Shown piece after piece: positions 1-64,000 of a stretch of 64,000 nucleotides of DNA; within the stretch, counting starts at the first letter, position 1; each line of letters begins with the position of its first letter. The notes beneath the pieces were generated by a model. It was not told where the DNA came from. It did no database searches and saw nothing but the letters and a program-made list of their open reading frames with translations. The stretch spans positions 19 through 64,018 of the forward strand of contig CAZFEF010000002.1 in NCBI GenBank assembly GCA_964517555.1, read 5' to 3'. This DNA comes from an uncultured Gammaproteobacteria bacterium (GTDB taxonomy: Bacteria; Patescibacteriota; Patescibacteriia; Patescibacteriales; UBA12465). The position numbers were made by a program, and so were the translations under genes.

Positions 1-106
1 AGCGGCTTTGGCAAAAGTGTTTTTGACACTTGTTTTTTGCCAATTGATATCGAGGATCGGCGCCCCGTTTTGAGCTGAATTAAAGACACCTTATTATCGA
101 TGCCTG

Positions 107-565
107 TCATCCCCTAACTGCCTGCTTTTTTAAATGACTGATCTCGCGATCTATTTCTCGTCTCTTAATAACTTCCCGCTTGTCATACTTCTTGCGACCC
201 TGCCCTAAACCGAATTCCAATTTGACAAAGCTGTTCTTAGTATATATTTTTATCGGCACCAGTGTCAAGCCAGAACTTTGTTTTTTCCCAGCAATTTGCG
301 CTATTTCCGCTTTGCGCAACAAAAGCTGTCGCGGGTGAGTCGGATCATAGTCAGCCTTTAAGCCAGCCGCCGGTTTATACAAAGAAATATGGGCCTTCAG
401 CAGGTATAAATTGCCACTACGAAAATCAATATAACTTTCTTTTAATGAAATATTGCCCTGTTTAACCGACTTTACCTCATGACCGCGCAAAACTAAGCCA
501 GCCTCATAAGTGGCCAGAATGTCATAGTCAAATACCGCTCTTTTGTTCTGGGCTAATATATTCAT
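107..565 (-). CDS. smpB: SsrA-binding protein SmpB
   Basis: 152 aa. The N-terminal NKRAVFDY..YEAGLVLRGHEVKS pattern and the basic C-terminal tail are typical of SmpB. Confidence 0.9.
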   Translation of the reverse strand: MNILAQNKRAVFDYDILATYEAGLVLRGHEVKSVKQGNISLKESYIDFRSGNLYLLKAHISLYKPAAGLKADYDPTHPRQLLLRKAEIAQIAGKKQSSGLTLVPIKIYTKNSFVKLEFGLGQGRKKYDKREVIKRREIDREISHLKKQAVRG

Positions 566-618
566 ACTCTTTAATATTGACTTATTTTACAATTTATGTC
601 AATACAAGACCAAGAAGA

Positions 619-646
619 AACGGGCTTTAGGGGCCCGTTTTTTCTA
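619..646. terminator. Intrinsic terminator hairpin between tig and smpB
   Basis: AACGGGC / GCCCGTT 7-bp stem with a 7-nt loop, followed by a T-run on the plus strand and flanked by T/C-rich sequence on the minus strand. Confidence 0.6.
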
Positions 647-670
647 TTTTATCAACAAAATAAAGGAAAA

Positions 671-1957
671 TTAAACAATATTCCACTCACGTAATTTCTT
701 AATCACTTTCTGATTAGCTAAGATATTACCAATATAAGCTCGATAGCCCTTCTCAGCGGTCATTTTTTGAACTTCAGGGTTAGCACCATATTGTTCTTTG
801 ACCTCTTTAATCTTAGCTTCAATCTCCTCGGTGCTGATCTTTAAATCTTCCTTAAGCGCTACCTCGCGCAACACCAAAGCGCTCTTGACTCTCTTAACGG
901 CCATTGGCAGCATTTCCATTACTAGATCGTCCTTACTCTTTTTAATGCTAGTTAAATAGTCTTCAAACTTACCGCCGTACTGAGAGACCTGCTGTTCTAA
1001 TTCCCCGAGCATCATCTGTGATTCGTTCTGTACCAACAATTCCGGCAAGTCACTAAACTTAGAGCCGTCAATAATCTTATCCAACATAGCGATCTCATTC
1101 TTCTGCTCATTCTTATGCTTTTGGATATGTTCTAAGTTTTTGCGAGCAGCCGTCTCTAATTCGGCTAGAGTCGAAAATCCCAAGCCCTTAGCAAACTCGT
1201 CATCAATCTTAGGCATTTCTCTCTGATACACTTCCTTAATCTTCACTTTAAAATCAACTATCTTGCCAGCTAAATGCTGCAAATGATGATCAGCTGGATA
1301 AGGTAAAGAAAAATTCAGTTCATCGTTTTTCTTGTGCCCCAAAAGTTGTTTGTCAAAACCAGGTACAAAATAATCCTTGCCCATCATTACTGTAATATCT
1401 TGAGCTTGCCCACCTTCGGCCGGAACTTTATCTAAGAATAATTCAACATTAACAATCACCTTGTCATTATTAGTTATTTCTTTATCAGAAATACTTTCCT
1501 TAACTTTCATCTCGGCCAAATCATTAACGGATTTTTTTACTTCTTCATCTTTGACGACAATTTTTTCTTCTTTAATTTGCAACTCTTTATATTTTCCCAG
1601 GGTCACTTCCGGTAAAACCGCAATAGTTATTTTATACTCCAAGGGGTTTTCTGGGGCCAACTTAGTCACTTCTACTTGCGGGTTGCCAATAGGGTTTTTA
1701 TCAGCTAAATGTTTTTCTATAACCTCATCAATGGTTTTGTGAATAGCCAAATGAGCAGCCTCCTCTAAAATAGCCATCTCGCCAACCTTGGCCTTTAAGT
1801 GGTCATAAGGGACCTTGCCGGGACGGAACCCTTCGATTTTCATATTTTTAGAAAGAGCTTCAGCCCCCTTTTCAATATAAGGAGCAAACTCTTCAGCGGA
1901 CAAAGAAATCAAAGCTTCTAATTGAGACTGCGGCAAACTATTGATGGTAACTTGCAT
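671..1957 (-). CDS. tig: Trigger factor
   Basis: 428 aa. It has the N-terminal ribosome-binding region with GFRPGKVP, a central FKBP-like segment and a helical C-terminal domain. Confidence 0.9.
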   Translation of the reverse strand: MQVTINSLPQSQLEALISLSAEEFAPYIEKGAEALSKNMKIEGFRPGKVPYDHLKAKVGEMAILEEAAHLAIHKTIDEVIEKHLADKNPIGNPQVEVTKLAPENPLEYKITIAVLPEVTLGKYKELQIKEEKIVVKDEEVKKSVNDLAEMKVKESISDKEITNNDKVIVNVELFLDKVPAEGGQAQDITVMMGKDYFVPGFDKQLLGHKKNDELNFSLPYPADHHLQHLAGKIVDFKVKIKEVYQREMPKIDDEFAKGLGFSTLAELETAARKNLEHIQKHKNEQKNEIAMLDKIIDGSKFSDLPELLVQNESQMMLGELEQQVSQYGGKFEDYLTSIKKSKDDLVMEMLPMAVKRVKSALVLREVALKEDLKISTEEIEAKIKEVKEQYGANPEVQKMTAEKGYRAYIGNILANQKVIKKLREWNIV

Positions 1958-2031
1958 AATTTTAGGGTCGATAAATTCGACAATTATTTATATTAGATTA
2001 TTATTTTAACATTTAAATACTAAAAGGCAAA

Positions 2032-2583
2032 CTATATTCGATTTCTTTTTCGAAGCTCGAAGAAACAATCATGGCAAGCCAAGGTGTCAGATAAAGCAGA
2101 ATGAGCGTTGGCAAAATCTCGACCAAACAACTCTAAATGGAGATCAGAAAGCTTGGGGTACTTACCCAAAAAACGACTTTGGCTAGTCATCGTACAAAAA
2201 TGCGGCCGCTCAAAAAATGAAGCATCAATCTTTAGTCGCACCAATTCTGCGCCTAAAATATTTTTGTCAAAATGAAAATTGTGACCGACAAAAATTATTT
2301 CTTCGTCCAAAGCCAATTCCAAAAAATGACCGATAGCTTTCTCGATCTCTACTCCTTCGCGTTGAGCTAGCAAATTATCAATACCATGAATTTTGATGAC
2401 TTTCTCGGGGATAGTAAAACCGCGAGGCTTGATAATATAGCTGGCTTGCTCTAATACCTCCCCATCTTGGGACAAAACAAAGGCCAGCTGCACCAATCGG
2501 GGCCAATTATCGACCTCGTTATACGAAAGATTATAATTCCGAGGCAATCCCGTAGTTTCAGTATCAAAAAATAGATATTTCAT
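2032..2583 (-). CDS. DEDDh 3'-5' exonuclease (DnaQ / Pol III epsilon-like)
   Basis: Exo motifs FFDTETTGLP, FVGHNFHFD and HSALSD are present. I moved the start to the internal MKYLFFDTETTG (ATG at 2583) because the upstream 33 codons overlap a consensus divergent promoter. Confidence 0.75.
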   Translation of the reverse strand: MKYLFFDTETTGLPRNYNLSYNEVDNWPRLVQLAFVLSQDGEVLEQASYIIKPRGFTIPEKVIKIHGIDNLLAQREGVEIEKAIGHFLELALDEEIIFVGHNFHFDKNILGAELVRLKIDASFFERPHFCTMTSQSRFLGKYPKLSDLHLELFGRDFANAHSALSDTLACHDCFFELRKRNRI

Positions 2584-2590
2584 ATCTTCC

Positions 2591-2619
2591 AGGCTAACAG
2601 GGAAAAACCTGCTAGTCAA
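2591..2619 (-). promoter_or_regulatory. Sigma70-like promoter for the exonuclease gene
   Basis: On the minus strand: TTGACT, 17 nt, TAGCCT, 7 nt, then ATG(2583). Confidence 0.45.
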
Positions 2620-2635
2620 ATAAATAGGCCTAGTA

Positions 2636-2664
2636 TTGACAAATATAATATATTGTGGTATAAT
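2636..2664 (+). promoter_or_regulatory. Consensus sigma70 promoter
   Basis: TTGACA (2636-2641), 17-nt spacer ending in TGG, then TATAAT (2659-2664). It sits 24 nt upstream of the small ORF at 2688. Confidence 0.65.
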
Positions 2665-2687
2665 ATAGTCAGTTAAAACCATTAAAA

Positions 2688-2861
2688 ATGCGCGACTCTA
2701 GCAGAAGTGAAACCGGAGAACGCGGTTCTCTGGCCCCGATATTTGTATTCCTGTTTGCGATAGCTGTAATTATCTACTCTATTGTAGATTACGGCAAAAA
2801 ATCGAAAGAAGAAACCGCCACCACTGCCACCACGGAGACTGTGGTCACGGCTCAAAAATAA
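2688..2861 (+). CDS. Small single-pass membrane protein (57 aa), missing from the ORF track because it is under 60 aa
   Basis: My translation is MRDSSRSETGERGSLAPIFVFLFAIAVIIYSIVDYGKKSKEETATTATTETVVTAQK. It has one hydrophobic helix, a consensus promoter upstream and a terminator hairpin downstream. Confidence 0.45.
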   Translation: MRDSSRSETGERGSLAPIFVFLFAIAVIIYSIVDYGKKSKEETATTATTETVVTAQK

Positions 2862-2880
2862 TCGGCAAAACGCCAAAAAA

Positions 2881-2912
2881 AGAGACCCCCAAAAGGAGGC
2901 CTCTGTTTTTTT
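2881..2912. terminator. Bidirectional intrinsic terminator
   Basis: AGAGACCCCC-AAAA-GGAGGCCTCT imperfect 10-bp stem. An A-run precedes it and a T7 run follows it. It serves the small ORF (+) and hppA (-). Confidence 0.6.
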
Positions 2913-2926
2913 ATCTCTCAGAATAA

Positions 2927-4918
2927 TTAGACCAATAATCCGATAATCAACAAAGCCACAATGTTTAAGATCTTGATCATCGGGTTGATAGCCGGACCAG
3001 CAGTATCCTTGTAAGGGTCGCCGACAGTGTCGCCGGTAACCGCCGCTTTGTGAGCGTCAGAACCTTTGCCGCCAAAATGACCAGACTCAATATATTTTTT
3101 AGCATTGTCCCAAGCTCCACCGCCAGAAGTCATAGAGATGGCGACGAAGATACCAGTGATAATAGAACCGACTAACAACCCGCCCAGAGCTTGAACGCCT
3201 AAAAACAAACCAACCAATATCGGGACCACCACTGGAATCAGAGCCGGCAAAATCATTTCCTTGATAGCGGCCTTGGTAACAATATCAACGGTGCGACTAT
3301 AATCAGGTTTTTCAGTATTCTGCATGATGCCCGGTTTTTCTTTAAACTGCGCGCGAACATCATCAACCACTGAGCCAGCGGCTTTACCGACAGCCTGCAT
3401 AGATAGAGCGCCAAAATAATACGGCAGCAAGCCACCAATAAACAAACCGACTAAGACATAAGGATCGCTGATCAAGAAATAGAACGATTGACCCAAGGCA
3501 TCCAGGCTATGAGTAAAATCAGCGAATAGCACTAAGGCGGCCAAAGCGGCACTGCCGATAGCGTACCCCTTGGTTACTGCCTTAGTAGTATTACCAACTG
3601 CATCCAAAGGATCAGTAATATTTCTAACATCCTCTCCTAACTCGGCCATCTCGGCAATACCGCCGGCGTTGTCGGTTATCGGTCCATAAGCGTCAATGGT
3701 AACAATGATGCCAGCCATAGATAACATAGCCATGGCAGAAATGGCGATACCGTACAAACCAGCCAAACTGTAAGCTCCCAAAATAGCTAGACAAATAACA
3801 ATGATCGGCCAAGCGGTAGATTTCATAGAAACTGCCAAGCCGGCAATGATGTTAGTGCCATGGCCAGTGCGAGAAGCTTCGGCGATATCTTTAACCGGTT
3901 TAAATTTGGTAGAAGTAAAATATTCAGTAATAAAAACAAGCAAACCAGTGACGGCCAAACCGATAAGTGAAGCTAAGTATAAATTCATGACACCGTAAGC
4001 GCCATTGTCTTTCATTAACCAATTAGTAATTGGATAAAAAGCAATAGCTCCCAAGACACCGGCAGCAATCAATCCTTTATACAAAGCCTGCATGATGTTC
4101 TGTTTCTTGCCCAAACGAATAAAGAAGATACCGACGATAGAAGCTAAAATGGAAGCGGCGCCTAAAACTAGGGGGAAGATAATTGCTTGTGGCAATTCCT
4201 TGAAGAACAATCCGCCCAAGATCATGGCCGCGATAGAGGTCACAGCATAGGTTTCAAATAAATCAGCAGCCATACCAGCACAATCACCAACATTGTCACC
4301 GACATTGTCAGCAATAACCGCCGGATTGCGAGGGTCGTCTTCCGGAATGCTTGATTCAACTTTACCCACCAAATCAGCTCCGACATCAGCGGCCTTAGTA
4401 TAAATACCGCCGCCCAAACGAGCAAAAATGGAAATTAATGAACCACCAAAACCAAAACCAATTAGAGCAGATAGATCTTTAGTAATCAGATAAAAACCAG
4501 CAGTTCCTAGAAGGGCTAAGCCGACTACTAACATACCAGTGATACTACCACCTTTAACAGCTACATTTAGCGCTTTGGCTAAACCGCCGCGAGCGGCTTC
4601 AGTAGTTTTGACGTTAGCTCGCACCGAAATATTCATGCCGATATAACCAGTCAAAGCGGAAAGACCGGCACCTAAAACAAAAGCGAGGCCGGTTTTGAGA
4701 TTCAACACTAATGAGATCAAAACAAACAACACCGCGGCGACAATAGCGACAGCGCGATATTGCCGATTCAAGAAAGCCTTAGCACCAATTTGAATGGCGC
4801 GAGCGATTTCTTGCATCCGCTCATTTCCGGACGGAAGTTTTAAGATGGCCTTGATAGAAATCAGACCATAGACGATAGCGGCCACAGCGCTACCGATGAT
4901 AAATAAGGTCGTAATCAT
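2927..4918 (-). CDS. hppA: Membrane-bound H+-translocating pyrophosphatase
   Basis: 663 aa polytopic protein with the DNVGDNVGD and GDTVGDP motifs. GNTTKA has Lys at the Ala/Lys signature position, which suggests the K+-independent subfamily. Confidence 0.9.
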
Positions 4919-4973
4919 AAATTAAGTCTCCCTCGATTAAAAACAAAGTTTAGAAATCGAGTCGGAGTATAAA

Positions 4974-6227
4974 TTATTTTTCTTCTTTTTTAGTTTTTTT
5001 AGTAGTTGTCTTCTTTGTCTTGGTTTTTTTCTCAACCGGCGCTGCTTCAACTTTTGCTTCTTCCGCTGGAGCAACCTCAGCCTCAATCTCAACTTCGGCG
5101 GCCGGGGCTTCAGCTTCGTCAGAGATAATATCAATTTTCCAGCCGGTCAATTTAGCGGCCAAGCGAACATTCTGGCCACTTTTGCCAATCGCTAACGACA
5201 ACTTGTCAGGGCTAACCTTAACCACGGCGCGACGTTCCTTGTCGTCTAAAGTAATACTAGTAACCTTAGCTGGAGATAAAGCGTTAGAAATAAATTTAAT
5301 CGGGTCCTCATCGTATTCAATAATATCAACCTTCTCGCCCCCCAATTCATTGATAATAGTCTGAATGCGGGCGCCACGTTGACCGACGCAAGATCCAACC
5401 GGATCAATATTTTCCGAGTCGGTAGAAATCGCCACCTTGGAGCGTGAACCAGCCTCTCGAGCGACACTCTCAATCTTAACTAAGCCATTAGAGATTTCCG
5501 GAATTTCTAAATAAAAAACTTTTTTAAGAATCTCTTCACTGCGTCGAGACAAAATTATTTCTGCCCCCTTCTGACCGGAACGAACCTCTTTGACATAAAC
5601 CTTTAAGCGGGCATTTAAGGCATAGTTTTCACCTGGAATCTGCTCTTCCATCGGTAAAATGCCAATCGCCTTACCTAAATCCACAAACACTAAACGACCT
5701 TCTTGGCGCTGAACCACACCGGACACCACCTCATGTTCTTTATCCTTGAATTCATTAAAAACCATGTCTCGTTCCACTTCACGAAGTTTTTGGATAATCA
5801 CTTGCTTGGCGGTTTGAGCGGCCATACGACCGTAATCTGTCGGTTCCGGTAATTCCATAATAATTTCATCACCGATCTGAGCATCGTTTTTAATCAACAA
5901 AGCATCCTTAATCTGAATCTCAGTTTTAGGATTAAATCTTTTTTTCACCTCGCCATTCTCATCTAACACTTCTGGCAATGGCACATACTCTTCACTCTCT
6001 AGGGCAGCCAGCTCTTCTTCGGGCAGATCTTCGACTACAGTTTTGATGTCGTAGATTTGAGAATGAGCAGTTTCCGGGTTGAATTTCACTTTGATGTTTT
6101 GGTTCTTCTGACCAAAATCTTTGCGATAGGCAGCGGCTAAAGCCAGCTCAATAGTAGCGAGCACTGCCTCATAATCTAATTTCTTTTCCTCGCAAATTTG
6201 CTTGATAGCACTAGATATTTCGGACAT
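4974..6227 (-). CDS. nusA: Transcription termination/antitermination factor NusA
   Basis: 417 aa with an N-terminal domain, S1 and two KH domains (GxxGxRI motif GQRGARIQ). It ends in an A/E/K-rich low-complexity tail. Confidence 0.9.
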   Translation of the reverse strand: MSEISSAIKQICEEKKLDYEAVLATIELALAAAYRKDFGQKNQNIKVKFNPETAHSQIYDIKTVVEDLPEEELAALESEEYVPLPEVLDENGEVKKRFNPKTEIQIKDALLIKNDAQIGDEIIMELPEPTDYGRMAAQTAKQVIIQKLREVERDMVFNEFKDKEHEVVSGVVQRQEGRLVFVDLGKAIGILPMEEQIPGENYALNARLKVYVKEVRSGQKGAEIILSRRSEEILKKVFYLEIPEISNGLVKIESVAREAGSRSKVAISTDSENIDPVGSCVGQRGARIQTIINELGGEKVDIIEYDEDPIKFISNALSPAKVTSITLDDKERRAVVKVSPDKLSLAIGKSGQNVRLAAKLTGWKIDIISDEAEAPAAEVEIEAEVAPAEEAKVEAAPVEKKTKTKKTTTKKTKKEEK

Positions 6228-6321
6228 ATCATTAGGGGTTATTTATAAAAATAGACTGATTATAATATCAGTCTAATTCCAGTATAGGACATTTCGCCTT
6301 CATCGTCAATAATGCAAAAAT

Positions 6322-6347
6322 AAAAGGAAGCGCAGCTTCCTCTTTTT
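6322..6347. terminator. Intrinsic terminator hairpin
   Basis: AGGAAG-CGCAG-CTTCCT stem-loop with T-runs on both strands, downstream of the minus-strand ORF 6412-6732. Confidence 0.5.
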
Positions 6348-6411
6348 GCCAGCAGATATTGGGTACTATTATTCCCCTCACTTTGTTTGGTCTTTTCCGG
6401 AAAATCAGGGA

Positions 6412-6732
6412 CTAGAACATCCAGATCTCTTGTTCAAAGCTAGGAAAAAATTTCACTAGGATCTGAAAATAATCATCAAAGCAAAGACACGACAGGTCTT
6501 CTTTTTCAGGGCCGCGAAGAATGAAAGCCACGCCCCGCCTACCATTATGCCACAACTCCAGACGCTCATTAATATCCGGCCAATGGGGATGATCAAGCCA
6601 GATATTATAGGCAATTTGGTATTCAGTGCAGCATCTCAGCTCCAGCCATTTCATTTCGCATAGATATTCCCAGCTTTCTGCTAGTTCGCAAGAAAAATTG
6701 TTCTGTTCCTGTTTCCGATTATACTTTCTCAT
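6412..6732 (-). CDS. Hypothetical protein (Trp/Cys-rich, 106 aa)
   Basis: ORF only. It is flanked by AT-rich intergenic DNA and a terminator, and I recognise no family. Confidence 0.4.
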   Translation of the reverse strand: MRKYNRKQEQNNFSCELAESWEYLCEMKWLELRCCTEYQIAYNIWLDHPHWPDINERLELWHNGRRGVAFILRGPEKEDLSCLCFDDYFQILVKFFPSFEQEIWMF

Positions 6733-6932
6733 GTGATGAAGTTTTGGTTAAGACCAAAAACTACCACAGAGAATCAAATTTCTTTTTCATGATGTACGTT
6801 AATTGATAAGCATCATAATATCAGAATAAACTATAATTGTCAATAAATAACCCTGCCGCCAATTGACAAGTCTAATAAATAATGATATTATTAATTATCA
6901 TCCTTTATCAAACCTTAAAAACACCTTAACAA

Positions 6933-7400
6933 ATGAGAACGAAAGAAAAAATTGAAGCCACCATTGGAATATTGGTTATCTTTACCGCTTTATTCCTAAT
7001 AGTTGTAAATACCGGATCAGTGGTCGGATTAATAAAAGGGGCTGGAATCCCGGTGGAAAAAATAGACAAAATCGCTATAACGCTTTCGACAAACGTCATG
7101 TGCGCGTTCGCTATAGCCATATTTCTAATAATAACCATCCGGGTTATAGTGACAAAAAAACCAAAACTGAACATCAAAGAAAGATACATGCTGCTGAGCA
7201 TCGGCTACCTTGATAAGACCTTCTATACCATGGCCACGCTCAACAAAAAAGGCAAAGTGGTGGCTATAAAAGTCTATGAAAAACTAGACTTCAGCGAAAG
7301 CCCCACGGTAAACAGCCAATACGTCCCCCGACAAACTTCCGAGACCACCGCCAAGGGGACCGTCACCAAAGTCGAATTGGTGCCGTTCGTCATTGAATGA
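6933..7400 (+). CDS. Hypothetical membrane protein (155 aa, two N-terminal TM helices)
   Basis: ORF with hydrophobic segments and a terminator downstream. I recognise no family. Confidence 0.45.
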   Translation: MRTKEKIEATIGILVIFTALFLIVVNTGSVVGLIKGAGIPVEKIDKIAITLSTNVMCAFAIAIFLIITIRVIVTKKPKLNIKERYMLLSIGYLDKTFYTMATLNKKGKVVAIKVYEKLDFSESPTVNSQYVPRQTSETTAKGTVTKVELVPFVIE

Positions 7401-7423
7401 GCAAAGTTCAAAAAAATAAAAAA

Positions 7424-7450
7424 ATGTCGCCCACTCAAGCGACATTTTTA
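7424..7450. terminator. Bidirectional intrinsic terminator
   Basis: AATGTCGC / GCGACATT 8-bp stem with an A-run before and a T-run after, between convergent genes. Confidence 0.6.
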
Positions 7451-8014
7451 ATTTTCTCCAATAAACTGCAAAATAGCAGCTACGGCCTTTTCATCTGGGA
7501 AATCTCTAATTTCCACTTCCAGGCAATCCAAACGACTACGATGTAAATAGCGACGATATAGTCTTTGCTGTTTGATATAGAATTCGGGGTCTTTAGCAAT
7601 TCGGTCATAATGAGGATAGAGATGTAAACGGTCCTCTAATCTTTTGGCCAACAATTCTTCCTCCTCGGGAAAAGTCAGAAAAATAATTTTGTAATCTAAT
7701 TTTTCCAACTTTTTTTCCAAGCGGCGATAACCGACACGACGATGGCGATAGAGCTTGCTATAGACGCGATCAGTAATGTGAAATTTTTCTAAAATAACAT
7801 TAGACTCGGTCAAATCTTTTAAAATACGGTAATAGTTTTTTATCACCCTCTTGCCTGAAGATGAACCAAAGAGACCAACATCACAGTTAAACCAATAACA
7901 ACCGTCCAGACGGTTAGGGTCGGAGTGGTATTTCTCTTCCAAAAAATCATAGACCTGAGACATGATGAAACTTTTTCCGGATAATTCTGCGCCTTCAAAT
8001 ATTAAATGCGGCAT
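7448..8014 (-). CDS. P-loop kinase, thymidylate/deoxynucleoside-kinase-like
   Basis: 188 aa. The N-terminal IFEGAELSGKS resembles the Walker A motif of the TMPK/dNK fold. Confidence 0.5.
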   Translation of the reverse strand: MPHLIFEGAELSGKSFIMSQVYDFLEEKYHSDPNRLDGCYWFNCDVGLFGSSSGKRVIKNYYRILKDLTESNVILEKFHITDRVYSKLYRHRRVGYRRLEKKLEKLDYKIIFLTFPEEEELLAKRLEDRLHLYPHYDRIAKDPEFYIKQQRLYRRYLHRSRLDCLEVEIRDFPDEKAVAAILQFIGEN

Positions 8015-8015
8015 A

Positions 8016-9047
8016 TTATATTCCTAAAAGATTACTTAATTTTTGAATACGATGATCGATTCTTTTCAATTTGTTTTCATCTCTTTTCACCGTATTGCTC
8101 AATAACTGGTAGGTAGTGGTACGAATCATAGTCCAACGAGAATAGTTTTCAATCCTGGCTTGCAGATCTTCATCGAGCTTAAAAATCGAATGGGCAAAAT
8201 AATTATCTCGAAAAATATTTTCCAATGACTGCAAGTACTCCGGATCAAACCCCTCTTTCTGTCCCATGTATCGCAACTGTTCAAAAAAACAGCCCAAATC
8301 TCTGGCTGGGTCACCCAACGACAAATCATTTAAATCGATTAAAGCCACCTGGCCGGTATGCACCCAAATAATATTGTCCGGATGGGCATCGCCATGCAAC
8401 AAACAGCGATAATTATGTTTTTTCCTAAATTCTATCTCCCGATCAGTAAAAAGTTTATACGCCTTCTGATAAAAACTTAAATATTGCGGATAACGCTCAG
8501 CGATATACCCTAAAGTTTTTTCCATACCCGGAACAACGTTCGGGATAAAACCCTCGGGGAAGCTAGCGTCAACCGTATCTACCGGCAAAGAGTGTAGGCG
8601 GGCGAACCATTGGGCCGCCAAAGCCACTATTTCCTCAATCTTTGGCTTGTCCTGAAGATAGAGGTAATGATGCAAATTATACCCTTCAACACCGCGATAA
8701 AAAACACCGTTAAGATAAGAAGAGAAAAATAGAGGGTGCGGAATAGACAAGTGCCCGCCAGCAAAACCATGACGCCAAAGGAAATCTAACCCTAAGAAAA
8801 AATTCTCCCGGTTTTCACTACTATGAGCTGCGCAAAAAATTGGCAAAACGATAGTCTCTCCTTGATCATTAGCTAGAGTGGTTAAATATTCAACCACGAC
8901 ATGATAAGTAGTGGTCCAAATATTTTTCTTGTGACTGATAATTTCCACGCTTTGAACTCGGGGAAAATCTGGGTAGTGCGACGGCAATTTACGGCGCAAC
9001 AAAGCGAGGATATAAACTTCGTCAAATAATTTATAGGCTCGGTTCAT
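8016..9047 (-). CDS. APH/choline-kinase-family phosphotransferase
   Basis: LLHGDAHPDNIIW (catalytic loop) and IDLNDLSLGDPARDLG (DxD/metal loop) are present. I moved the start to MNRAYKLF (9047) to remove a 31-nt overlap with the upstream gene. Confidence 0.6.
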   Translation of the reverse strand: MNRAYKLFDEVYILALLRRKLPSHYPDFPRVQSVEIISHKKNIWTTTYHVVVEYLTTLANDQGETIVLPIFCAAHSSENRENFFLGLDFLWRHGFAGGHLSIPHPLFFSSYLNGVFYRGVEGYNLHHYLYLQDKPKIEEIVALAAQWFARLHSLPVDTVDASFPEGFIPNVVPGMEKTLGYIAERYPQYLSFYQKAYKLFTDREIEFRKKHNYRCLLHGDAHPDNIIWVHTGQVALIDLNDLSLGDPARDLGCFFEQLRYMGQKEGFDPEYLQSLENIFRDNYFAHSIFKLDEDLQARIENYSRWTMIRTTTYQLLSNTVKRDENKLKRIDHRIQKLSNLLGI

Positions 9048-9052
9048 AGAAA

Positions 9053-10201
9053 TTAAAAATAAGAGCGCCAATGCTTTTCCCAAATCAAACGCTTGATTTT
9101 AATCTGCATTTTTTCGGCTTTGATTTTAACTGATCGACTGGTCTTATCATGGAGGGACCTAATCGACCTCACCAGCTCATTAACTCCTCGTTCGATTTCA
9201 TCTGGACTCCAAGCTGGAGCACTAAAATTGTGGCTCAAATCCCGACCGCTGGCCCACCAAAAAGTGCAGCTGGCCAATCCCCTAACTAAATGCCACCTAG
9301 CCCAATGATAGTTACTGTCATGCTTATACTGAGCAATGACATGTTGAGCCATGTCAGCCAGTTCCCATAAAGAGCGATGGATTTTGTTTTTCTGATCCTG
9401 CCACAAAGCAAATGCCTGGCCACGATTAACTTCAGTGCGAGTTGATTCCCAAGACCCAGCTTGAATTTTTATTTTCTTGGTCTGATAAACTCCGCCTAGA
9501 TATCCAGAGACAGTTTTAGTACACAAACTTTTCCGCTTTAACAAAGTCTTCAATTCGGATTGATTTTCATGCCGCAGACCATAAAGCTCGCCATCGGTGG
9601 CCGTAATCAAGGTTGATTCTATTTTTTTCTCCTTCACTGACAAAGCTAAAACCGTTTTCGGAACATAGGTGTTAGACAACTCGCGGGAACGGAAGACCAC
9701 CCGCAGCAAACTATCTTGATCAACATATAATATCTCATTATCAATTTTCTCGTCAGTTAATACCGGATCCAAAATCAACCATTCATAACCCAACGATTTA
9801 ACCAGCTTAGCCACTCGAGGGCTATAGGCCATTTCCGGCAGGAAGAATCCTCGCAAACGGGTAACTCCTAAAAATCTTTTCAATATCTCTTCCTGCTCTC
9901 TAATTTGCAATATAGTTTCCGCTTCAGAAATCAGAGGCAAGAGAGCGTGGTAGGCGGCGCTACCGACTATTTCAATCTGGCCACTTTTAACCAATCTTTT
10001 TAGACGCTTAATCCACTCCAATTCTCGCAACTCTTCTAAGCGCAGCAATAAACAACCAGAGATATTGATAGTGCAATGATAATCCGGATGCTTCTCCCAA
10101 AAATTTAACAAGGGGCGATAGCATTTATCTAAAGCCTCGCTGATGTTATAAGGATCAGAGTTAGCAGGTTGATATAGATGTAAAAAATTTATCCAAGTCA
10201 T
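9053..10201 (-). CDS. Glycoside hydrolase family 57-like protein
   Basis: 382 aa. It has N-terminal HLYQP (the HQP-type region I), FLPEMAYS (nucleophile Glu region) and TDGELYG (the DGE acid/base region). An ATGA overlap links it to glgA. Confidence 0.6.
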   Translation of the reverse strand: MTWINFLHLYQPANSDPYNISEALDKCYRPLLNFWEKHPDYHCTINISGCLLLRLEELRELEWIKRLKRLVKSGQIEIVGSAAYHALLPLISEAETILQIREQEEILKRFLGVTRLRGFFLPEMAYSPRVAKLVKSLGYEWLILDPVLTDEKIDNEILYVDQDSLLRVVFRSRELSNTYVPKTVLALSVKEKKIESTLITATDGELYGLRHENQSELKTLLKRKSLCTKTVSGYLGGVYQTKKIKIQAGSWESTRTEVNRGQAFALWQDQKNKIHRSLWELADMAQHVIAQYKHDSNYHWARWHLVRGLASCTFWWASGRDLSHNFSAPAWSPDEIERGVNELVRSIRSLHDKTSRSVKIKAEKMQIKIKRLIWEKHWRSYF

Positions 10202-11670
10202 AGTGATTCACGTAAAGCCTTGCGGTAAAGCTTAATATATTTTTTAGCCGGAATTTCCCAACTAGAAGAAGCCTGCATGACTTTAGCCGCTAATAAACTC
10301 CAGTTTTTGCGATCTTTGTAATTTTCCAGAGCTCGGATAATCGCTCCATAAAAGGAATAGGGATCTTCGCCGCGAAAGGTAAACCCGGTGCCTTGATTAG
10401 TTCCCGGATTATAATTCGATACTGTGTCATACAATCCTCCCACCTCACGGACTATCGGCAGACAGCCATAACGCATAGCGATCAACTGGTTGATGCCGCA
10501 AGGCTCATAAACTGAAGGCAAAAGAAAAAAGTCAGAACCAGCATAAACTAAAGTCTCATACTTTTGATTAGCTTCATGCGAAGGAACCACTACTAAACGC
10601 TTAGGATAATCACGGGCAATTTTTTTCAATTCCTTGATATAACGCTGATCACCGGAGCCGATAATCAAAAGCTGCAAATCTAACTTCATCAGCGCTGGCA
10701 AAATCTTAATGATTAGTTCAAAGCCCTTCTGAAAAGTCACCCGGGAAGTAACGCAAAGCAAGGGCACATTAGGCTCAGACGCTAGACCTAGCTTTTTCTG
10801 AATAGCTTTTTTATTTTCGCTCTTTAATGATATTTTTTTGAAATTGTAGTTTTTAACCAAGCCCTGATCCTTCTCCGGGTTATAGGCATTATGCTCAATG
10901 CCATTGACGATACCGAATAGTCTCTCTTCGCGATTTTTTAATATCCGATGTAAGTCTTGGCCAAAATGCCGGGTCATAATCTCTTGGCGATACTTTTCGC
11001 TGACGGTGTTGATAATATCCGCCGAAAGAATCGCTCGTTTGGCAAAATTGATGTTTTCTATTTCCGGATTAGCTAAGTGCGGAATCCGTCTTTTGCCATC
11101 ATCTCTTTTCTCAACTGGCACATCCCACCAAGCATGCCCCAGCTGAAAGGCTAAATTATGAATAGTATAAACAGTCTTAGCCTTGGTTAAAGTTTTAGAA
11201 TAGCGAAAGTCAGTTTTGAGATAATACGGAATCAGTCCGGCGTGCCAATCATGACAGTGAATGATGTCGGCTTTAAATTTTAACAGTGATAGCAATTTTA
11301 AAGCGGCCACGTCAAACACTAAAAAACGAGCATTCTCATGGCTAGAGCCATATAAATTTTTCTTGCTAGAAAAATATTTTTTATTTTCGATAAAATAGAT
11401 AGGAAGATCATCCATTAAATACCCCTGCCAATAATTAACTTCGACTGTTTCCTCGGAATTAAGATAAACTTTAACGTTAGAAATAATCAGTTTCAAATGA
11501 TTCTTTTTAGGGTCGATAATCTGGCCATAAAAGGGAGTAATAGCAATTACTTCATGGCCTAAGCGCTTAATAGATTTGGGTAAACTGCGAGCTACATCGC
11601 CTAAACCCCCGGTCTTAGAATACGGAGCAATCTCAGAAGCAATGTGCACGACTTTTAATTTTTTAGCCAT
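10198..11670 (-). CDS. glgA: Glycogen/starch synthase (ADP-glucose type, GT5)
   Basis: 490 aa. The N-terminal KVVHIASEIAPYSKTGGLGDV (KTGGL motif) and the C-terminal GT-B signature EPCGINQLIAMRYG are present. Confidence 0.85.
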   Translation of the reverse strand: MAKKLKVVHIASEIAPYSKTGGLGDVARSLPKSIKRLGHEVIAITPFYGQIIDPKKNHLKLIISNVKVYLNSEETVEVNYWQGYLMDDLPIYFIENKKYFSSKKNLYGSSHENARFLVFDVAALKLLSLLKFKADIIHCHDWHAGLIPYYLKTDFRYSKTLTKAKTVYTIHNLAFQLGHAWWDVPVEKRDDGKRRIPHLANPEIENINFAKRAILSADIINTVSEKYRQEIMTRHFGQDLHRILKNREERLFGIVNGIEHNAYNPEKDQGLVKNYNFKKISLKSENKKAIQKKLGLASEPNVPLLCVTSRVTFQKGFELIIKILPALMKLDLQLLIIGSGDQRYIKELKKIARDYPKRLVVVPSHEANQKYETLVYAGSDFFLLPSVYEPCGINQLIAMRYGCLPIVREVGGLYDTVSNYNPGTNQGTGFTFRGEDPYSFYGAIIRALENYKDRKNWSLLAAKVMQASSSWEIPAKKYIKLYRKALRESL

Positions 11671-12149
11671 AAATTTGTCGCGCTTAAAGCCAAAGCTAAA
11701 GCTAGGGCATCAGCAGCGTCGTCGGGCCGAGGTAGTTCTTTCAAATTAAGTAGCATCTTAACCATGCGTTGCACCTGACATTTATCCGCTCGACCATAAC
11801 AAGAAACTGCCTGCTTAACCTGTCCTGGGGTAAACTCATAAATCGGTAAATTATTTTGCTTGAGGGTAAGTAACGCCACACCTCGAGCTTGCCCCACAAT
11901 CAAAGCCGTCTTAGTATTTTTGTTGAAAAACAATTGTTCAATAGCGGCGGCCGATGGTTTATACTTCTTAATCACCGCTTCTAATTTCTGCTGTAATTCA
12001 AAAAGTCGTGTCGGTAAATCTAACCGCAGGCTAGTCTGGATCGATCCATAAGCCAAGCATTGCGGATTTTTTCCAGGTTCAATTTTAACCAGGCCGTATC
12101 CGGTATCGGCAATTCCAGGATCAATTCCTAATAGAATTTGATGAGACAT
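11655..12149 (-). CDS. ruvC: Crossover junction endodeoxyribonuclease RuvC
   Basis: 164 aa with ILGIDPGIADTGYG and the C-terminal DAADALALAL motif. Confidence 0.85.
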   Translation of the reverse strand: MSHQILLGIDPGIADTGYGLVKIEPGKNPQCLAYGSIQTSLRLDLPTRLFELQQKLEAVIKKYKPSAAAIEQLFFNKNTKTALIVGQARGVALLTLKQNNLPIYEFTPGQVKQAVSCYGRADKCQVQRMVKMLLNLKELPRPDDAADALALALALSATNLWLKN

Positions 12150-12151
12150 AA

Positions 12152-12871
12152 TTAAGCTAGGTTGCTGTAATAATCGCTAACATCCTCATTGTCATCTAGC
12201 TCCTCTAAAAGCTTGTCGATAGTATTTAAACTGGCATCATCTAAATTAATCTTTTCTTTGGCTACATATTCAATATTGGCCGATTCAATTTTCAACCCTT
12301 TTTTTTCTAAATGGTTCTTAATGTTCTGCAGGCTATCAATGGCGCAGTAAATAATTAGACCTTCGTCTTCTGATTTCAAATCATTGAGGCCTAAATCAAT
12401 CAACTCTAATTCTAGTTCCTCAATATTTATCTGTTTAGCGGCAATTTCAGTTTTATCAACCATAATTACTCCCTGTTGTTCAAAATTCCATAAAACACTA
12501 CCCAGGGCGGCATTATATTTTGATAAAGTGTGACGCACCGTAGAAGCGCTACGATTTTTGTTGTCAGTGATACACTTAATCACTAGTTGTAAACCGCCAG
12601 AACCGACAGCCTCATAATACAATTCGCTAACTTGTTCGCCCCCCAACTCACCAGTTCCCTTTTTTATAGCCCTCTCAATATTATCCTTGGGCATGCTAAC
12701 ACTCCGGGCACGATCAACGGCGGCCCGCAAAGAAGGGTTGGATTCAGGATCCCCGCCGGAACGAGCGGCGATAGTAATAATGTTGGCCATCTTAGTAAAA
12801 ACAGCGCCGCGTTTAGCGTCGACTATGGCTTTCTGGCGATGAGTGGTGGCCCACTTAGAATGTCCGGACAT
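12152..12871 (-). CDS. yebC: YebC/PmpR family DNA-binding transcriptional regulator
   Basis: 239 aa. MSGHSKWATTHRQKA..DAKRG is the family hallmark. Confidence 0.9.
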   Translation of the reverse strand: MSGHSKWATTHRQKAIVDAKRGAVFTKMANIITIAARSGGDPESNPSLRAAVDRARSVSMPKDNIERAIKKGTGELGGEQVSELYYEAVGSGGLQLVIKCITDNKNRSASTVRHTLSKYNAALGSVLWNFEQQGVIMVDKTEIAAKQINIEELELELIDLGLNDLKSEDEGLIIYCAIDSLQNIKNHLEKKGLKIESANIEYVAKEKINLDDASLNTIDKLLEELDDNEDVSDYYSNLA

Positions 12872-12968
12872 AAAAACAAAAATTAGCTTTATTAATTTCA
12901 GCTTAGCCTAAATTGCTAAAAAAATCAATCTAAATTATAATAAGATTATAAGCAATAAATTAGATAAT

Positions 12969-13883
12969 ATGACATTAATTAATTTAGATCAAGCCGTCTT
13001 AAACGCCCTCAAATTCTTTATTTCGACTCCGGCCCCTAAACTCAAATTACCGGCCTTCAAAATGCCGCTGGTTATCGGATCAGGCAACGCCTACACCACT
13101 GGAGCTATCTTATTCTCCCAGACACCAGCTATCATGGCCAGCGAGACTAATCTGAAAATGATCGTAAAAAAATACTCCCCCTGGATCAAGAACAAAACTA
13201 TTGACGGCGCAATCGTTATTTCCGCCTCCGGCGGTAAAGATTCGGTTTGGGAAATAGCCTTAGCTAAAAAAATGGGACTTAAAACTCATCTTCTAACTTG
13301 CAACGCTGAATCAATGGGCGCCAAAACTGCCGATTCCTTTACTCTCTATCGTCGCCTAAGCGAACCCTATACTTTTAACGTTTCTACTTATCTGGGCATG
13401 ATTTTATCACAGACCAAAGAAAATCCTCACAAAATATTAGACTTCATCCAAAAGCTAAAAGCCCCAAAAAATATTGGCAAATACCAAGCCTATTCCTTTG
13501 TCATCGCCGATCAGTTCGAAGAAGTACTCACGGCAATCAACATCAAAACCCGAGAAATGTTCGGTTCCTTTATTAGCTTCGTCTCCTATACCGCCGGAGC
13601 AGCTCGACACGCCCGCTATGTTAGCCGCAACCCTAAAGAGCTGGTTATTTCCTTGGGAGTGGATAATAAATATTTCGGTGATCCTAAGGGCCGCTGGAAT
13701 ATTAAATTGCCCTCCGGAAGTGATGCCGCTTTAATCTTTTGTCTCTCATATTATATTATCGGTTTAATTCAAAAACAGAAACCGCCATATTTTAAAAAAA
13801 ATATTAGCCGCTTCTGCTCCGACTACGGCCCCAAGGCCTTTGGTAAAAAAGAAAAATTTGATCTCATTGTCCCTGGGAACTAA
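12969..13883 (+). CDS. Hypothetical protein, possible SIS-fold (sugar isomerase-like)
   Basis: 304 aa. VIGSGNAYTTG and VISASGGKDSVWEIALAKKMG loosely resemble SIS-domain motifs. The assignment is weak. Confidence 0.35.
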   Translation: MTLINLDQAVLNALKFFISTPAPKLKLPAFKMPLVIGSGNAYTTGAILFSQTPAIMASETNLKMIVKKYSPWIKNKTIDGAIVISASGGKDSVWEIALAKKMGLKTHLLTCNAESMGAKTADSFTLYRRLSEPYTFNVSTYLGMILSQTKENPHKILDFIQKLKAPKNIGKYQAYSFVIADQFEEVLTAINIKTREMFGSFISFVSYTAGAARHARYVSRNPKELVISLGVDNKYFGDPKGRWNIKLPSGSDAALIFCLSYYIIGLIQKQKPPYFKKNISRFCSDYGPKAFGKKEKFDLIVPGN

Positions 13884-13891
13884 AAATACAA

Positions 13892-13918
13892 AACAGCCGC
13901 TGATAGAGCGACTGTTTT
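13892..13918. terminator. Intrinsic terminator hairpin
   Basis: AACAGCCGC / GCGACTGTT stem (1 mismatch) plus TTTT, between convergent genes. Confidence 0.55.
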
Positions 13919-13936
13919 GATATATACCCGTACTCT

Positions 13937-14680
13937 TTATTTTTTTCGCCCTTGATTCTTAACGGCATCAATAGCTGCCTGCACTTTTTTCGGATCACCG
14001 AGGTAATAGTGTCGAATCGGTTTTAGTTTGGAGTCTAATTCATAGACCAACGGGATGCCGGTGGGCAAATTCAATTGAACGATCGCTTTCGGCGGCACCT
14101 TGTCTAAGTATTTAATGATAGCCCGCAGGGCATTGCCATGACCAGCAATAATAATCTTTTGGCCCTGTTTAATTTTGGGAACAATCTGTTTCTTCCAATA
14201 AGGCAAAACTCGTTTAACCACATCAGCCAAACATTCAGTTGCCGGAATTTTGATGCCAGCTAAATTAGGATTATTTTTAATGCTCTTTTTAAAACGATTA
14301 CGGTCACTAATCGGCGGTGGCGGAGTGTTATAGCCACGACGCCATTTCATAAATTTCTCCTCGCCGAACCGTTTCAAGGTCTGCGCTTTGTTCTTTCCGG
14401 TTAAATCACCATAATGTCTTTCCAAAAGTTGCCAAGGATTCTCGATGGGAATCTTTGATAATTTCATCTGCCGCAAAATTTCTTTTAGGGTATCAGACGC
14501 TCGACGCAGTGGCGAAGCCAAAGCGTGATCAAATGAGTATTTCTCCTTTTTGAGCAACCGGCCAGCGGCCATAGAGTCTCGCCTCCCCTTCACAGACAAG
14601 GGGGCGTCATACCAGCCACAAAAAATATCTTTTTTGTTCCATTCGCTCTCGCCGTGACGAACAAAGACAATTTTATACAT
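13937..14680 (-). CDS. gpmA: 2,3-bisphosphoglycerate-dependent phosphoglycerate mutase
   Basis: 247 aa. VFVRHGESEWNKK contains the RHGE catalytic motif, and the rest is histidine-phosphatase family. Confidence 0.9.
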   Translation of the reverse strand: MYKIVFVRHGESEWNKKDIFCGWYDAPLSVKGRRDSMAAGRLLKKEKYSFDHALASPLRRASDTLKEILRQMKLSKIPIENPWQLLERHYGDLTGKNKAQTLKRFGEEKFMKWRRGYNTPPPPISDRNRFKKSIKNNPNLAGIKIPATECLADVVKRVLPYWKKQIVPKIKQGQKIIIAGHGNALRAIIKYLDKVPPKAIVQLNLPTGIPLVYELDSKLKPIRHYYLGDPKKVQAAIDAVKNQGRKK

Positions 14681-14752
14681 ATTCAGTCGATATTTTAGTT
14701 ATATACCGGTATTATATAAAATTTTCACTGATTTGACTACCGCAATTCAAAA

Positions 14753-16165
14753 ATGATACCATTAAAATACTATAATTCCATGTCAAAAGCCTCGAGTTTG
14801 ACCAAACAAATACTAATAAACACCCTGATACCGCTACTTAAGATCCTGCTGTTTATCAAAAAAGTAATCACTACTTTTTTTCTTTTGTTGGTCTTTAGGC
14901 CCTTAAAATGGTTGGCTTCCATTTTCTTCTATCGTCCGATGATCAAGTTATACGGACTTTATCTCCTAAATCTCAAGCGCTTCCGAGAAATTGGATTAAG
15001 ACACAATCCTAAAATATTTTTGTTAAAAAGATTTTCCGTTCCCATAGTTATCTCTTTAATATTCTTGGCGGTAACCATCAATAGCTTGATAGCCGCCCCA
15101 AACTTTGGCGAGTTGTCTAACAAGATGCATAAATCAGTGGCGGCATCATTGGTTAAAAACGAATTCGATACTGGCGCCCCCGAAGAATTAATCACCGAGG
15201 AAATGAATTTAGAGGCACTCTGCACTAGCACCCCGACCAACTATCAAAGCAATCATGACGTTATCAAATCACAGCCGAAAATCACCACCAACACTATTCC
15301 GACCGACAACGAACAAGAACAATTCTGCTTAGTGAGAAATGGCGACTCTTTGATCCGCACCGATATTCTCACCACCGGCTCTGGCGCAGTCATCGCTCCT
15401 GAGAGACGCAGCATCGTCGAATATACAGTTAAGGCCGGCGATACTATCAGCACCATCGCTCGTCAATTCGGTGTCAGCGTTAATACTATCCTTTGGGCTA
15501 ATAACCTTTCAGCTACCAGCACTATTCGTCAGGGAGATAAATTAAGTATCCCGCCGGTGACCGGAGTGATTCATAAGGTGGCTAAGGGAGAAACCATTAA
15601 GGCTATCTCGATTAAATATGGCGTCTCTGCTGATACTATTATCGCCACTAACGGCCTAAGCGATTCCGGACTGCTGAGCGTCGGCCAAAGCTTAATTATT
15701 CCTGGTGGTCAGAAAACTACCAGCAGAACCAGCTCAACCAATACCAGCTACCGCGCCGTCGACATTGTTAAAGACTTAGTCAAACCAGAAAGCGCTAAAC
15801 CGCAAGGCAACAAGATGCAGTGGCCGACTGTCGGCTATCGCATCACTCAATACTATTCTTGGCGCCACACCGGCTTAGATATCGCCAACAAGACCGGCAC
15901 CCCGCTCTATGCAGCTGATGCCGGCGTGGTCGAATTCTCCGGTTGGAGTAACGGCTATGGTAATAACATTGTTATCAATCATGGCGGAGGCAAAAAAACC
16001 AGATACGCTCATGCCTCTAAGCTTTACGTCAAAAAAGGTGACGAAGTTTCGAAAGGTGAGGCAATCGCCGCCATGGGCTCAACCGGCCGTTCTACCGGGC
16101 CGCACATCCATTTTGAGGTAATCGTCAATGGTCAACGTCTCAATCCCTTAAATTATATTAAATAA
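14753..16165 (+). CDS. LysM-domain M23 family metallopeptidase (peptidoglycan hydrolase)
   Basis: 470 aa with an N-terminal TM segment, two LysM repeats (YTVKAGDTISTIARQFGVS and HKVAKGETIKAISIKYGVS) and a C-terminal M23 core (HTGLDIA..GSTGRSTGPHIHFE). The true start may be the internal MSKASS. Confidence 0.85.
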   Translation: MIPLKYYNSMSKASSLTKQILINTLIPLLKILLFIKKVITTFFLLLVFRPLKWLASIFFYRPMIKLYGLYLLNLKRFREIGLRHNPKIFLLKRFSVPIVISLIFLAVTINSLIAAPNFGELSNKMHKSVAASLVKNEFDTGAPEELITEEMNLEALCTSTPTNYQSNHDVIKSQPKITTNTIPTDNEQEQFCLVRNGDSLIRTDILTTGSGAVIAPERRSIVEYTVKAGDTISTIARQFGVSVNTILWANNLSATSTIRQGDKLSIPPVTGVIHKVAKGETIKAISIKYGVSADTIIATNGLSDSGLLSVGQSLIIPGGQKTTSRTSSTNTSYRAVDIVKDLVKPESAKPQGNKMQWPTVGYRITQYYSWRHTGLDIANKTGTPLYAADAGVVEFSGWSNGYGNNIVINHGGGKKTRYAHASKLYVKKGDEVSKGEAIAAMGSTGRSTGPHIHFEVIVNGQRLNPLNYIK

Positions 16166-16172
16166 AAATCAT

Positions 16173-16421
16173 ATGAACATTTTTCTGGGTTTACTCTTGT
16201 TAGTCGGTGGATTATTCTTCGTTATCAAAACCGAATGGTTTCTCTCAAACTTCGGCCGCATTTCCTGGTTTGAAGCTAAACTGGGAGCCGAAGGTGGATC
16301 ACGTTTGGGATACAAGATAATCGGCATGGTGTTAATCTTTTTTGGATTATTAGTCATGACCGGATTAATCGGCGGCTTCTTAAACTGGGTCTTGTCGCCA
16401 CTATTGAAATATAATAAATAA
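16173..16421 (+). CDS. Small membrane protein (82 aa, 2-3 TM)
   Basis: Hydrophobic ORF directly downstream of the M23 peptidase gene. Confidence 0.5.
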   Translation: MNIFLGLLLLVGGLFFVIKTEWFLSNFGRISWFEAKLGAEGGSRLGYKIIGMVLIFFGLLVMTGLIGGFLNWVLSPLLKYNK

Positions 16422-16444
16422 TTGGCTAGAGTATATAAGTCTTA

Positions 16445-16518
16445 GGGCCTTTAGCTCAGCTGGCTAGAGCACCTGCTTTGCAAGCAGGGGGTCAAGGGTT
16501 CGAATCCCTTAAGGTCCA
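16445..16518 (+). tRNA. tRNA-Ala (anticodon TGC)
   Basis: Hand-folded cloverleaf. Acceptor GGGCCTT/AAGGTCC carries the G3:U70 Ala identity pair. Anticodon loop is TTTGCAA and T-loop is TTCGAAT. No CCA is encoded. Confidence 0.9.
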
Positions 16519-16522
16519 CAAT

Positions 16523-17105
16523 ATGTCAAAAAGAGTATTCATTGTTCACGGCTGGGACGGCTATCCTGAAGAAGGATGGTTCCCCCTGGTTAAAAACGGA
16601 ATTAGAAAACCGCGGTTTTGTTGTTTCTGTCCCGCAACTACCAAAAGCCGACGAACCAAGGATTAATAACTGGGTACCAGCACTCAAAGAAGCTGTTGAA
16701 ACTGCCGACGATCAAACTTATTTCGTTGGACATAGTATGGGTTGCCAAACTATCGCCAGATATCTAGAAAGCCTGCCAGAGAATATAAAAATTGGGGGTG
16801 CAGTGTTTGTCGCTGGTTTTTTCAAAAGACTTTCTAATTTAGAAGATAACGATATCGTCAAAAATGTAGCTGAAGAGTGGCTAAAAACTCCATTAGACTT
16901 GAGCAAGGTTAAATTACACCTCGATAAAAGCGTGGCAATCTTTTCCGATGACGACCCGTATGTACCGGTTGATAACCAAGAAGATTACCAGAATAAATTA
17001 AACTCAAAAGTTATCATAGAGCACCAGCGAGGACATTTCTCTGAGAATACCGGAACCACCTCTCTGCAGTCAGCTTTAGGCGCTGTACTGGAAATAAGCC
17101 AATAA
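16523..17105 (+). pseudogene. YdeN/RBBP9-type alpha/beta serine hydrolase, interrupted by a 1-nt frameshift
   Basis: MSKRVFIVHGWDGYPEEGWFP (frame of 16523) continues as WLKTELENRGFVVSVPQLP...GHSMGC (frame of 16542). The two frames join at a C5 run at 16582-16586. Confidence 0.7.
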
Positions 17106-17141
17106 TTTATATCACCGTATCTAGGATAACTTAAACCAACA

Positions 17142-17159
17142 ACAGGCCCGGCCTGTTTT
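17142..17159 (+). terminator. Intrinsic terminator
   Basis: ACAGGC-CCG-GCCTGT hairpin followed by TTTT. Confidence 0.5.
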
Positions 17160-17191
17160 GTCTATCAAAAACCCAATAAATTAAGTCTTTA

Positions 17192-17220
17192 TTGACAAAA
17201 TTAACCAAAAATGATATAAT
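17192..17220 (+). promoter_or_regulatory. Consensus sigma70 promoter
   Basis: TTGACA, 17 nt ending in TGA, then TATAAT. It lies 25 nt upstream of the ATG at 17246. Confidence 0.65.
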
Positions 17221-17245
17221 GTTTTGAACATTAAAAACCGCAGAA

Positions 17246-17467
17246 ATGACCGAAACCGATAAAGATTGCTTAGCGGCTAATTGTATAGAAGTATATTACG
17301 CCGTCCTAGCTAAGACCAAGATGTACGCTGAATACGGTGATCATCGATCAGTCAATCGCCAACAAGCCAACGAGCGCGCAATCGAGCTTGAAGGATCCCC
17401 TGTCTTCGATTCCTTGTTCGCCAATAAACTCTGGCTTGAAAGCATATTGCCAGCCGCTAAGGTATAA
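17246..17467 (+). CDS. Hypothetical protein (73 aa)
   Basis: ORF with a perfect promoter upstream and a hairpin downstream. I recognise no family. Confidence 0.5.
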   Translation: MTETDKDCLAANCIEVYYAVLAKTKMYAEYGDHRSVNRQQANERAIELEGSPVFDSLFANKLWLESILPAAKV

Positions 17468-17470
17468 TAA

Positions 17471-17498
17471 AAAAAGGACCAAACCAGGGCCTCTTTTT
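17471..17498. terminator. Putative bidirectional terminator
   Basis: AGGACC-AAACCA-GGGCCT imperfect stem with an A-run before and CTTTTT after. Confidence 0.4.
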
Positions 17499-17509
17499 AC
17501 TTACAAAAA

Positions 17510-17803
17510 TTAATTGCTAGCCGAGATACATACATTATCCACCCAAGCGAAAGCATCAGGAACCCATCCCGGATAAAACGTAGCCTTTAATGTCCCGTCT
17601 GGCGATGGGGGAATGTCTTCAATTGAATATTCTTGGAAACTATCAGTTAGATAAAAAGATGCGGCCAGATAATTATGATTAGACTCCCAGACCAAGGAAG
17701 AGGGGTTGTAATAATAAGAATGGTCTGACGTCCTAACCCAGACGTCTATTTGTTTAATCGGCGAAAGGTCTGAAGACATAGCAAAAAAACTAATAAATGA
17801 CAT
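17510..17803 (-). CDS. Hypothetical protein
   Basis: ORF only. I trimmed the start to the internal Met because the longer form overlaps the promoter and start of the divergent gene. Confidence 0.3.
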   Translation of the reverse strand: MSFISFFAMSSDLSPIKQIDVWVRTSDHSYYYNPSSLVWESNHNYLAASFYLTDSFQEYSIEDIPPSPDGTLKATFYPGWVPDAFAWVDNVCISASN

Positions 17804-17804
17804 T

Positions 17805-17833
17805 TTTACATCCACTAAAATAAAAGGTATAAT
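17805..17833 (+). promoter_or_regulatory. Sigma70 promoter placed for a leaderless transcript
   Basis: TTTACA, 17 nt, TATAAT (17828-17833), 6 nt, then ATG(17840). Confidence 0.55.
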
Positions 17834-17839
17834 AGAAAT

Positions 17840-18178
17840 ATGAAAAAAATCATTCATTACATTCCCCGAATCTTGTCAATAATAATAGTGGGCTTTCTAG
17901 CGGTTTTTATCTTAGAAGCTTTCGACTCTAATTTCGGTTGGCAAGCAGGACTAACGCATTTAATAGTGGCCTTAGTGGCCTTAATTATTACTATCATCGC
18001 CTGGGCAAAACCGAAATTGGGCGGTTGGCTGTTTATTGTTGTCGGCTTGATCTACTTATTATCGGCTATTCAACAAAAAATGTGGGGCAGTCTTTTATGG
18101 GGCATAATTCCCTTAATTACCGGAATATTATTTTTAGTGGGCAAAAACCAAACTACTCAAACAGATGAGTTGGACTAA
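17840..18178 (+). CDS. Membrane protein (112 aa, 3-4 TM)
   Basis: Hydrophobic ORF that overlaps the mntP start by 14 nt. Confidence 0.55.
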   Translation: MKKIIHYIPRILSIIIVGFLAVFILEAFDSNFGWQAGLTHLIVALVALIITIIAWAKPKLGGWLFIVVGLIYLLSAIQQKMWGSLLWGIIPLITGILFLVGKNQTTQTDELD

Positions 18179-18731
18179 TCTAATTCTAATAGCGCTAGCC
18201 CTGGCCATGGATTGTTTCGCGGTCTCTTTGTCAGCCGGTGCCAACAGCCAGAAAATAAAAATAGGCTGGATTTTCAAAATCGCCGGATTTTTTGGCGGAT
18301 TCCAAGGAGGAATGTTGCTTTTGGGTTGGCTAGCCGGATCCGGTTTTCAATTCTTGATTGAAGACTTTGATCATTGGTTGGCCTTGATCCTGTTAGTGCT
18401 AATTGGTGGTCGGATGCTGTTTGAAGCCAGGAAAAAGAAAGATAAAAAAAGGATTAACTTTAGTAGCAACAAAATTATCATCTTGTTGGCCATAGCTACC
18501 AGCATTGACGCTTTAGCTGTAGGTATCAGCTTGGCCTTCTTAGCCATTCCCCTAATCTGGTCCGTGGTCATCGTAGCTATAACGTCGTTTCTACTCACTG
18601 TTGTCGGTGCTACTACCGGAAAAAAAATTGGCAGTTTCTTGGGAAATAAAGCCGAGATAATCGGTGGCCTAATTTTAATCTTTATCGGTCTCAAAATATT
18701 TATTGAACACTCAAACCTCTTGGGAAAATAG
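18165..18731 (+). CDS. mntP: Manganese efflux pump MntP family
   Basis: 188 aa. The N-terminal LALAMDCFAVS and the second-half repeat SIDALAVGIS are the duplicated MntP/DUF204 motif. Confidence 0.8.
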   Translation: MSWTNLILIALALAMDCFAVSLSAGANSQKIKIGWIFKIAGFFGGFQGGMLLLGWLAGSGFQFLIEDFDHWLALILLVLIGGRMLFEARKKKDKKRINFSSNKIIILLAIATSIDALAVGISLAFLAIPLIWSVVIVAITSFLLTVVGATTGKKIGSFLGNKAEIIGGLILIFIGLKIFIEHSNLLGK

Positions 18732-18765
18732 AAAAGCCGCTGTTGGTCAGCGACTTTTTTAGTAT

Positions 18766-19554
18766 CTATCGGTAATCCCGAATGATTTGGGCAGCTTTGT
18801 CTACCTCGTTGGTCCAGATTTTTTCCTTAAACCCAGGGACCAAAGAACAAGCTTGGCGCATATCCGGCAATTGATTAGAGATGACCTCTTTAGCCATCCC
18901 AAAATTTTGGCGAAGAATATATTGCTCAGTAGCATACATTATATACTCCAAGCGTTCAACAACCGAAAATCTCAACGCCTCACTATTTTTCTCATCAGCC
19001 AGCTGCGCTATAATTTTCCGAACTGGTTCCGGAAACGTCCCCCAGGATTTCAAAGGAGGCTTTTCGGAAATCGCCCTTCCATTTAAGGGGTAAACGAATT
19101 GGAGAACAAAAGCCTTCTGACAGAGATCAAAAATTTCCGGAGGAAGATTTTTGAAACTGTGATAAAAGGCATTATACTCTTCCAATTCATGAATCAGCTT
19201 TTTCTCGGTAAAAGGATGGTCGTTCCTGGTAATGCCTTCCCCCCAATCATGGAGAGAAAGGGCCAAAGAAAAAAGCTGATAGTCAAAACGATAGCCATTG
19301 GGCAAGAAAGGATCAAGCAGGGTGCCCATCATAGTGCCCAGAACCGGCATGGCCAAAGAATGTTCGGCTACTGTTTGCGGCCTAAATTTTAAATGGTTAT
19401 ATTCGTTCTGAGCGGGGAATTTCCACCCTTCCGGCCAAAAACGTTTCCAGCGATATACGTCTCGCAAAATTACCTGAAGCGTTTTGTTGACGCTAAACAA
19501 CCGATTGAGATGATCCCAAATAGTGGAAGCAGCTCCATAGAAGTCTTGTTCCAT
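18766..19554 (-). CDS. HD-domain phosphohydrolase (YfbR-like)
   Basis: 262 aa. TVAEHS and LSLHDWGEG match the H...HD...E metal-binding pattern. Confidence 0.55.
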   Translation of the reverse strand: MEQDFYGAASTIWDHLNRLFSVNKTLQVILRDVYRWKRFWPEGWKFPAQNEYNHLKFRPQTVAEHSLAMPVLGTMMGTLLDPFLPNGYRFDYQLFSLALSLHDWGEGITRNDHPFTEKKLIHELEEYNAFYHSFKNLPPEIFDLCQKAFVLQFVYPLNGRAISEKPPLKSWGTFPEPVRKIIAQLADEKNSEALRFSVVERLEYIMYATEQYILRQNFGMAKEVISNQLPDMRQACSLVPGFKEKIWTNEVDKAAQIIRDYR

Positions 19555-19642
19555 TATGCTCTGAATTTATTATTACGTGAATTTTAAAAAACAATTTTAA
19601 CCCCTTAGGATACAACTGATTCAATATTTTGTCAACTAAAAA

Positions 19643-19661
19643 ACAGGCCTAAGCCTGTTTT
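19643..19661. terminator. Intrinsic terminator
   Basis: ACAGGC-CTAA-GCCTGT hairpin with an A-run before and TTTT after. Confidence 0.6.
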
Positions 19662-19681
19662 AAAAGATAGACAACAAATAG

Positions 19682-20212
19682 TTATTCCAAACAACAATTA
19701 ACCGCCTTTTTAACCAACTCTCCCATTTTTCCTAAGAAACCGGATTTCTTTTGATCATGCTTATTGAGAGCCGCTTCGTCAATTTTTTTAATGTCAGCAC
19801 TGTTAATTAACTTCATATTCATTCCCCAGAAAAGAGAATAAAGGTTATAGGCTTTTTCAAAAAAATCATAAGCCTCTACCTGATTGCCCCGTCCTAAAGC
19901 TTTAGTGCCAACCTCCATCAATCTCATGGAGGCCGCCAAAAGGTGTTTAGAAATACACCAAGCTTCACCTTCATAATCCTTAATCAATTTCTTCATCAAA
20001 TCTTTTCGCATCTCCCGAGCCTCATTGATCATGTTATAAAACTCCTGATTGCCAGTTTTAGCGCCGGAGAAAAAGAAGTGTTCTTCGATACTAACCAAAT
20101 TCATCACCGCGATACTTAAGTCTTGATCCGAAGACAAATCTAACTTATTATCCTTCTTGAGATTGTCCATCTTATCTATAAACTGCTGCAATTCTTTTTG
20201 GTCAATAGCCAT
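19682..20212 (-). CDS. Hypothetical helical protein (176 aa, C-terminal CC)
   Basis: ORF only. It is the last gene of a three-gene minus-strand cluster. Confidence 0.45.
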   Translation of the reverse strand: MAIDQKELQQFIDKMDNLKKDNKLDLSSDQDLSIAVMNLVSIEEHFFFSGAKTGNQEFYNMINEAREMRKDLMKKLIKDYEGEAWCISKHLLAASMRLMEVGTKALGRGNQVEAYDFFEKAYNLYSLFWGMNMKLINSADIKKIDEAALNKHDQKKSGFLGKMGELVKKAVNCCLE

Positions 20213-20216
20213 ATAA

Positions 20217-20714
20217 TTAACGAGTTAAAAAATAAAAGAATAAACTGAAAATAACGAGAGTGGACACTGGCATCACCACTTTCTGCATGGGGAAATAAGG
20301 GCGGCCGCCATTCTTCTTCTTTAAGAATTGGTACCACCAACCAGCAAGAAAAAACATTACGCTACCTACAATAACTCCCAAGATTAATTTATCCATTCCC
20401 CAAAGACGGTTGAACGGATGCCCAACCATTTCTGTATAATACATCGGGATAATAACGATGCCGTAATAAGCTAAAAAAACCACCAAAGACCACCAAGGCG
20501 AATGAACCTTTTTCTTCTTTAACCAATCGACTGTCCAAAAAGAAATCGAAACCAATAATCCCCCCACCCAAAGACCAGTAATCGTATCATCAATTCCTAG
20601 ATAACGAGAAAGTCCGACGCCCGCACCAACCGCCACGGTACACACCGGGCAAAAAGCCGAAGCTGTTTTGGCGGAAAAAAGGAACATTAAAACAAAAAAA
20701 ATTATTTTTTTCAT
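20217..20714 (-). CDS. Membrane protein with signal peptide and CPVC motif
   Basis: The start at MKKIIFFVLMFLFSAKTASAFCPVC gives an ATGA overlap with the upstream gene. About 4 TM helices follow. Confidence 0.5.
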   Translation of the reverse strand: MKKIIFFVLMFLFSAKTASAFCPVCTVAVGAGVGLSRYLGIDDTITGLWVGGLLVSISFWTVDWLKKKKVHSPWWSLVVFLAYYGIVIIPMYYTEMVGHPFNRLWGMDKLILGVIVGSVMFFLAGWWYQFLKKKNGGRPYFPMQKVVMPVSTLVIFSLFFYFLTR

Positions 20715-21061
20715 AGGCCGAGTTTTTCTTTGAAATGATTGATAATCAAGACATCTCCCATATAACACTGTCCGGATTCATACAATAACGGTACACCGAA
20801 CTCGCCCTTATCCAATCCACATTCAGCCACCACCTCTAAAAACAGCTTGGCTGCCTCACGGTCAGTTTTGGTATTTTTTTCATATAAAGGATAATTGTCG
20901 CGCACTTGATTCTCAGTCATAAATTCTTCTACCTTTTGGCAATGTGGGCAGGAATCACTATAGAAAAAAGTGGGCTTAGTTTGGTCGATCGGAACCCGAC
21001 TACAAGCAGACAGAATTAATACTAGAGCCAAAAAGACTCCGGAAACTATAAATTTATTCAT
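20711..21061 (-). CDS. Thioredoxin/glutaredoxin-fold lipoprotein
   Basis: 116 aa with a lipobox (LILSAC) and a CPHC active-site motif. Confidence 0.6.
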   Translation of the reverse strand: MNKFIVSGVFLALVLILSACSRVPIDQTKPTFFYSDSCPHCQKVEEFMTENQVRDNYPLYEKNTKTDREAAKLFLEVVAECGLDKGEFGVPLLYESGQCYMGDVLIINHFKEKLGL

Positions 21062-21197
21062 AAAATATAATTAATTACTAAAATTAATATACCATATTGG
21101 TGAGAAAATAAAAGAGTAAGCGCTCTTAATATTGACAAAAAAATATCAACATTGTGTCTTAGTTCCACTTTAATGGCTTCAGTTTTAGCCTTTAAAA

Positions 21198-21206
21198 TGC
21201 TATAAT
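21198..21206 (+). promoter_or_regulatory. Extended -10 promoter placed for leaderless polA mRNA
   Basis: TGcTATAAT (TATAAT at 21201-21206), 6 nt, then ATG(21213). There is no SD-like sequence. Confidence 0.5.
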
Positions 21207-21212
21207 ATAACC

Positions 21213-24008
21213 ATGTCTAAATCTAAACCACGACTGATAATCATCGATGGCAACGCTATTATCCATCGCAGTTTCCATGCTTTGCCGCCAACCATGACCA
21301 CTAAATCTGGCCAGGTGGTTAACGCCGTTTATGGTTTTTCCCTATTTATTCTCAAGGCTCTTAAAGAATTCAAACCGGAATATGCAGCCGTAACCTTCGA
21401 TCGCCGCGAACCAACCTTCAGACACCAAGAATATAAAGAGTATAAAGCGACTAGAGTAAAAGCCCCGGATGAATTATACGAACAAATTCCGCTAGTGAAG
21501 CAAGTAGTGGAGTCTTTAGGAATACCCATCTTTGAATTGGCCGGCTATGAAGCTGACGATTTAATCGGAACTATTGCCAATCGAGTTGATGGAAAAACAG
21601 AAAAAATAATCATCACTGGCGATATGGACACCTTGCAGCTCATAACTCCCCACACCAAAGTTTATACCATGAGCCGAGGTCTATCTGATAGTGTTTTGTA
21701 TAACGCGGAGCTGGTAGAAGAAAGATATGGCATCACTCCGTCCCAAATGATTGACTATAAAGCTCTTCGGGGCGATGTTAGCGATAATATCCCCGGAGTG
21801 AAAGGTATCGGTGAAAAAACCGCCAGTGAATTACTGCAAAAATTTAAAACTCTGGACGGCGTCTACCAAGCCCTAGAAAAAAAGGGGGCAAACATCAAAG
21901 ACCGAACCAAGGAGCTGCTGGCGACTCATCGGGCCGATGCTTACTTAAGTCAGAAGCTGGCCGCGATTGACTGCAAAGCTCCCTTAAAATTTGATCTGGA
22001 AAAATGTCATCTGCAATCACCAGATAAAAATAAAATTTTCCAGCTGTTTAGCGAACTAGAGTTTAAATCACTAATCCCTCGCCTGGAAGAATTAAACTTC
22101 TCTGCGACCACCTCAGATGCTAAAAACCAAACTGATAAATTCACCCGCAACGCCAAACAGTTTAAATATCATTTAATCAGAACTGACAAAGAACTAAAAA
22201 CCTTAATCGCCAAGCTCCAAACCCAGAAGATGATCGTTCTGGATACGGAAACCACCTCGCTTGATCCATTAAGTGCCGAATTATTAGGTATTTCCTTGTG
22301 TTATAACGAGGGGGAGGCCTATTACTTACCTCTATATCAAAAACAGGGACAAAGCGCTCAAATATTAGCCCCCAACCTATTTAATCAGGGACAAAGACGA
22401 CACGCTTCAGCTGATCATCCTTGGCTAAAAATGTTGGCTCCTATTCTGGCTGACCCGCAAATAAAAAAAGGTGGGCACAATCTCAAATTTGATTTACGCG
22501 TCTTAAAAAACCAAGGGCTGGAGATTAAGGGGGTATATTTTGACTCCATGATCGCTTCCTATCTACTCAATCCGGAAAACCATCAGCACGGCCTAGATGC
22601 TCTTTCCTTTGGTGAATTGGGTTGGGAAAAGATAAATCATCGCGATCTTTTCGGTGAGAAAAATAAAGAGCGCGACTTCTCTTCCTTGCCGCTGGAAAAA
22701 TTATATATCTATGCCTGCGAAGACGCTGACTTCGCCTGGCGCCTAATTAAAAAATTAGAACCTCGGCTAAAAAAAGAAAAACTGTTTAAATTATTTCAGA
22801 CAATCGAGATGCCGCTTATCGAAGTTTTGGCAAACATGGAGGATGCTGGCATTTTAATCGATCCTCAGACACTAGAAAAAATGGCCAAAAACCTAAACCA
22901 AAAATTAACTACACTAGAAAAAGAAATTCATCGTCTCGCCGGCGAAAAGTTCAACATCAACTCGCCCAAACAATTAAAAGAAATACTATTTTCCAAGCTA
23001 CAGCTAGAGGCGCGAGGCATCAAAAAAACTAAAACCGGACTATCAACGGCCGCTGATGAACTAGAAAAACTAAAAGAGGCTCATCCAATCATTCCGTTAA
23101 TTCAAGAGCAAAGAGAATTGAGTAAACTGCTAAATACTTATATTGAAGCTTTGCCAAAACTGATAAATCCCAAAACCAAAAGAGTCCACACTAGCTTCAA
23201 CCAAACCATCGCCGCCACCGGTCGGCTATCTTCAACTGAGCCTAATTTACAAAACATCCCGACTCGCACCGAATTAGGCCAAAAGATTCGCACCGCTTTT
23301 ATAGCGCCAAAAGGTTATAAACTACTGAGCCTAGATTACTCGCAAATAGAGCTGCGCTTAGCGGCGGCCATGTCCCAAGATAAAAAAATGATCCAAGCTT
23401 TTAAAAACAATGTTGACATTCATACTACCACAGCGGCCGCTATTCTGAATTTGCCACTTGAAAAAATAACTCCAGCCTTAAGGCGCGAGGCTAAAGCAGT
23501 AAATTTTGGCATCATCTACGGCCAAGGGCCACATGGACTAAGCCAAAGCGCAGAAATCCCCTACCAGCAAGCCCGGGATTTCATCGCTCGCTATTTTAAT
23601 GTCTATAGCGGGGTAAAAAAATTCCTCGACCAGACCATCGCCCAAGCTAAAAAAGATGGCTTTGTAGAAACTCTCTTCGGCCGCCGCCGCTACCTGCCAG
23701 AAATAAACTCTAGCATAGTTAACCTGCAAAAGGCCGCTGAGAGAATGGCAGTCAACACCCCTTTCCAAGGCACGGCCGCCGACATGATTAAATTGGCGAT
23801 GATTGAAATTCAAAAATTAATCAAAGGCCAGGAAGATATTAAAATGATATTGCAAGTTCATGATGAACTTTTGTTTGAAATAAAAACCGAGTCAGTAGAA
23901 AAATATCTGGAGCCGCTAAAAAAATTGATGTCCGGAGTAATAGAATTGTCGATACCAATTGGAGTGGAAGCCAAACTAGGAGATAATTGGGGAGAAATGG
24001 AAAAATAA
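21213..24008 (+). CDS. polA: DNA polymerase I (5' nuclease, 3'-5' exo-like and polymerase domains)
   Basis: 931 aa. It has the 5' nuclease N-terminus (IIDGNAIIHRSFHA), LDTETTSLDP, and polymerase motifs DYSQIELR and QVHDELLFE. Confidence 0.95.
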   Translation: MSKSKPRLIIIDGNAIIHRSFHALPPTMTTKSGQVVNAVYGFSLFILKALKEFKPEYAAVTFDRREPTFRHQEYKEYKATRVKAPDELYEQIPLVKQVVESLGIPIFELAGYEADDLIGTIANRVDGKTEKIIITGDMDTLQLITPHTKVYTMSRGLSDSVLYNAELVEERYGITPSQMIDYKALRGDVSDNIPGVKGIGEKTASELLQKFKTLDGVYQALEKKGANIKDRTKELLATHRADAYLSQKLAAIDCKAPLKFDLEKCHLQSPDKNKIFQLFSELEFKSLIPRLEELNFSATTSDAKNQTDKFTRNAKQFKYHLIRTDKELKTLIAKLQTQKMIVLDTETTSLDPLSAELLGISLCYNEGEAYYLPLYQKQGQSAQILAPNLFNQGQRRHASADHPWLKMLAPILADPQIKKGGHNLKFDLRVLKNQGLEIKGVYFDSMIASYLLNPENHQHGLDALSFGELGWEKINHRDLFGEKNKERDFSSLPLEKLYIYACEDADFAWRLIKKLEPRLKKEKLFKLFQTIEMPLIEVLANMEDAGILIDPQTLEKMAKNLNQKLTTLEKEIHRLAGEKFNINSPKQLKEILFSKLQLEARGIKKTKTGLSTAADELEKLKEAHPIIPLIQEQRELSKLLNTYIEALPKLINPKTKRVHTSFNQTIAATGRLSSTEPNLQNIPTRTELGQKIRTAFIAPKGYKLLSLDYSQIELRLAAAMSQDKKMIQAFKNNVDIHTTTAAAILNLPLEKITPALRREAKAVNFGIIYGQGPHGLSQSAEIPYQQARDFIARYFNVYSGVKKFLDQTIAQAKKDGFVETLFGRRRYLPEINSSIVNLQKAAERMAVNTPFQGTAADMIKLAMIEIQKLIKGQEDIKMILQVHDELLFEIKTESVEKYLEPLKKLMSGVIELSIPIGVEAKLGDNWGEMEK

Positions 24009-24020
24009 AAAGGGGGTTAT

Positions 24021-24626
24021 TCAACCCCCCATAGATCGGATGATCCATTTAAACCTCTTCTCTACAAACCTGAGCCTAATCCGCATCTTCTTCCAAATCG
24101 GCGACCAAGTGCAGTCCTTTTCTTCGATTCCGAAGAAGCGACAACATAGCCAGTCAACCAGCCGCAGCAATGAAATCGACAACAAATTGACCGACAGGCC
24201 ATACAACGCTCCGGAAAAATAGTGAGCGACATAAACCCCAAAAGCGGCGGAAGCGATAATGAAAAAGATCTCAAATTTCAACCTCCGATAGAACTTCAAA
24301 AAAATAAGATTGACGAAACTCCAAACCCAAATAATGAGAATATCCCACCAATGGGAGAAGCAGAAGTCGGCTGGTAAGGGCAAGCGAACCAGCTCTGACA
24401 GATCGCCAGGCGTCATGCAGGGCATGACTAAGTCATTTTTAATGAAGTTTACCAGTACGATGAAAACCGCTAAGGGTAATATGTAGAGAAGCGAAAGCGT
24501 TAGAAGGGGCCTGATCTTGCGATTGTCCTCTTCTAACTGAACCCTGATTTTCCCCTTAACCCATCCGAATTTAACGGCCAGGGGAAGAAACAGGGTCACG
24601 AGCAAAAGAGAAATCGAGAAAAGCAT
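24021..24626 (-). CDS. Hypothetical membrane protein (201 aa)
   Basis: Hydrophobic ORF. I recognise no family. Confidence 0.45.
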   Translation of the reverse strand: MLFSISLLLVTLFLPLAVKFGWVKGKIRVQLEEDNRKIRPLLTLSLLYILPLAVFIVLVNFIKNDLVMPCMTPGDLSELVRLPLPADFCFSHWWDILIIWVWSFVNLIFLKFYRRLKFEIFFIIASAAFGVYVAHYFSGALYGLSVNLLSISLLRLVDWLCCRFFGIEEKDCTWSPIWKKMRIRLRFVEKRFKWIIRSMGG

Positions 24627-24704
24627 GTTAAACCCTCCTAAAAATTTATACTAGCTTGTTATTTTTCAAGAACTATTTTAAATTATAAGACTAGAGAGAC
24701 CTAT

Positions 24705-26027
24705 ATGTCAAACCAATATCAGAACCAAAGGATTGCTCTATTGGGGCTAGGGGTAGAAAACCAAGCTCTATTGCCTTTTTTGTTAAAAACTCCGGGGATT
24801 TCCATCACCATCTGTGATCGCCGTTCGCCCAAAGAATTAGGAGAAAGATATCAATCATTGGCCAAAAATCCAAAAGTTGCCTGGCGTTTAGGTAAAAAAT
24901 TCAACCAGCGCCTTTCCGAATTTAATTTGCTTTTTCGTTCTCCTGGCTGGCCCCTCTTCTGCCCCGGTATTCAAGAGGCGGCAAAAAAAGGCAGCGAGAT
25001 CACAAGCGCCATGAATTTATTTTTAGCTCTTTGCCCGAGTCGTAATATTATCGGCGTTACCGGCACCAAGGGCAAAGGCACGACCGCCAGTTTGATCTAT
25101 CACATCATCAAGCAATCAGGGAAAAAAGTTTTTTTGGGCGGTAATATAGGAGTAGCTCCATTTTCATTTATTGATAAAATAAAAAAAGGTGATTGGGTAG
25201 TGTTGGAGCTTTCCAGTTTCCAATTAGAAGATCTAAATTACAGTCCCCGCTTGGCGGTAATTACCAATATCTATAAAGAGCACTTAGCTCCGGCTGACCC
25301 ATTAAACCCCAACTATCATCGAAGTTACCAGGAGTACATTTTAGCTAAATTACGCATTGCTCAAAATCGAACCCAGCTAGACAAACTATTCTTCAATATT
25401 CATGATCAGAAAATAATGAAGAAATATCTGCTCCCTAACAGCCAAAAAGTCTTAATCCCCTTTTTAGCCTCTTCTCTGCCCAGCCAACTGATGGGAAAAT
25501 ATAACCAAGAAAATGTAGGTGCCGCCGTGGCGGTGGCCAAATATATTAAAATCAAGAAGGAGGTTGTTGCTAGGGCCATAAAAACGTTCAAGGGATTGGA
25601 GCACCGCCTGGAATTAGTTGGCAACATAAACGGCATCAGGTATTATGATAATAGTTTTGCCACTAATCCCGAGAGTACGATTATGGATCTCGATAGTTTT
25701 CAAGAACCGATAGTGCTTCTGGCTGGTGGGGCTGACAAAGGAGCTAACTTCAGGCCTCTGGCTAAAAAAATAAAACAAAGGGTAAAGGCCGTGGTACTTT
25801 TAGCTGGCGAGGCAACTCCGCGAATCAAGAAAGAACTACTAGCAGCTAAATACCCTCTTAAAAAAATCTCTTTAGCCCAAAGCATGGCCGAAGCAATAAG
25901 GTTAGCCAGAAAATCAGCTAGCAGCGGTGACATCATCCTATTATCAACCGCTTGTGCCAGTTTCGGCTTATTTAAAAACTACAAAGAGCGCGGCAACTTA
26001 TTTAAACTATATGCTCAAAAAAAATAA
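24705..26027 (+). CDS. murD: UDP-N-acetylmuramoylalanine--D-glutamate ligase
   Basis: 440 aa with the Mur ligase P-loop GVTGTKGKGTT and an overall MurD layout. Confidence 0.9.
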   Translation: MSNQYQNQRIALLGLGVENQALLPFLLKTPGISITICDRRSPKELGERYQSLAKNPKVAWRLGKKFNQRLSEFNLLFRSPGWPLFCPGIQEAAKKGSEITSAMNLFLALCPSRNIIGVTGTKGKGTTASLIYHIIKQSGKKVFLGGNIGVAPFSFIDKIKKGDWVVLELSSFQLEDLNYSPRLAVITNIYKEHLAPADPLNPNYHRSYQEYILAKLRIAQNRTQLDKLFFNIHDQKIMKKYLLPNSQKVLIPFLASSLPSQLMGKYNQENVGAAVAVAKYIKIKKEVVARAIKTFKGLEHRLELVGNINGIRYYDNSFATNPESTIMDLDSFQEPIVLLAGGADKGANFRPLAKKIKQRVKAVVLLAGEATPRIKKELLAAKYPLKKISLAQSMAEAIRLARKSASSGDIILLSTACASFGLFKNYKERGNLFKLYAQKK

Positions 26028-26838
26028 CATTATCGGCGTCTTTGATTCTGGACTAGGCGGGCTAACCGTTCTAAACGAATTACTGAAAATCCTGCCCGGT
26101 TACCACTACTTATACCTCGGCGACAACGCCCGAGTTCCTTATGGCAATAAATCTTCGGAGCTAATCTATAATTACACCAAACAAGCGATTAATTTTCTTT
26201 TTAGTCGCGGCGCTAATTTGATAATCATCGCCTGCAACACTGCTTCGGCTGAAGCTCTACGGAGCATCCAACAAAATTACTTACCCAAAAACTGGCCGGA
26301 CAGAAGAGTGTTAGGTGTCATTCGTCCAGTAGCTGAATTTGCCGCCCATAGCCAAGGGCTTCATAGAATAGGCGTAATCGGCACCAGGGCGACAGTTAAC
26401 TCCGTCGCCTATCCCACCGAAATTCATAAATTGAATAAAAAAACCAAGGTCTATCAAGTCAGTGCCCCTCTGTTGGTACCGATAGTTGAAGAGGGTTGGG
26501 AAAAACAACAGGAGGCTAAGCAAATATTAAAGAAATACCTCAAGCCATTAAAAGAAAAAAAAGTGGAGGCCTTGATTTTGGGCTGTACTCATTACCCATT
26601 CTTAATCAACGAGGCTAAAAGAATCATGGGCGCCAACTGCCTAGTCCCCCATCCGGGAAATATTGTGGCCCAAAGTCTCAAAGATTATCTTCAACGTCAT
26701 CCGGAATTGAAAATAGTGCCGACTAAAAAATCGAGCCTGACTTTCTATACCACCGACCAACCGCAACAATTTAAAAAGCTGGGAGAAAAATTTTTAAAGC
26801 AAAAAATAAAAGACATCCAGCGGGTCAATTTGATATGA
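26011..26838 (+). CDS. murI: Glutamate racemase
   Basis: GVFDSGLGGLTV, IIACNTAS and LGCTHYP are present. I placed the start at MLKKNNIIGVFDSG (26011). The track ORF begins earlier, inside murD. Confidence 0.85.
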   Translation: MLKKNNIIGVFDSGLGGLTVLNELLKILPGYHYLYLGDNARVPYGNKSSELIYNYTKQAINFLFSRGANLIIIACNTASAEALRSIQQNYLPKNWPDRRVLGVIRPVAEFAAHSQGLHRIGVIGTRATVNSVAYPTEIHKLNKKTKVYQVSAPLLVPIVEEGWEKQQEAKQILKKYLKPLKEKKVEALILGCTHYPFLINEAKRIMGANCLVPHPGNIVAQSLKDYLQRHPELKIVPTKKSSLTFYTTDQPQQFKKLGEKFLKQKIKDIQRVNLI

Positions 26839-27842
26839 TTATCTTTTTCTACGGACAAAATGATTTTAAGATGCGCCAGAAGATCAAAGAGCTGAAAGAT
26901 AAATTTTACCGCGAAGTAAAAAACAGCGACCACAGCTTAAATATTATCGACGGCGCCAATTGCGATCTAGCCACCTTAACCGCCAATCTTAGCAGCGGTT
27001 CTTTGTTCACCGAAAAAAGGATGACGATTATTGACAATCTTTTCGCCACTCACAAGCCCACTCTCTATCCTGAGGTCTTGAATTACTTACAAGAAAACCG
27101 CCTAGCAGATTCAGCAGATATTGTCCTCTTTTATGACCCCCTACTCTTCTCTGACAAGGGCCAGACATTGAAACAGGTGGGAGATAATCCTCGAGCTTTA
27201 AATAACAATGAAAAGCTATTGTTTGAATTTCTCAGTCACCAAAAATTCGTGCAAGAATACAAACCTCTAGGCGGCAACGAATTAATTAATTGGCTAAAAA
27301 CTGAAGCAAAAAATAACCACAGCGAAATTGATAGTGCCGCTGCTCAAAATTTAGTTTCCCTAGTCGGTGCTGACCTCTGGTTATTGTATCACGAAATAAC
27401 CAAGCTCTCTCATTATCAGAAAAACCAAAAAATCAGCGTTGCTGATGTCAAAAAATTCGTCTCCGGAAACTTAATCGACGAAAATATATTTGCCTTAACC
27501 GACGCCATCAGCCAAAAAAATAAAAGTGCAGCGGTAAAAATATTAGAAGAGCAGGCTCGCGCCGGCGTCCCTCTAGAATACATGCTCGTAATGATCAGAA
27601 GGCAAATCAGGATATTAAAACAATTAAAACAAGCAGACTTGGCTGGAAATACAGCCGCCGAGATAACAACCACTTTCAAACTCCATCCGTTTGTAGTAAA
27701 AAAAGGCTTAGAGCAAGCTCGCCGTTTTCCCGAGGCCGATCTAGAAAAATTGATGCAAAAACTAATGGACATTGATCGTGCTAATAAAATTGGTCAAGGA
27801 GACCCCTGGACATTAATCGACTTGCTAATTGCTGAGATTTAA
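26835..27842 (+). CDS. holA: DNA polymerase III delta subunit
   Basis: 335 aa. Size and N-terminal pattern (IIFFYGQNDF..) fit HolA, and there is an ATGA overlap with murI. Confidence 0.7.
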   Translation: MIIFFYGQNDFKMRQKIKELKDKFYREVKNSDHSLNIIDGANCDLATLTANLSSGSLFTEKRMTIIDNLFATHKPTLYPEVLNYLQENRLADSADIVLFYDPLLFSDKGQTLKQVGDNPRALNNNEKLLFEFLSHQKFVQEYKPLGGNELINWLKTEAKNNHSEIDSAAAQNLVSLVGADLWLLYHEITKLSHYQKNQKISVADVKKFVSGNLIDENIFALTDAISQKNKSAAVKILEEQARAGVPLEYMLVMIRRQIRILKQLKQADLAGNTAAEITTTFKLHPFVVKKGLEQARRFPEADLEKLMQKLMDIDRANKIGQGDPWTLIDLLIAEI

Positions 27843-27924
27843 CCCCCTAAAACCCCCTTGCTTTTTTACTGGCTTTATTATATATTTGAAAAAGCATAAG
27901 TATTACTTAGCTTTTTTATTTACA

Positions 27925-27998
27925 GGGCAATTAGCTCAGTTGGTTAGAGCGCAACACTGATAATGTTGAGGTCGGAGGTTCGAATCCTCCATTGCCCA
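27925..27998 (+). tRNA. tRNA-Ile (anticodon GAT)
   Basis: Acceptor GGGCAAT/ATTGCCC, anticodon loop CTGATAA, T-loop TTCGAAT. Confidence 0.9.
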
Positions 27999-28009
27999 CT
28001 TTCCATTAT

Positions 28010-28081
28010 AGCGGGGTAGAGCAGTGGCAGCTCGCCGGGCCCATAACCCGGAGGTCGCCGGTTCGAATCCGGCCCCCGCAA
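28010..28081 (+). tRNA. Initiator tRNA-fMet (anticodon CAT)
   Basis: It aligns base-for-base with the E. coli tRNA-fMet layout, with three G-C pairs closing the anticodon stem, A11:U24 and an unpaired 1:72 position (A x A). Position 33 is C (28041). Confidence 0.8.
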
Positions 28082-28092
28082 CAATAATTTAA

Positions 28093-28164
28093 GCCTCGGT
28101 AGCTCAGTGGTAGAGCAAACGACTGAAAATCGTTGTGTCGTCAGTTCGATTCTGACCCGGGGCA
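28093..28164 (+). tRNA. tRNA-Phe (anticodon GAA)
   Basis: Acceptor GCCTCGG/CCGGGGC, anticodon loop CTGAAAA, T-loop TTCGATT. Confidence 0.9.
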
Positions 28165-28208
28165 CAACGACCATTAAACCCATTCAGATGGGTTTAATGT
28201 TATCCATT

Positions 28209-28281
28209 CGGGGTGTAGCCCAGCGGCTAAGGCGCTTGCTTTGGGAGCAAGAGATCGTGGGTTCGATTCCCACCACCCCGA
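28209..28281 (+). tRNA. tRNA-Pro (anticodon TGG)
   Basis: Acceptor CGGGGTG/CACCCCG, anticodon loop TTTGGGA, T-loop TTCGATT. Confidence 0.9.
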
Positions 28282-28305
28282 CAGAACCCCTTAACAACAA
28301 TAGTT

Positions 28306-28506
28306 ATGGAAGTTGTGTTTGTTTCTTACGTCCCTCCGCGAGGCAAAAACGCGGAAACATGCCAGGCAAAAGTGCCCGGTTGTAATAATCCTTGCACTAG
28401 GACGGCTGTCTTAGGCATCCACAAAGTTTCTTGTTGCGACAACGAACGCTGTCAAACAGAATCTGAGTCACTATTGAAAGAGATCGATAGAATCAGCCGG
28501 AAATAG
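28306..28506 (+). CDS. Hypothetical Cys-rich small protein (66 aa), or possibly non-coding
   Basis: ORF with 7 Cys (CxxxxxxCxxxC...CCxxxxC), followed by a strong terminator. The region is GC-rich and hairpin-rich, so an RNA product is equally possible. Confidence 0.25.
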   Translation: MEVVFVSYVPPRGKNAETCQAKVPGCNNPCTRTAVLGIHKVSCCDNERCQTESESLLKEIDRISRK

Positions 28507-28525
28507 CCAGTTTGGCTAAAAAAGA

Positions 28526-28556
28526 AAAATCATGCTCAGAAATGAACATGATTTTT
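28526..28556 (+). terminator. Intrinsic terminator closing the tRNA cluster unit
   Basis: AAAATCATG / CATGATTTT 9-bp stem with a 12-nt loop and a T-run. Confidence 0.6.
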
Positions 28557-28630
28557 AATTAGCTAAAACTCTTGATTTTTATTTAATCTCGTGTTATTCT
28601 TTTAATGCTTTTATAATTTTAACCACTAAT

Positions 28631-28891
28631 ATGCCTAATAAAAAATCGGCTAAAAAAGAATTGCGCAAAACCGTAAAACGGAGCAAACAAAACGAAGAAA
28701 TGGCTAAAGCCATGAAAAACCTAGTAAAAGATAGCCAGAAAGCTATTAATCTCGGTAAAAAGGAAATTAAGAAAGACATCACTAAAACCATCAAGGCTAT
28801 TGACAAATTAGTTAAAAAAGGGATATTAAAGAAGAACACTGCTTCCCGCAAAAAATCTAAACTCCAGAAAAAAGTAAATAAGATAAAATAA
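28631..28891 (+). CDS. rpsT: 30S ribosomal protein S20
   Basis: 86 aa. MPNKKSAKKELRKTVKR.. is a typical S20 N-terminus. Confidence 0.9.
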   Translation: MPNKKSAKKELRKTVKRSKQNEEMAKAMKNLVKDSQKAINLGKKEIKKDITKTIKAIDKLVKKGILKKNTASRKKSKLQKKVNKIK

Positions 28892-28897
28892 ATTTAA

Positions 28898-28962
28898 TAT
28901 AATTAACTGCCTCTTCTTGGTTAGGGCCAAAACCCTATCTCGGAAGCTGGAAAGACAAGCTT
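28898..28962 (+). promoter_or_regulatory. rpsO promoter plus structured leader
   Basis: TATAAT at 28898-28903. Hairpins TAGGG/CCCTA (28922-28937) and AAGCT/AGCTT (28944-28962) follow, and the second abuts the ATG. Confidence 0.4.
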
Positions 28963-29325
28963 ATGTTAGACAAAAAAGCTAAGGAAAAAATCATTAAAAA
29001 ATTCCGCACCCATGAAAGCGACACTGGTTCGCCTCAAGTGCAAATTGCGATTCTATCAGCCGAAATCGACGAGTTAGTGGAGCATTTAAAAGCCCACAAA
29101 CACGACTACTCTTCTCGCCGTGGTTTGCTAAAAAAAGTAGCTGAAAGACGCCGCCTATTAAAGTACTTACAGAAAGAAAGCGCTGAGGCCTTCAAGGAAT
29201 TGGCTATTAAGTTAAAACTGAAGATCGCGACCAAGATGCAGGAAGAAGAAGAAGAAAAAAAGATGAAAGAGAAGAAATACGAAGAGATGGAAGAAGAGAT
29301 TGAAGCGGAAGAAGTAGAAAAATAA
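28963..29325 (+). CDS. rpsO: 30S ribosomal protein S15 with E/K-rich C-terminal extension
   Basis: The S15 core ([32 protein letters not shown]) is followed by about 35 extra residues rich in E, K and M. Confidence 0.9.
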
Positions 29326-29346
29326 GAAAGGAGCTAAAAACAAGAT

Positions 29347-29862
29347 ATGAGCAAAAACAAGAGCAAGATGATTAAGCATCCGGAACAAAGGGTCGGCGTT
29401 TTGGTGGATGTTTCCAACATGTATCACAGCGCCAAGAATGTTTACAAGAAACGGGTCAACTTTAAGGAAATTCTGACTCAAGCGGTAGCTGGCCGCAAAT
29501 TGATCCGCGCCACTGCCTATGTAGTGAGGGCGGAAAACGGCGACGAAGAAGCCTTCTTCGACGCCCTAAGTAAGCAAGGATTTGAAGTCAAAATCAAAGA
29601 CTTGCAGGTATTCGCTGGCGGAGCCAAAAAAGGAGATTGGGATGTTGGCATTACAATTGATGCCATCAAGCTAGCTGAGAAGCTGGATGTTATCGTCCTG
29701 GTTTCTGGCGATGGCGATTATTTACCGGTAGTGTCATATCTGCAAAACAACAAAGGTTGTTTAGTGGAAATTATGGCCTTCCCCCGCACTGCTTCAACAA
29801 AATTGGTCGAAGCTGCGGATGATTTTATCGACCTAAGCTCCAGCAACAAGTTTCTTATTTAA
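29347..29862 (+). CDS. NYN-domain (LabA-like) putative RNase
   Basis: 171 aa. RVGVLVDVSNMYHS and VLVSGDGDYLP are NYN/LabA hallmarks. Confidence 0.75.
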   Translation: MSKNKSKMIKHPEQRVGVLVDVSNMYHSAKNVYKKRVNFKEILTQAVAGRKLIRATAYVVRAENGDEEAFFDALSKQGFEVKIKDLQVFAGGAKKGDWDVGITIDAIKLAEKLDVIVLVSGDGDYLPVVSYLQNNKGCLVEIMAFPRTASTKLVEAADDFIDLSSSNKFLI

Positions 29863-29894
29863 ATTTTAAAAAATTCACCCATTTTTGAAAGAAA

Positions 29895-29915
29895 AACCTC
29901 TCCGGAGGTTTTTTT
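29895..29915 (+). terminator. Intrinsic terminator
   Basis: AACCTC-TCCG-GAGGTT hairpin plus T7. Confidence 0.65.
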
Positions 29916-29925
29916 ATTGGTCTAT

Positions 29926-29957
29926 AAAAAAACAGCCTGATGTTCGGGCTGTTTTTT
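29926..29957. terminator. Intrinsic terminator (bidirectional)
   Basis: AACAGCC / GGCTGTT stem with an A-run before and T6 after. Confidence 0.6.
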
Positions 29958-29970
29958 GTTACGCGATTCA

Positions 29971-30171
29971 TTAAAAACAACGGAGATAATAGAAACCTTG
30001 GAAAAAACTGACGGCGGCATACAAAAAAGCCAAGCAAGCCGCCAAAACTATCAAAGAACTGTTTTCTAGAACCACCAATAGGCTTATTCCGCCGCCGAGC
30101 GCAACTAATCCGGCGAAAAGGTTGAACCAACCTAGAAATTTGGCTTGAAACCTGGTTAAGTAAGTTGTCAT
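29971..30171 (-). CDS. Small membrane protein (66 aa, 2 TM)
   Basis: Hydrophobic ORF with a terminator downstream. Confidence 0.4.
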   Translation of the reverse strand: MTTYLTRFQAKFLGWFNLFAGLVALGGGISLLVVLENSSLIVLAACLAFLYAAVSFFQGFYYLRCF

Positions 30172-30299
30172 TATTTAGCGATTATAGCCTATTATTATCA
30201 CCAAAAACGATAAAAAGCAATGGCTTTACAAAATCTAATTAATGTTATACACTAGAACCAAGAAAATCACTAGAATTTTCGTTAAAATTAACTAATTTA

Positions 30300-30365
30300 G
30301 CTCTGACCCGCAGATAAGGAGAGCTGTAAGATCCGTCTTATAGTCTTTAATCTGTCGGCCAGAGC
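30300..30365 (+). promoter_or_regulatory. Long imperfect hairpin in the pnp 5' leader
   Basis: GCTCTGACCCGCAGAT (30300-30315) pairs with ATCTGTCGGCCAGAGC (30350-30365): 6 bp, 2 bp and 5 bp paired segments with internal mismatches. It ends 8 nt before the ATG. Confidence 0.45.
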
Positions 30366-30373
30366 CCAACCTT

Positions 30374-32623
30374 ATGGAAAAAACATTCCAAGGAGAGTGG
30401 CTGGGCCGCCCTCTATCCATTCGAACCGGAAAGCTAGCCAAACAGGCTGATGCTTCGGTTTTGGTCCAATACGGCGACACTGTAGTCATGGCGACTGTCG
30501 TGGAAGCCAAACAAGAACGCGACGGCGTCGACTTCTTCCCCTTGATGGTGGAGTTTGAAGAAAAACTATACGCCGCCGGTATTATTAAAGGCTCGCGCTG
30601 GGTTAAACGAGAAGGCCGTCCTACTGATCAATCCATTTTAACCGGTCGGATGATCGATCGCTCTATTCGTCCCCTATTTGACGATGAATCAAAAAAAGAC
30701 GTGCAAGTGATCATCACTGTCTTGTCGGTAGATGGAGAAAATGATCATGATATCGTTTCCCTAATTGCTGCTTCAGCCGTTTTATCTATTTCCGGATTAA
30801 AATGGCAAGGGCCAATTGGCGGAATTCGAGTTGGTTTAATCGAAGGTCAATTTGTTTTTAATCCAACCTATGAACAGCAAGCCTTAAGCTCACTAGATTT
30901 AATCGTCGCCGGAACCTCGGAAAAAGTCATCATGCTGGAAGCCGGAGCTCAAGAAGTTTCCGAAGATATTATCCTTTCCGCTATTATGGCCGGACAAAAA
31001 GAAATGCAGCCGGCTATTGCTTTGATCAAGGAACTTCAAGCTGGAGTAGAGATCAAAGAAAAGATTGAGAAGAAAAAATTAATCACCACCGAAGAAGAAA
31101 AACAAAAAGAGGAAAAAGAAAAACTTTTGACCTTAGGCCGAGCCTGGCTAAATGACAACATCAAAAATTTCTTATTCGACAAAACTTATTACACCAAAGG
31201 CGAAAGAAAAGCCGCGGTATCGGCAATCAAAGAAAATCTTAACCAACACTTATTCGACCAAGGAATTGAAAAGCCTCAGAGAGATTTCGTAGTTAAAAAA
31301 TTGGCTGAAGATATGATTGAAGCTGAAGTAACCCGCGCTATTCTAGACGAAAAGCGTCGAGTCGATGGACGGGCTTTAACCGAAATCAGAGAGTTAAACG
31401 GAGAAGTTGGCATCTTGCTTCGCAACCACGGCGCCGGATTATTCTCTCGTGGCGAAACTCAAGTCTTGTCCATTGTCACCCTTGGAGCTCCTGGACTAGA
31501 ACAGTCCTTAGAAGGAATTGAAGGAGCCAGCAAAAAAAGATACATGCATCATTATAATTTCCCACCTTATTCCGTCGGGGAGGCTTCACCGCTCCGCGGC
31601 ACTGGCCGCCGCGAAATCGGCCACGGCGCTCTAGCTGAAAAAGCTTTGATGCCAGTAGTACCGAACAAAGAAGATTTTGCCTATACTATCCGAGTCGTTA
31701 GCGAAACCTTGGGTTCCAATGGTTCATCCTCGATGGCCTCGACCTGCGGTTCGACTCTCGCCCTAATGGATGCCGGCGTACCGATTAAAAAACACGTGGC
31801 GGGTATTGCCATGGGCTTAGCCTCTAACGATGACATGTCTCGTTGGGAGGTCCTAACCGATATCCAAGACCTAGAAGATGGCAAGGGTGGTATGGATTTC
31901 AAAATCACCGGAACCGACACTGGCCTTACTGCTATTCAACTAGACACCAAGACCACCGGACTAACTGAAGAAATAATTAAGAAAACCTTAGAGCAAGGCC
32001 GAGCCGCCCTCAACGAAGTACTAGGGGTACTACAAGCCGCCTTACCGGCCCCGCGACCAGAGCTATCAAAATATGCCCCGCGGATGATTACTCTTCGCAT
32101 CAACCCAGAAAAGATTGGAGCAGTTATTGGTTCTGGCGGAAAAGTCATCAACAAAATGATCGATGAATACGACGTTAGTATTGATATTGAAGATGATGGC
32201 TTGGTAAACATCTGCGGTACTAATGCCGCTAACTGCGAAAAAGTGGAAGAATTAATTAAAGGAATCACCAAGGAATTCGTGGCTGGAGAAATTGTTCAGG
32301 GCAAAGTAGTGCGGATGTTGGAGTTCGGAGCTTTTGTGGAATTAAATGCCGGCAATGACGGCATGGTCCACGTCAGCGAACTCGCTCCTTATCACATCAA
32401 CAAACCCAGCGATTTCTTGAGCATCGGCGACATAGTAACCGTTAAAATCAAGGAAATCGACGATCAAGGACGAATCAACCTAACCATGAAAGGCCTGCCG
32501 GAGAATGAACCACTATGGCAAAGTCAGAAAGGAAAATCCGAACCACGACCTAGTGGCTTTAACGGCGGCGCTGGCCGATTTAATGGTCCTCGACCACCCC
32601 GTCGGGATAACTTCCGTCAATAA
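30374..32623 (+). CDS. pnp: Polyribonucleotide nucleotidyltransferase (PNPase)
   Basis: 749 aa with two RNase PH domains, KH (GSGGKVINKM) and S1 (GKVVRMLEFGAFVEL). It has an extra G/R/P-rich C-terminal tail. Confidence 0.95.
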   Translation: MEKTFQGEWLGRPLSIRTGKLAKQADASVLVQYGDTVVMATVVEAKQERDGVDFFPLMVEFEEKLYAAGIIKGSRWVKREGRPTDQSILTGRMIDRSIRPLFDDESKKDVQVIITVLSVDGENDHDIVSLIAASAVLSISGLKWQGPIGGIRVGLIEGQFVFNPTYEQQALSSLDLIVAGTSEKVIMLEAGAQEVSEDIILSAIMAGQKEMQPAIALIKELQAGVEIKEKIEKKKLITTEEEKQKEEKEKLLTLGRAWLNDNIKNFLFDKTYYTKGERKAAVSAIKENLNQHLFDQGIEKPQRDFVVKKLAEDMIEAEVTRAILDEKRRVDGRALTEIRELNGEVGILLRNHGAGLFSRGETQVLSIVTLGAPGLEQSLEGIEGASKKRYMHHYNFPPYSVGEASPLRGTGRREIGHGALAEKALMPVVPNKEDFAYTIRVVSETLGSNGSSSMASTCGSTLALMDAGVPIKKHVAGIAMGLASNDDMSRWEVLTDIQDLEDGKGGMDFKITGTDTGLTAIQLDTKTTGLTEEIIKKTLEQGRAALNEVLGVLQAALPAPRPELSKYAPRMITLRINPEKIGAVIGSGGKVINKMIDEYDVSIDIEDDGLVNICGTNAANCEKVEELIKGITKEFVAGEIVQGKVVRMLEFGAFVELNAGNDGMVHVSELAPYHINKPSDFLSIGDIVTVKIKEIDDQGRINLTMKGLPENEPLWQSQKGKSEPRPSGFNGGAGRFNGPRPPRRDNFRQ

Positions 32624-32686
32624 AAACCCAACTTGACTTTTAGGCATTGTTGGGATAATATCTAAAAAGCTAAAAAATTAACCACA

Positions 32687-33124
32687 TTGATTATGCTAAC
32701 AATCAGACTCTCTAAGGTTGGTAAGAGAAACAAAAAAATGTTCCGCTTGGTGGTATCCGAGAAGACCAAAGATCCCTTTGCTGATTCTTTGGAGATCTTG
32801 GGATCATATAACCCGCATAGCAAGGAGCTACAAGTTAAAGCCGACCGAATTAAACATTGGATTAAGTCCGGAGCTGGTATGTCCGATACCATTAATAACT
32901 TATTAGTGGAACACAAAATAATTGAGGGCAAAAAACTAGCTATTACCAAAATCAGCAATAAGCGCCAAGAGAAAATGGGTAAGAAAGCTGCTGAGGCCAA
33001 AAAAGCTGAAGAAGACGCTAAGGCCAAAGCTGAAGCTGCAGCCGCTGCACCAGAGGTCCCAGCCGAAGCTGCCCCGACTGAAGCTACCCCGGAAGAACCA
33101 AAAACCGAAGAAAACCCCAGTTAA
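32687..33124 (+). CDS. rpsP: 30S ribosomal protein S16 with A/E/K/P-rich C-terminal extension
   Basis: MLTIRLSKVGKRNKKMFRLVV is a typical S16 N-terminus, and about 60 extra low-complexity residues follow. Confidence 0.9.
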   Translation: MIMLTIRLSKVGKRNKKMFRLVVSEKTKDPFADSLEILGSYNPHSKELQVKADRIKHWIKSGAGMSDTINNLLVEHKIIEGKKLAITKISNKRQEKMGKKAAEAKKAEEDAKAKAEAAAAAPEVPAEAAPTEATPEEPKTEENPS

Positions 33125-33125
33125 C

Positions 33126-33153
33126 TTGACAAAAACAGTTATTCTGTTATAAT
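33126..33153 (+). promoter_or_regulatory. Near-consensus sigma70 promoter between rpsP and the KH gene
   Basis: TTGACA, 16 nt, TATAAT. A leader of about 105 nt follows, containing hairpins CCCTG/CAGGG (33166-33179) and CCGG/CCGG. Confidence 0.55.
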
Positions 33154-33266
33154 TAAACTACAATTCCCTGCTTTCAGGGCATGTATAATTAACAAAAGTT
33201 GACAAAGGCTGAACTGCCGGACCACCCGGAAATTCAATCCATTTGCCCAACTTTTATTCCCTCAGT

Positions 33267-33581
33267 ATGAAGGATAAAGAATTCTTAGAAATGGTAGTCA
33301 GGGCCATCGTGTCCAATCCGGAGGCTGTTTCTGTAGACAGAACAGTGGACGAGATGGGCGTTCTTTTGACCTTAAAAATCGATCCGGCTGACATGGGTTA
33401 TGTTATCGGTCGTCGCGGTCAGACCGCTCAGGCCATTCGCACCCTATTAAAGATCGTTGGTGCTAAGAATAACTCCCGTGTAAATTTAAAGATTTACGAT
33501 CCTAACGCTGGTTCTCGCCCGCGTCGTCAAGACCGTCCGGAAGTGGTAGACACCTCTGCGGTTGATGATTTAAAGATTTAA
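33267..33581 (+). CDS. KH-domain RNA-binding protein (YlqC/UPF0109 family)
   Basis: VIGRRGQTAQAIRTLL is the KH GxxG loop. I placed the start at ATG 33267 (MKDKEF), whereas the track start at 33243 is TTG. Confidence 0.8.
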   Translation: MKDKEFLEMVVRAIVSNPEAVSVDRTVDEMGVLLTLKIDPADMGYVIGRRGQTAQAIRTLLKIVGAKNNSRVNLKIYDPNAGSRPRRQDRPEVVDTSAVDDLKI

Positions 33582-33602
33582 TTCTGACAGTCAAACATAA
33601 TC

Positions 33603-33635
33603 AAAAAGCCACAGCTATTTTTTCTGTGGCTTTTT
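33603..33635 (+). terminator. Intrinsic terminator
   Basis: AAGCCACAG / CTGTGGCTT 9-bp stem plus T-run. Confidence 0.65.
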
Positions 33636-33650
33636 GATTAATTAAACTAT

Positions 33651-34313
33651 ATGAACTTCAAACTTCTAGGGATCTTCCCTAAAATCTTCGACTCTTACCT
33701 CGAAGAAAGTATAATTAAGCGGGCTCAAAAAAAGAAAATAATTACCATTTCTAGTTATGACCTGCGCGACTTCACTACCGATCGTCACCGCACCACCGAC
33801 GATACCCCTTATGGTGGTGGCGCTGGTATGATAATGAAGATCGAACCGATCTATCGAGCTTTAAAAAAAATTGCACCACGACGTCAGTCTAAAAGAAAAA
33901 TCATTCTGCTCTCAGCCCAAGGAAAAAAGTGGAATCAGGCTTTAGCCCAAAAATACAGCCGCTTAGATGAGTTGATTTTAATATCTGGCCGCTATGAAGG
34001 AGTGGATGATAGGGTAAAAAAATTAATTGATGAAGAAATATCTATTGGCGATTACGTTCTAACCGGAGGCGAGTTAGGCGCCCTAGTAATCATCGACTCT
34101 ATCACCAGGCTCCTGCCCGGAGCTCTGTTAAACACTGAAAGCATCAAAGATGAATCTCATTCTCGTTCCGGGGTATTAGAATATCCTCAATATACTAAAC
34201 CGGCGGCTATAAAGTTGGGCCAAAAAAAATACAGCGTTCCCGCTGTCTTGCTTTCCGGAGATCATAGAAAAATTAAAGAATGGCGCGAACAGAACCGTCC
34301 GCATCTAGAATAA
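33651..34313 (+). CDS. trmD: tRNA (guanine37-N1)-methyltransferase
   Basis: 220 aa with DDTPYGGGAGM, the SPOUT knot region GRYEGVDDR and SIGDYVLTGGE. Confidence 0.9.
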   Translation: MNFKLLGIFPKIFDSYLEESIIKRAQKKKIITISSYDLRDFTTDRHRTTDDTPYGGGAGMIMKIEPIYRALKKIAPRRQSKRKIILLSAQGKKWNQALAQKYSRLDELILISGRYEGVDDRVKKLIDEEISIGDYVLTGGELGALVIIDSITRLLPGALLNTESIKDESHSRSGVLEYPQYTKPAAIKLGQKKYSVPAVLLSGDHRKIKEWREQNRPHLE

Positions 34314-35289
34314 TTTTGCCCGGAAGCAGAAAACCGCTTGCCTGAGGATGGCCACCACCACCAAAGATCTGAGCCAAATGATTCATATTAACCGACTGGT
34401 CGCTGCTTCGCCAATTCCCTTTTAACCCTTCGGCTGTGTCCCGTAATAATAGCACTCCCTTTACCCCACCTAAATTGCTCAAAGCTCCAGCTACATCTCC
34501 AAAAACATCGTGGCCGACTAATTCAACGTTGTCTTGATCAATAATTTCTATTAATTCTTTTTGGCTTAAAACGGTAACCCCAAGATTATAACGCTCATTA
34601 ATGCGTAAGTTTCTCAAGGCTAGCCCCCAGATTTTCAGTGACAGCAAGTCTTGCCGTCGACTGGTGTTTTGTAATATTTTAGGCAGCTGGGCGCCTTTCT
34701 CCAATAATTCCGAAGAGATTTTAATAGCTCCGTCGCTGGTAACCGGATAAAGAAAGTTGCCGGTGTCGGTTAAGATGCCCGCCAAAAGCAAGTTGGCTAA
34801 ATTTTTATTAATTTTAACACCATTCTCTTTTAAAAAGTAATACAAAAGCTCAGCTGTAGAGCCTAGATGAGGGATGCGGATTTCTAAATCAGCGAATGAC
34901 TCGGTGCGGGGGTGATGGTCAAACTCAATAATATAAATATTTTCTCTTAACCCCTGGTCTTTAAATTCTTGTAAGTGCTGGCTGATCCCGGTACGCTTGG
35001 GTGAGCCACAATCTAAAACTAATAACAAATCATAGTTTTTCAAACTAAAATCTTCTGGTAATTTTGAAGCTACCTTCTCCTCGTGAGGAAGAAAGTTAAA
35101 AGTCAGTTCTTCCTTCTCTGAAGCATAAGCAAAATATTTTTTTCCTTGACTCTCAGCTATTTCGATCATCACGCCAATAGCTGACAAAGCATCCGGATCC
35201 GGATGCCAATGAGAAACTATTAATATATTTTTAGCCTTGGTAATTCGCTGATATGCTTGAACTAACAAAGGCTTAATCTCTTGATCCAT
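34273..35289 (-). CDS. DHH/DHHA1 phosphoesterase (NrnA-like oligoribonuclease/pAp phosphatase)
   Basis: 338 aa with SHWHPDPDALS, DHH as FDHHP and C-terminal GGGGHPQASG. Its 3' end overlaps the trmD 3' end by 41 nt. Confidence 0.8.
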   Translation of the reverse strand: MDQEIKPLLVQAYQRITKAKNILIVSHWHPDPDALSAIGVMIEIAESQGKKYFAYASEKEELTFNFLPHEEKVASKLPEDFSLKNYDLLLVLDCGSPKRTGISQHLQEFKDQGLRENIYIIEFDHHPRTESFADLEIRIPHLGSTAELLYYFLKENGVKINKNLANLLLAGILTDTGNFLYPVTSDGAIKISSELLEKGAQLPKILQNTSRRQDLLSLKIWGLALRNLRINERYNLGVTVLSQKELIEIIDQDNVELVGHDVFGDVAGALSNLGGVKGVLLLRDTAEGLKGNWRSSDQSVNMNHLAQIFGGGGHPQASGFLLPGKIILDADGSVRAIL

Positions 35290-35291
35290 AT

Positions 35292-35642
35292 TTAACCTAA
35301 AATTCGCCTGATTTCCGCTTCGTCTTGATCAATTACAGCCTCAACCTCAGCTGCTTTTTCTTCAGTGCTATCGATCGCCCAAGTAATCTGGGGGAAACGG
35401 CGAATCTTAACTCTCTTTTTTGCCTCTCGCAAAATAGTACTAGTTTTTTTACGCAACTCCTTAAGGGCGGTGCCGGCTAAATTAAAAGGCAAAACCGAAA
35501 CCCCCACCTTAGCGTAGTGTTCATCAGCCGAAGAGATAACATAAGTAACGGTAATCAGGGCTTCTGGCAAATCTACTTCTTTTAAAATAGCGGCCGCCAA
35601 TTCGTGCCGCAATAATTCATTGACCTGATCAACTTTAGACAT
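35292..35642 (-). CDS. rbfA: Ribosome-binding factor A
   Basis: 116 aa, immediately downstream of infB, with a KH-like RbfA pattern. Confidence 0.85.
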   Translation of the reverse strand: MSKVDQVNELLRHELAAAILKEVDLPEALITVTYVISSADEHYAKVGVSVLPFNLAGTALKELRKKTSTILREAKKRVKIRRFPQITWAIDSTEEKAAEVEAVIDQDEAEIRRILG

Positions 35643-35647
35643 AAAAA

Positions 35648-37633
35648 TTAAATTTTAGAGACCACTTCTTCTTCAGCATAAACACTCAAAATATCGCCCA
35701 CTTGAATAAGCGGTTGTCCTTCGTACTTCAAACCACACTCCTGATTAATTTCTACCCGGTTAACGTCTTGTTTGCCAGACTGAAGACGGGTTAGTTTGCC
35801 CTTAGTGACGATTTCTTTGTCGCGAGTAACCTCTATTAAAGTGTTTCCTTCTAGATAGCCATCTAAAACTTTGCCGCCCACCACCTGTTGATTGTTTTCA
35901 CTGCGGAAAATAGCTAGAACCTTTAAGCGGCCCAAATCACGACGAACAATATCTGGCTTAACCAAAGACTGCATTTCGCCTTTAACATATTTAATCAGGT
36001 CGTAAATGATGTTATATAGGTTAACCTTAACGCCGCTTTCACGAAGCAACAATTCGGCATTCGGCTGGAGACGCACGTTGAATCCTAAAATCTGAGCGCT
36101 AGAGTCTTCGGCTCGCTTAATATCACCCTCATTAACATTACCCAAACCGCGAGCAATAATTTTAACCTTAATCTTCTCGGTATTGAGCTTCATTAATGAT
36201 TCCTCAATAGCCTCAGCTGAACCCAAAACATCACTTTTAATAATAACATTAAACTTCGGGATGGAGTCGTCACCTTCTTCGGATTCAGCCGCTGATTTAA
36301 ATACTGCCGTAGCGGCCGAAATCACTTTTTTAGTCCGAATTCTCTCGCCCTCTCCAACCACCAACATATCCCCGACCTCGGGTAATAACTTTAATCCTAA
36401 AATCCTGGCTGGGAAAGATGGACCAGCTGATTCAATCACCTCTCCGCGATAACTTTTCAAAGCCTTGACCTTACCATAGACAGAGCCATTAAAACAAAGT
36501 TGGTCACCGACTTTTAGGGTTCCGTTTTGCACTAAGATCGTAGCGACAGGCCCAGCTCCCTTATCAACCTTGGCTTCAATAATAGTTCCCACTGCCGATG
36601 CCTCCGGATTAGCTCTTAAGTTATTATTCTCGGTCTCAGCTAATAGCACCAACATATCCAAAAGGTCTTCAATCCCCTTCCCGTCTTTAGCGGAAACTGG
36701 CACAGCGATAGCTTTCCCGCCCCAATCTTCGGTGATGATATTTAATTGAGTAGACAATTCTTGTTTGGTTCGGTTAATGTCCGCTTCGGACTTATCAATC
36801 TTATTAATCGCTACCACGTAAGGGATCTTAGCGGCTTCAATAATGCGAAAAGCTTCTACGGTTTGCGGCTTGACGCCATCGTCAGCTGCTACCACCAAAA
36901 CAGCAATATCGGCCACCTTAGCACCACGACTACGCATAGCCGTGAAAGCTTCGTGGCCAGGAGTGTCAATAAAAGTAATCAGTTGATCTTTGCGTTTTAC
37001 TTGATAGGCACCAATATGCTGAGTAATGCCTCCGGCCTCTCCGGCGACTACGTTAGTCTGACGGATAGCGTCTAATAATTTAGTCTTGCCATGATCAACA
37101 TGACCCATAACTACAATCACTGGCGGTCGTGACAGCATTTTGGTTTGGTCTTCATTAGCCAAAACCTCAGTGAGTTTTTTTTCTTCAAAATCATCCTCTA
37201 AAACACCATCCTTTTCTTCCAGTTTTATATCCAACCCTAAATCTTCACCAATAATGGAGGCGGTATCAAAATCAATCTTTTCATTCATGGAAACAAAGAT
37301 GCCGTTTTTCATCAATTCAGCCAAGACCTTGTTGACCGGCAACCCAGCCAAGGAGGCTAGATCTCGAACGGCGATCAACCTAGGAATGCTAACTTCCTTT
37401 TTTTCAATTTCTGGGGCAGCCTCGCCCAAACGCTCTCGAGCTTCTTTTTCCTCGGCCATCTTCTTAGCTTGAATACGACGATAGAATTCAGACCACTCTC
37501 TAATAATTCGTCGAGCAGTAACATTATCAACTTTAATCGCCTTTTGGCCAATATTAAAACCCATCTGCGGCAACAGATCTTTAAGTTCTTGAGGACTAAC
37601 TCGAAGAATTCTAGCTAATTCAGTGATATTCAT
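35648..37633 (-). CDS. infB: Translation initiation factor IF-2
   Basis: 661 aa with GTPase motifs [13 protein letters not shown] and NKID, plus conserved C-terminal domains. Confidence 0.95.
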
Positions 37634-37724
37634 AATTTTTTAAACTTAAGTCCACTATTTCCTGCCCTTTAGATATTAACACCTTTTGCACAAATGATTT
37701 TTGGCTAACATTGGCTATTTAGAA

Positions 37725-37750
37725 AAGATTAGTCCACAGATTAGTGGACT
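37725..37750 (-). terminator. Hairpin/terminator-like element after tRNA-Ala(GGC)
   Basis: On the minus strand: AGTCCAC-TAATCT-GTGGACT followed by AATCTTTT. Confidence 0.4.
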
Positions 37751-37791
37751 TATCTCCGAGCGCCTGATGAGTCGATAAACTAATAATTCTG

Positions 37792-37865
<74 letters not shown>

Positions 37866-37923
37866 TATTTATTAAAATAACATTCCCATTATATACTAGA
37901 GTTCAAAAATTTTCAATACTTTG

Positions 37924-46678: not shown

Positions 46679-46749
46679 TCGGGCTGCCCGGAATCGGACC
46701 GGGGCTACATGCACCCCATGCACGCGTACTACCATTATACTACAGCCCG
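46679..46749 (-). tRNA. tRNA-Pro (anticodon GGG), hidden in the ORF extension
   Basis: Reverse complement: CGGGCTG-TA-GTAT-AATGGTA-GTAC-G-CGTGC-ATGGGGT-GCATG-TAGC-CCCGG-TCCGATT-CCGGG-CAGCCCG-A. This is a full cloverleaf with C1:G72, A73 and G37. The T-loop has C at position 55. Confidence 0.7.
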
Positions 46750-46815
46750 GATTTGTCTTTTGACTATAATTATATTACAATAAAAACATAATAAAAACAA
46801 ATAAAATTAAGCTAT

Positions 46816-47808
46816 ATGGCCGTAAAACCAACTATTTTTTCTGGAGTCCAGCCGTCAGGCAATCTGCATTTAGGTAATTACTTAGGGGCTATCAGCCAAT
46901 GGGTGGAAATGCAAGCCGATTATAACTGTTTTTTTTCGATTGTCAATTATCACAGCATTACTGTTCCTCAAGATGCTAAGGAGCTAGCGCAGAAAACTAT
47001 TGAAGTCGCTAAGATTTATTTAGCTAGTGGCCTTGATCCTAAGAAGGTGATTATTTTCAAGCAATCTGATGTTTTAGAACACACTGAGTTAGCGTGGTTA
47101 TTGAGTTGCACTAGCGCTCGTGTGGCCGACTTAAAGAAGATGACTCAGTTTAAGGATAAGTCTCAGAAGGAGGGCAGTGAAAATGTTAGTGTCGGCCTTT
47201 TGAGCTACCCAATCTTGATGACCGCTGATATCTTGCTCTATGACACTAATTTAGTACCGGTAGGGGACGATCAGCTGCAACATGTAGAGCTAGCCAGAAC
47301 TTTAGCGCGACGTTTCAATCAGCAGTATGGCGATATTTTTGTTGTTCCCGAGGCTAAGATAAAGAAGGCCGGATCGAGAATAATGGGCTTAGATGACCCT
47401 ACTAAAAAGATGAGCAAGTCAGCCTCTAGTCCGGCTAACTATATCGCCTTAACCGACTCAGCTGAGGTGATTACTAAAAAAATTATGAGAGCCGTGACTG
47501 ACTCTGATGGGCAGGTAGTCTATAATGAAGCCAAGAAGCCGGCGATTGCCAATCTTTTAACCATCTATCATTTAGTCTCCGGATTAAGCATCAAAGAGTT
47601 AGAGAAGAAATATGAGGGCCGTGGCTACGGCGACTTTAAAAAAGATTTAGCTGTCGCCGTGGTTAGCTTTTTGGATGATTTTCAGAAGAAGTATAATGAC
47701 TTGAACGATAAAGAGGTACTGGATATATTGGCCTCTGGAGCCGAAAAGGCGAGAAGTGTAGCGGTAGCTACTATGAAAAAAGTTAGAGCGGCAGTGGGTA
47801 TTATTTAA
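46816..47808 (+). CDS. trpS: Tryptophan--tRNA ligase
   Basis: 330 aa with a HIGH-type motif (GNLHLGNY) and KMSKS. Confidence 0.95.
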   Translation: MAVKPTIFSGVQPSGNLHLGNYLGAISQWVEMQADYNCFFSIVNYHSITVPQDAKELAQKTIEVAKIYLASGLDPKKVIIFKQSDVLEHTELAWLLSCTSARVADLKKMTQFKDKSQKEGSENVSVGLLSYPILMTADILLYDTNLVPVGDDQLQHVELARTLARRFNQQYGDIFVVPEAKIKKAGSRIMGLDDPTKKMSKSASSPANYIALTDSAEVITKKIMRAVTDSDGQVVYNEAKKPAIANLLTIYHLVSGLSIKELEKKYEGRGYGDFKKDLAVAVVSFLDDFQKKYNDLNDKEVLDILASGAEKARSVAVATMKKVRAAVGII

Positions 47809-48970
47809 ACGGTTTTAACACTACTATTTCACGCCACACTTTTTGGCCAGGACGGCCATAGATTAAGGTGTGGCGTTTTGTTATCGTGTTTTCCCTGTCA
47901 GTGGGAACTATTTTCCATCCTAATAGGCTGGGGTCGATTTTCCCGGCTGGCCTAGATTTGATAAATATAGGCCAGAGCATGACCACTGTTCCGCTGGGCT
48001 TAATTATTTTTCTGATTTCTTGAAGTGATTGAGAATATAGATGATTTAAATCGGAAATTGTTCTTTTGAGATTATTTTGACTACCGGCTGGTCCTAGATA
48101 TGGTTCGGTGATTATCGCGTCAACGCTGTGGGGTGGCAGCCATTTGGAAACCTCGGTGGCGCTGATTTTTTTTAAGTCTAGTTTTTGCGGTCCTAGATTT
48201 AATTGTTTTTCGAGCCATTGCCAGTTTTCTCGACTGTCCGCTATAGCGCGATCCGAAATGTCACTACCATATATTCGGCTTTGTCCCATTAGCCGGGCCT
48301 CAACTAAAACTGTGCCCGAACCACAGAAAGGATCTAGGATGGTTCCGTTAGGCTTCAGCCCAGCTAAATTGATCATCATTTGGGCTAGCTTGGGCGGCAA
48401 CATACCGGAGCGATCATCTCGGCCGGGCCGTCCATAGTCACGGAAGGATAATTCTTTAAATAATTGAACGGCCAGAGTCCGGCCGACTAATGTTTTATTT
48501 TCTTGATTGATTAAAACTATCTCCGCGCCCTTGTCCAGCAGATGATTCTGTTCCACCACCACGCTGGAGAGAGTGGCTTCACGGCTGATTACCCAGCGGG
48601 CGCTTACCTCTATGGTTTTTAATTCCTTTTTAGTTTCCATGCCTAGGGTTTTGATGTTCCATCTCTTGGGACCATATTCAGAAAAACCAAACGGCAATTT
48701 GCCCTCAGTCGCCTCGGCTTTGCTTTTTATTTCTTGAGCCACTACATCTAAAACGCTGTTGGTGTTTGGGGAGGGGAGTTCGGCCACCACTAGACCAAAC
48801 TTAATAGTACCGCCTAGGCGTTTGATGGTTTCGCGGGGATTTAGGGGTTCATGGCTGTCGAGTAACAGGGTGTAGTCTGTTAATTTAGAAACGGTAGCCT
48901 TGGGGAAAACCGCCTTAATCTCTGCTTGAGAGATTTCTGGGTGAGAACCTAAAACAAAAAAGTATTTCAT
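47801..48970 (-). CDS. THUMP-type class I SAM-dependent RNA methyltransferase (UPF0020-like)
   Basis: 389 aa. LDPFCGSGTVLVEA is motif I, ITEPYLG is the motif IV variant, and an N-terminal domain of about 180 aa precedes them. Confidence 0.65.
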   Translation of the reverse strand: MKYFFVLGSHPEISQAEIKAVFPKATVSKLTDYTLLLDSHEPLNPRETIKRLGGTIKFGLVVAELPSPNTNSVLDVVAQEIKSKAEATEGKLPFGFSEYGPKRWNIKTLGMETKKELKTIEVSARWVISREATLSSVVVEQNHLLDKGAEIVLINQENKTLVGRTLAVQLFKELSFRDYGRPGRDDRSGMLPPKLAQMMINLAGLKPNGTILDPFCGSGTVLVEARLMGQSRIYGSDISDRAIADSRENWQWLEKQLNLGPQKLDLKKISATEVSKWLPPHSVDAIITEPYLGPAGSQNNLKRTISDLNHLYSQSLQEIRKIIKPSGTVVMLWPIFIKSRPAGKIDPSLLGWKIVPTDRENTITKRHTLIYGRPGQKVWREIVVLKPFK

Positions 48971-49013
48971 ATAGTATTACTCTAGCGTTTTTAAAGGGTT
49001 TTAGCAAACATTG

Positions 49014-49042
49014 TTGACATGAAGTCTATTATATGGTATACT
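49014..49042 (+). promoter_or_regulatory. Near-consensus sigma70 promoter
   Basis: TTGACA, 17 nt ending in TGG, then TATACT. It lies 34 nt upstream of ATG 49077. Confidence 0.6.
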
Positions 49043-49076
49043 TTATGGTTCATAATGTTCATTAAATCCCAAAAAG

Positions 49077-49499
49077 ATGAAAATAATTGAATTTTCTTAC
49101 CGGGCTCAGGGCGCAGTTTTGGCCCTATTCTTGCTATTTTGGATCATTGCCGCTATTTCCATCATGTTCAGTGAAGCGGCTATTTGGTCCCATCGTTTCT
49201 TGTTCGGTGGCGGCAGCGCCTTCAATATCGGTGTTTTTTATGCCACCGCCTTAACAGTCACCGTTTATTATTACTTCCGGCTGTGGTTGGCGGCTCTCTG
49301 GGACCATTGCCTGTCTTTTAAGCTTTATGGGGCCCTGGCCTTAGCACCGGCGCTTGGTATTGTTTTGGTGCTGTTTATCGTTGCCCCCAGCCTAAGCATC
49401 TTCCAGTCTTTTGGGCTGATGCTGACGCTCTGGTCTATATCTTTGGCAATTTACCGGCTTAGCCGCTATATCGCTTTAGTGAACCCGGAACCGGAATAA
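49077..49499 (+). CDS. Hypothetical membrane protein (140 aa, 4 TM)
   Basis: Hydrophobic ORF with a promoter upstream and a terminator downstream. Confidence 0.5.
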   Translation: MKIIEFSYRAQGAVLALFLLFWIIAAISIMFSEAAIWSHRFLFGGGSAFNIGVFYATALTVTVYYYFRLWLAALWDHCLSFKLYGALALAPALGIVLVLFIVAPSLSIFQSFGLMLTLWSISLAIYRLSRYIALVNPEPE

Positions 49500-49522
49500 T
49501 GGCAGATATAACGCATAAAAAG

Positions 49523-49551
49523 ATCTCCTCAAAAAGGGGATTTTTTATTTT
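49523..49551 (+). terminator. Intrinsic terminator
   Basis: ATCTCC-TCAAAAA-GGGGAT hairpin followed by TTTTTTATTTT. Confidence 0.55.
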
Positions 49552-49562
49552 GCCGGCCCTAT

Positions 49563-49710
49563 TGATTTTTTTCTCTACCCTTGCTATATTGTCAATACAA
49601 TTTGACCTTTCCCATGCCAGGGGCTTGACCTTTGGCAGTCTCACAAACATGATGAGACTAAAGGTAATTCCGAAATCCCGTTATTTTTGGAATGCCGGGG
49701 TTTTTATTTT
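49563..49710 (+). ncRNA. Candidate small RNA or attenuator leader (promoter + hairpin + terminator)
   Basis: TTGATT, 16 nt, TATATT (49563-49590). A 12-bp hairpin with a GGC bulge follows (49629-49664). Then comes the terminator AATCCCG/CGGGGTT plus a T-run (49674-49710). No credible ORF is present. Confidence 0.35.
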
Positions 49711-49788
49711 ATTAATTTTATTTAACCAGAGCGATAATCAATTTGTCCGTCTTTAGGGAAAATTCATCATCGGTCTGCTAATATCCTT

Positions 49789-50301
49789 ATGTCAAAATCC
49801 AAACCGTCAGGCGCCGCCCATTACGAGATGTTATTTATTATCTCCAATCGCTTCACTGAAGATGAAGCCAAGAAATGCGTGGCTAAAGTTGAAAACATTA
49901 TTTCTCAAAGTGAGGGGAAGATTACTCTTAATGAATTCTGGGGCAAGAAACGTCTGGCATATCCTATCAAGCACGAAACTTATGGCTACTACAACTTGAT
50001 GGAGTTTGACCTAGAAAGGACTGCCTTGGCTAAGCTAGAGGAAAAGTTACGCCTAGATCATGAGGTTTTGCGCCATTTGATTGTAATCAAAAAGGTCAAG
50101 ACCGATGAACAGCTGCAGAAAGAGAAAAAGATCAGCGAGAAGATTAGCACCAAAAAAGCAGCGATCCTCAAGGAGCAAAAGAGCCAGGAAGAAAAATCTG
50201 TCAGTAAGGCTAAAACTAAAGACAAGGATCAGGACAAGGCTGATATCGAGAGTTTGGATGAAAAATTAGAAGGCATTTTGAATGCTAATGATTTGTTATA
50301 A
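49789..50301 (+). CDS. rpsF: 30S ribosomal protein S6 with long K/E-rich C-terminal extension
   Basis: The S6 core (YEMLFIISNRFTEDEA...YGYYNLMEF) is followed by about 70 extra charged residues. The gene is in the rpsF-ssb-rpsR operon. Confidence 0.85.
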   Translation: MSKSKPSGAAHYEMLFIISNRFTEDEAKKCVAKVENIISQSEGKITLNEFWGKKRLAYPIKHETYGYYNLMEFDLERTALAKLEEKLRLDHEVLRHLIVIKKVKTDEQLQKEKKISEKISTKKAAILKEQKSQEEKSVSKAKTKDKDQDKADIESLDEKLEGILNANDLL

Positions 50302-50322
50302 TTAATAAACTAATTCAACTAT

Positions 50323-50748
50323 ATGAGCTTAAACAAAGCGATGTTAATCGGTAACCTGACTCGGGACCCGGAAATGCGCAATACTCCCAGTGGTCAGGTA
50401 GTAGCTTCTTTCTCAGTGGCTACTAACATGAACTGGACCGACGCTAGTGGTAATAAGCAGAGCAAGCCCGAGTTTCATAATATTGTTGCCTGGAGAAAAT
50501 TAGCTGAAATTTGTGGTCAGTATTTGCATAAAGGCACCAAGGTCTATATCGAAGGTCGAATTCAGACTCGCGATTGGGTGGGTCAGGATGGTCAGAAAAA
50601 GTATCGCACCGAGATTGTAGCTGATACCATGGAAATTCTCAGCAGTCGCGGTGGCGAGCGTCAGGAGAGCGTCGGAGAAGAGCTGGCGACCATCGAAGTT
50701 AGCGATGAAAGCAACGAAGAAATTAAGATTGAGAATATCCCCTTTTAA
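50323..50748 (+). CDS. ssb: Single-stranded DNA-binding protein
   Basis: 141 aa with an OB fold (NKAMLIGNLTRDPE..) and an acidic C-terminal tip ending in IPF. Confidence 0.9.
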   Translation: MSLNKAMLIGNLTRDPEMRNTPSGQVVASFSVATNMNWTDASGNKQSKPEFHNIVAWRKLAEICGQYLHKGTKVYIEGRIQTRDWVGQDGQKKYRTEIVADTMEILSSRGGERQESVGEELATIEVSDESNEEIKIENIPF

Positions 50749-50783
50749 TATTTATTTCCGTATCCAACGGATTATTAAGCTAT

Positions 50784-51017
50784 ATGAATCACAATAACAA
50801 CAACAATCAATTCAAGAAGGTTAAGGAATGTTATTTCTGTGTGAACAATTTAGATCCGGACTACAAAGACGTGAAGTCCTTGAAGCGTTTCATTAATTAT
50901 TATCAAAAGATTTTATCCGCTTCTCGTACTGGTACTTGCGCTTGGCATCAACGGAAGTTAACCGTGGCTATTAAGCGAGCTCGTTTCTTGTCCTTGGTTT
51001 CTTTCACTCATAAATAA
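50784..51017 (+). CDS. rpsR: 30S ribosomal protein S18
   Basis: 77 aa with CYFC..DYKDV..LKRFI and QRKLTVAIKRARFL. Confidence 0.9.
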   Translation: MNHNNNNNQFKKVKECYFCVNNLDPDYKDVKSLKRFINYYQKILSASRTGTCAWHQRKLTVAIKRARFLSLVSFTHK

Positions 51018-51032
51018 TTTTAATCCTTTTGT

Positions 51033-51590
51033 ATGTTAGGAATCAGCGAAATTAAAATTGGCCGAGTTTTGGTAATTAATGGCGAGCCTTATGTCGTTAC
51101 TCGTACTGATCATCACAAGATGGGTCGCGGCGGTGCCGTGCTCAAGATCAAGTTGCGTAATTTAATTAGCGCCAATATCTTGGAACGGACCGTCCAAGGG
51201 AGTGAAAAAGTGGAAGAGGCTCAAACTCAAACTCAGAAAGCCAACTTCCTTTATCAAGATGCCAATGAGGCTCATTTTATGAACAATAATAGCTTCGAAC
51301 AATTTAGTTTGTCTCTGGAGGATTTAGGCGACAAGGTTCAGTATTTAAAAGAGGGTGTTGATGTCGACGTTTTGTATTTTAATGATAAACCGGTAGCTAT
51401 CAGCTTGCCAATTAAAATGGATTTCAAAGTGGTTTCGGCTCCGCCGGCGATTAAAGGGAATTCAGTCGGTAGTGTTACTAAAATAGCTGAAATCGAAACT
51501 GGAGCTAAGGTCAATGTCCCGGTTTTCATCTCTGAGGGCGAGATGATTAGAATTAATACCGATACCGGCGAATACGTTGAAAGAGCTTAA
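51033..51590 (+). CDS. efp: Elongation factor P
   Basis: 185 aa. It aligns with E. coli EF-P, and the loop tip reads KMGRGGA (Arg where E. coli has Lys34). Confidence 0.9.
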   Translation: MLGISEIKIGRVLVINGEPYVVTRTDHHKMGRGGAVLKIKLRNLISANILERTVQGSEKVEEAQTQTQKANFLYQDANEAHFMNNNSFEQFSLSLEDLGDKVQYLKEGVDVDVLYFNDKPVAISLPIKMDFKVVSAPPAIKGNSVGSVTKIAEIETGAKVNVPVFISEGEMIRINTDTGEYVERA

Positions 51591-51605
51591 TAATCATAGG
51601 AAAAT

Positions 51606-51631
51606 AGGGGCTTTTTGCCCCTGTTTTTTTT
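51606..51631 (+). terminator. Intrinsic terminator
   Basis: AGGGGC-TTTTT-GCCCCT hairpin plus T8. Confidence 0.7.
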
Positions 51632-51640
51632 ATCCTTCAA

Positions 51641-51649
51641 TGCTATAAT
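51641..51649 (+). promoter_or_regulatory. Extended -10 promoter placed for a leaderless transcript
   Basis: TGcTATAAT (TATAAT at 51644-51649), 6 nt, then ATG(51656). It shares the 11-mer AATGCTATAAT with the polA promoter. Confidence 0.5.
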
Positions 51650-51655
51650 CTAAGT

Positions 51656-53023
51656 ATGACTAGTTTTCTTATCTTCGTTTTTGCTATCTTCTATTTGCTT
51701 TTGAGCCTGAAGCGCCTAGATTGGGCTTTGGCTCTTTTGGTATTGGGACTTCCTAGCTATTTGCTGCGTTTTAATATTGGCTCTTTTCCTTCCACGGTCT
51801 TAGAGCTCATGATTTTAATTGCTTTTGGCGCTTGGCTTTATGGCATTGTTCGTCGTCATGGTTTCAAGTTGGGACAATATTGGCGCCATCGTCTTTTGCG
51901 ACAACCTTATCCTTTCCGCTACGCCATTGCCCTGATTTTAGTTATTTCTTTTGTGTCAGTGGCGATAGCCGGATTTTCTCTGCGGTCGTTAGGGCTATGG
52001 CGGGCCTATTTTTTCGAACCGATCATGGTCTTTATTTTGTTTATAAACGCTTTCAAGCGGCAGAAAGGATTAGAAAAAGTATTTGTTGCCGCCGTTCTTT
52101 CGCTTCTAGCCGTTTCGGTCTTAGCTATTTTCCAGTATAGCACAGGAAAGTTGATCGCTAATCCTTTCTGGGCTGACGCTGAAAGCCGTCGGGCTGTTTC
52201 TTTCTTCGGCTATCCCAATGCTGTGGGTTTGTATATTGCCCCGCTATTCTTTTTAGTTTTAGGGTTAGCTATCAAACGATTTAAATATCGGGCCACCTTT
52301 CCGCAGTTTATCTATTCCATCTCCTTGTGGCTGGTTTTGGCTCTGTCTTTGTTGGCGGTTTATACAGCTAAGTCCGAAGGAGCTTTGCTGGCTATGGTTT
52401 TCGGTCTTTGGTTATATGGTTTGTTGTATAATCGCCGCAGTCGTATCTGGTCGTTGTCTATAGCTTCGGCGGTACTCGTTGCTTTGTTTGTTTTTCGTCC
52501 CTTCAGCGCCTATGTATTAGAAAAAGCCCAGTTGCACGATTTATCCGGTCAAATTAGAAAACAGCAATGGAGCGAAACGATTGTGATGCTCAAAGACAAT
52601 CATTGGTTTTGGGGGAGCGGCTTGAGTAATTACCAAGAAGCTGTGGCCCCTTATCACCAAGCCGGTATCGATGTCTATGACTACCGTCGCCAAACTACTT
52701 TCTGGCAACCAGTGGAAATTTATCTCTATCCTCACAATCTATTTTTGAATTTTTGGACAGAGCTTGGAGTCTTGGGCATGATTGCTTTTATCTGGTTGAT
52801 TGCCAAGTATCTTTTTTTGGCTGGCAACAGTTTTAACTATCAACGGCGGAACAACAAACGCAATCAAGCGATTGTTTTGGGCCTGGCGGTTTCTATGGTC
52901 GCCATTGTCGTTCAAGGATTAGTGGATGTGCCTTATTTCAAAAATGATTTGGCGGTGATGTTTTGGATATTGACCGCTTTGGTTTCCCTTTTTAGTCTCT
53001 ATCGCCATCGCCGCTATGAATGA
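51656..53023 (+). CDS. O-antigen ligase/polymerase-like (Wzy_C family) membrane protein
   Basis: 455 aa and polytopic, with a large loop containing YPHN and conserved aromatic residues typical of the family. Confidence 0.6.
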   Translation: MTSFLIFVFAIFYLLLSLKRLDWALALLVLGLPSYLLRFNIGSFPSTVLELMILIAFGAWLYGIVRRHGFKLGQYWRHRLLRQPYPFRYAIALILVISFVSVAIAGFSLRSLGLWRAYFFEPIMVFILFINAFKRQKGLEKVFVAAVLSLLAVSVLAIFQYSTGKLIANPFWADAESRRAVSFFGYPNAVGLYIAPLFFLVLGLAIKRFKYRATFPQFIYSISLWLVLALSLLAVYTAKSEGALLAMVFGLWLYGLLYNRRSRIWSLSIASAVLVALFVFRPFSAYVLEKAQLHDLSGQIRKQQWSETIVMLKDNHWFWGSGLSNYQEAVAPYHQAGIDVYDYRRQTTFWQPVEIYLYPHNLFLNFWTELGVLGMIAFIWLIAKYLFLAGNSFNYQRRNNKRNQAIVLGLAVSMVAIVVQGLVDVPYFKNDLAVMFWILTALVSLFSLYRHRRYE

Positions 53024-53705
53024 CGTCTTGCAAAAAGTTATTGCCTCCAGAAGTCCGTATTCTCGTCGCCAAGCCGAGAAGCTTATTCGCCAAGGACTAG
53101 TGATGCTTTCCGGAAAGATTGCTAAGCTAGGAGATCGGGCTAGTGATGAGGATAAAATTGTAGTTTGCGGCCGAGAATTAACAAAAATACCACCCAAAGT
53201 CTATATCATGCTCAACAAGCCAGCGGGATATACCTGTACTAACCGTACCTTCAAGGGAGAGAAAAACATTTTTGTTTTAGTCCAGCATCCAGAAAAACTA
53301 TTTGTAGTTGGCCGTCTAGACAAGGACAGCCATGGCCTGGTATTATTGACCAATGACGGCGATTTAGCCCAGAAACTAGCCCATCCCCGTTATGAGGTTT
53401 CCAAAGAGTATGAGGTGATGATTGATCAAGATATTGATTTGTCGTCGCGGCTGCTTAATGGGGTAGACATTGGTGAGGATGATGGCATCGCTCGAGCCAA
53501 CCAAGTTATATATCTAGGACACCGAAAATATCGACTAATCCTCTCTCAAGGGAAGAAGCGGCAGATAAAAAGAATGTTCCGGGTTCTCGGGGCTAACGTG
53601 TTAGATCTCAAGCGAGTCCGTCTGTCCAATCTTAATCTAGGTACCTTGCCCTTAGGACAGTGGCGTTATTTAGAGGCCGGGGAAATAAAGAAACTAGCTA
53701 GGTAG
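53016..53705 (+). CDS. Pseudouridine synthase, RsuA/RluB family (S4 domain + catalytic domain)
   Basis: 229 aa with the catalytic motif VGRLDKDSHGLVLLTNDG and an N-terminal S4-like region. Confidence 0.85.
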   Translation: MNDVLQKVIASRSPYSRRQAEKLIRQGLVMLSGKIAKLGDRASDEDKIVVCGRELTKIPPKVYIMLNKPAGYTCTNRTFKGEKNIFVLVQHPEKLFVVGRLDKDSHGLVLLTNDGDLAQKLAHPRYEVSKEYEVMIDQDIDLSSRLLNGVDIGEDDGIARANQVIYLGHRKYRLILSQGKKRQIKRMFRVLGANVLDLKRVRLSNLNLGTLPLGQWRYLEAGEIKKLAR

Positions 53706-53711
53706 TATTAG

Positions 53712-53802
53712 GGAGAAGTCGCATAGTTGGTCTAGTGCGCCGCACTCGAAATGCGGTTGCCGGGAAACCGGCTCGTGGGTTCGAATCCCACCTTCTCCGC
53801 CA
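53712..53802 (+). tRNA. tRNA-Ser (anticodon CGA), CCA encoded
   Basis: Acceptor GGAGAAG/CTTCTCC, anticodon loop CTCGAAA, a long variable arm (TTGCCGGGAAACCGGCTC), T-loop TTCGAAT and 3' GCCA. Confidence 0.9.
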
Positions 53803-53874
53803 AGACAATTTTTTATCGTGCAGACCCGAGTAACCGTGATTTAGTTGCGACTCGACTGCCTAAAAGATTGCTAA

Positions 53875-53904
53875 CAAAAAACAACGATTTTGATCGTTGT
53901 TTTT
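53875..53904. terminator. Bidirectional intrinsic terminator
   Basis: AACAACGAT-TTTG-ATCGTTGTT 9-bp stem with A6 before and T6 after, between tRNA-Ser and the recombinase 3' end. Confidence 0.7.
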
Positions 53905-53912
53905 TGTTTAAT

Positions 53913-55235
53913 TTAATCTTCTATCAAAGTCAGTTTTTTATCTTTATACATTATTTTTGATCTCAGATTGGCTAGTAGCTCTCGCTTTTCAGATACCGCC
54001 CCTTCCTTTAATAAATATTTGGCATAATTTCTGATATCCATTTCTTTATCAGTTTTAAGTTTTTCTGTCGCACCAAGTACCGATCTTTGAAAGATGTCAA
54101 ATCGAGCTATTTCATCCTCTAGTTTTTGCCTCATTCCTAACTCGTTAATATTTACTTTATCTAATATTTTAAGTAATTCAGTAATAAGTTCTTCTTCTCT
54201 GATGTATTTATTTTTACAGTTTCTGTCTCTGGCTCTTGAACATGAATAGTAAATATATCTGGCATGCGTGCCATCTTTTAGTTGTTTATATTTTTCTTCT
54301 GCCGATATGCCCGATCCGCAATGACCACAGGTAAATAGTTTGGTAAAGGCAAATTCTCTATTTTCTCTAACAATTTTATCTCTTTTTAACTGTGCCTGAG
54401 CTTTTTCAAATAAGTCTTTATTTATTATCGGCTTATGTTTTCCCTGATACCAGTTACCACTACCAACTGGTCTTTCAAATACCCCATAATAAAAAGGGTT
54501 ATCTAGTATTCGATATACCCCGGCCAGTGTTAATGGCTTATTGCCTCGGGTATAGAAGTTTAACTCGTGTTTAAGGTAATTATATAATTTCCGACCGCTA
54601 TATTTTTCGTAAGCTACTTTTTCAAACATTTTCTTAATAGCAGGCGCTCTTAATGGATCAATTATCACTTGGCATTTTTTGTCCATTCGTTTTTGGTTCA
54701 AATATCCCAGTGGAGCAAGTCCAACCCATAAACCCATTTCAGCTCTAGTTCTTAATCCTCGTCTGACATTAATTCCTCGATTATCATTTTCTAACTTGGC
54801 TTGTGATCCTAAAATCATAAGCAGAAATTTCTCGTTTGGATTATTAGAGAATTTCTGACCATATGTCCTAATCTCTAGCAGGGCGCCGCTATCCATTAAA
54901 TCCACTATTTTCCCTAAGTCCCCAGCATTGCGAGATATGCGGTCGGGAGCCCAAGTCAAAATGGCGTTAAATTTACCCTCTTTGATTTCGTCCACAATCT
55001 CATTAAAGACTGGTCTTTGACCTGTTTCTTTGGCGCTGTGCGATTCTCGCTTTAATTCGACCACATCTAGGCCTTCTCGCTCGGCCAGCTCAAGCATCTC
55101 CTTTATTTGGCTATCTATTGACAAAACCTGCCTTTCCTCGCTTTCGGTCGATTTTCTTGCATAAAGGCAGTATTTTGCCTTAATTTGAGGCTCTATTTTG
55201 CCCTGAGTCCCAATGGGCATTAATGTTGTATTCAT
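53913..55235 (-). CDS. Large serine recombinase (integrase-type)
   Basis: 440 aa. It has a resolvase-type catalytic N-terminus (YARKSTESEERQVLSIDSQ), a recombinase domain, a Cys-rich zinc-ribbon region (CGHCGSG...YYSCSRARDRNC) and a coiled-coil tail. Confidence 0.85.
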   Translation of the reverse strand: MNTTLMPIGTQGKIEPQIKAKYCLYARKSTESEERQVLSIDSQIKEMLELAEREGLDVVELKRESHSAKETGQRPVFNEIVDEIKEGKFNAILTWAPDRISRNAGDLGKIVDLMDSGALLEIRTYGQKFSNNPNEKFLLMILGSQAKLENDNRGINVRRGLRTRAEMGLWVGLAPLGYLNQKRMDKKCQVIIDPLRAPAIKKMFEKVAYEKYSGRKLYNYLKHELNFYTRGNKPLTLAGVYRILDNPFYYGVFERPVGSGNWYQGKHKPIINKDLFEKAQAQLKRDKIVRENREFAFTKLFTCGHCGSGISAEEKYKQLKDGTHARYIYYSCSRARDRNCKNKYIREEELITELLKILDKVNINELGMRQKLEDEIARFDIFQRSVLGATEKLKTDKEMDIRNYAKYLLKEGAVSEKRELLANLRSKIMYKDKKLTLIED

Positions 55236-55373
55236 ATTACCAACATTAATGACGCAACAATTCGAAGGAGTCTAGAGCGCCTCGAGTAGATAAACTGTAG
55301 GTAACTTTTATTGAATAATTGCTAAAAAATACATGTCATGTAGCTTTATTACAGTATCATCATTGTGTGCCTA

Positions 55374-55401
55374 TTGACTTTTATTTTATTTATGCTATAC
55401 T
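55374..55401 (+). promoter_or_regulatory. Promoter of the R-M/defence operon
   Basis: TTGACT, 16 nt, TATACT, 8 nt, then ATG(55410). Confidence 0.55.
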
Positions 55402-55409
55402 ATCTATGT

Positions 55410-55991
55410 ATGCAGAAACAAACAAACAAACAACTTAAAGAGATTGCCGAAGTTATTCTGGGCTACACCTTTCGCTCTAAACTTGAAAAACAAGCAGACG
55501 GAGATGTTTTGGTGCTTCAAGCCAGGAATATTATCGAGGATCTTTTAATTAAAGAAGATGATTTATTGCGGGTTGACCTCGGCAACAACAGAACTAACGC
55601 CTTTGCTAAAAATGATGATGTTGCATTGTCTTCACGTGGCAGCTTTAAGGCTGCTGTTATGAAAACTGATTCGGATTCAGTTATTGCGTCATCTTCTGTT
55701 TATTTATTAAGACTTAAAACAGACAAAGTATTGCCGGAGTATTTAGCAATATATTTAAATTCAGATTTTTCTCAAAAACAAATTAAAGAAAAAATAACCG
55801 GAGTTGTCATTAATGCTTTATTAAAAAGAAACGTTGAAGAACTAGAAATAGTTATACCAAACGTAAAAGCTCAGAAAAAAGTTATATCGATTTACTATAA
55901 TAATCTGCTTTATCAAAAATTATTAACAAAAAAGCAGTTACTTAATAGTCAAATTAATAAAGAACTTATCAATAAATTAATAAATTCTTAA
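55410..55991 (+). CDS. hsdS: Half-size Type I restriction specificity subunit (single TRD + conserved helix)
   Basis: LKEIAEVILGYTFRS..LQARNI is an HsdS TRD entry motif, and the C-terminal helical region is IPNVKAQKKVISIYYNNLL. I chose the start at 55410 because the GTG at 55365 lies upstream of the promoter. Confidence 0.6.
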   Translation: MQKQTNKQLKEIAEVILGYTFRSKLEKQADGDVLVLQARNIIEDLLIKEDDLLRVDLGNNRTNAFAKNDDVALSSRGSFKAAVMKTDSDSVIASSSVYLLRLKTDKVLPEYLAIYLNSDFSQKQIKEKITGVVINALLKRNVEELEIVIPNVKAQKKVISIYYNNLLYQKLLTKKQLLNSQINKELINKLINS

Positions 55992-55995
55992 AAAT

Positions 55996-57510
55996 ATGTC
56001 TACGAACAAAATTACCCAGCAAGATCTTAATAAAATTCTTTGGGCTGCCGCTGACTCCTCTCGTATTCAGGTTGACGGCGGTATTTATAAGGACTACGTC
56101 TTAGCGATGTTGTTTTATAAATATTTAAGTGACTTATCAAGAAAGCAGCATGAAAAATATCGTGAACGCTTTGGTAGTGATGAGGCTCGTATTGCTGAGA
56201 AGATGAAAATTGACCGTTTTTATTTGCCACCAAAGACTTCTTTTGATTATATTTTTTCCTTAAGAGAGAAAGATAATATCGGTGAAGAAGTTAATAAGGC
56301 TCTGCAAGCTATTGAAGATACTAATCGCAGCAAATTAGAAGGTGTTTTTAGTATTGATTTTAATTCGGAATCTGTTCTTGGAAAACTAGAAGAACGTAAT
56401 CGAATGTTGCGCCATTTGATTGATGATTTTTCTAAAATTGATTTAAGTGAAATTGATGACGAGATTATTGGTAATTCCTACATGTACATGATTGAGAAGT
56501 TTGGAGCGGATGCTGGCAAAAAAGCGGGGGAATTTTTTAGTCCAACCCCAATCGCAACTTTACTTGCTCGTCTCGCCCAACCAAAAGATGGCAATAGAAT
56601 AGCTGATCCGGCTTGTGGTTCTGGTGGATTACTATTATTAGCTGGTCGCGAGGTGGAAAAGCAAGGTTCAAAGAATTATGCCTTGTATGGCCAAGAAAGC
56701 ACCGGTTCCACCTATCAATTAGCCCGAATGAATATGTTTCTTCATGGTAAGGATTCGGCTCGTCTGGAGTGGGGTGATACTTTAAATAACCCATTATTAG
56801 TTGAAGATGATAAGTTGATGAAATTTGATACGGTTATAGCAAATCCCCCGTTTTCGCTTAAAAAATGGGGTGCTGAAAATGCTGAGGCTGATAAATACAA
56901 GCGATTCTGGCGCGGAGTGCCCCCTAAAGATAAAGGTGATTTTGCTTTTATTACTCACATGGTGGAAACAGCTAAGCCAAAGACTGGTCGAGTAGCTGTT
57001 ATTGTCCCTCACGGTGTCTTATTTCGCGGCGGCACAGAAGGCAAAATTCGCGAAGCATTACTCAGAGAAAACATTATCGATGCTGTTATTGGTTTGCCGT
57101 CTGGCTTATTTCAAACAACAGGCATCCCAGTTGCTATTTTAATTATTGATCGTTCTCGCGAACATGGTGGTGAGAATGAAAATAAAAAAGATGTTTTGTT
57201 CATTGAAGCTTCAAAAGAATTTAAACCAGGCAAGGCACAAAATACCTTAGCTGAAGAAAATATTGAGAAAATCTACAGCACTTATGCTAAACGTAAGGAT
57301 ATTGAGAAATTTTCTAGGAAGGTTGATTTTAAAGAAATCGAGGAGAATGATTTTAATTTAAATATTACTAGATACGTTGATACTTTTGTGGAAGAGGAGC
57401 CCGTTGATATAAAAGCTAATTTAAAAGAATTGGAGGAACTTGAACCAGAATTACAAAAATTAGAGAAACAGATGGCTGAGTATTTAAAAGAACTTGGAAT
57501 AAAATCATGA
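55996..57510 (+). CDS. hsdM: Type I restriction-modification N6-adenine DNA methyltransferase subunit
   Basis: 504 aa with the HsdM N-terminal domain (LWAAADSSR), motif I DPACGSGGLL and motif IV NPPFS. Confidence 0.9.
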   Translation: MSTNKITQQDLNKILWAAADSSRIQVDGGIYKDYVLAMLFYKYLSDLSRKQHEKYRERFGSDEARIAEKMKIDRFYLPPKTSFDYIFSLREKDNIGEEVNKALQAIEDTNRSKLEGVFSIDFNSESVLGKLEERNRMLRHLIDDFSKIDLSEIDDEIIGNSYMYMIEKFGADAGKKAGEFFSPTPIATLLARLAQPKDGNRIADPACGSGGLLLLAGREVEKQGSKNYALYGQESTGSTYQLARMNMFLHGKDSARLEWGDTLNNPLLVEDDKLMKFDTVIANPPFSLKKWGAENAEADKYKRFWRGVPPKDKGDFAFITHMVETAKPKTGRVAVIVPHGVLFRGGTEGKIREALLRENIIDAVIGLPSGLFQTTGIPVAILIIDRSREHGGENENKKDVLFIEASKEFKPGKAQNTLAEENIEKIYSTYAKRKDIEKFSRKVDFKEIEENDFNLNITRYVDTFVEEEPVDIKANLKELEELEPELQKLEKQMAEYLKELGIKS

Positions 57511-57514
57511 AATT

Positions 57515-58762
57515 ATGAAGGATATAACTCTACTAACAGTAAAAAAAACCAAATCTAAGGAATCTTTTAACCTATCTTTAAAAGGAAAAGACACGGGTTT
57601 TTTAGTTTTAGAAAAATTTACTAACGGCAATATAACCAGATATCCATTTTATAATTCATTTGGAACCATAAAAAATAGGTATGCTTCTATAAAAAGGATC
57701 ACCACAACCGGAGGTAAAAAGCCCGCTTCTGGTATATCTGTAAATATTTCAGGTGGGTTTGGTTTTACCAAACCAAAAGGGGTTCAAGATTTGTTCTATT
57801 TTTTTCAAGAAAAATTTCCGGACATTGAAGAGGTTGTATTTATTGAGAAAGGAAAAACGGAAATCAAGAACAAAAAACTTTATATTCTCTTGTCAGATTT
57901 TCATAAAATTGAATATAGTGCTCAGAAAAATAAAGAAAAACAGAATAAGGAATTACGTCAAACTCATCAGAATATTTTTAATTCTATATTACCAGCAAAG
58001 TTTAACGTAGCCCCTAAAATTCAATACACGGAGAATGATTTGTCTAACTTTTTTAATAAATACGACATTGATCAGATGAAGTTGTCTGTGGATGACTCAA
58101 GTATTATAAAAACTTTTATTGATAATAAAATTTTAAGCAAAGAAATACTATTATCATCAAAAAATCAGATAGACACGCTTTATGTTGAGGATATCTTATT
58201 GCAATATAAAATTTTGATGAGCAAAAACACTAAGGAAGAAGATTGGCAAGAATTTTTTAATAAGAATAATTGGATTTTTAGTAATGTATTTTATTTTCCC
58301 GTTTCATTTACAAAGGATAAGTTTAATGTTGGCGGTAATAACATTAATGAAACAAATAATGATAAAATTGTAGATTTTTTATATAAAAACCATTTAACTG
58401 ACAACTTAGCTTTTATAGAGATAAAAACAAACAAAACACCTCTTGTAATGAAAACACAATACAGAAAGGGAATATTCCCAATCAGTAAAGACATTTCAGG
58501 GTCTATAATCCAAGTTCAAGATCAAAAGAATGAATTACTTAAAAATTTTCATTCAAAGCTGGGTCAATCAGGTTTGCAAATTTCCAATTCTCAATGTGTA
58601 GTTATTGCCGGCAGCTTAGATAAATTAACTCAAAAACAAAAGAGTAGCTTTGATTTATTTCGATTATCAAACAAAGAAGTGTTGATTATAACTTTTGATG
58701 AATTGTTGAAAAAGATTGAAACCACATTAGGACTTTTTAAAAAGAAGTCAAAATTGAAATAA
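57515..58762 (+). CDS. DUF4263/Shedu (SduA)-like PD-(D/E)xK nuclease with an uncharacterised N-terminal domain
   Basis: The C-terminal third matches my memory of the DUF4263 pattern: EEDWQEFFNKNNWIF; D287 (IVDFLY); E302-x-K304 (FIEIKT); IIQVQDQ; and VVIAGS...LIITFDELL. The gene is squeezed between hsdM (4-nt gap) and hsdS (1-nt gap). Confidence 0.6.
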   Translation: MKDITLLTVKKTKSKESFNLSLKGKDTGFLVLEKFTNGNITRYPFYNSFGTIKNRYASIKRITTTGGKKPASGISVNISGGFGFTKPKGVQDLFYFFQEKFPDIEEVVFIEKGKTEIKNKKLYILLSDFHKIEYSAQKNKEKQNKELRQTHQNIFNSILPAKFNVAPKIQYTENDLSNFFNKYDIDQMKLSVDDSSIIKTFIDNKILSKEILLSSKNQIDTLYVEDILLQYKILMSKNTKEEDWQEFFNKNNWIFSNVFYFPVSFTKDKFNVGGNNINETNNDKIVDFLYKNHLTDNLAFIEIKTNKTPLVMKTQYRKGIFPISKDISGSIIQVQDQKNELLKNFHSKLGQSGLQISNSQCVVIAGSLDKLTQKQKSSFDLFRLSNKEVLIITFDELLKKIETTLGLFKKKSKLK

Positions 58763-58763
58763 T

Positions 58764-59996
58764 ATGAAAAGTGACCAGAAACAAAAAAATATCCCAAATG
58801 ATTGGGCGGAAGTCGGACTTGCTGATATCGGTAGTTTTTCGAAAGGAGCAGGTATTTCAAAGGATCAGTTAGTTAATAATGGGAATAACGCTGTTCGATA
58901 TGGCGAGCTTTATACTACGCATAATTTCCAAATAAAAAAAATTTATTCTTTTATACCAGATAAAATCATTCCCGAAACTAAAAAAATAAAATATGGGGAT
59001 ATATTATTTGCTGGATCTGGCGAAACTATAGATGAGATTGGCAAATCGGCGGCATATTTATTAAAAGAAGATTGTTATGCTGGTGGCGATTTAATTATTT
59101 TTAGCCCAAAAGATGCAAATAGTTTATTTTTGTCATATTTTTTAAACGTTGGAGAGGCTAGAAAAAAATTACGCGAGCTCGGTCAGGGACAGTCAATAGT
59201 ACATATTTATAAGAGCGATATAGAAAAATTAAGGGTTCATTTGCCATCTCTTTCCGAGCAAAATCGCATTGTTTCAGTTCTTGGAACGTGGGATAAGGCT
59301 ATCGAAAAAATGGCGAAGAAGATTGAGTATAAAAAAAATATTAAAAAAGGTCTAATGCAACGATTGATGGCTGGTGAACTTCGGCTGGTTGGATTCAGTA
59401 ATCCATGGCAAACATTAAAATTGGGGCAAGTAATAGAAAATTCCGGTGCTCGAAATAAAAAATTAAAATACAAAAGAGTGTTGAGTGTTACTAATAAGCA
59501 CGGTTTTGTCTTACCGGAAAATCAATTTGCTAGAGTTATTGCTAGTGAAGACCTTTCAAATTACAAAATTGTATTCAATGGTGAGTTTGCTTACAACCCG
59601 TCCCGTATTAATGTTGGATCAATTTCTAGGTTAGATAAATTTGAAAATGGTATTCTAAGTCCAATGTATATCGTATTCAAAACAAAGCCTGAAGTTAGCT
59701 CAGACTATATTTTTCATTGGATTCATTCCTCGGAAGCAAGAGGCAGAATAAAAAGTTGCGTCAGTGGATCCGTTAGAGAAAGTGTTGATTTTAAAAGTTT
59801 GGCCTCAATAAAGATTAAACTACCCTCTTTTGCGGAACAAGAAGGTATTGCGGCTATATTAAATAAGGCTGATAAAGAAATAGTATTACTAAATAAAAAA
59901 CTAAAACAACTTAAAGCGCAAAAGAATTATCTACTTAATAATCTGATTACTGGCGCCGTTAGAACGCCTGAAATGATGAAAATAAAATCACAATAA
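58764..59996 (+). CDS. hsdS: Type I restriction specificity subunit (two TRDs)
   Basis: 410 aa with two TRDs. Each is followed by a conserved helix (LPSLSEQNRIVSVL and LPSFAEQEGIAAIL). Confidence 0.85.
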   Translation: MKSDQKQKNIPNDWAEVGLADIGSFSKGAGISKDQLVNNGNNAVRYGELYTTHNFQIKKIYSFIPDKIIPETKKIKYGDILFAGSGETIDEIGKSAAYLLKEDCYAGGDLIIFSPKDANSLFLSYFLNVGEARKKLRELGQGQSIVHIYKSDIEKLRVHLPSLSEQNRIVSVLGTWDKAIEKMAKKIEYKKNIKKGLMQRLMAGELRLVGFSNPWQTLKLGQVIENSGARNKKLKYKRVLSVTNKHGFVLPENQFARVIASEDLSNYKIVFNGEFAYNPSRINVGSISRLDKFENGILSPMYIVFKTKPEVSSDYIFHWIHSSEARGRIKSCVSGSVRESVDFKSLASIKIKLPSFAEQEGIAAILNKADKEIVLLNKKLKQLKAQKNYLLNNLITGAVRTPEMMKIKSQ

Positions 59997-59997
59997 T

Positions 59998-62900
59998 ATG
60001 ATCGAAGCAAATTTTGACGAAGCCAGACAATCACAATTAACATTTATTGAATTGCTGCTGGCAATGGGTTATAAATACATCTCAACAGAAGATGTTTTTA
60101 AGGAACGCCGGGGCGATTTGTCTAAGTTCATTTTGCGAGATATTGCTTTTGAAAACCTTAGCCGTATTAATAGCTATGAATATAACGGAGAGCAACAAGC
60201 TTTTAGCGACAAAGATGTCTGGGAAGCTATAGATGAGCTTGAAAATATGCAATTAGAAGGGCTGATAGACACTTCAAGAAAAGTCTATAACATGATTATG
60301 CCAACTTCTGGAGGGAAAACTATTAAAGTGCTTCATGGCGGCAAAAGCGGTTCTTACAATTTTCGCTTTATTGATTTTGAACACCCAGAAAATAACACTT
60401 TTCATGTAGCGGCCGAATTTGTAGCTAGTGGGAAAGGTAATATTCGTCCTGATATCGTTTGCTTTATTAATGGCATTCCTTTTGTCGTTATTGAAAACAA
60501 AAAGTCCGGCGTAGACGTTAAGGAGGCATTGTCTCAATTAAATCGCAATCAAGGTATTGAATATTGTCCTAAACTATTTATCTATCCGCAGTTACTTATT
60601 GGTACTAATGGTAAAGATATTCGTTATGGCACAACAGGTACTCCTAATAAGTTTTATGCCACTTGGAAAGAAAAGGAAATTAATGAGGTTGAATTTAATC
60701 AGAAAGTGAAAAATTTAATTGCCACCCCCGTTAATGTCGAAGTGTATAAGAAAATTTTAGAAGATTTAAATGGTGCCGCTTCTAATCATAAACAAAAGAT
60801 TGATCGTTTAGTAACTGAGCAGGATTTAGGCGTAGTATCTCTGCTTGAACCGGATCGCCTTTTAGATTTAACAAAAAACTATATTATTTATGACGCTGGA
60901 ATTAAAAAAATAATGCGCTATCAGCAATATTATGCAGTCCACAAGATATTAAAACGAATTGAAGAAATGGAAAATGGTACAAACCGCCAAAAAAGGAAAG
61001 GCGGTTTGGTATGGGCAACTCAAGGAAGTGGAAAATCTTTAACAATGGTGATGTTTATTAAAGCTTTAATTGAACATCCTCACATCATTAATCCGCGCGT
61101 TTTAATAGTAACTGACCGTGTAGATTTAGATAAACAGATTTCCGAAACATTTAGTAACTGTGGCCTCAAGAAAAAAGTTACCCGGGCTACTAGTGGTGGT
61201 CATTTATTAAAATTAGTTCAAGAAAAGAATCTCGATGTAATAACTACATTAGTTCATAAATTTGAATCAATTAGTAAAAAAAGAGCTGGTTTTATTGACG
61301 AATCAGAAAACATTTTCGTTTTGGTTGATGAAGCTCATCGCACTCAAAATGGTATTGCTAACTTAGAGATGAATAGAATTATTCCTAACGCTTGTTATAT
61401 TGGTTTTACGGGCACACCTTTAATGAAGAAAGAAAAAGCTAGTTGGCTTAAGTTTGGTAGCTACATTGACAAATATACTATTGATGACGCCTTAGCTGAT
61501 AAAATTATTTTACCTCTCATTTATGAAGGACGTTATGTTCCGATGACTCAAAATAAAGAACAAATTGATCGTCATGTTGAGAGAATATCAGAAGGTTTGA
61601 GCGATAACGCCAAGAAGAATTTACAAAGAGAAGTTAAAGCCAAAATTATTAAAAACAATCCTCAGGGTATTGAAGAAATAGCTTATGATATTGAGAAGCA
61701 TTATATAGAGCAGTTTCAAGGAACTGGCCTAAAGGCACAGATAGTCGCCCCATCAAAATACGCCGCTGTTTTATTTCAAAACTATTTTAAAAATAAAGAC
61801 ACCATTAAGACTGCTTTGGTTATTTCTGACGAATCAGGAAATAGTGAAGAGGATGATATCCATAAGAAAGATGTTGAAATGTATTTATTAATGCTAAAAA
61901 ATAAATATCAAAATATCAAATCTTACGAAAATGCAGTTATTGATAGTTTTAAGTATGATGATGAAGGTGTTGAAATATTAATAGTGGTCGATAAACTTCT
62001 CACTGGTTTCGATGCCCCTTGCGATACAGTTTTGTATTTAGCTAAGGACTTGCGTGATCATAACTTACTTCAAGCTATCGCCCGTGTTAATCGTTTATTT
62101 GAAAATAAGAAGCTCCCAAAGACTGCGGGCTATATTATCGATTATTCAGAGAATGCTAAGAACTTAGATACAGCGATGAAACTTTTCGGCAACTACGATG
62201 AAGATGATGTTAAAGGCACATTAATTGACGTCAAAGAAAAGATTGATGAGTTGGAAAAGAGTTTTTCTGTCGTTCATGACTTATTTAAAGACGTCAAAGA
62301 TCAAAAAGATGATGAGGAATATTTGAATCGTCTGCAAGATAAACCAGATAGGGATGTTTTCTATAAGGCACTCAATGAGTTTATTAAAAATTTTAATGAG
62401 TGCTTAGTTTTGCAGGATTTTGTTCATGAATTTAAACATGTTGATGTTTATAAAAATCAGCTTAAGAAGTTTTTGGAGCTAAGAAGCTCGGCAAGTTTGA
62501 AATACGCCGATAAAGAAGACTTATCTGAATATAAATTAGCGTTGGTTAAAATTTTAGATAAATATATCGACGCTGAAAAAGTTGAATTATTAACAAAACA
62601 AATTAATATTCATGATGCAGATAGCTTCAATCAGGTAATTGAAGAATTGGGTTCTAATAAATCTAAGGCTGAAGCCATTGCTACCCAGACGCAAAGAACA
62701 ATTACTGAAAAAATGGATACCGATCCAGAATTCTACCATCGTTTTTCTGAGAAGGTTGATTCAATACTTAGAAAATTAAGAGAAGGAAAACTAGCTGATT
62801 TAGAGGCGCTTCAGCAAATGAAGTTAATTAGCGACCAAGTTATTAATAAAAAAGATACTGAGGTTCCAGAAGAAATTCAAGCTAAAAAAGGGGCTGATGT

Positions 62901-63180
62901 TTTTTATCGCAACCTTCATTCGATGTTTGGAAAATATAATTTAACTGAATCACTGTATATTCAAATTATCGATGGCATCTGTGATATCTTAAATGCCGAA
63001 GCAATTGTTGATTGGTACAAAAATCCGGAAGTTAAACGTGTAATGCAAAATAAAATTGATGACTATCTTTATGATGTTGTTGGCCAAAACCTAGGTGTTA
63101 AGTTGTCTAATGAAGATTTGCAAAAAGCAGTCCAAGAAATAATGCAGCTGGCCGAATACAATTATGATATATTTGATTAA
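59998..63180 (+). CDS. hsdR: Type I restriction endonuclease/translocase subunit
   Basis: 1060 aa with an N-terminal nuclease region (..D..VIENKK, PD-ExK-like), SF2 motor motifs ATQGSGKSLTM and DEAHRTQ, and a helical C-terminus. Confidence 0.9.
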   Translation: MIEANFDEARQSQLTFIELLLAMGYKYISTEDVFKERRGDLSKFILRDIAFENLSRINSYEYNGEQQAFSDKDVWEAIDELENMQLEGLIDTSRKVYNMIMPTSGGKTIKVLHGGKSGSYNFRFIDFEHPENNTFHVAAEFVASGKGNIRPDIVCFINGIPFVVIENKKSGVDVKEALSQLNRNQGIEYCPKLFIYPQLLIGTNGKDIRYGTTGTPNKFYATWKEKEINEVEFNQKVKNLIATPVNVEVYKKILEDLNGAASNHKQKIDRLVTEQDLGVVSLLEPDRLLDLTKNYIIYDAGIKKIMRYQQYYAVHKILKRIEEMENGTNRQKRKGGLVWATQGSGKSLTMVMFIKALIEHPHIINPRVLIVTDRVDLDKQISETFSNCGLKKKVTRATSGGHLLKLVQEKNLDVITTLVHKFESISKKRAGFIDESENIFVLVDEAHRTQNGIANLEMNRIIPNACYIGFTGTPLMKKEKASWLKFGSYIDKYTIDDALADKIILPLIYEGRYVPMTQNKEQIDRHVERISEGLSDNAKKNLQREVKAKIIKNNPQGIEEIAYDIEKHYIEQFQGTGLKAQIVAPSKYAAVLFQNYFKNKDTIKTALVISDESGNSEEDDIHKKDVEMYLLMLKNKYQNIKSYENAVIDSFKYDDEGVEILIVVDKLLTGFDAPCDTVLYLAKDLRDHNLLQAIARVNRLFENKKLPKTAGYIIDYSENAKNLDTAMKLFGNYDEDDVKGTLIDVKEKIDELEKSFSVVHDLFKDVKDQKDDEEYLNRLQDKPDRDVFYKALNEFIKNFNECLVLQDFVHEFKHVDVYKNQLKKFLELRSSASLKYADKEDLSEYKLALVKILDKYIDAEKVELLTKQINIHDADSFNQVIEELGSNKSKAEAIATQTQRTITEKMDTDPEFYHRFSEKVDSILRKLREGKLADLEALQQMKLISDQVINKKDTEVPEEIQAKKGADVFYRNLHSMFGKYNLTESLYIQIIDGICDILNAEAIVDWYKNPEVKRVMQNKIDDYLYDVVGQNLGVKLSNEDLQKAVQEIMQLAEYNYDIFD

Positions 63181-63189
63181 ATAATTATC

Positions 63190-63891
63190 ATGGAAACATT
63201 TATTTACGGGAAACATCAATATAACTACAAGCTATTGCGATTAGATCGTAAAACTTTGAGTTTGACCGTTTTGCCCGATCTATCTATCGTGGTGCGTTGC
63301 CCTATAAAAGCAAAGCGGGATCGTATTGATGCTTTCTTAAAAAAGAAATGGTTATGGTTAGAGGAGCAAATTAAGTACTTCAAAAAATATCAGCGTAAAA
63401 ACACAAACAAAGAGTATGTTTCCGGAGAGAGCTTTTTATATCTAGGAAGACAATATAAGTTAAACATTAAAGCCTCCAGTGTTGACTCAGTGTCGCTTAA
63501 TAAGGGCGTTATAGTTTGTAATACCACTGATTCTGCCAAAAATAATTCCAGTATTAGAAACTTGATTAATAAATGGTACTTAGAAAAGGCTAAATTGATA
63601 TTTTCTGAACGTTATAATGAGGTGTTTGGGCGTTTTAATTATAACAATAAACCAAAGTTGTCTATTAAAAAGATGGATAAACGTTGGGGTAGTTTCGTTA
63701 GAGGAAAGAGCATAATTCTAAATCCATTGTTAATACAAACATCTAAGGACTGCATAGATTATGTCATTACTCATGAACTCTGCCACGTCAAATATCGTGA
63801 TCACAGTAAGACTTTTTATAAGTTGTTGAGATCTAAGTGTCCGGGATGGGAAATTATTAAAGAGAAGTTGGAAACAAGATTAATAAAATAA
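63190..63891 (+). CDS. YgjP/DUF45-type zinc metallopeptidase (HExxH)
   Basis: 233 aa. ITHELCHVKYRDHSKTFYKLL is the family signature, and the gene lies 9 nt downstream of hsdR. Confidence 0.75.
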   Translation: METFIYGKHQYNYKLLRLDRKTLSLTVLPDLSIVVRCPIKAKRDRIDAFLKKKWLWLEEQIKYFKKYQRKNTNKEYVSGESFLYLGRQYKLNIKASSVDSVSLNKGVIVCNTTDSAKNNSSIRNLINKWYLEKAKLIFSERYNEVFGRFNYNNKPKLSIKKMDKRWGSFVRGKSIILNPLLIQTSKDCIDYVITHELCHVKYRDHSKTFYKLLRSKCPGWEIIKEKLETRLIK

Positions 63892-63924
63892 ATATATGAA
63901 TCTAAAAAAATTTTGCAAATAAAA

Positions 63925-63959
63925 AGAACGTATAACCTTTAGCTAAGATGATACGTTCT
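63925..63959 (+). terminator. Hairpin after the operon (no T-run)
   Basis: AGAACGTAT / ATACGTTCT 9-bp stem with a 17-nt loop. Confidence 0.35.
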
Positions 63960-64000
63960 GGAGGGTACCCCTTTTGTTAGACACATTGTCTATGGAGTTC

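What the first reader, a model, noticed from the sequence alone, without database searches (positions are those of the whole stretch)
53712..64000. AT-shifted defence island at tRNA-Ser(CGA): large serine recombinase plus a six-gene Type I R-M-based operon
Everything up to 53.7 kb is core housekeeping. Directly after tRNA-Ser(CGA) come three things. First, a bidirectional terminator. Second, a 440-aa large serine recombinase reading toward the tRNA. Third, one promoter driving six same-strand genes packed with gaps of 1-9 nt: half HsdS, HsdM, a DUF4263-like nuclease, full HsdS, HsdR and an HExxH peptidase. tRNA-Ser is the only one of the 10 tRNAs here with an encoded CCA, which would fit a 3' end re-supplied by an integrated element. 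My hand counts of sampled 60-nt lines give 13, 17 and 24 G+C inside the block, against 25, 30 and 32 in housekeeping lines. The combination of recombinase, two S subunits, an embedded nuclease and a peptidase is more elaborate than a textbook hsdRMS locus. In a reduced genome it would be a substantial investment in defence.
Basis: partly seen in the sequence, partly recalled or inferred. Interest (0 to 1): 0.8.

Follow-up and report, generated by a model that had tools for sequence, protein, structure and literature searches.

The report
Serine-integrase defence island at tRNA-Ser
A 10-kb piece of foreign DNA sits right after a serine tRNA gene in a tiny-genome (CPR/Patescibacteria) bacterium; it carries a restriction-modification system with a second immune nuclease (Shedu) built into it, and it seems to be moved by a serine-type integrase family that targets tRNA genes, which textbooks ascribe only to tyrosine integrases.

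Summary
Directly after tRNA-Ser(CGA) (53712-53802) lie an intact large serine recombinase (LSR, 53913-55235, minus strand) and a tightly packed six-gene operon. The operon encodes half-HsdS, HsdM, a true Shedu nuclease SduA, full HsdS, HsdR and a YgjP/M48-like peptidase. The block has 33.6% GC against 41.6% in the core (z = -10.4).

The island reading is supported and extended. The LSR is 81-99% identical across very different Patescibacteria, while the neighbouring core protein is at most 55% identical to its nearest relative. In 43 of 44 metagenomic loci, the first tRNA past the LSR is a convergent tRNA-Ser of any isoacceptor. It is always followed directly by a conserved arm (GACAAnTTnnTATCGG...GACCC), found here at 53803-53860.

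The same LSR plus six-gene cassette sits at tRNA-Ser(TGA) in another CPR genome. A far-end arm (63960-63991) is shared with a longer cargo variant. The R-M operon with an embedded defence gene and a trailing M48 peptidase is a known architecture. The tRNA-targeting serine integrase clade, which mostly carries R-M cargo, is the unusual part. The crossover point and attR are not resolved, because the window ends about 30 nt too early.

The parts
53712..53802 (+). tRNA-Ser(CGA), integration target (attB left half). Intact, with encoded CCA.
   Evidence: ARAGORN; Rfam tRNA, 58.6 bits; CCA check. The Logan contig L084 ends at 53803.
53803..53860 (+). Conserved element arm directly abutting the tRNA 3' end (AGACAATTTTTTATCGTGCAGACCCGAGT...GCGACTCGACTGCC). 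Proposed element-side half of attL (P' arm).
   Evidence: The same block follows the tRNA in 43 metagenomic loci, L169 and four viral loci. nhmmer hit in the window at 53803-53831, E = 0.001.
53873..53908 (.). Perfect 16-nt inverted repeat with a 4-nt loop, between an A-run and a T-run. Looks like a bidirectional terminator separating the tRNA and the recombinase.
   Evidence: the repeat finder I16, 100% complementary; sequence. Similar AACAAAAA...hairpins occur in other loci with about 110-nt spacing.
53913..55235 (-). Large serine recombinase (integrase), 440 aa, with YARKS motif at residues 25-29 (catalytic Ser29 inferred).
   Evidence: Pfam PF00239, PF07508, PF13408. Nearest solved relative is the SPbeta integrase SprA/YokA, 9dxh, E = 2.4e-17. 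More than 8000 homologs; the top 120 are 81-99% identical. Motif.
55236..55409 (.). Divergent intergenic region with a promoter-like site TTGACT-16-TG-TATACT at 55374-55401, ending 8 nt before ATG 55410.
   Evidence: Consensus scan; sequence. Function not shown.
55410..55991 (+). Half-size HsdS (one TRD plus a C-terminal helical region), 193 aa.
   Evidence: PF01420, E = 8e-11, one stretch; PADLOC Specificity_I. Called as 193 aa in L086. Kept at 195-199 aa in L169 and L172 at only 35-36% identity.
55996..57510 (+). HsdM, N6-adenine methyltransferase (motif I DPACGSG, motif IV NPPF).
   Evidence: PF02384, E = 3.9e-98; PF12161; PADLOC MTase_I, E = 3e-123; motifs.
57515..58762 (+). Shedu nuclease SduA embedded between hsdM and hsdS. 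PD-(D/E)xK core (D287...E302-I-K304) and an unclassified N-terminal domain (residues 1-220).
   Evidence: PF14082, E = 2e-22; PADLOC SduA, E = 1.8e-63. PDB 8ti8, E = 4e-30 over residues 223-405. AlphaFold model pLDDT 80; Foldseek hits to 8ti9, 8ti8, 8ps4, 8ps5. Invariant D287, E302, K304 in 42 homologs.
58764..59996 (+). Full-size HsdS with two TRDs, 410 aa.
   Evidence: PF01420, two stretches, E = 5.9e-26; PADLOC Specificity_I, E = 1.5e-84.
59998..63180 (+). HsdR restriction/translocase subunit (nuclease D152...E166-N-K168, GSGKS, DEAH).
   Evidence: PF04313, PF18766, PF22679, PF04851; PADLOC REase_I, E = 4e-146; motifs.
63190..63891 (+). YgjP-like (M48/SprT-type) HExxH metallopeptidase trailing hsdR.
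   Evidence: PF01863, E = 5.3e-52; HELCH at residue 195. It also trails HsdR in L169, L172 and L089.
63925..63959 (.). Inverted repeat AGAACGTAT-N17-ATACGTTCT that closes the operon module. A module breakpoint lies at 63959|63960.
   Evidence: L001 and L003 are 100% identical to the window up to 63959 and then diverge into 5.2 kb of other cargo.
63960..63991 (+). Far-end arm of the element (GGAGGGTACCCCTTTTGTTAGACACATTGTCT). Its outer 7 nt are the reverse complement of AGACAAT, which starts the left arm.
   Evidence: 28 nt at 89% identity to the last bases of L001, the longer cargo variant. L086 ends at 63988 and L001 ends at ...GACACA.
63992..64000 (+). ATGGAGTTC. Probable start of a T-arm-like tRNA 3' fragment or mimic (attR side), cut off by the window end.
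   Evidence: Inference only. It is 6/9 identical to CGTGGGTTC of the tRNA T-arm. Analogous T-arm/acceptor fragments sit next to arms in L140, L095, L180 and L145. The source contig is about 64,031 nt long (P0109 row).

Best explanation
This is a compact integrative genomic island of about 10.2 kb in a Patescibacteria (CPR) chromosome. It runs from 53803 to just beyond 63991 and is inserted at the 3' end of tRNA-Ser(CGA).

Its mobility gene is a large serine integrase. The integrase belongs to a very widespread, highly conserved CPR clade whose members are attached to tRNA genes. The subclade seen here is attached to tRNA-Ser of any anticodon.

The inferred integration mechanism is as follows. 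The integrase recombines an element attP with the chromosomal tRNA-Ser 3' end. attP consists of a degenerate mimic of the tRNA T-arm and acceptor end, finishing in CCGCCA, followed by the arm GACAAnTTnnTATCGG...GACCC. The crossover lies near the CCGC core. This leaves the tRNA intact, places the conserved arm directly after it, and leaves a T-arm-like fragment at the far end.

The only cargo is one operon, which acts as layered anti-phage and anti-plasmid defence.
- It encodes a Type I R-M enzyme (HsdM, HsdR) served by two specificity subunits.
- The full two-TRD HsdS should give an asymmetric bipartite target.
- The half HsdS probably dimerises and gives a palindromic bipartite target.
- It also encodes a Shedu PD-(D/E)xK nuclease and a YgjP/M48-like peptidase of unknown role.

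Shown: the gene identities and intact motifs, the foreign composition, the recurrence of the unit at another tRNA-Ser, and the association of LSR, arm and tRNA-Ser.

Inferred: catalysis by the LSR, the crossover position, the two specificities, and any functional coupling of Shedu with the R-M enzyme.
For: Composition:
- GC is 0.336 in the block against 0.416 in the core (z = -10.4), and the GC3 of every island gene is below the core minimum.

The junctions are real in independent assemblies:
- L085 spans rluB, the tRNA and the LSR 3' end at 100% identity.
- L086 spans the LSR 5' end to 63988 at 100% identity.

Relatives:
- They keep the order rluB, tRNA-Ser(cga), a variable 0.7-9.3 kb interval, tRNA-Asp. 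The interval holds ordinary genes and no recombinase or R-M genes.

LSR:
- It has the three-domain LSR architecture, a YARKS motif, and the SPbeta integrase as nearest solved relative.
- Its top 120 homologs are 81-99% identical and come from many CPR lineages, whereas the adjacent RluB is at most 55% identical to its nearest relative.

Target association:
- In 43 of 44 metagenomic loci with any tRNA downstream, the first one is a convergent tRNA-Ser (gct, cga, gga, tga or 'act'). The exception is a tRNA-Asp.
- Many contigs end at that tRNA.
- The tRNA is followed directly by the invariant block CTCCGC[CAA/ATT]GACAAnTTnnTATCGGnnnGACCC.
- The arm profile finds one copy per locus, always in the same orientation.

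Mobility of the unit:
- L169/L170 (Parcubacteria) has tRNA-Ser(tga), the arm, DUF4238, the LSR (80.5% identical) and the same six genes.

Far end:
- A terminal arm of about 32 nt is shared with the longer cargo variant L001.
- attP-like or tandem junctions with T-arm/acceptor mimics occur in L180, L140, L095 and L145.

Cargo and wider clade:
- The cargo of the LSR family is dominated by R-M genes.
- More distant clade members sit convergently next to tRNA-Asp, Glu, Gln, Trp and Asn, in 12 of 12 viral loci that have a downstream tRNA.

Operon:
- All catalytic motifs are intact.
- Half-size S subunits are known to dimerise and give palindromic specificities (PMC3874165).
Against: - No empty site, no excised circle and no complete attR could be obtained for this genome. 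The window and its contig stop about 9 and 40 nt after the far-end arm.
- The crossover position is ambiguous. Elements with the same arm subtype lie next to tRNAs with different T-arms and acceptor strands, which argues for a crossover at the extreme 3' end. Yet orphan T-arm-like fragments lie next to arms in L140 and L095.
- The far-end arm was not found in the 80 metagenomic LSR loci.
- No transfer functions (conjugation or packaging genes) are on the element, so the route between cells is unknown.
- Contig ends in de Bruijn assemblies are only suggestive of population heterogeneity.
- L171/L172 carries the cassette with no LSR and not at a tRNA-Ser, so the cassette can also reside outside such an element.
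- No enzymatic activity was tested.
Confidence: 0.8

Rival explanations
1. The block is a decayed prophage or phage satellite. The LSR would be a phage integrase, and the R-M/Shedu operon a moron or accessory cassette left after the structural genes were lost. This is a variant of the main explanation that differs in origin and transfer route.
For: LSR relatives occur on 34 IMG/VR viral contigs. Terminase_6N occurs among cargo ORFs. The longer variants L001 and L169 carry a ParB_N-N6_N4 methylase and a terminase-small-subunit-like HTH (PF13022) after YgjP. L172 has a Bro-N gene inside the operon.
Against: The element in the window holds no phage structural, lysis or replication gene at all. 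Between the two arms there are only the LSR and the operon. R-M genes, not phage genes, are the commonest cargo. IMG/VR calls on short contigs can be false.
Confidence: 0.12
2. The recombinase is a DNA invertase or resolvase that switches R-M specificity by recombining the two hsdS genes (a phase-variable Type I system). It would not be an integrase.
For: A recombinase gene next to a Type I locus with two hsdS genes resembles hsdS shufflons and invertons (PMC7672463, listed). Some sources name homologs 'DNA invertase Pin-like'.
Against: The two hsdS genes are on the same strand and share no detectable similarity (BLASTP E = 0.12). No significant inverted or direct repeats link them; the longest repeats in the block are 70-80% AT-rich chance matches. 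The protein is a 440-aa three-domain LSR, not a small invertase. The same LSR occurs with entirely different cargo.
Confidence: 0.02
3. The block is an old, vertically inherited part of this lineage's chromosome. Its low GC would reflect gene function or relaxed selection, and the LSR would be a domesticated gene next to tRNA-Ser.
For: The nearest genomes available are very distant (at most 55% identity in RluB), so absence at the syntenic site is weak evidence. The GC skew of the block matches the replichore.
Against: LSR, HsdM and SduA are 77-99% identical across lineages whose core proteins are about 50% identical. The unit sits at different tRNA-Ser isoacceptors in different neighbourhoods. 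The same operon is joined to different downstream cargo in other samples. Tandem arrays of arms exist.
Confidence: 0.03
4. It is an assembly or binning chimera: the island belongs to another organism and was joined to this contig at a repeated tRNA sequence.
For: Assemblies break at these tRNAs and arms, and the LSR is a multi-copy, near-identical sequence in metagenomes.
Against: An independent assembly from another run (L085, SRR30898479) crosses rluB, the tRNA, the arm and the LSR 3' end at 100% identity. L086 crosses from the LSR 5' end into the operon.
Confidence: 0.03

Closest known systems
EPEC RRDM island (RptR-HsdM-HsdS-DarTG2-HsdR-M48 peptidase; PMC12255303) and other Type I R-M operons with embedded defence genes (TgvAB in V. 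cholerae VPI-2, PMC11411939; PrrC; 'guilt-by-embedding', bioRxiv 10.1101/2024.01.29.577857)
   Same: It is a Type I R-M operon interrupted by an unrelated defence gene and followed by an M48/YgjP-type metallopeptidase. It is horizontally acquired.
   Different: The embedded gene is Shedu (SduA) and lies between hsdM and hsdS, not between hsdS and hsdR. The first gene is a half-size HsdS, not the RptR repressor. The host is a CPR bacterium. The carrier is an LSR element rather than IS-flanked DNA. Shedu was not mentioned in the Payne preprint text.
Shedu (SduA) of Bacillus cereus and E. coli (PDB 8ti8/8ti9, 8ps4/8ps5)
   Same: DUF4263/SduA_C PD-(D/E)xK nuclease core with the VDFLY...IEIKT block.
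   Different: The N-terminal 220 residues match neither solved sensor domain nor any Pfam family. This gene is embedded in an R-M operon, whereas homologs at 44-47% identity stand alone.
tRNA-gene (tDNA) genomic islands with tyrosine integrases (Islander/TIGER; PMC4383910)
   Same: Island directly after an intact tRNA gene, integrase gene near that end, cargo of accessory genes, tandem accretion, and a probable tRNA-3'-like fragment at the far end.
   Different: The integrase is a serine recombinase. [quoted passage not shown] No long direct repeat flanks the island.
SCCmec / CcrAB and phage LSR integrases (SPbeta SprA, phiC31, Bxb1)
   Same: An LSR with Resolvase-Recombinase-Zn ribbon domains. 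Like SCC, it inserts at the 3' end of a conserved housekeeping gene without inactivating it, forms tandem arrays and carries modular accessory cargo.
   Different: The target is a tRNA gene (rlmH for SCC). There is a single recombinase gene. The hosts are CPR bacteria. The cargo is mainly R-M systems.

Membership tests
Type I restriction-modification system | HsdM with gamma-class N6-adenine MTase motifs (motif I, NPPF) | tested here: met
   PF02384, E = 3.9e-98; DPACGSG at residue 204; NPPF at residue 283.
Type I restriction-modification system | HsdS with two target-recognition domains | tested here: met
   PF01420 in two stretches in the 410-aa protein; PADLOC Specificity_I, E = 1.5e-84.
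Type I restriction-modification system | HsdR with an N-terminal PD-(D/E)xK nuclease plus an SF2 translocase | tested here: met
   PF04313, PF18766, PF22679; D152..ENK, GSGKS, DEAH.
Type I restriction-modification system | Bipartite-site methylation and ATP-dependent restriction | not testable with these tools
   Needs a methylome and restriction assays.
Shedu (SduA) | DUF4263/SduA_C nuclease domain with a D...ExK active site | tested here: met
   PF14082, E = 2e-22; PADLOC SduA, E = 1.8e-63; 8ti8, E = 4e-30. D287, E302 and K304 are invariant in 42 homologs.
Shedu (SduA) | N-terminal regulatory/sensor domain of a described type | tested here: not met
   No Pfam hit in residues 1-220. Foldseek matches cover only the nuclease core. 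Shedu N-domains are known to be diverse, so this does not exclude membership.
Shedu (SduA) | Anti-phage activity as a single gene | not testable with these tools
   Here the gene is embedded in an operon. Distant homologs stand alone.
Large serine recombinase (integrase) | Resolvase catalytic domain + Recombinase domain + zinc ribbon, with a catalytic Ser motif | tested here: met
   PF00239, PF07508, PF13408; YARKS at residues 25-29; SprA 9dxh, E = 2.4e-17.
Large serine recombinase (integrase) | Defined attL/attR sharing a 2-nt crossover, with no long direct repeats | tested here: inconclusive
   There is no long repeat of the tRNA, and a conserved arm lies at the tRNA end. The crossover dinucleotide and attR were not resolved.
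tDNA-integrated genomic island (Islander definition) | Intact tRNA gene at one end and an integrase gene inside the island | tested here: met
   The tRNA-Ser is intact and the LSR lies 110 nt away.
tDNA-integrated genomic island (Islander definition) | Integrase of the tyrosine recombinase family | tested here: not met
   The integrase is a serine recombinase. No Phage_integrase domain occurs in the block.
tDNA-integrated genomic island (Islander definition) | Displaced tRNA 3' fragment at the far end | tested here: inconclusive
   Only 9 nt (ATGGAGTTC, T-arm-like) are visible before the window ends. Analogous fragments exist in L140, L095 and L180.
Phase-variable Type I R-M (hsdS inverton/shufflon) | Inverted repeats shared by multiple hsdS copies | tested here: not met
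   The hsdS genes are on the same strand, BLASTP gives E = 0.12, and no significant repeats link them.
RRDM-type island (RptR-regulated Type I R-M with embedded system and M48) | Trailing M48/YgjP peptidase and an embedded defence gene | tested here: met
   YgjP-like after HsdR; SduA embedded.
RRDM-type island (RptR-regulated Type I R-M with embedded system and M48) | RptR repressor as first gene | tested here: not met
   The first gene is a half HsdS (PF01420). No small HTH ORF lies in 55236-55409.

The most novel reading that the evidence does not exclude
A large clade of serine integrases in CPR bacteria and their viruses targets the 3' ends of tRNA genes, a habit so far credited only to tyrosine integrases. 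Specificity varies by subclade: Ser here, and Asp, Glu, Gln, Trp or Asn in others. The integrases would read the universal T-arm plus the acceptor end. They act as the main vehicle spreading restriction-modification and other defence cassettes between very distant CPR lineages. The island in this window is a minimal, apparently complete member. In its cargo, the Shedu nuclease may be functionally coupled to the Type I enzyme, for example activated by the DNA ends that HsdR produces.
Probability: 0.4. Interest if true: 0.78.

Novelty: new variant of a known kind. Interest (0 to 1): 0.62.

Why it matters
- CPR/Patescibacteria have tiny genomes, mostly lack CRISPR and are thought to rely on R-M systems. 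A conserved, promiscuous carrier would explain how near-identical R-M and Shedu cassettes (77-81% identity) appear in lineages whose core proteins are about 50% identical.
- A serine integrase with a short, universally present attB (the 3' end of tRNA-Ser) would be a ready-made landing-pad tool for organisms that are almost intractable genetically. It would also be of interest to LSR-based genome engineering.
- It would correct the general statement that only tyrosine integrases use tRNA genes.
- The operon offers a natural test of whether Shedu and Type I restriction cooperate, and of how two S subunits share one M/R core.

Tried and rejected
- A direct repeat of the tRNA-Ser 3' half was not found inside the window or in L001. 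There is no match of 14 nt or more, and self-BLAST of the junction in 44 loci mostly found nothing at the far end.
- Extending the contig failed. The exact LSR protein is not on record. The best Logan contigs stop at 63988 or run into a different cargo variant. The source contig is about 64,031 nt long.
- Inverted copies of the tRNA-side arm at far ends were sought with a regex and an nhmmer profile. Both found only the tRNA-side copy.
- The far-end arm was searched by BLAST against the 80 LSR loci without a hit.
- A search for orphan T-arm fragments on the cargo side found none that were convincing.
- The arm is not a known RNA; Rfam gives nothing but the tRNA.
- An apparent covarying hairpin in the arm was not supported by RNAalifold, which predicted 0 pairs.
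- The hsdS shufflon idea was rejected.
- The promoter and terminator scans are not above chance for the region, so 'one promoter' remains an inference from gene spacing.
- The Shedu N-terminal domain found no structural match.
- The literature search found no paper describing Shedu inside Type I operons or tRNA-targeting serine integrases. The library is incomplete, and Gu et al. 2025 could not be read.

Full report
OBSERVATION. The described features are in the sequence at the stated coordinates.
- ARAGORN places tRNA-Ser(cga) at 53712-53802. It is the only one of the window's tRNAs with an encoded CCA.
- The window has 9 tRNAs by both ARAGORN and Rfam, not 10.
- A perfect 16-nt inverted repeat with a 4-nt loop, flanked by an A-run and a T-run, lies at 53873-53908.
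- A 440-aa ORF on the minus strand (53913-55235) reads toward the tRNA.
- Six plus-strand ORFs follow with gaps of 4, 4, 1, 1 and 9 nt.
- A TTGACT-16-(TG)TATACT site lies at 55374-55401, although such sites are no more frequent here than in shuffled sequence.
- Because an independent assembly calls the first gene as 193 aa, its start is most likely ATG 55410. This puts the promoter-like site upstream and makes the mRNA nearly leaderless.

COMPOSITION. GC is 0.4155 for 1-53802 and 0.3358 for 53803-63991. Core windows of the same length range from 0.397 to 0.428, giving z = -10.4. The GC3 of the seven genes is 0.25-0.36, below the minimum (0.379) of 23 core ORFs of at least 250 aa. The only other lower-GC stretch (38-43 kb) is the replication origin region: YidC, an AT-rich gap, DnaA and DnaN, with the cumulative GC-skew minimum there. 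So 'core up to 53.7 kb' holds where tested.

GENES. Pfam and PADLOC identify the following.
- A large serine recombinase (Resolvase + Recombinase + Zn_ribbon_recom).
- A one-TRD HsdS.
- HsdM.
- A Shedu nuclease SduA (PF14082; PDLC00384, E = 1.8e-63).
- A two-TRD HsdS.
- HsdR.
- A YgjP-like HExxH peptidase.
All catalytic motifs are present: YARKS in the LSR; DPACGSG and NPPF in HsdM; D..ENK, GSGKS and DEAH in HsdR; D287..E302-I-K304 in SduA; HELCH in YgjP.
The SduA nuclease core aligns with B. cereus SduA (8ti8, E = 4e-30). An AlphaFold model (pLDDT 80) hits only Shedu structures with its C-terminal half. The N-terminal 220 residues, confidently modelled as a beta-rich domain plus a long helix, match nothing. 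The nearest solved relative of the LSR is the SPbeta integrase SprA.

HOST AND LOCUS. The adjacent RluB-like protein finds only Patescibacteria (Falkowbacteria-like) relatives, at 55% identity or less. These keep the order rluB, tRNA-Ser(cga), a variable interval of 0.7-9.3 kb, tRNA-Asp(gtc). The interval holds ordinary genes such as an HD-domain protein, an RND efflux pump, iPGM, RNR, an M23 peptidase and GNAT. It holds no recombinase or R-M gene. Five of 14 such 'empty' tRNA-Ser(cga) genes also encode CCA, so CCA alone does not prove integration.

THE RECOMBINASE FAMILY. This is the unexpected result. The LSR has more than 8000 homologs, and the best 120 are 81-99% identical. They come from Parcubacteria, Magasanikbacteria, Colwellbacteria, Paceibacterota and others. 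Their hosts' core proteins are only about half identical.
- I fetched 80 metagenomic loci. In 44 of them a tRNA lies downstream of the LSR. In 43 the first one is a tRNA-Ser on the opposite strand, with anticodon gct, cga, gga, tga or 'act'. The exception is a tRNA-Asp.
- The distance is 109-127 nt in seven loci, as in the window (110 nt), or 0.8-6.6 kb.
- Many contigs end at that tRNA.
- Directly after the tRNA comes an invariant block, CTCCGC[CAA or ATT]GACAAnTTnnTATCGGnnnGACCCGAnT. It is often followed by a second GCGACCCGAGTG. The window has it at 53803-53860.
- An nhmmer profile of this arm finds one strong copy per locus. It is always in the same orientation relative to the LSR and is next to the tRNA or at a contig end.
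- L116 and L127 have the same tRNA-Ser(tga) 3' half but differ in the three bases after CCGC (ATT versus CAA) and in the arm. Those bases therefore travel with the element, and the CA of the encoded CCA is probably element-derived.
- Elements with near-identical arms lie next to tRNAs with different T-arms and acceptor strands (L129, L137, L091, L124, L157). So the tRNA body belongs to the host and the crossover lies near its extreme 3' end.

THE FAR END.
- Three Logan contigs from other runs are 100% identical to the window up to 63959 and then diverge.
- L001 continues for 5.2 kb through an unknown 307-aa protein, an OB-fold protein, a PF13022 HTH protein, a ParB_N-N6_N4 methylase and DUF5677. 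It ends in ...TGGAAGGTACCCATTTTCTTAGACACA, which is 89% identical to window 63958-63985.
- Both cargo variants therefore finish with the same arm of about 32 nt (63960-63991). Its outer 7 nt (ATTGTCT) are the reverse complement of the first 7 nt of the left arm (AGACAAT).
- Contig ends cluster at these points: L084 at 53803, L086 at 63988, L001 at ...GACACA, and the source contig at about 64,031.
- Beyond the arm the window shows only ATGGAGTTC, which resembles the start of a T-stem and loop.
- In L180 (a 56-kb viral contig), L145, L140 and L095, a GACAAT arm is preceded by a degenerate T-loop/acceptor mimic ending in C(A/T)CCGCCA, not by a real tRNA.
- This suggests that attP is a tRNA-3' mimic plus the arm, and that the far end of an integrated copy carries a T-arm-like fragment. 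I could not fix the crossover dinucleotide. The true attR probably lies about 30 nt outside the window.

THE CASSETTE IS A MOBILE MODULE.
- SduA has only 84 detectable homologs. The close ones (76-98%) are from CPR.
- In L169/L170 (Parcubacteria) the order is tRNA-Ser(tga), arm, DUF4238, LSR, half HsdS, HsdM, SduA, HsdS, HsdR, YgjP, followed by a ParB-methylase region. This is the same unit at another isoacceptor in another neighbourhood.
- In L171/L172 (Nomurabacteria) the six genes occur with no LSR or arm. Two extra genes, one with a Bro-N domain, lie between hsdS and hsdR.
- Identity to the window is 78-80% for HsdM, 77-81% for SduA, 80.5% for the LSR, 65-67% for HsdR and about 55% for YgjP. 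It is only 35-36% for the half HsdS and 32% for the full HsdS, and both keep their length. This is the pattern expected if both S subunits are functional and diversifying.
- The two S genes share no similarity or repeats, which excludes a shufflon.
- SduA homologs at 44-47% identity stand alone in other defence islands.

CARGO OF THE FAMILY AND THE WIDER CLADE.
- I scanned 109 ORFs within 6 kb upstream of the LSR in about 40 loci. The commonest Pfam families are N6_Mtase (11), Eco57I (10), N6_N4_Mtase (8), Methylase_S (6), HsdM_N (6), ResIII (5), HSDR_N (4) and C5 methylase (3), plus MmeI and Type ISP domains. There are also some heavy-metal ATPases and two terminases.
- L089 (LSR 90% identical) carries a different Type I system, again with YgjP after HsdR.
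- On IMG/VR contigs, LSR relatives of 43-66% identity sit in the same convergent arrangement next to tRNA-Asp, Glu, Gln, Trp and Asn. This holds in 12 of 12 loci with a downstream tRNA. Their arms share a (A/G)CGACC motif about 15-25 nt from the tRNA end.

HOW IT MOST LIKELY WORKS.
- Shown: the architecture, the intact motifs, the foreign composition, the recurrence of the unit, and the linkage of LSR, arm and tRNA.
- Inferred from established LSR biology: the LSR dimer-of-dimers recombines attP with the tRNA-Ser 3' end, keeping the tRNA functional. New copies can insert at the regenerated tRNA and push older ones outward, giving the tandem arms seen in L140, L095, L106 and L145.
- Inferred: the T-arm GGGTTC in the tRNA mirrors the GACCC of the arm at about the same distance from the junction. 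This would explain how subclades retarget to other tRNAs by changing only acceptor-proximal contacts.
- Inferred from Type I biology (PMC3874165): M2S(full) and M2(S-half)2 methylate two different bipartite motifs, and with HsdR they restrict unmethylated DNA.
- Shedu adds a second, sequence-independent nuclease layer. The reported end-sensing by E. coli Shedu (title of Loeff et al. 2025, as cited in PMC12409362) makes coupling to HsdR-generated ends an attractive but untested idea.
- The role of YgjP is unknown. Its constant position after HsdR is noted here and in the EPEC RRDM island.

COMPARISON AND NOVELTY.
- Type I operons with embedded defence genes and a trailing M48 peptidase are known (PMC12255303, PMC11411939, Payne et al. 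preprint). R-M systems on genomic islands have been noted in Patescibacteria without a mechanism (PMC12455944). The operon is therefore a new member or variant of a known kind.
- Serine integrases are stated not to target tRNA genes (PMC4383910) and to integrate within genes (PMC5704250). I found no paper describing this clade, but the library is incomplete. I therefore rate the whole as a new variant of a known kind.

LIMITS. No empty site, circular junction or complete attR was recovered. Contig ends are indirect evidence. Host assignments come from MAG titles. All functions are predicted.

Noticed in passing
window 39335-43805: Replication origin region. It holds YidC (39335-40096, -), an AT-rich gap of about 900 nt (40097-41005), DnaA (41006-42403) and DnaN (42669-43805). 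The cumulative GC-skew minimum lies at about 42-43 kb. The island is only about 12 kb from dnaA, and its operon is co-oriented with replication.
   Followed up: partly
L091 9394-9482, L099 11432-11521, L103 13821-13910, L106 12516-12605, L126 12190-12277, L185 15941-16028: ARAGORN calls tRNA-Ser genes with anticodon ACT in several CPR loci, often next to a tRNA-Ser(gct). An unmodified A34 Ser tRNA is unusual for bacteria. Two of them (L103, L106) carry an element arm.
   Followed up: no
L140 15841-15934 and 17891-18052; L095 12861-12890 and 13324-13428; L106 12446-13565; L145 6489-6655, 9518-9587, 12156-12225: Tandem or miniature copies of the element arm occur. Some have orphan T-arm/acceptor fragments, and some form arm-only units of about 60-110 nt with no cargo. 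These may be non-autonomous derivatives mobilised in trans, or successive integrations.
   Followed up: partly
L186, L195, L199, L201, L202, L205, L206 (viral contigs): LSR relatives of 43-66% identity lie convergently next to tRNA-Asp, Glu, Asn, Trp and Gln, each with its own arm that shares a (A/G)CGACC motif. tRNA specificity seems to switch between subclades.
   Followed up: partly
L171 11365-12470 / L172 9972-11077: In the Nomurabacteria copy of the cassette, two further genes (a 73-aa ORF and a 278-aa Bro-N domain protein) are inserted between hsdS and hsdR, and a 108-aa ORF lies between the half hsdS and hsdM. The operon accepts insertions at several gene junctions.
   Followed up: no
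L001 1148-6075; L169 15702-18326: Longer variants of the island carry, after YgjP, a ParB_N-N6_N4 DNA methylase, a PF13022 HTH protein (like a terminase small subunit), an OB-fold (tRNA_anti-like) protein and DUF5677. The R-M operon in L001 is 100% identical to the window over the overlap, but the terminal arm is only 89% identical. This suggests module exchange between elements.
   Followed up: partly
L004-L023 tRNA-Ser(cga) 3' ends: All 14 syntenic tRNA-Ser(cga) genes encode at least ...CCGC (G73 plus C74), and 5 encode the full CCA. Most other tRNAs of the window encode none of it. This may be a lineage trait or a footprint of past integration and excision.
   Followed up: no
window 55374-55410: The -10-like hexamer ends 8 nt before the ATG of the half hsdS, which implies a leaderless or nearly leaderless first gene of the operon.
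   Followed up: no
cargo side of L089-L157: Besides R-M genes, some LSR elements carry heavy-metal P-type ATPases (HMA, E1-E2_ATPase), DsbD_2 and, in two cases, a large terminase. The family is therefore not exclusively a defence carrier.
   Followed up: no
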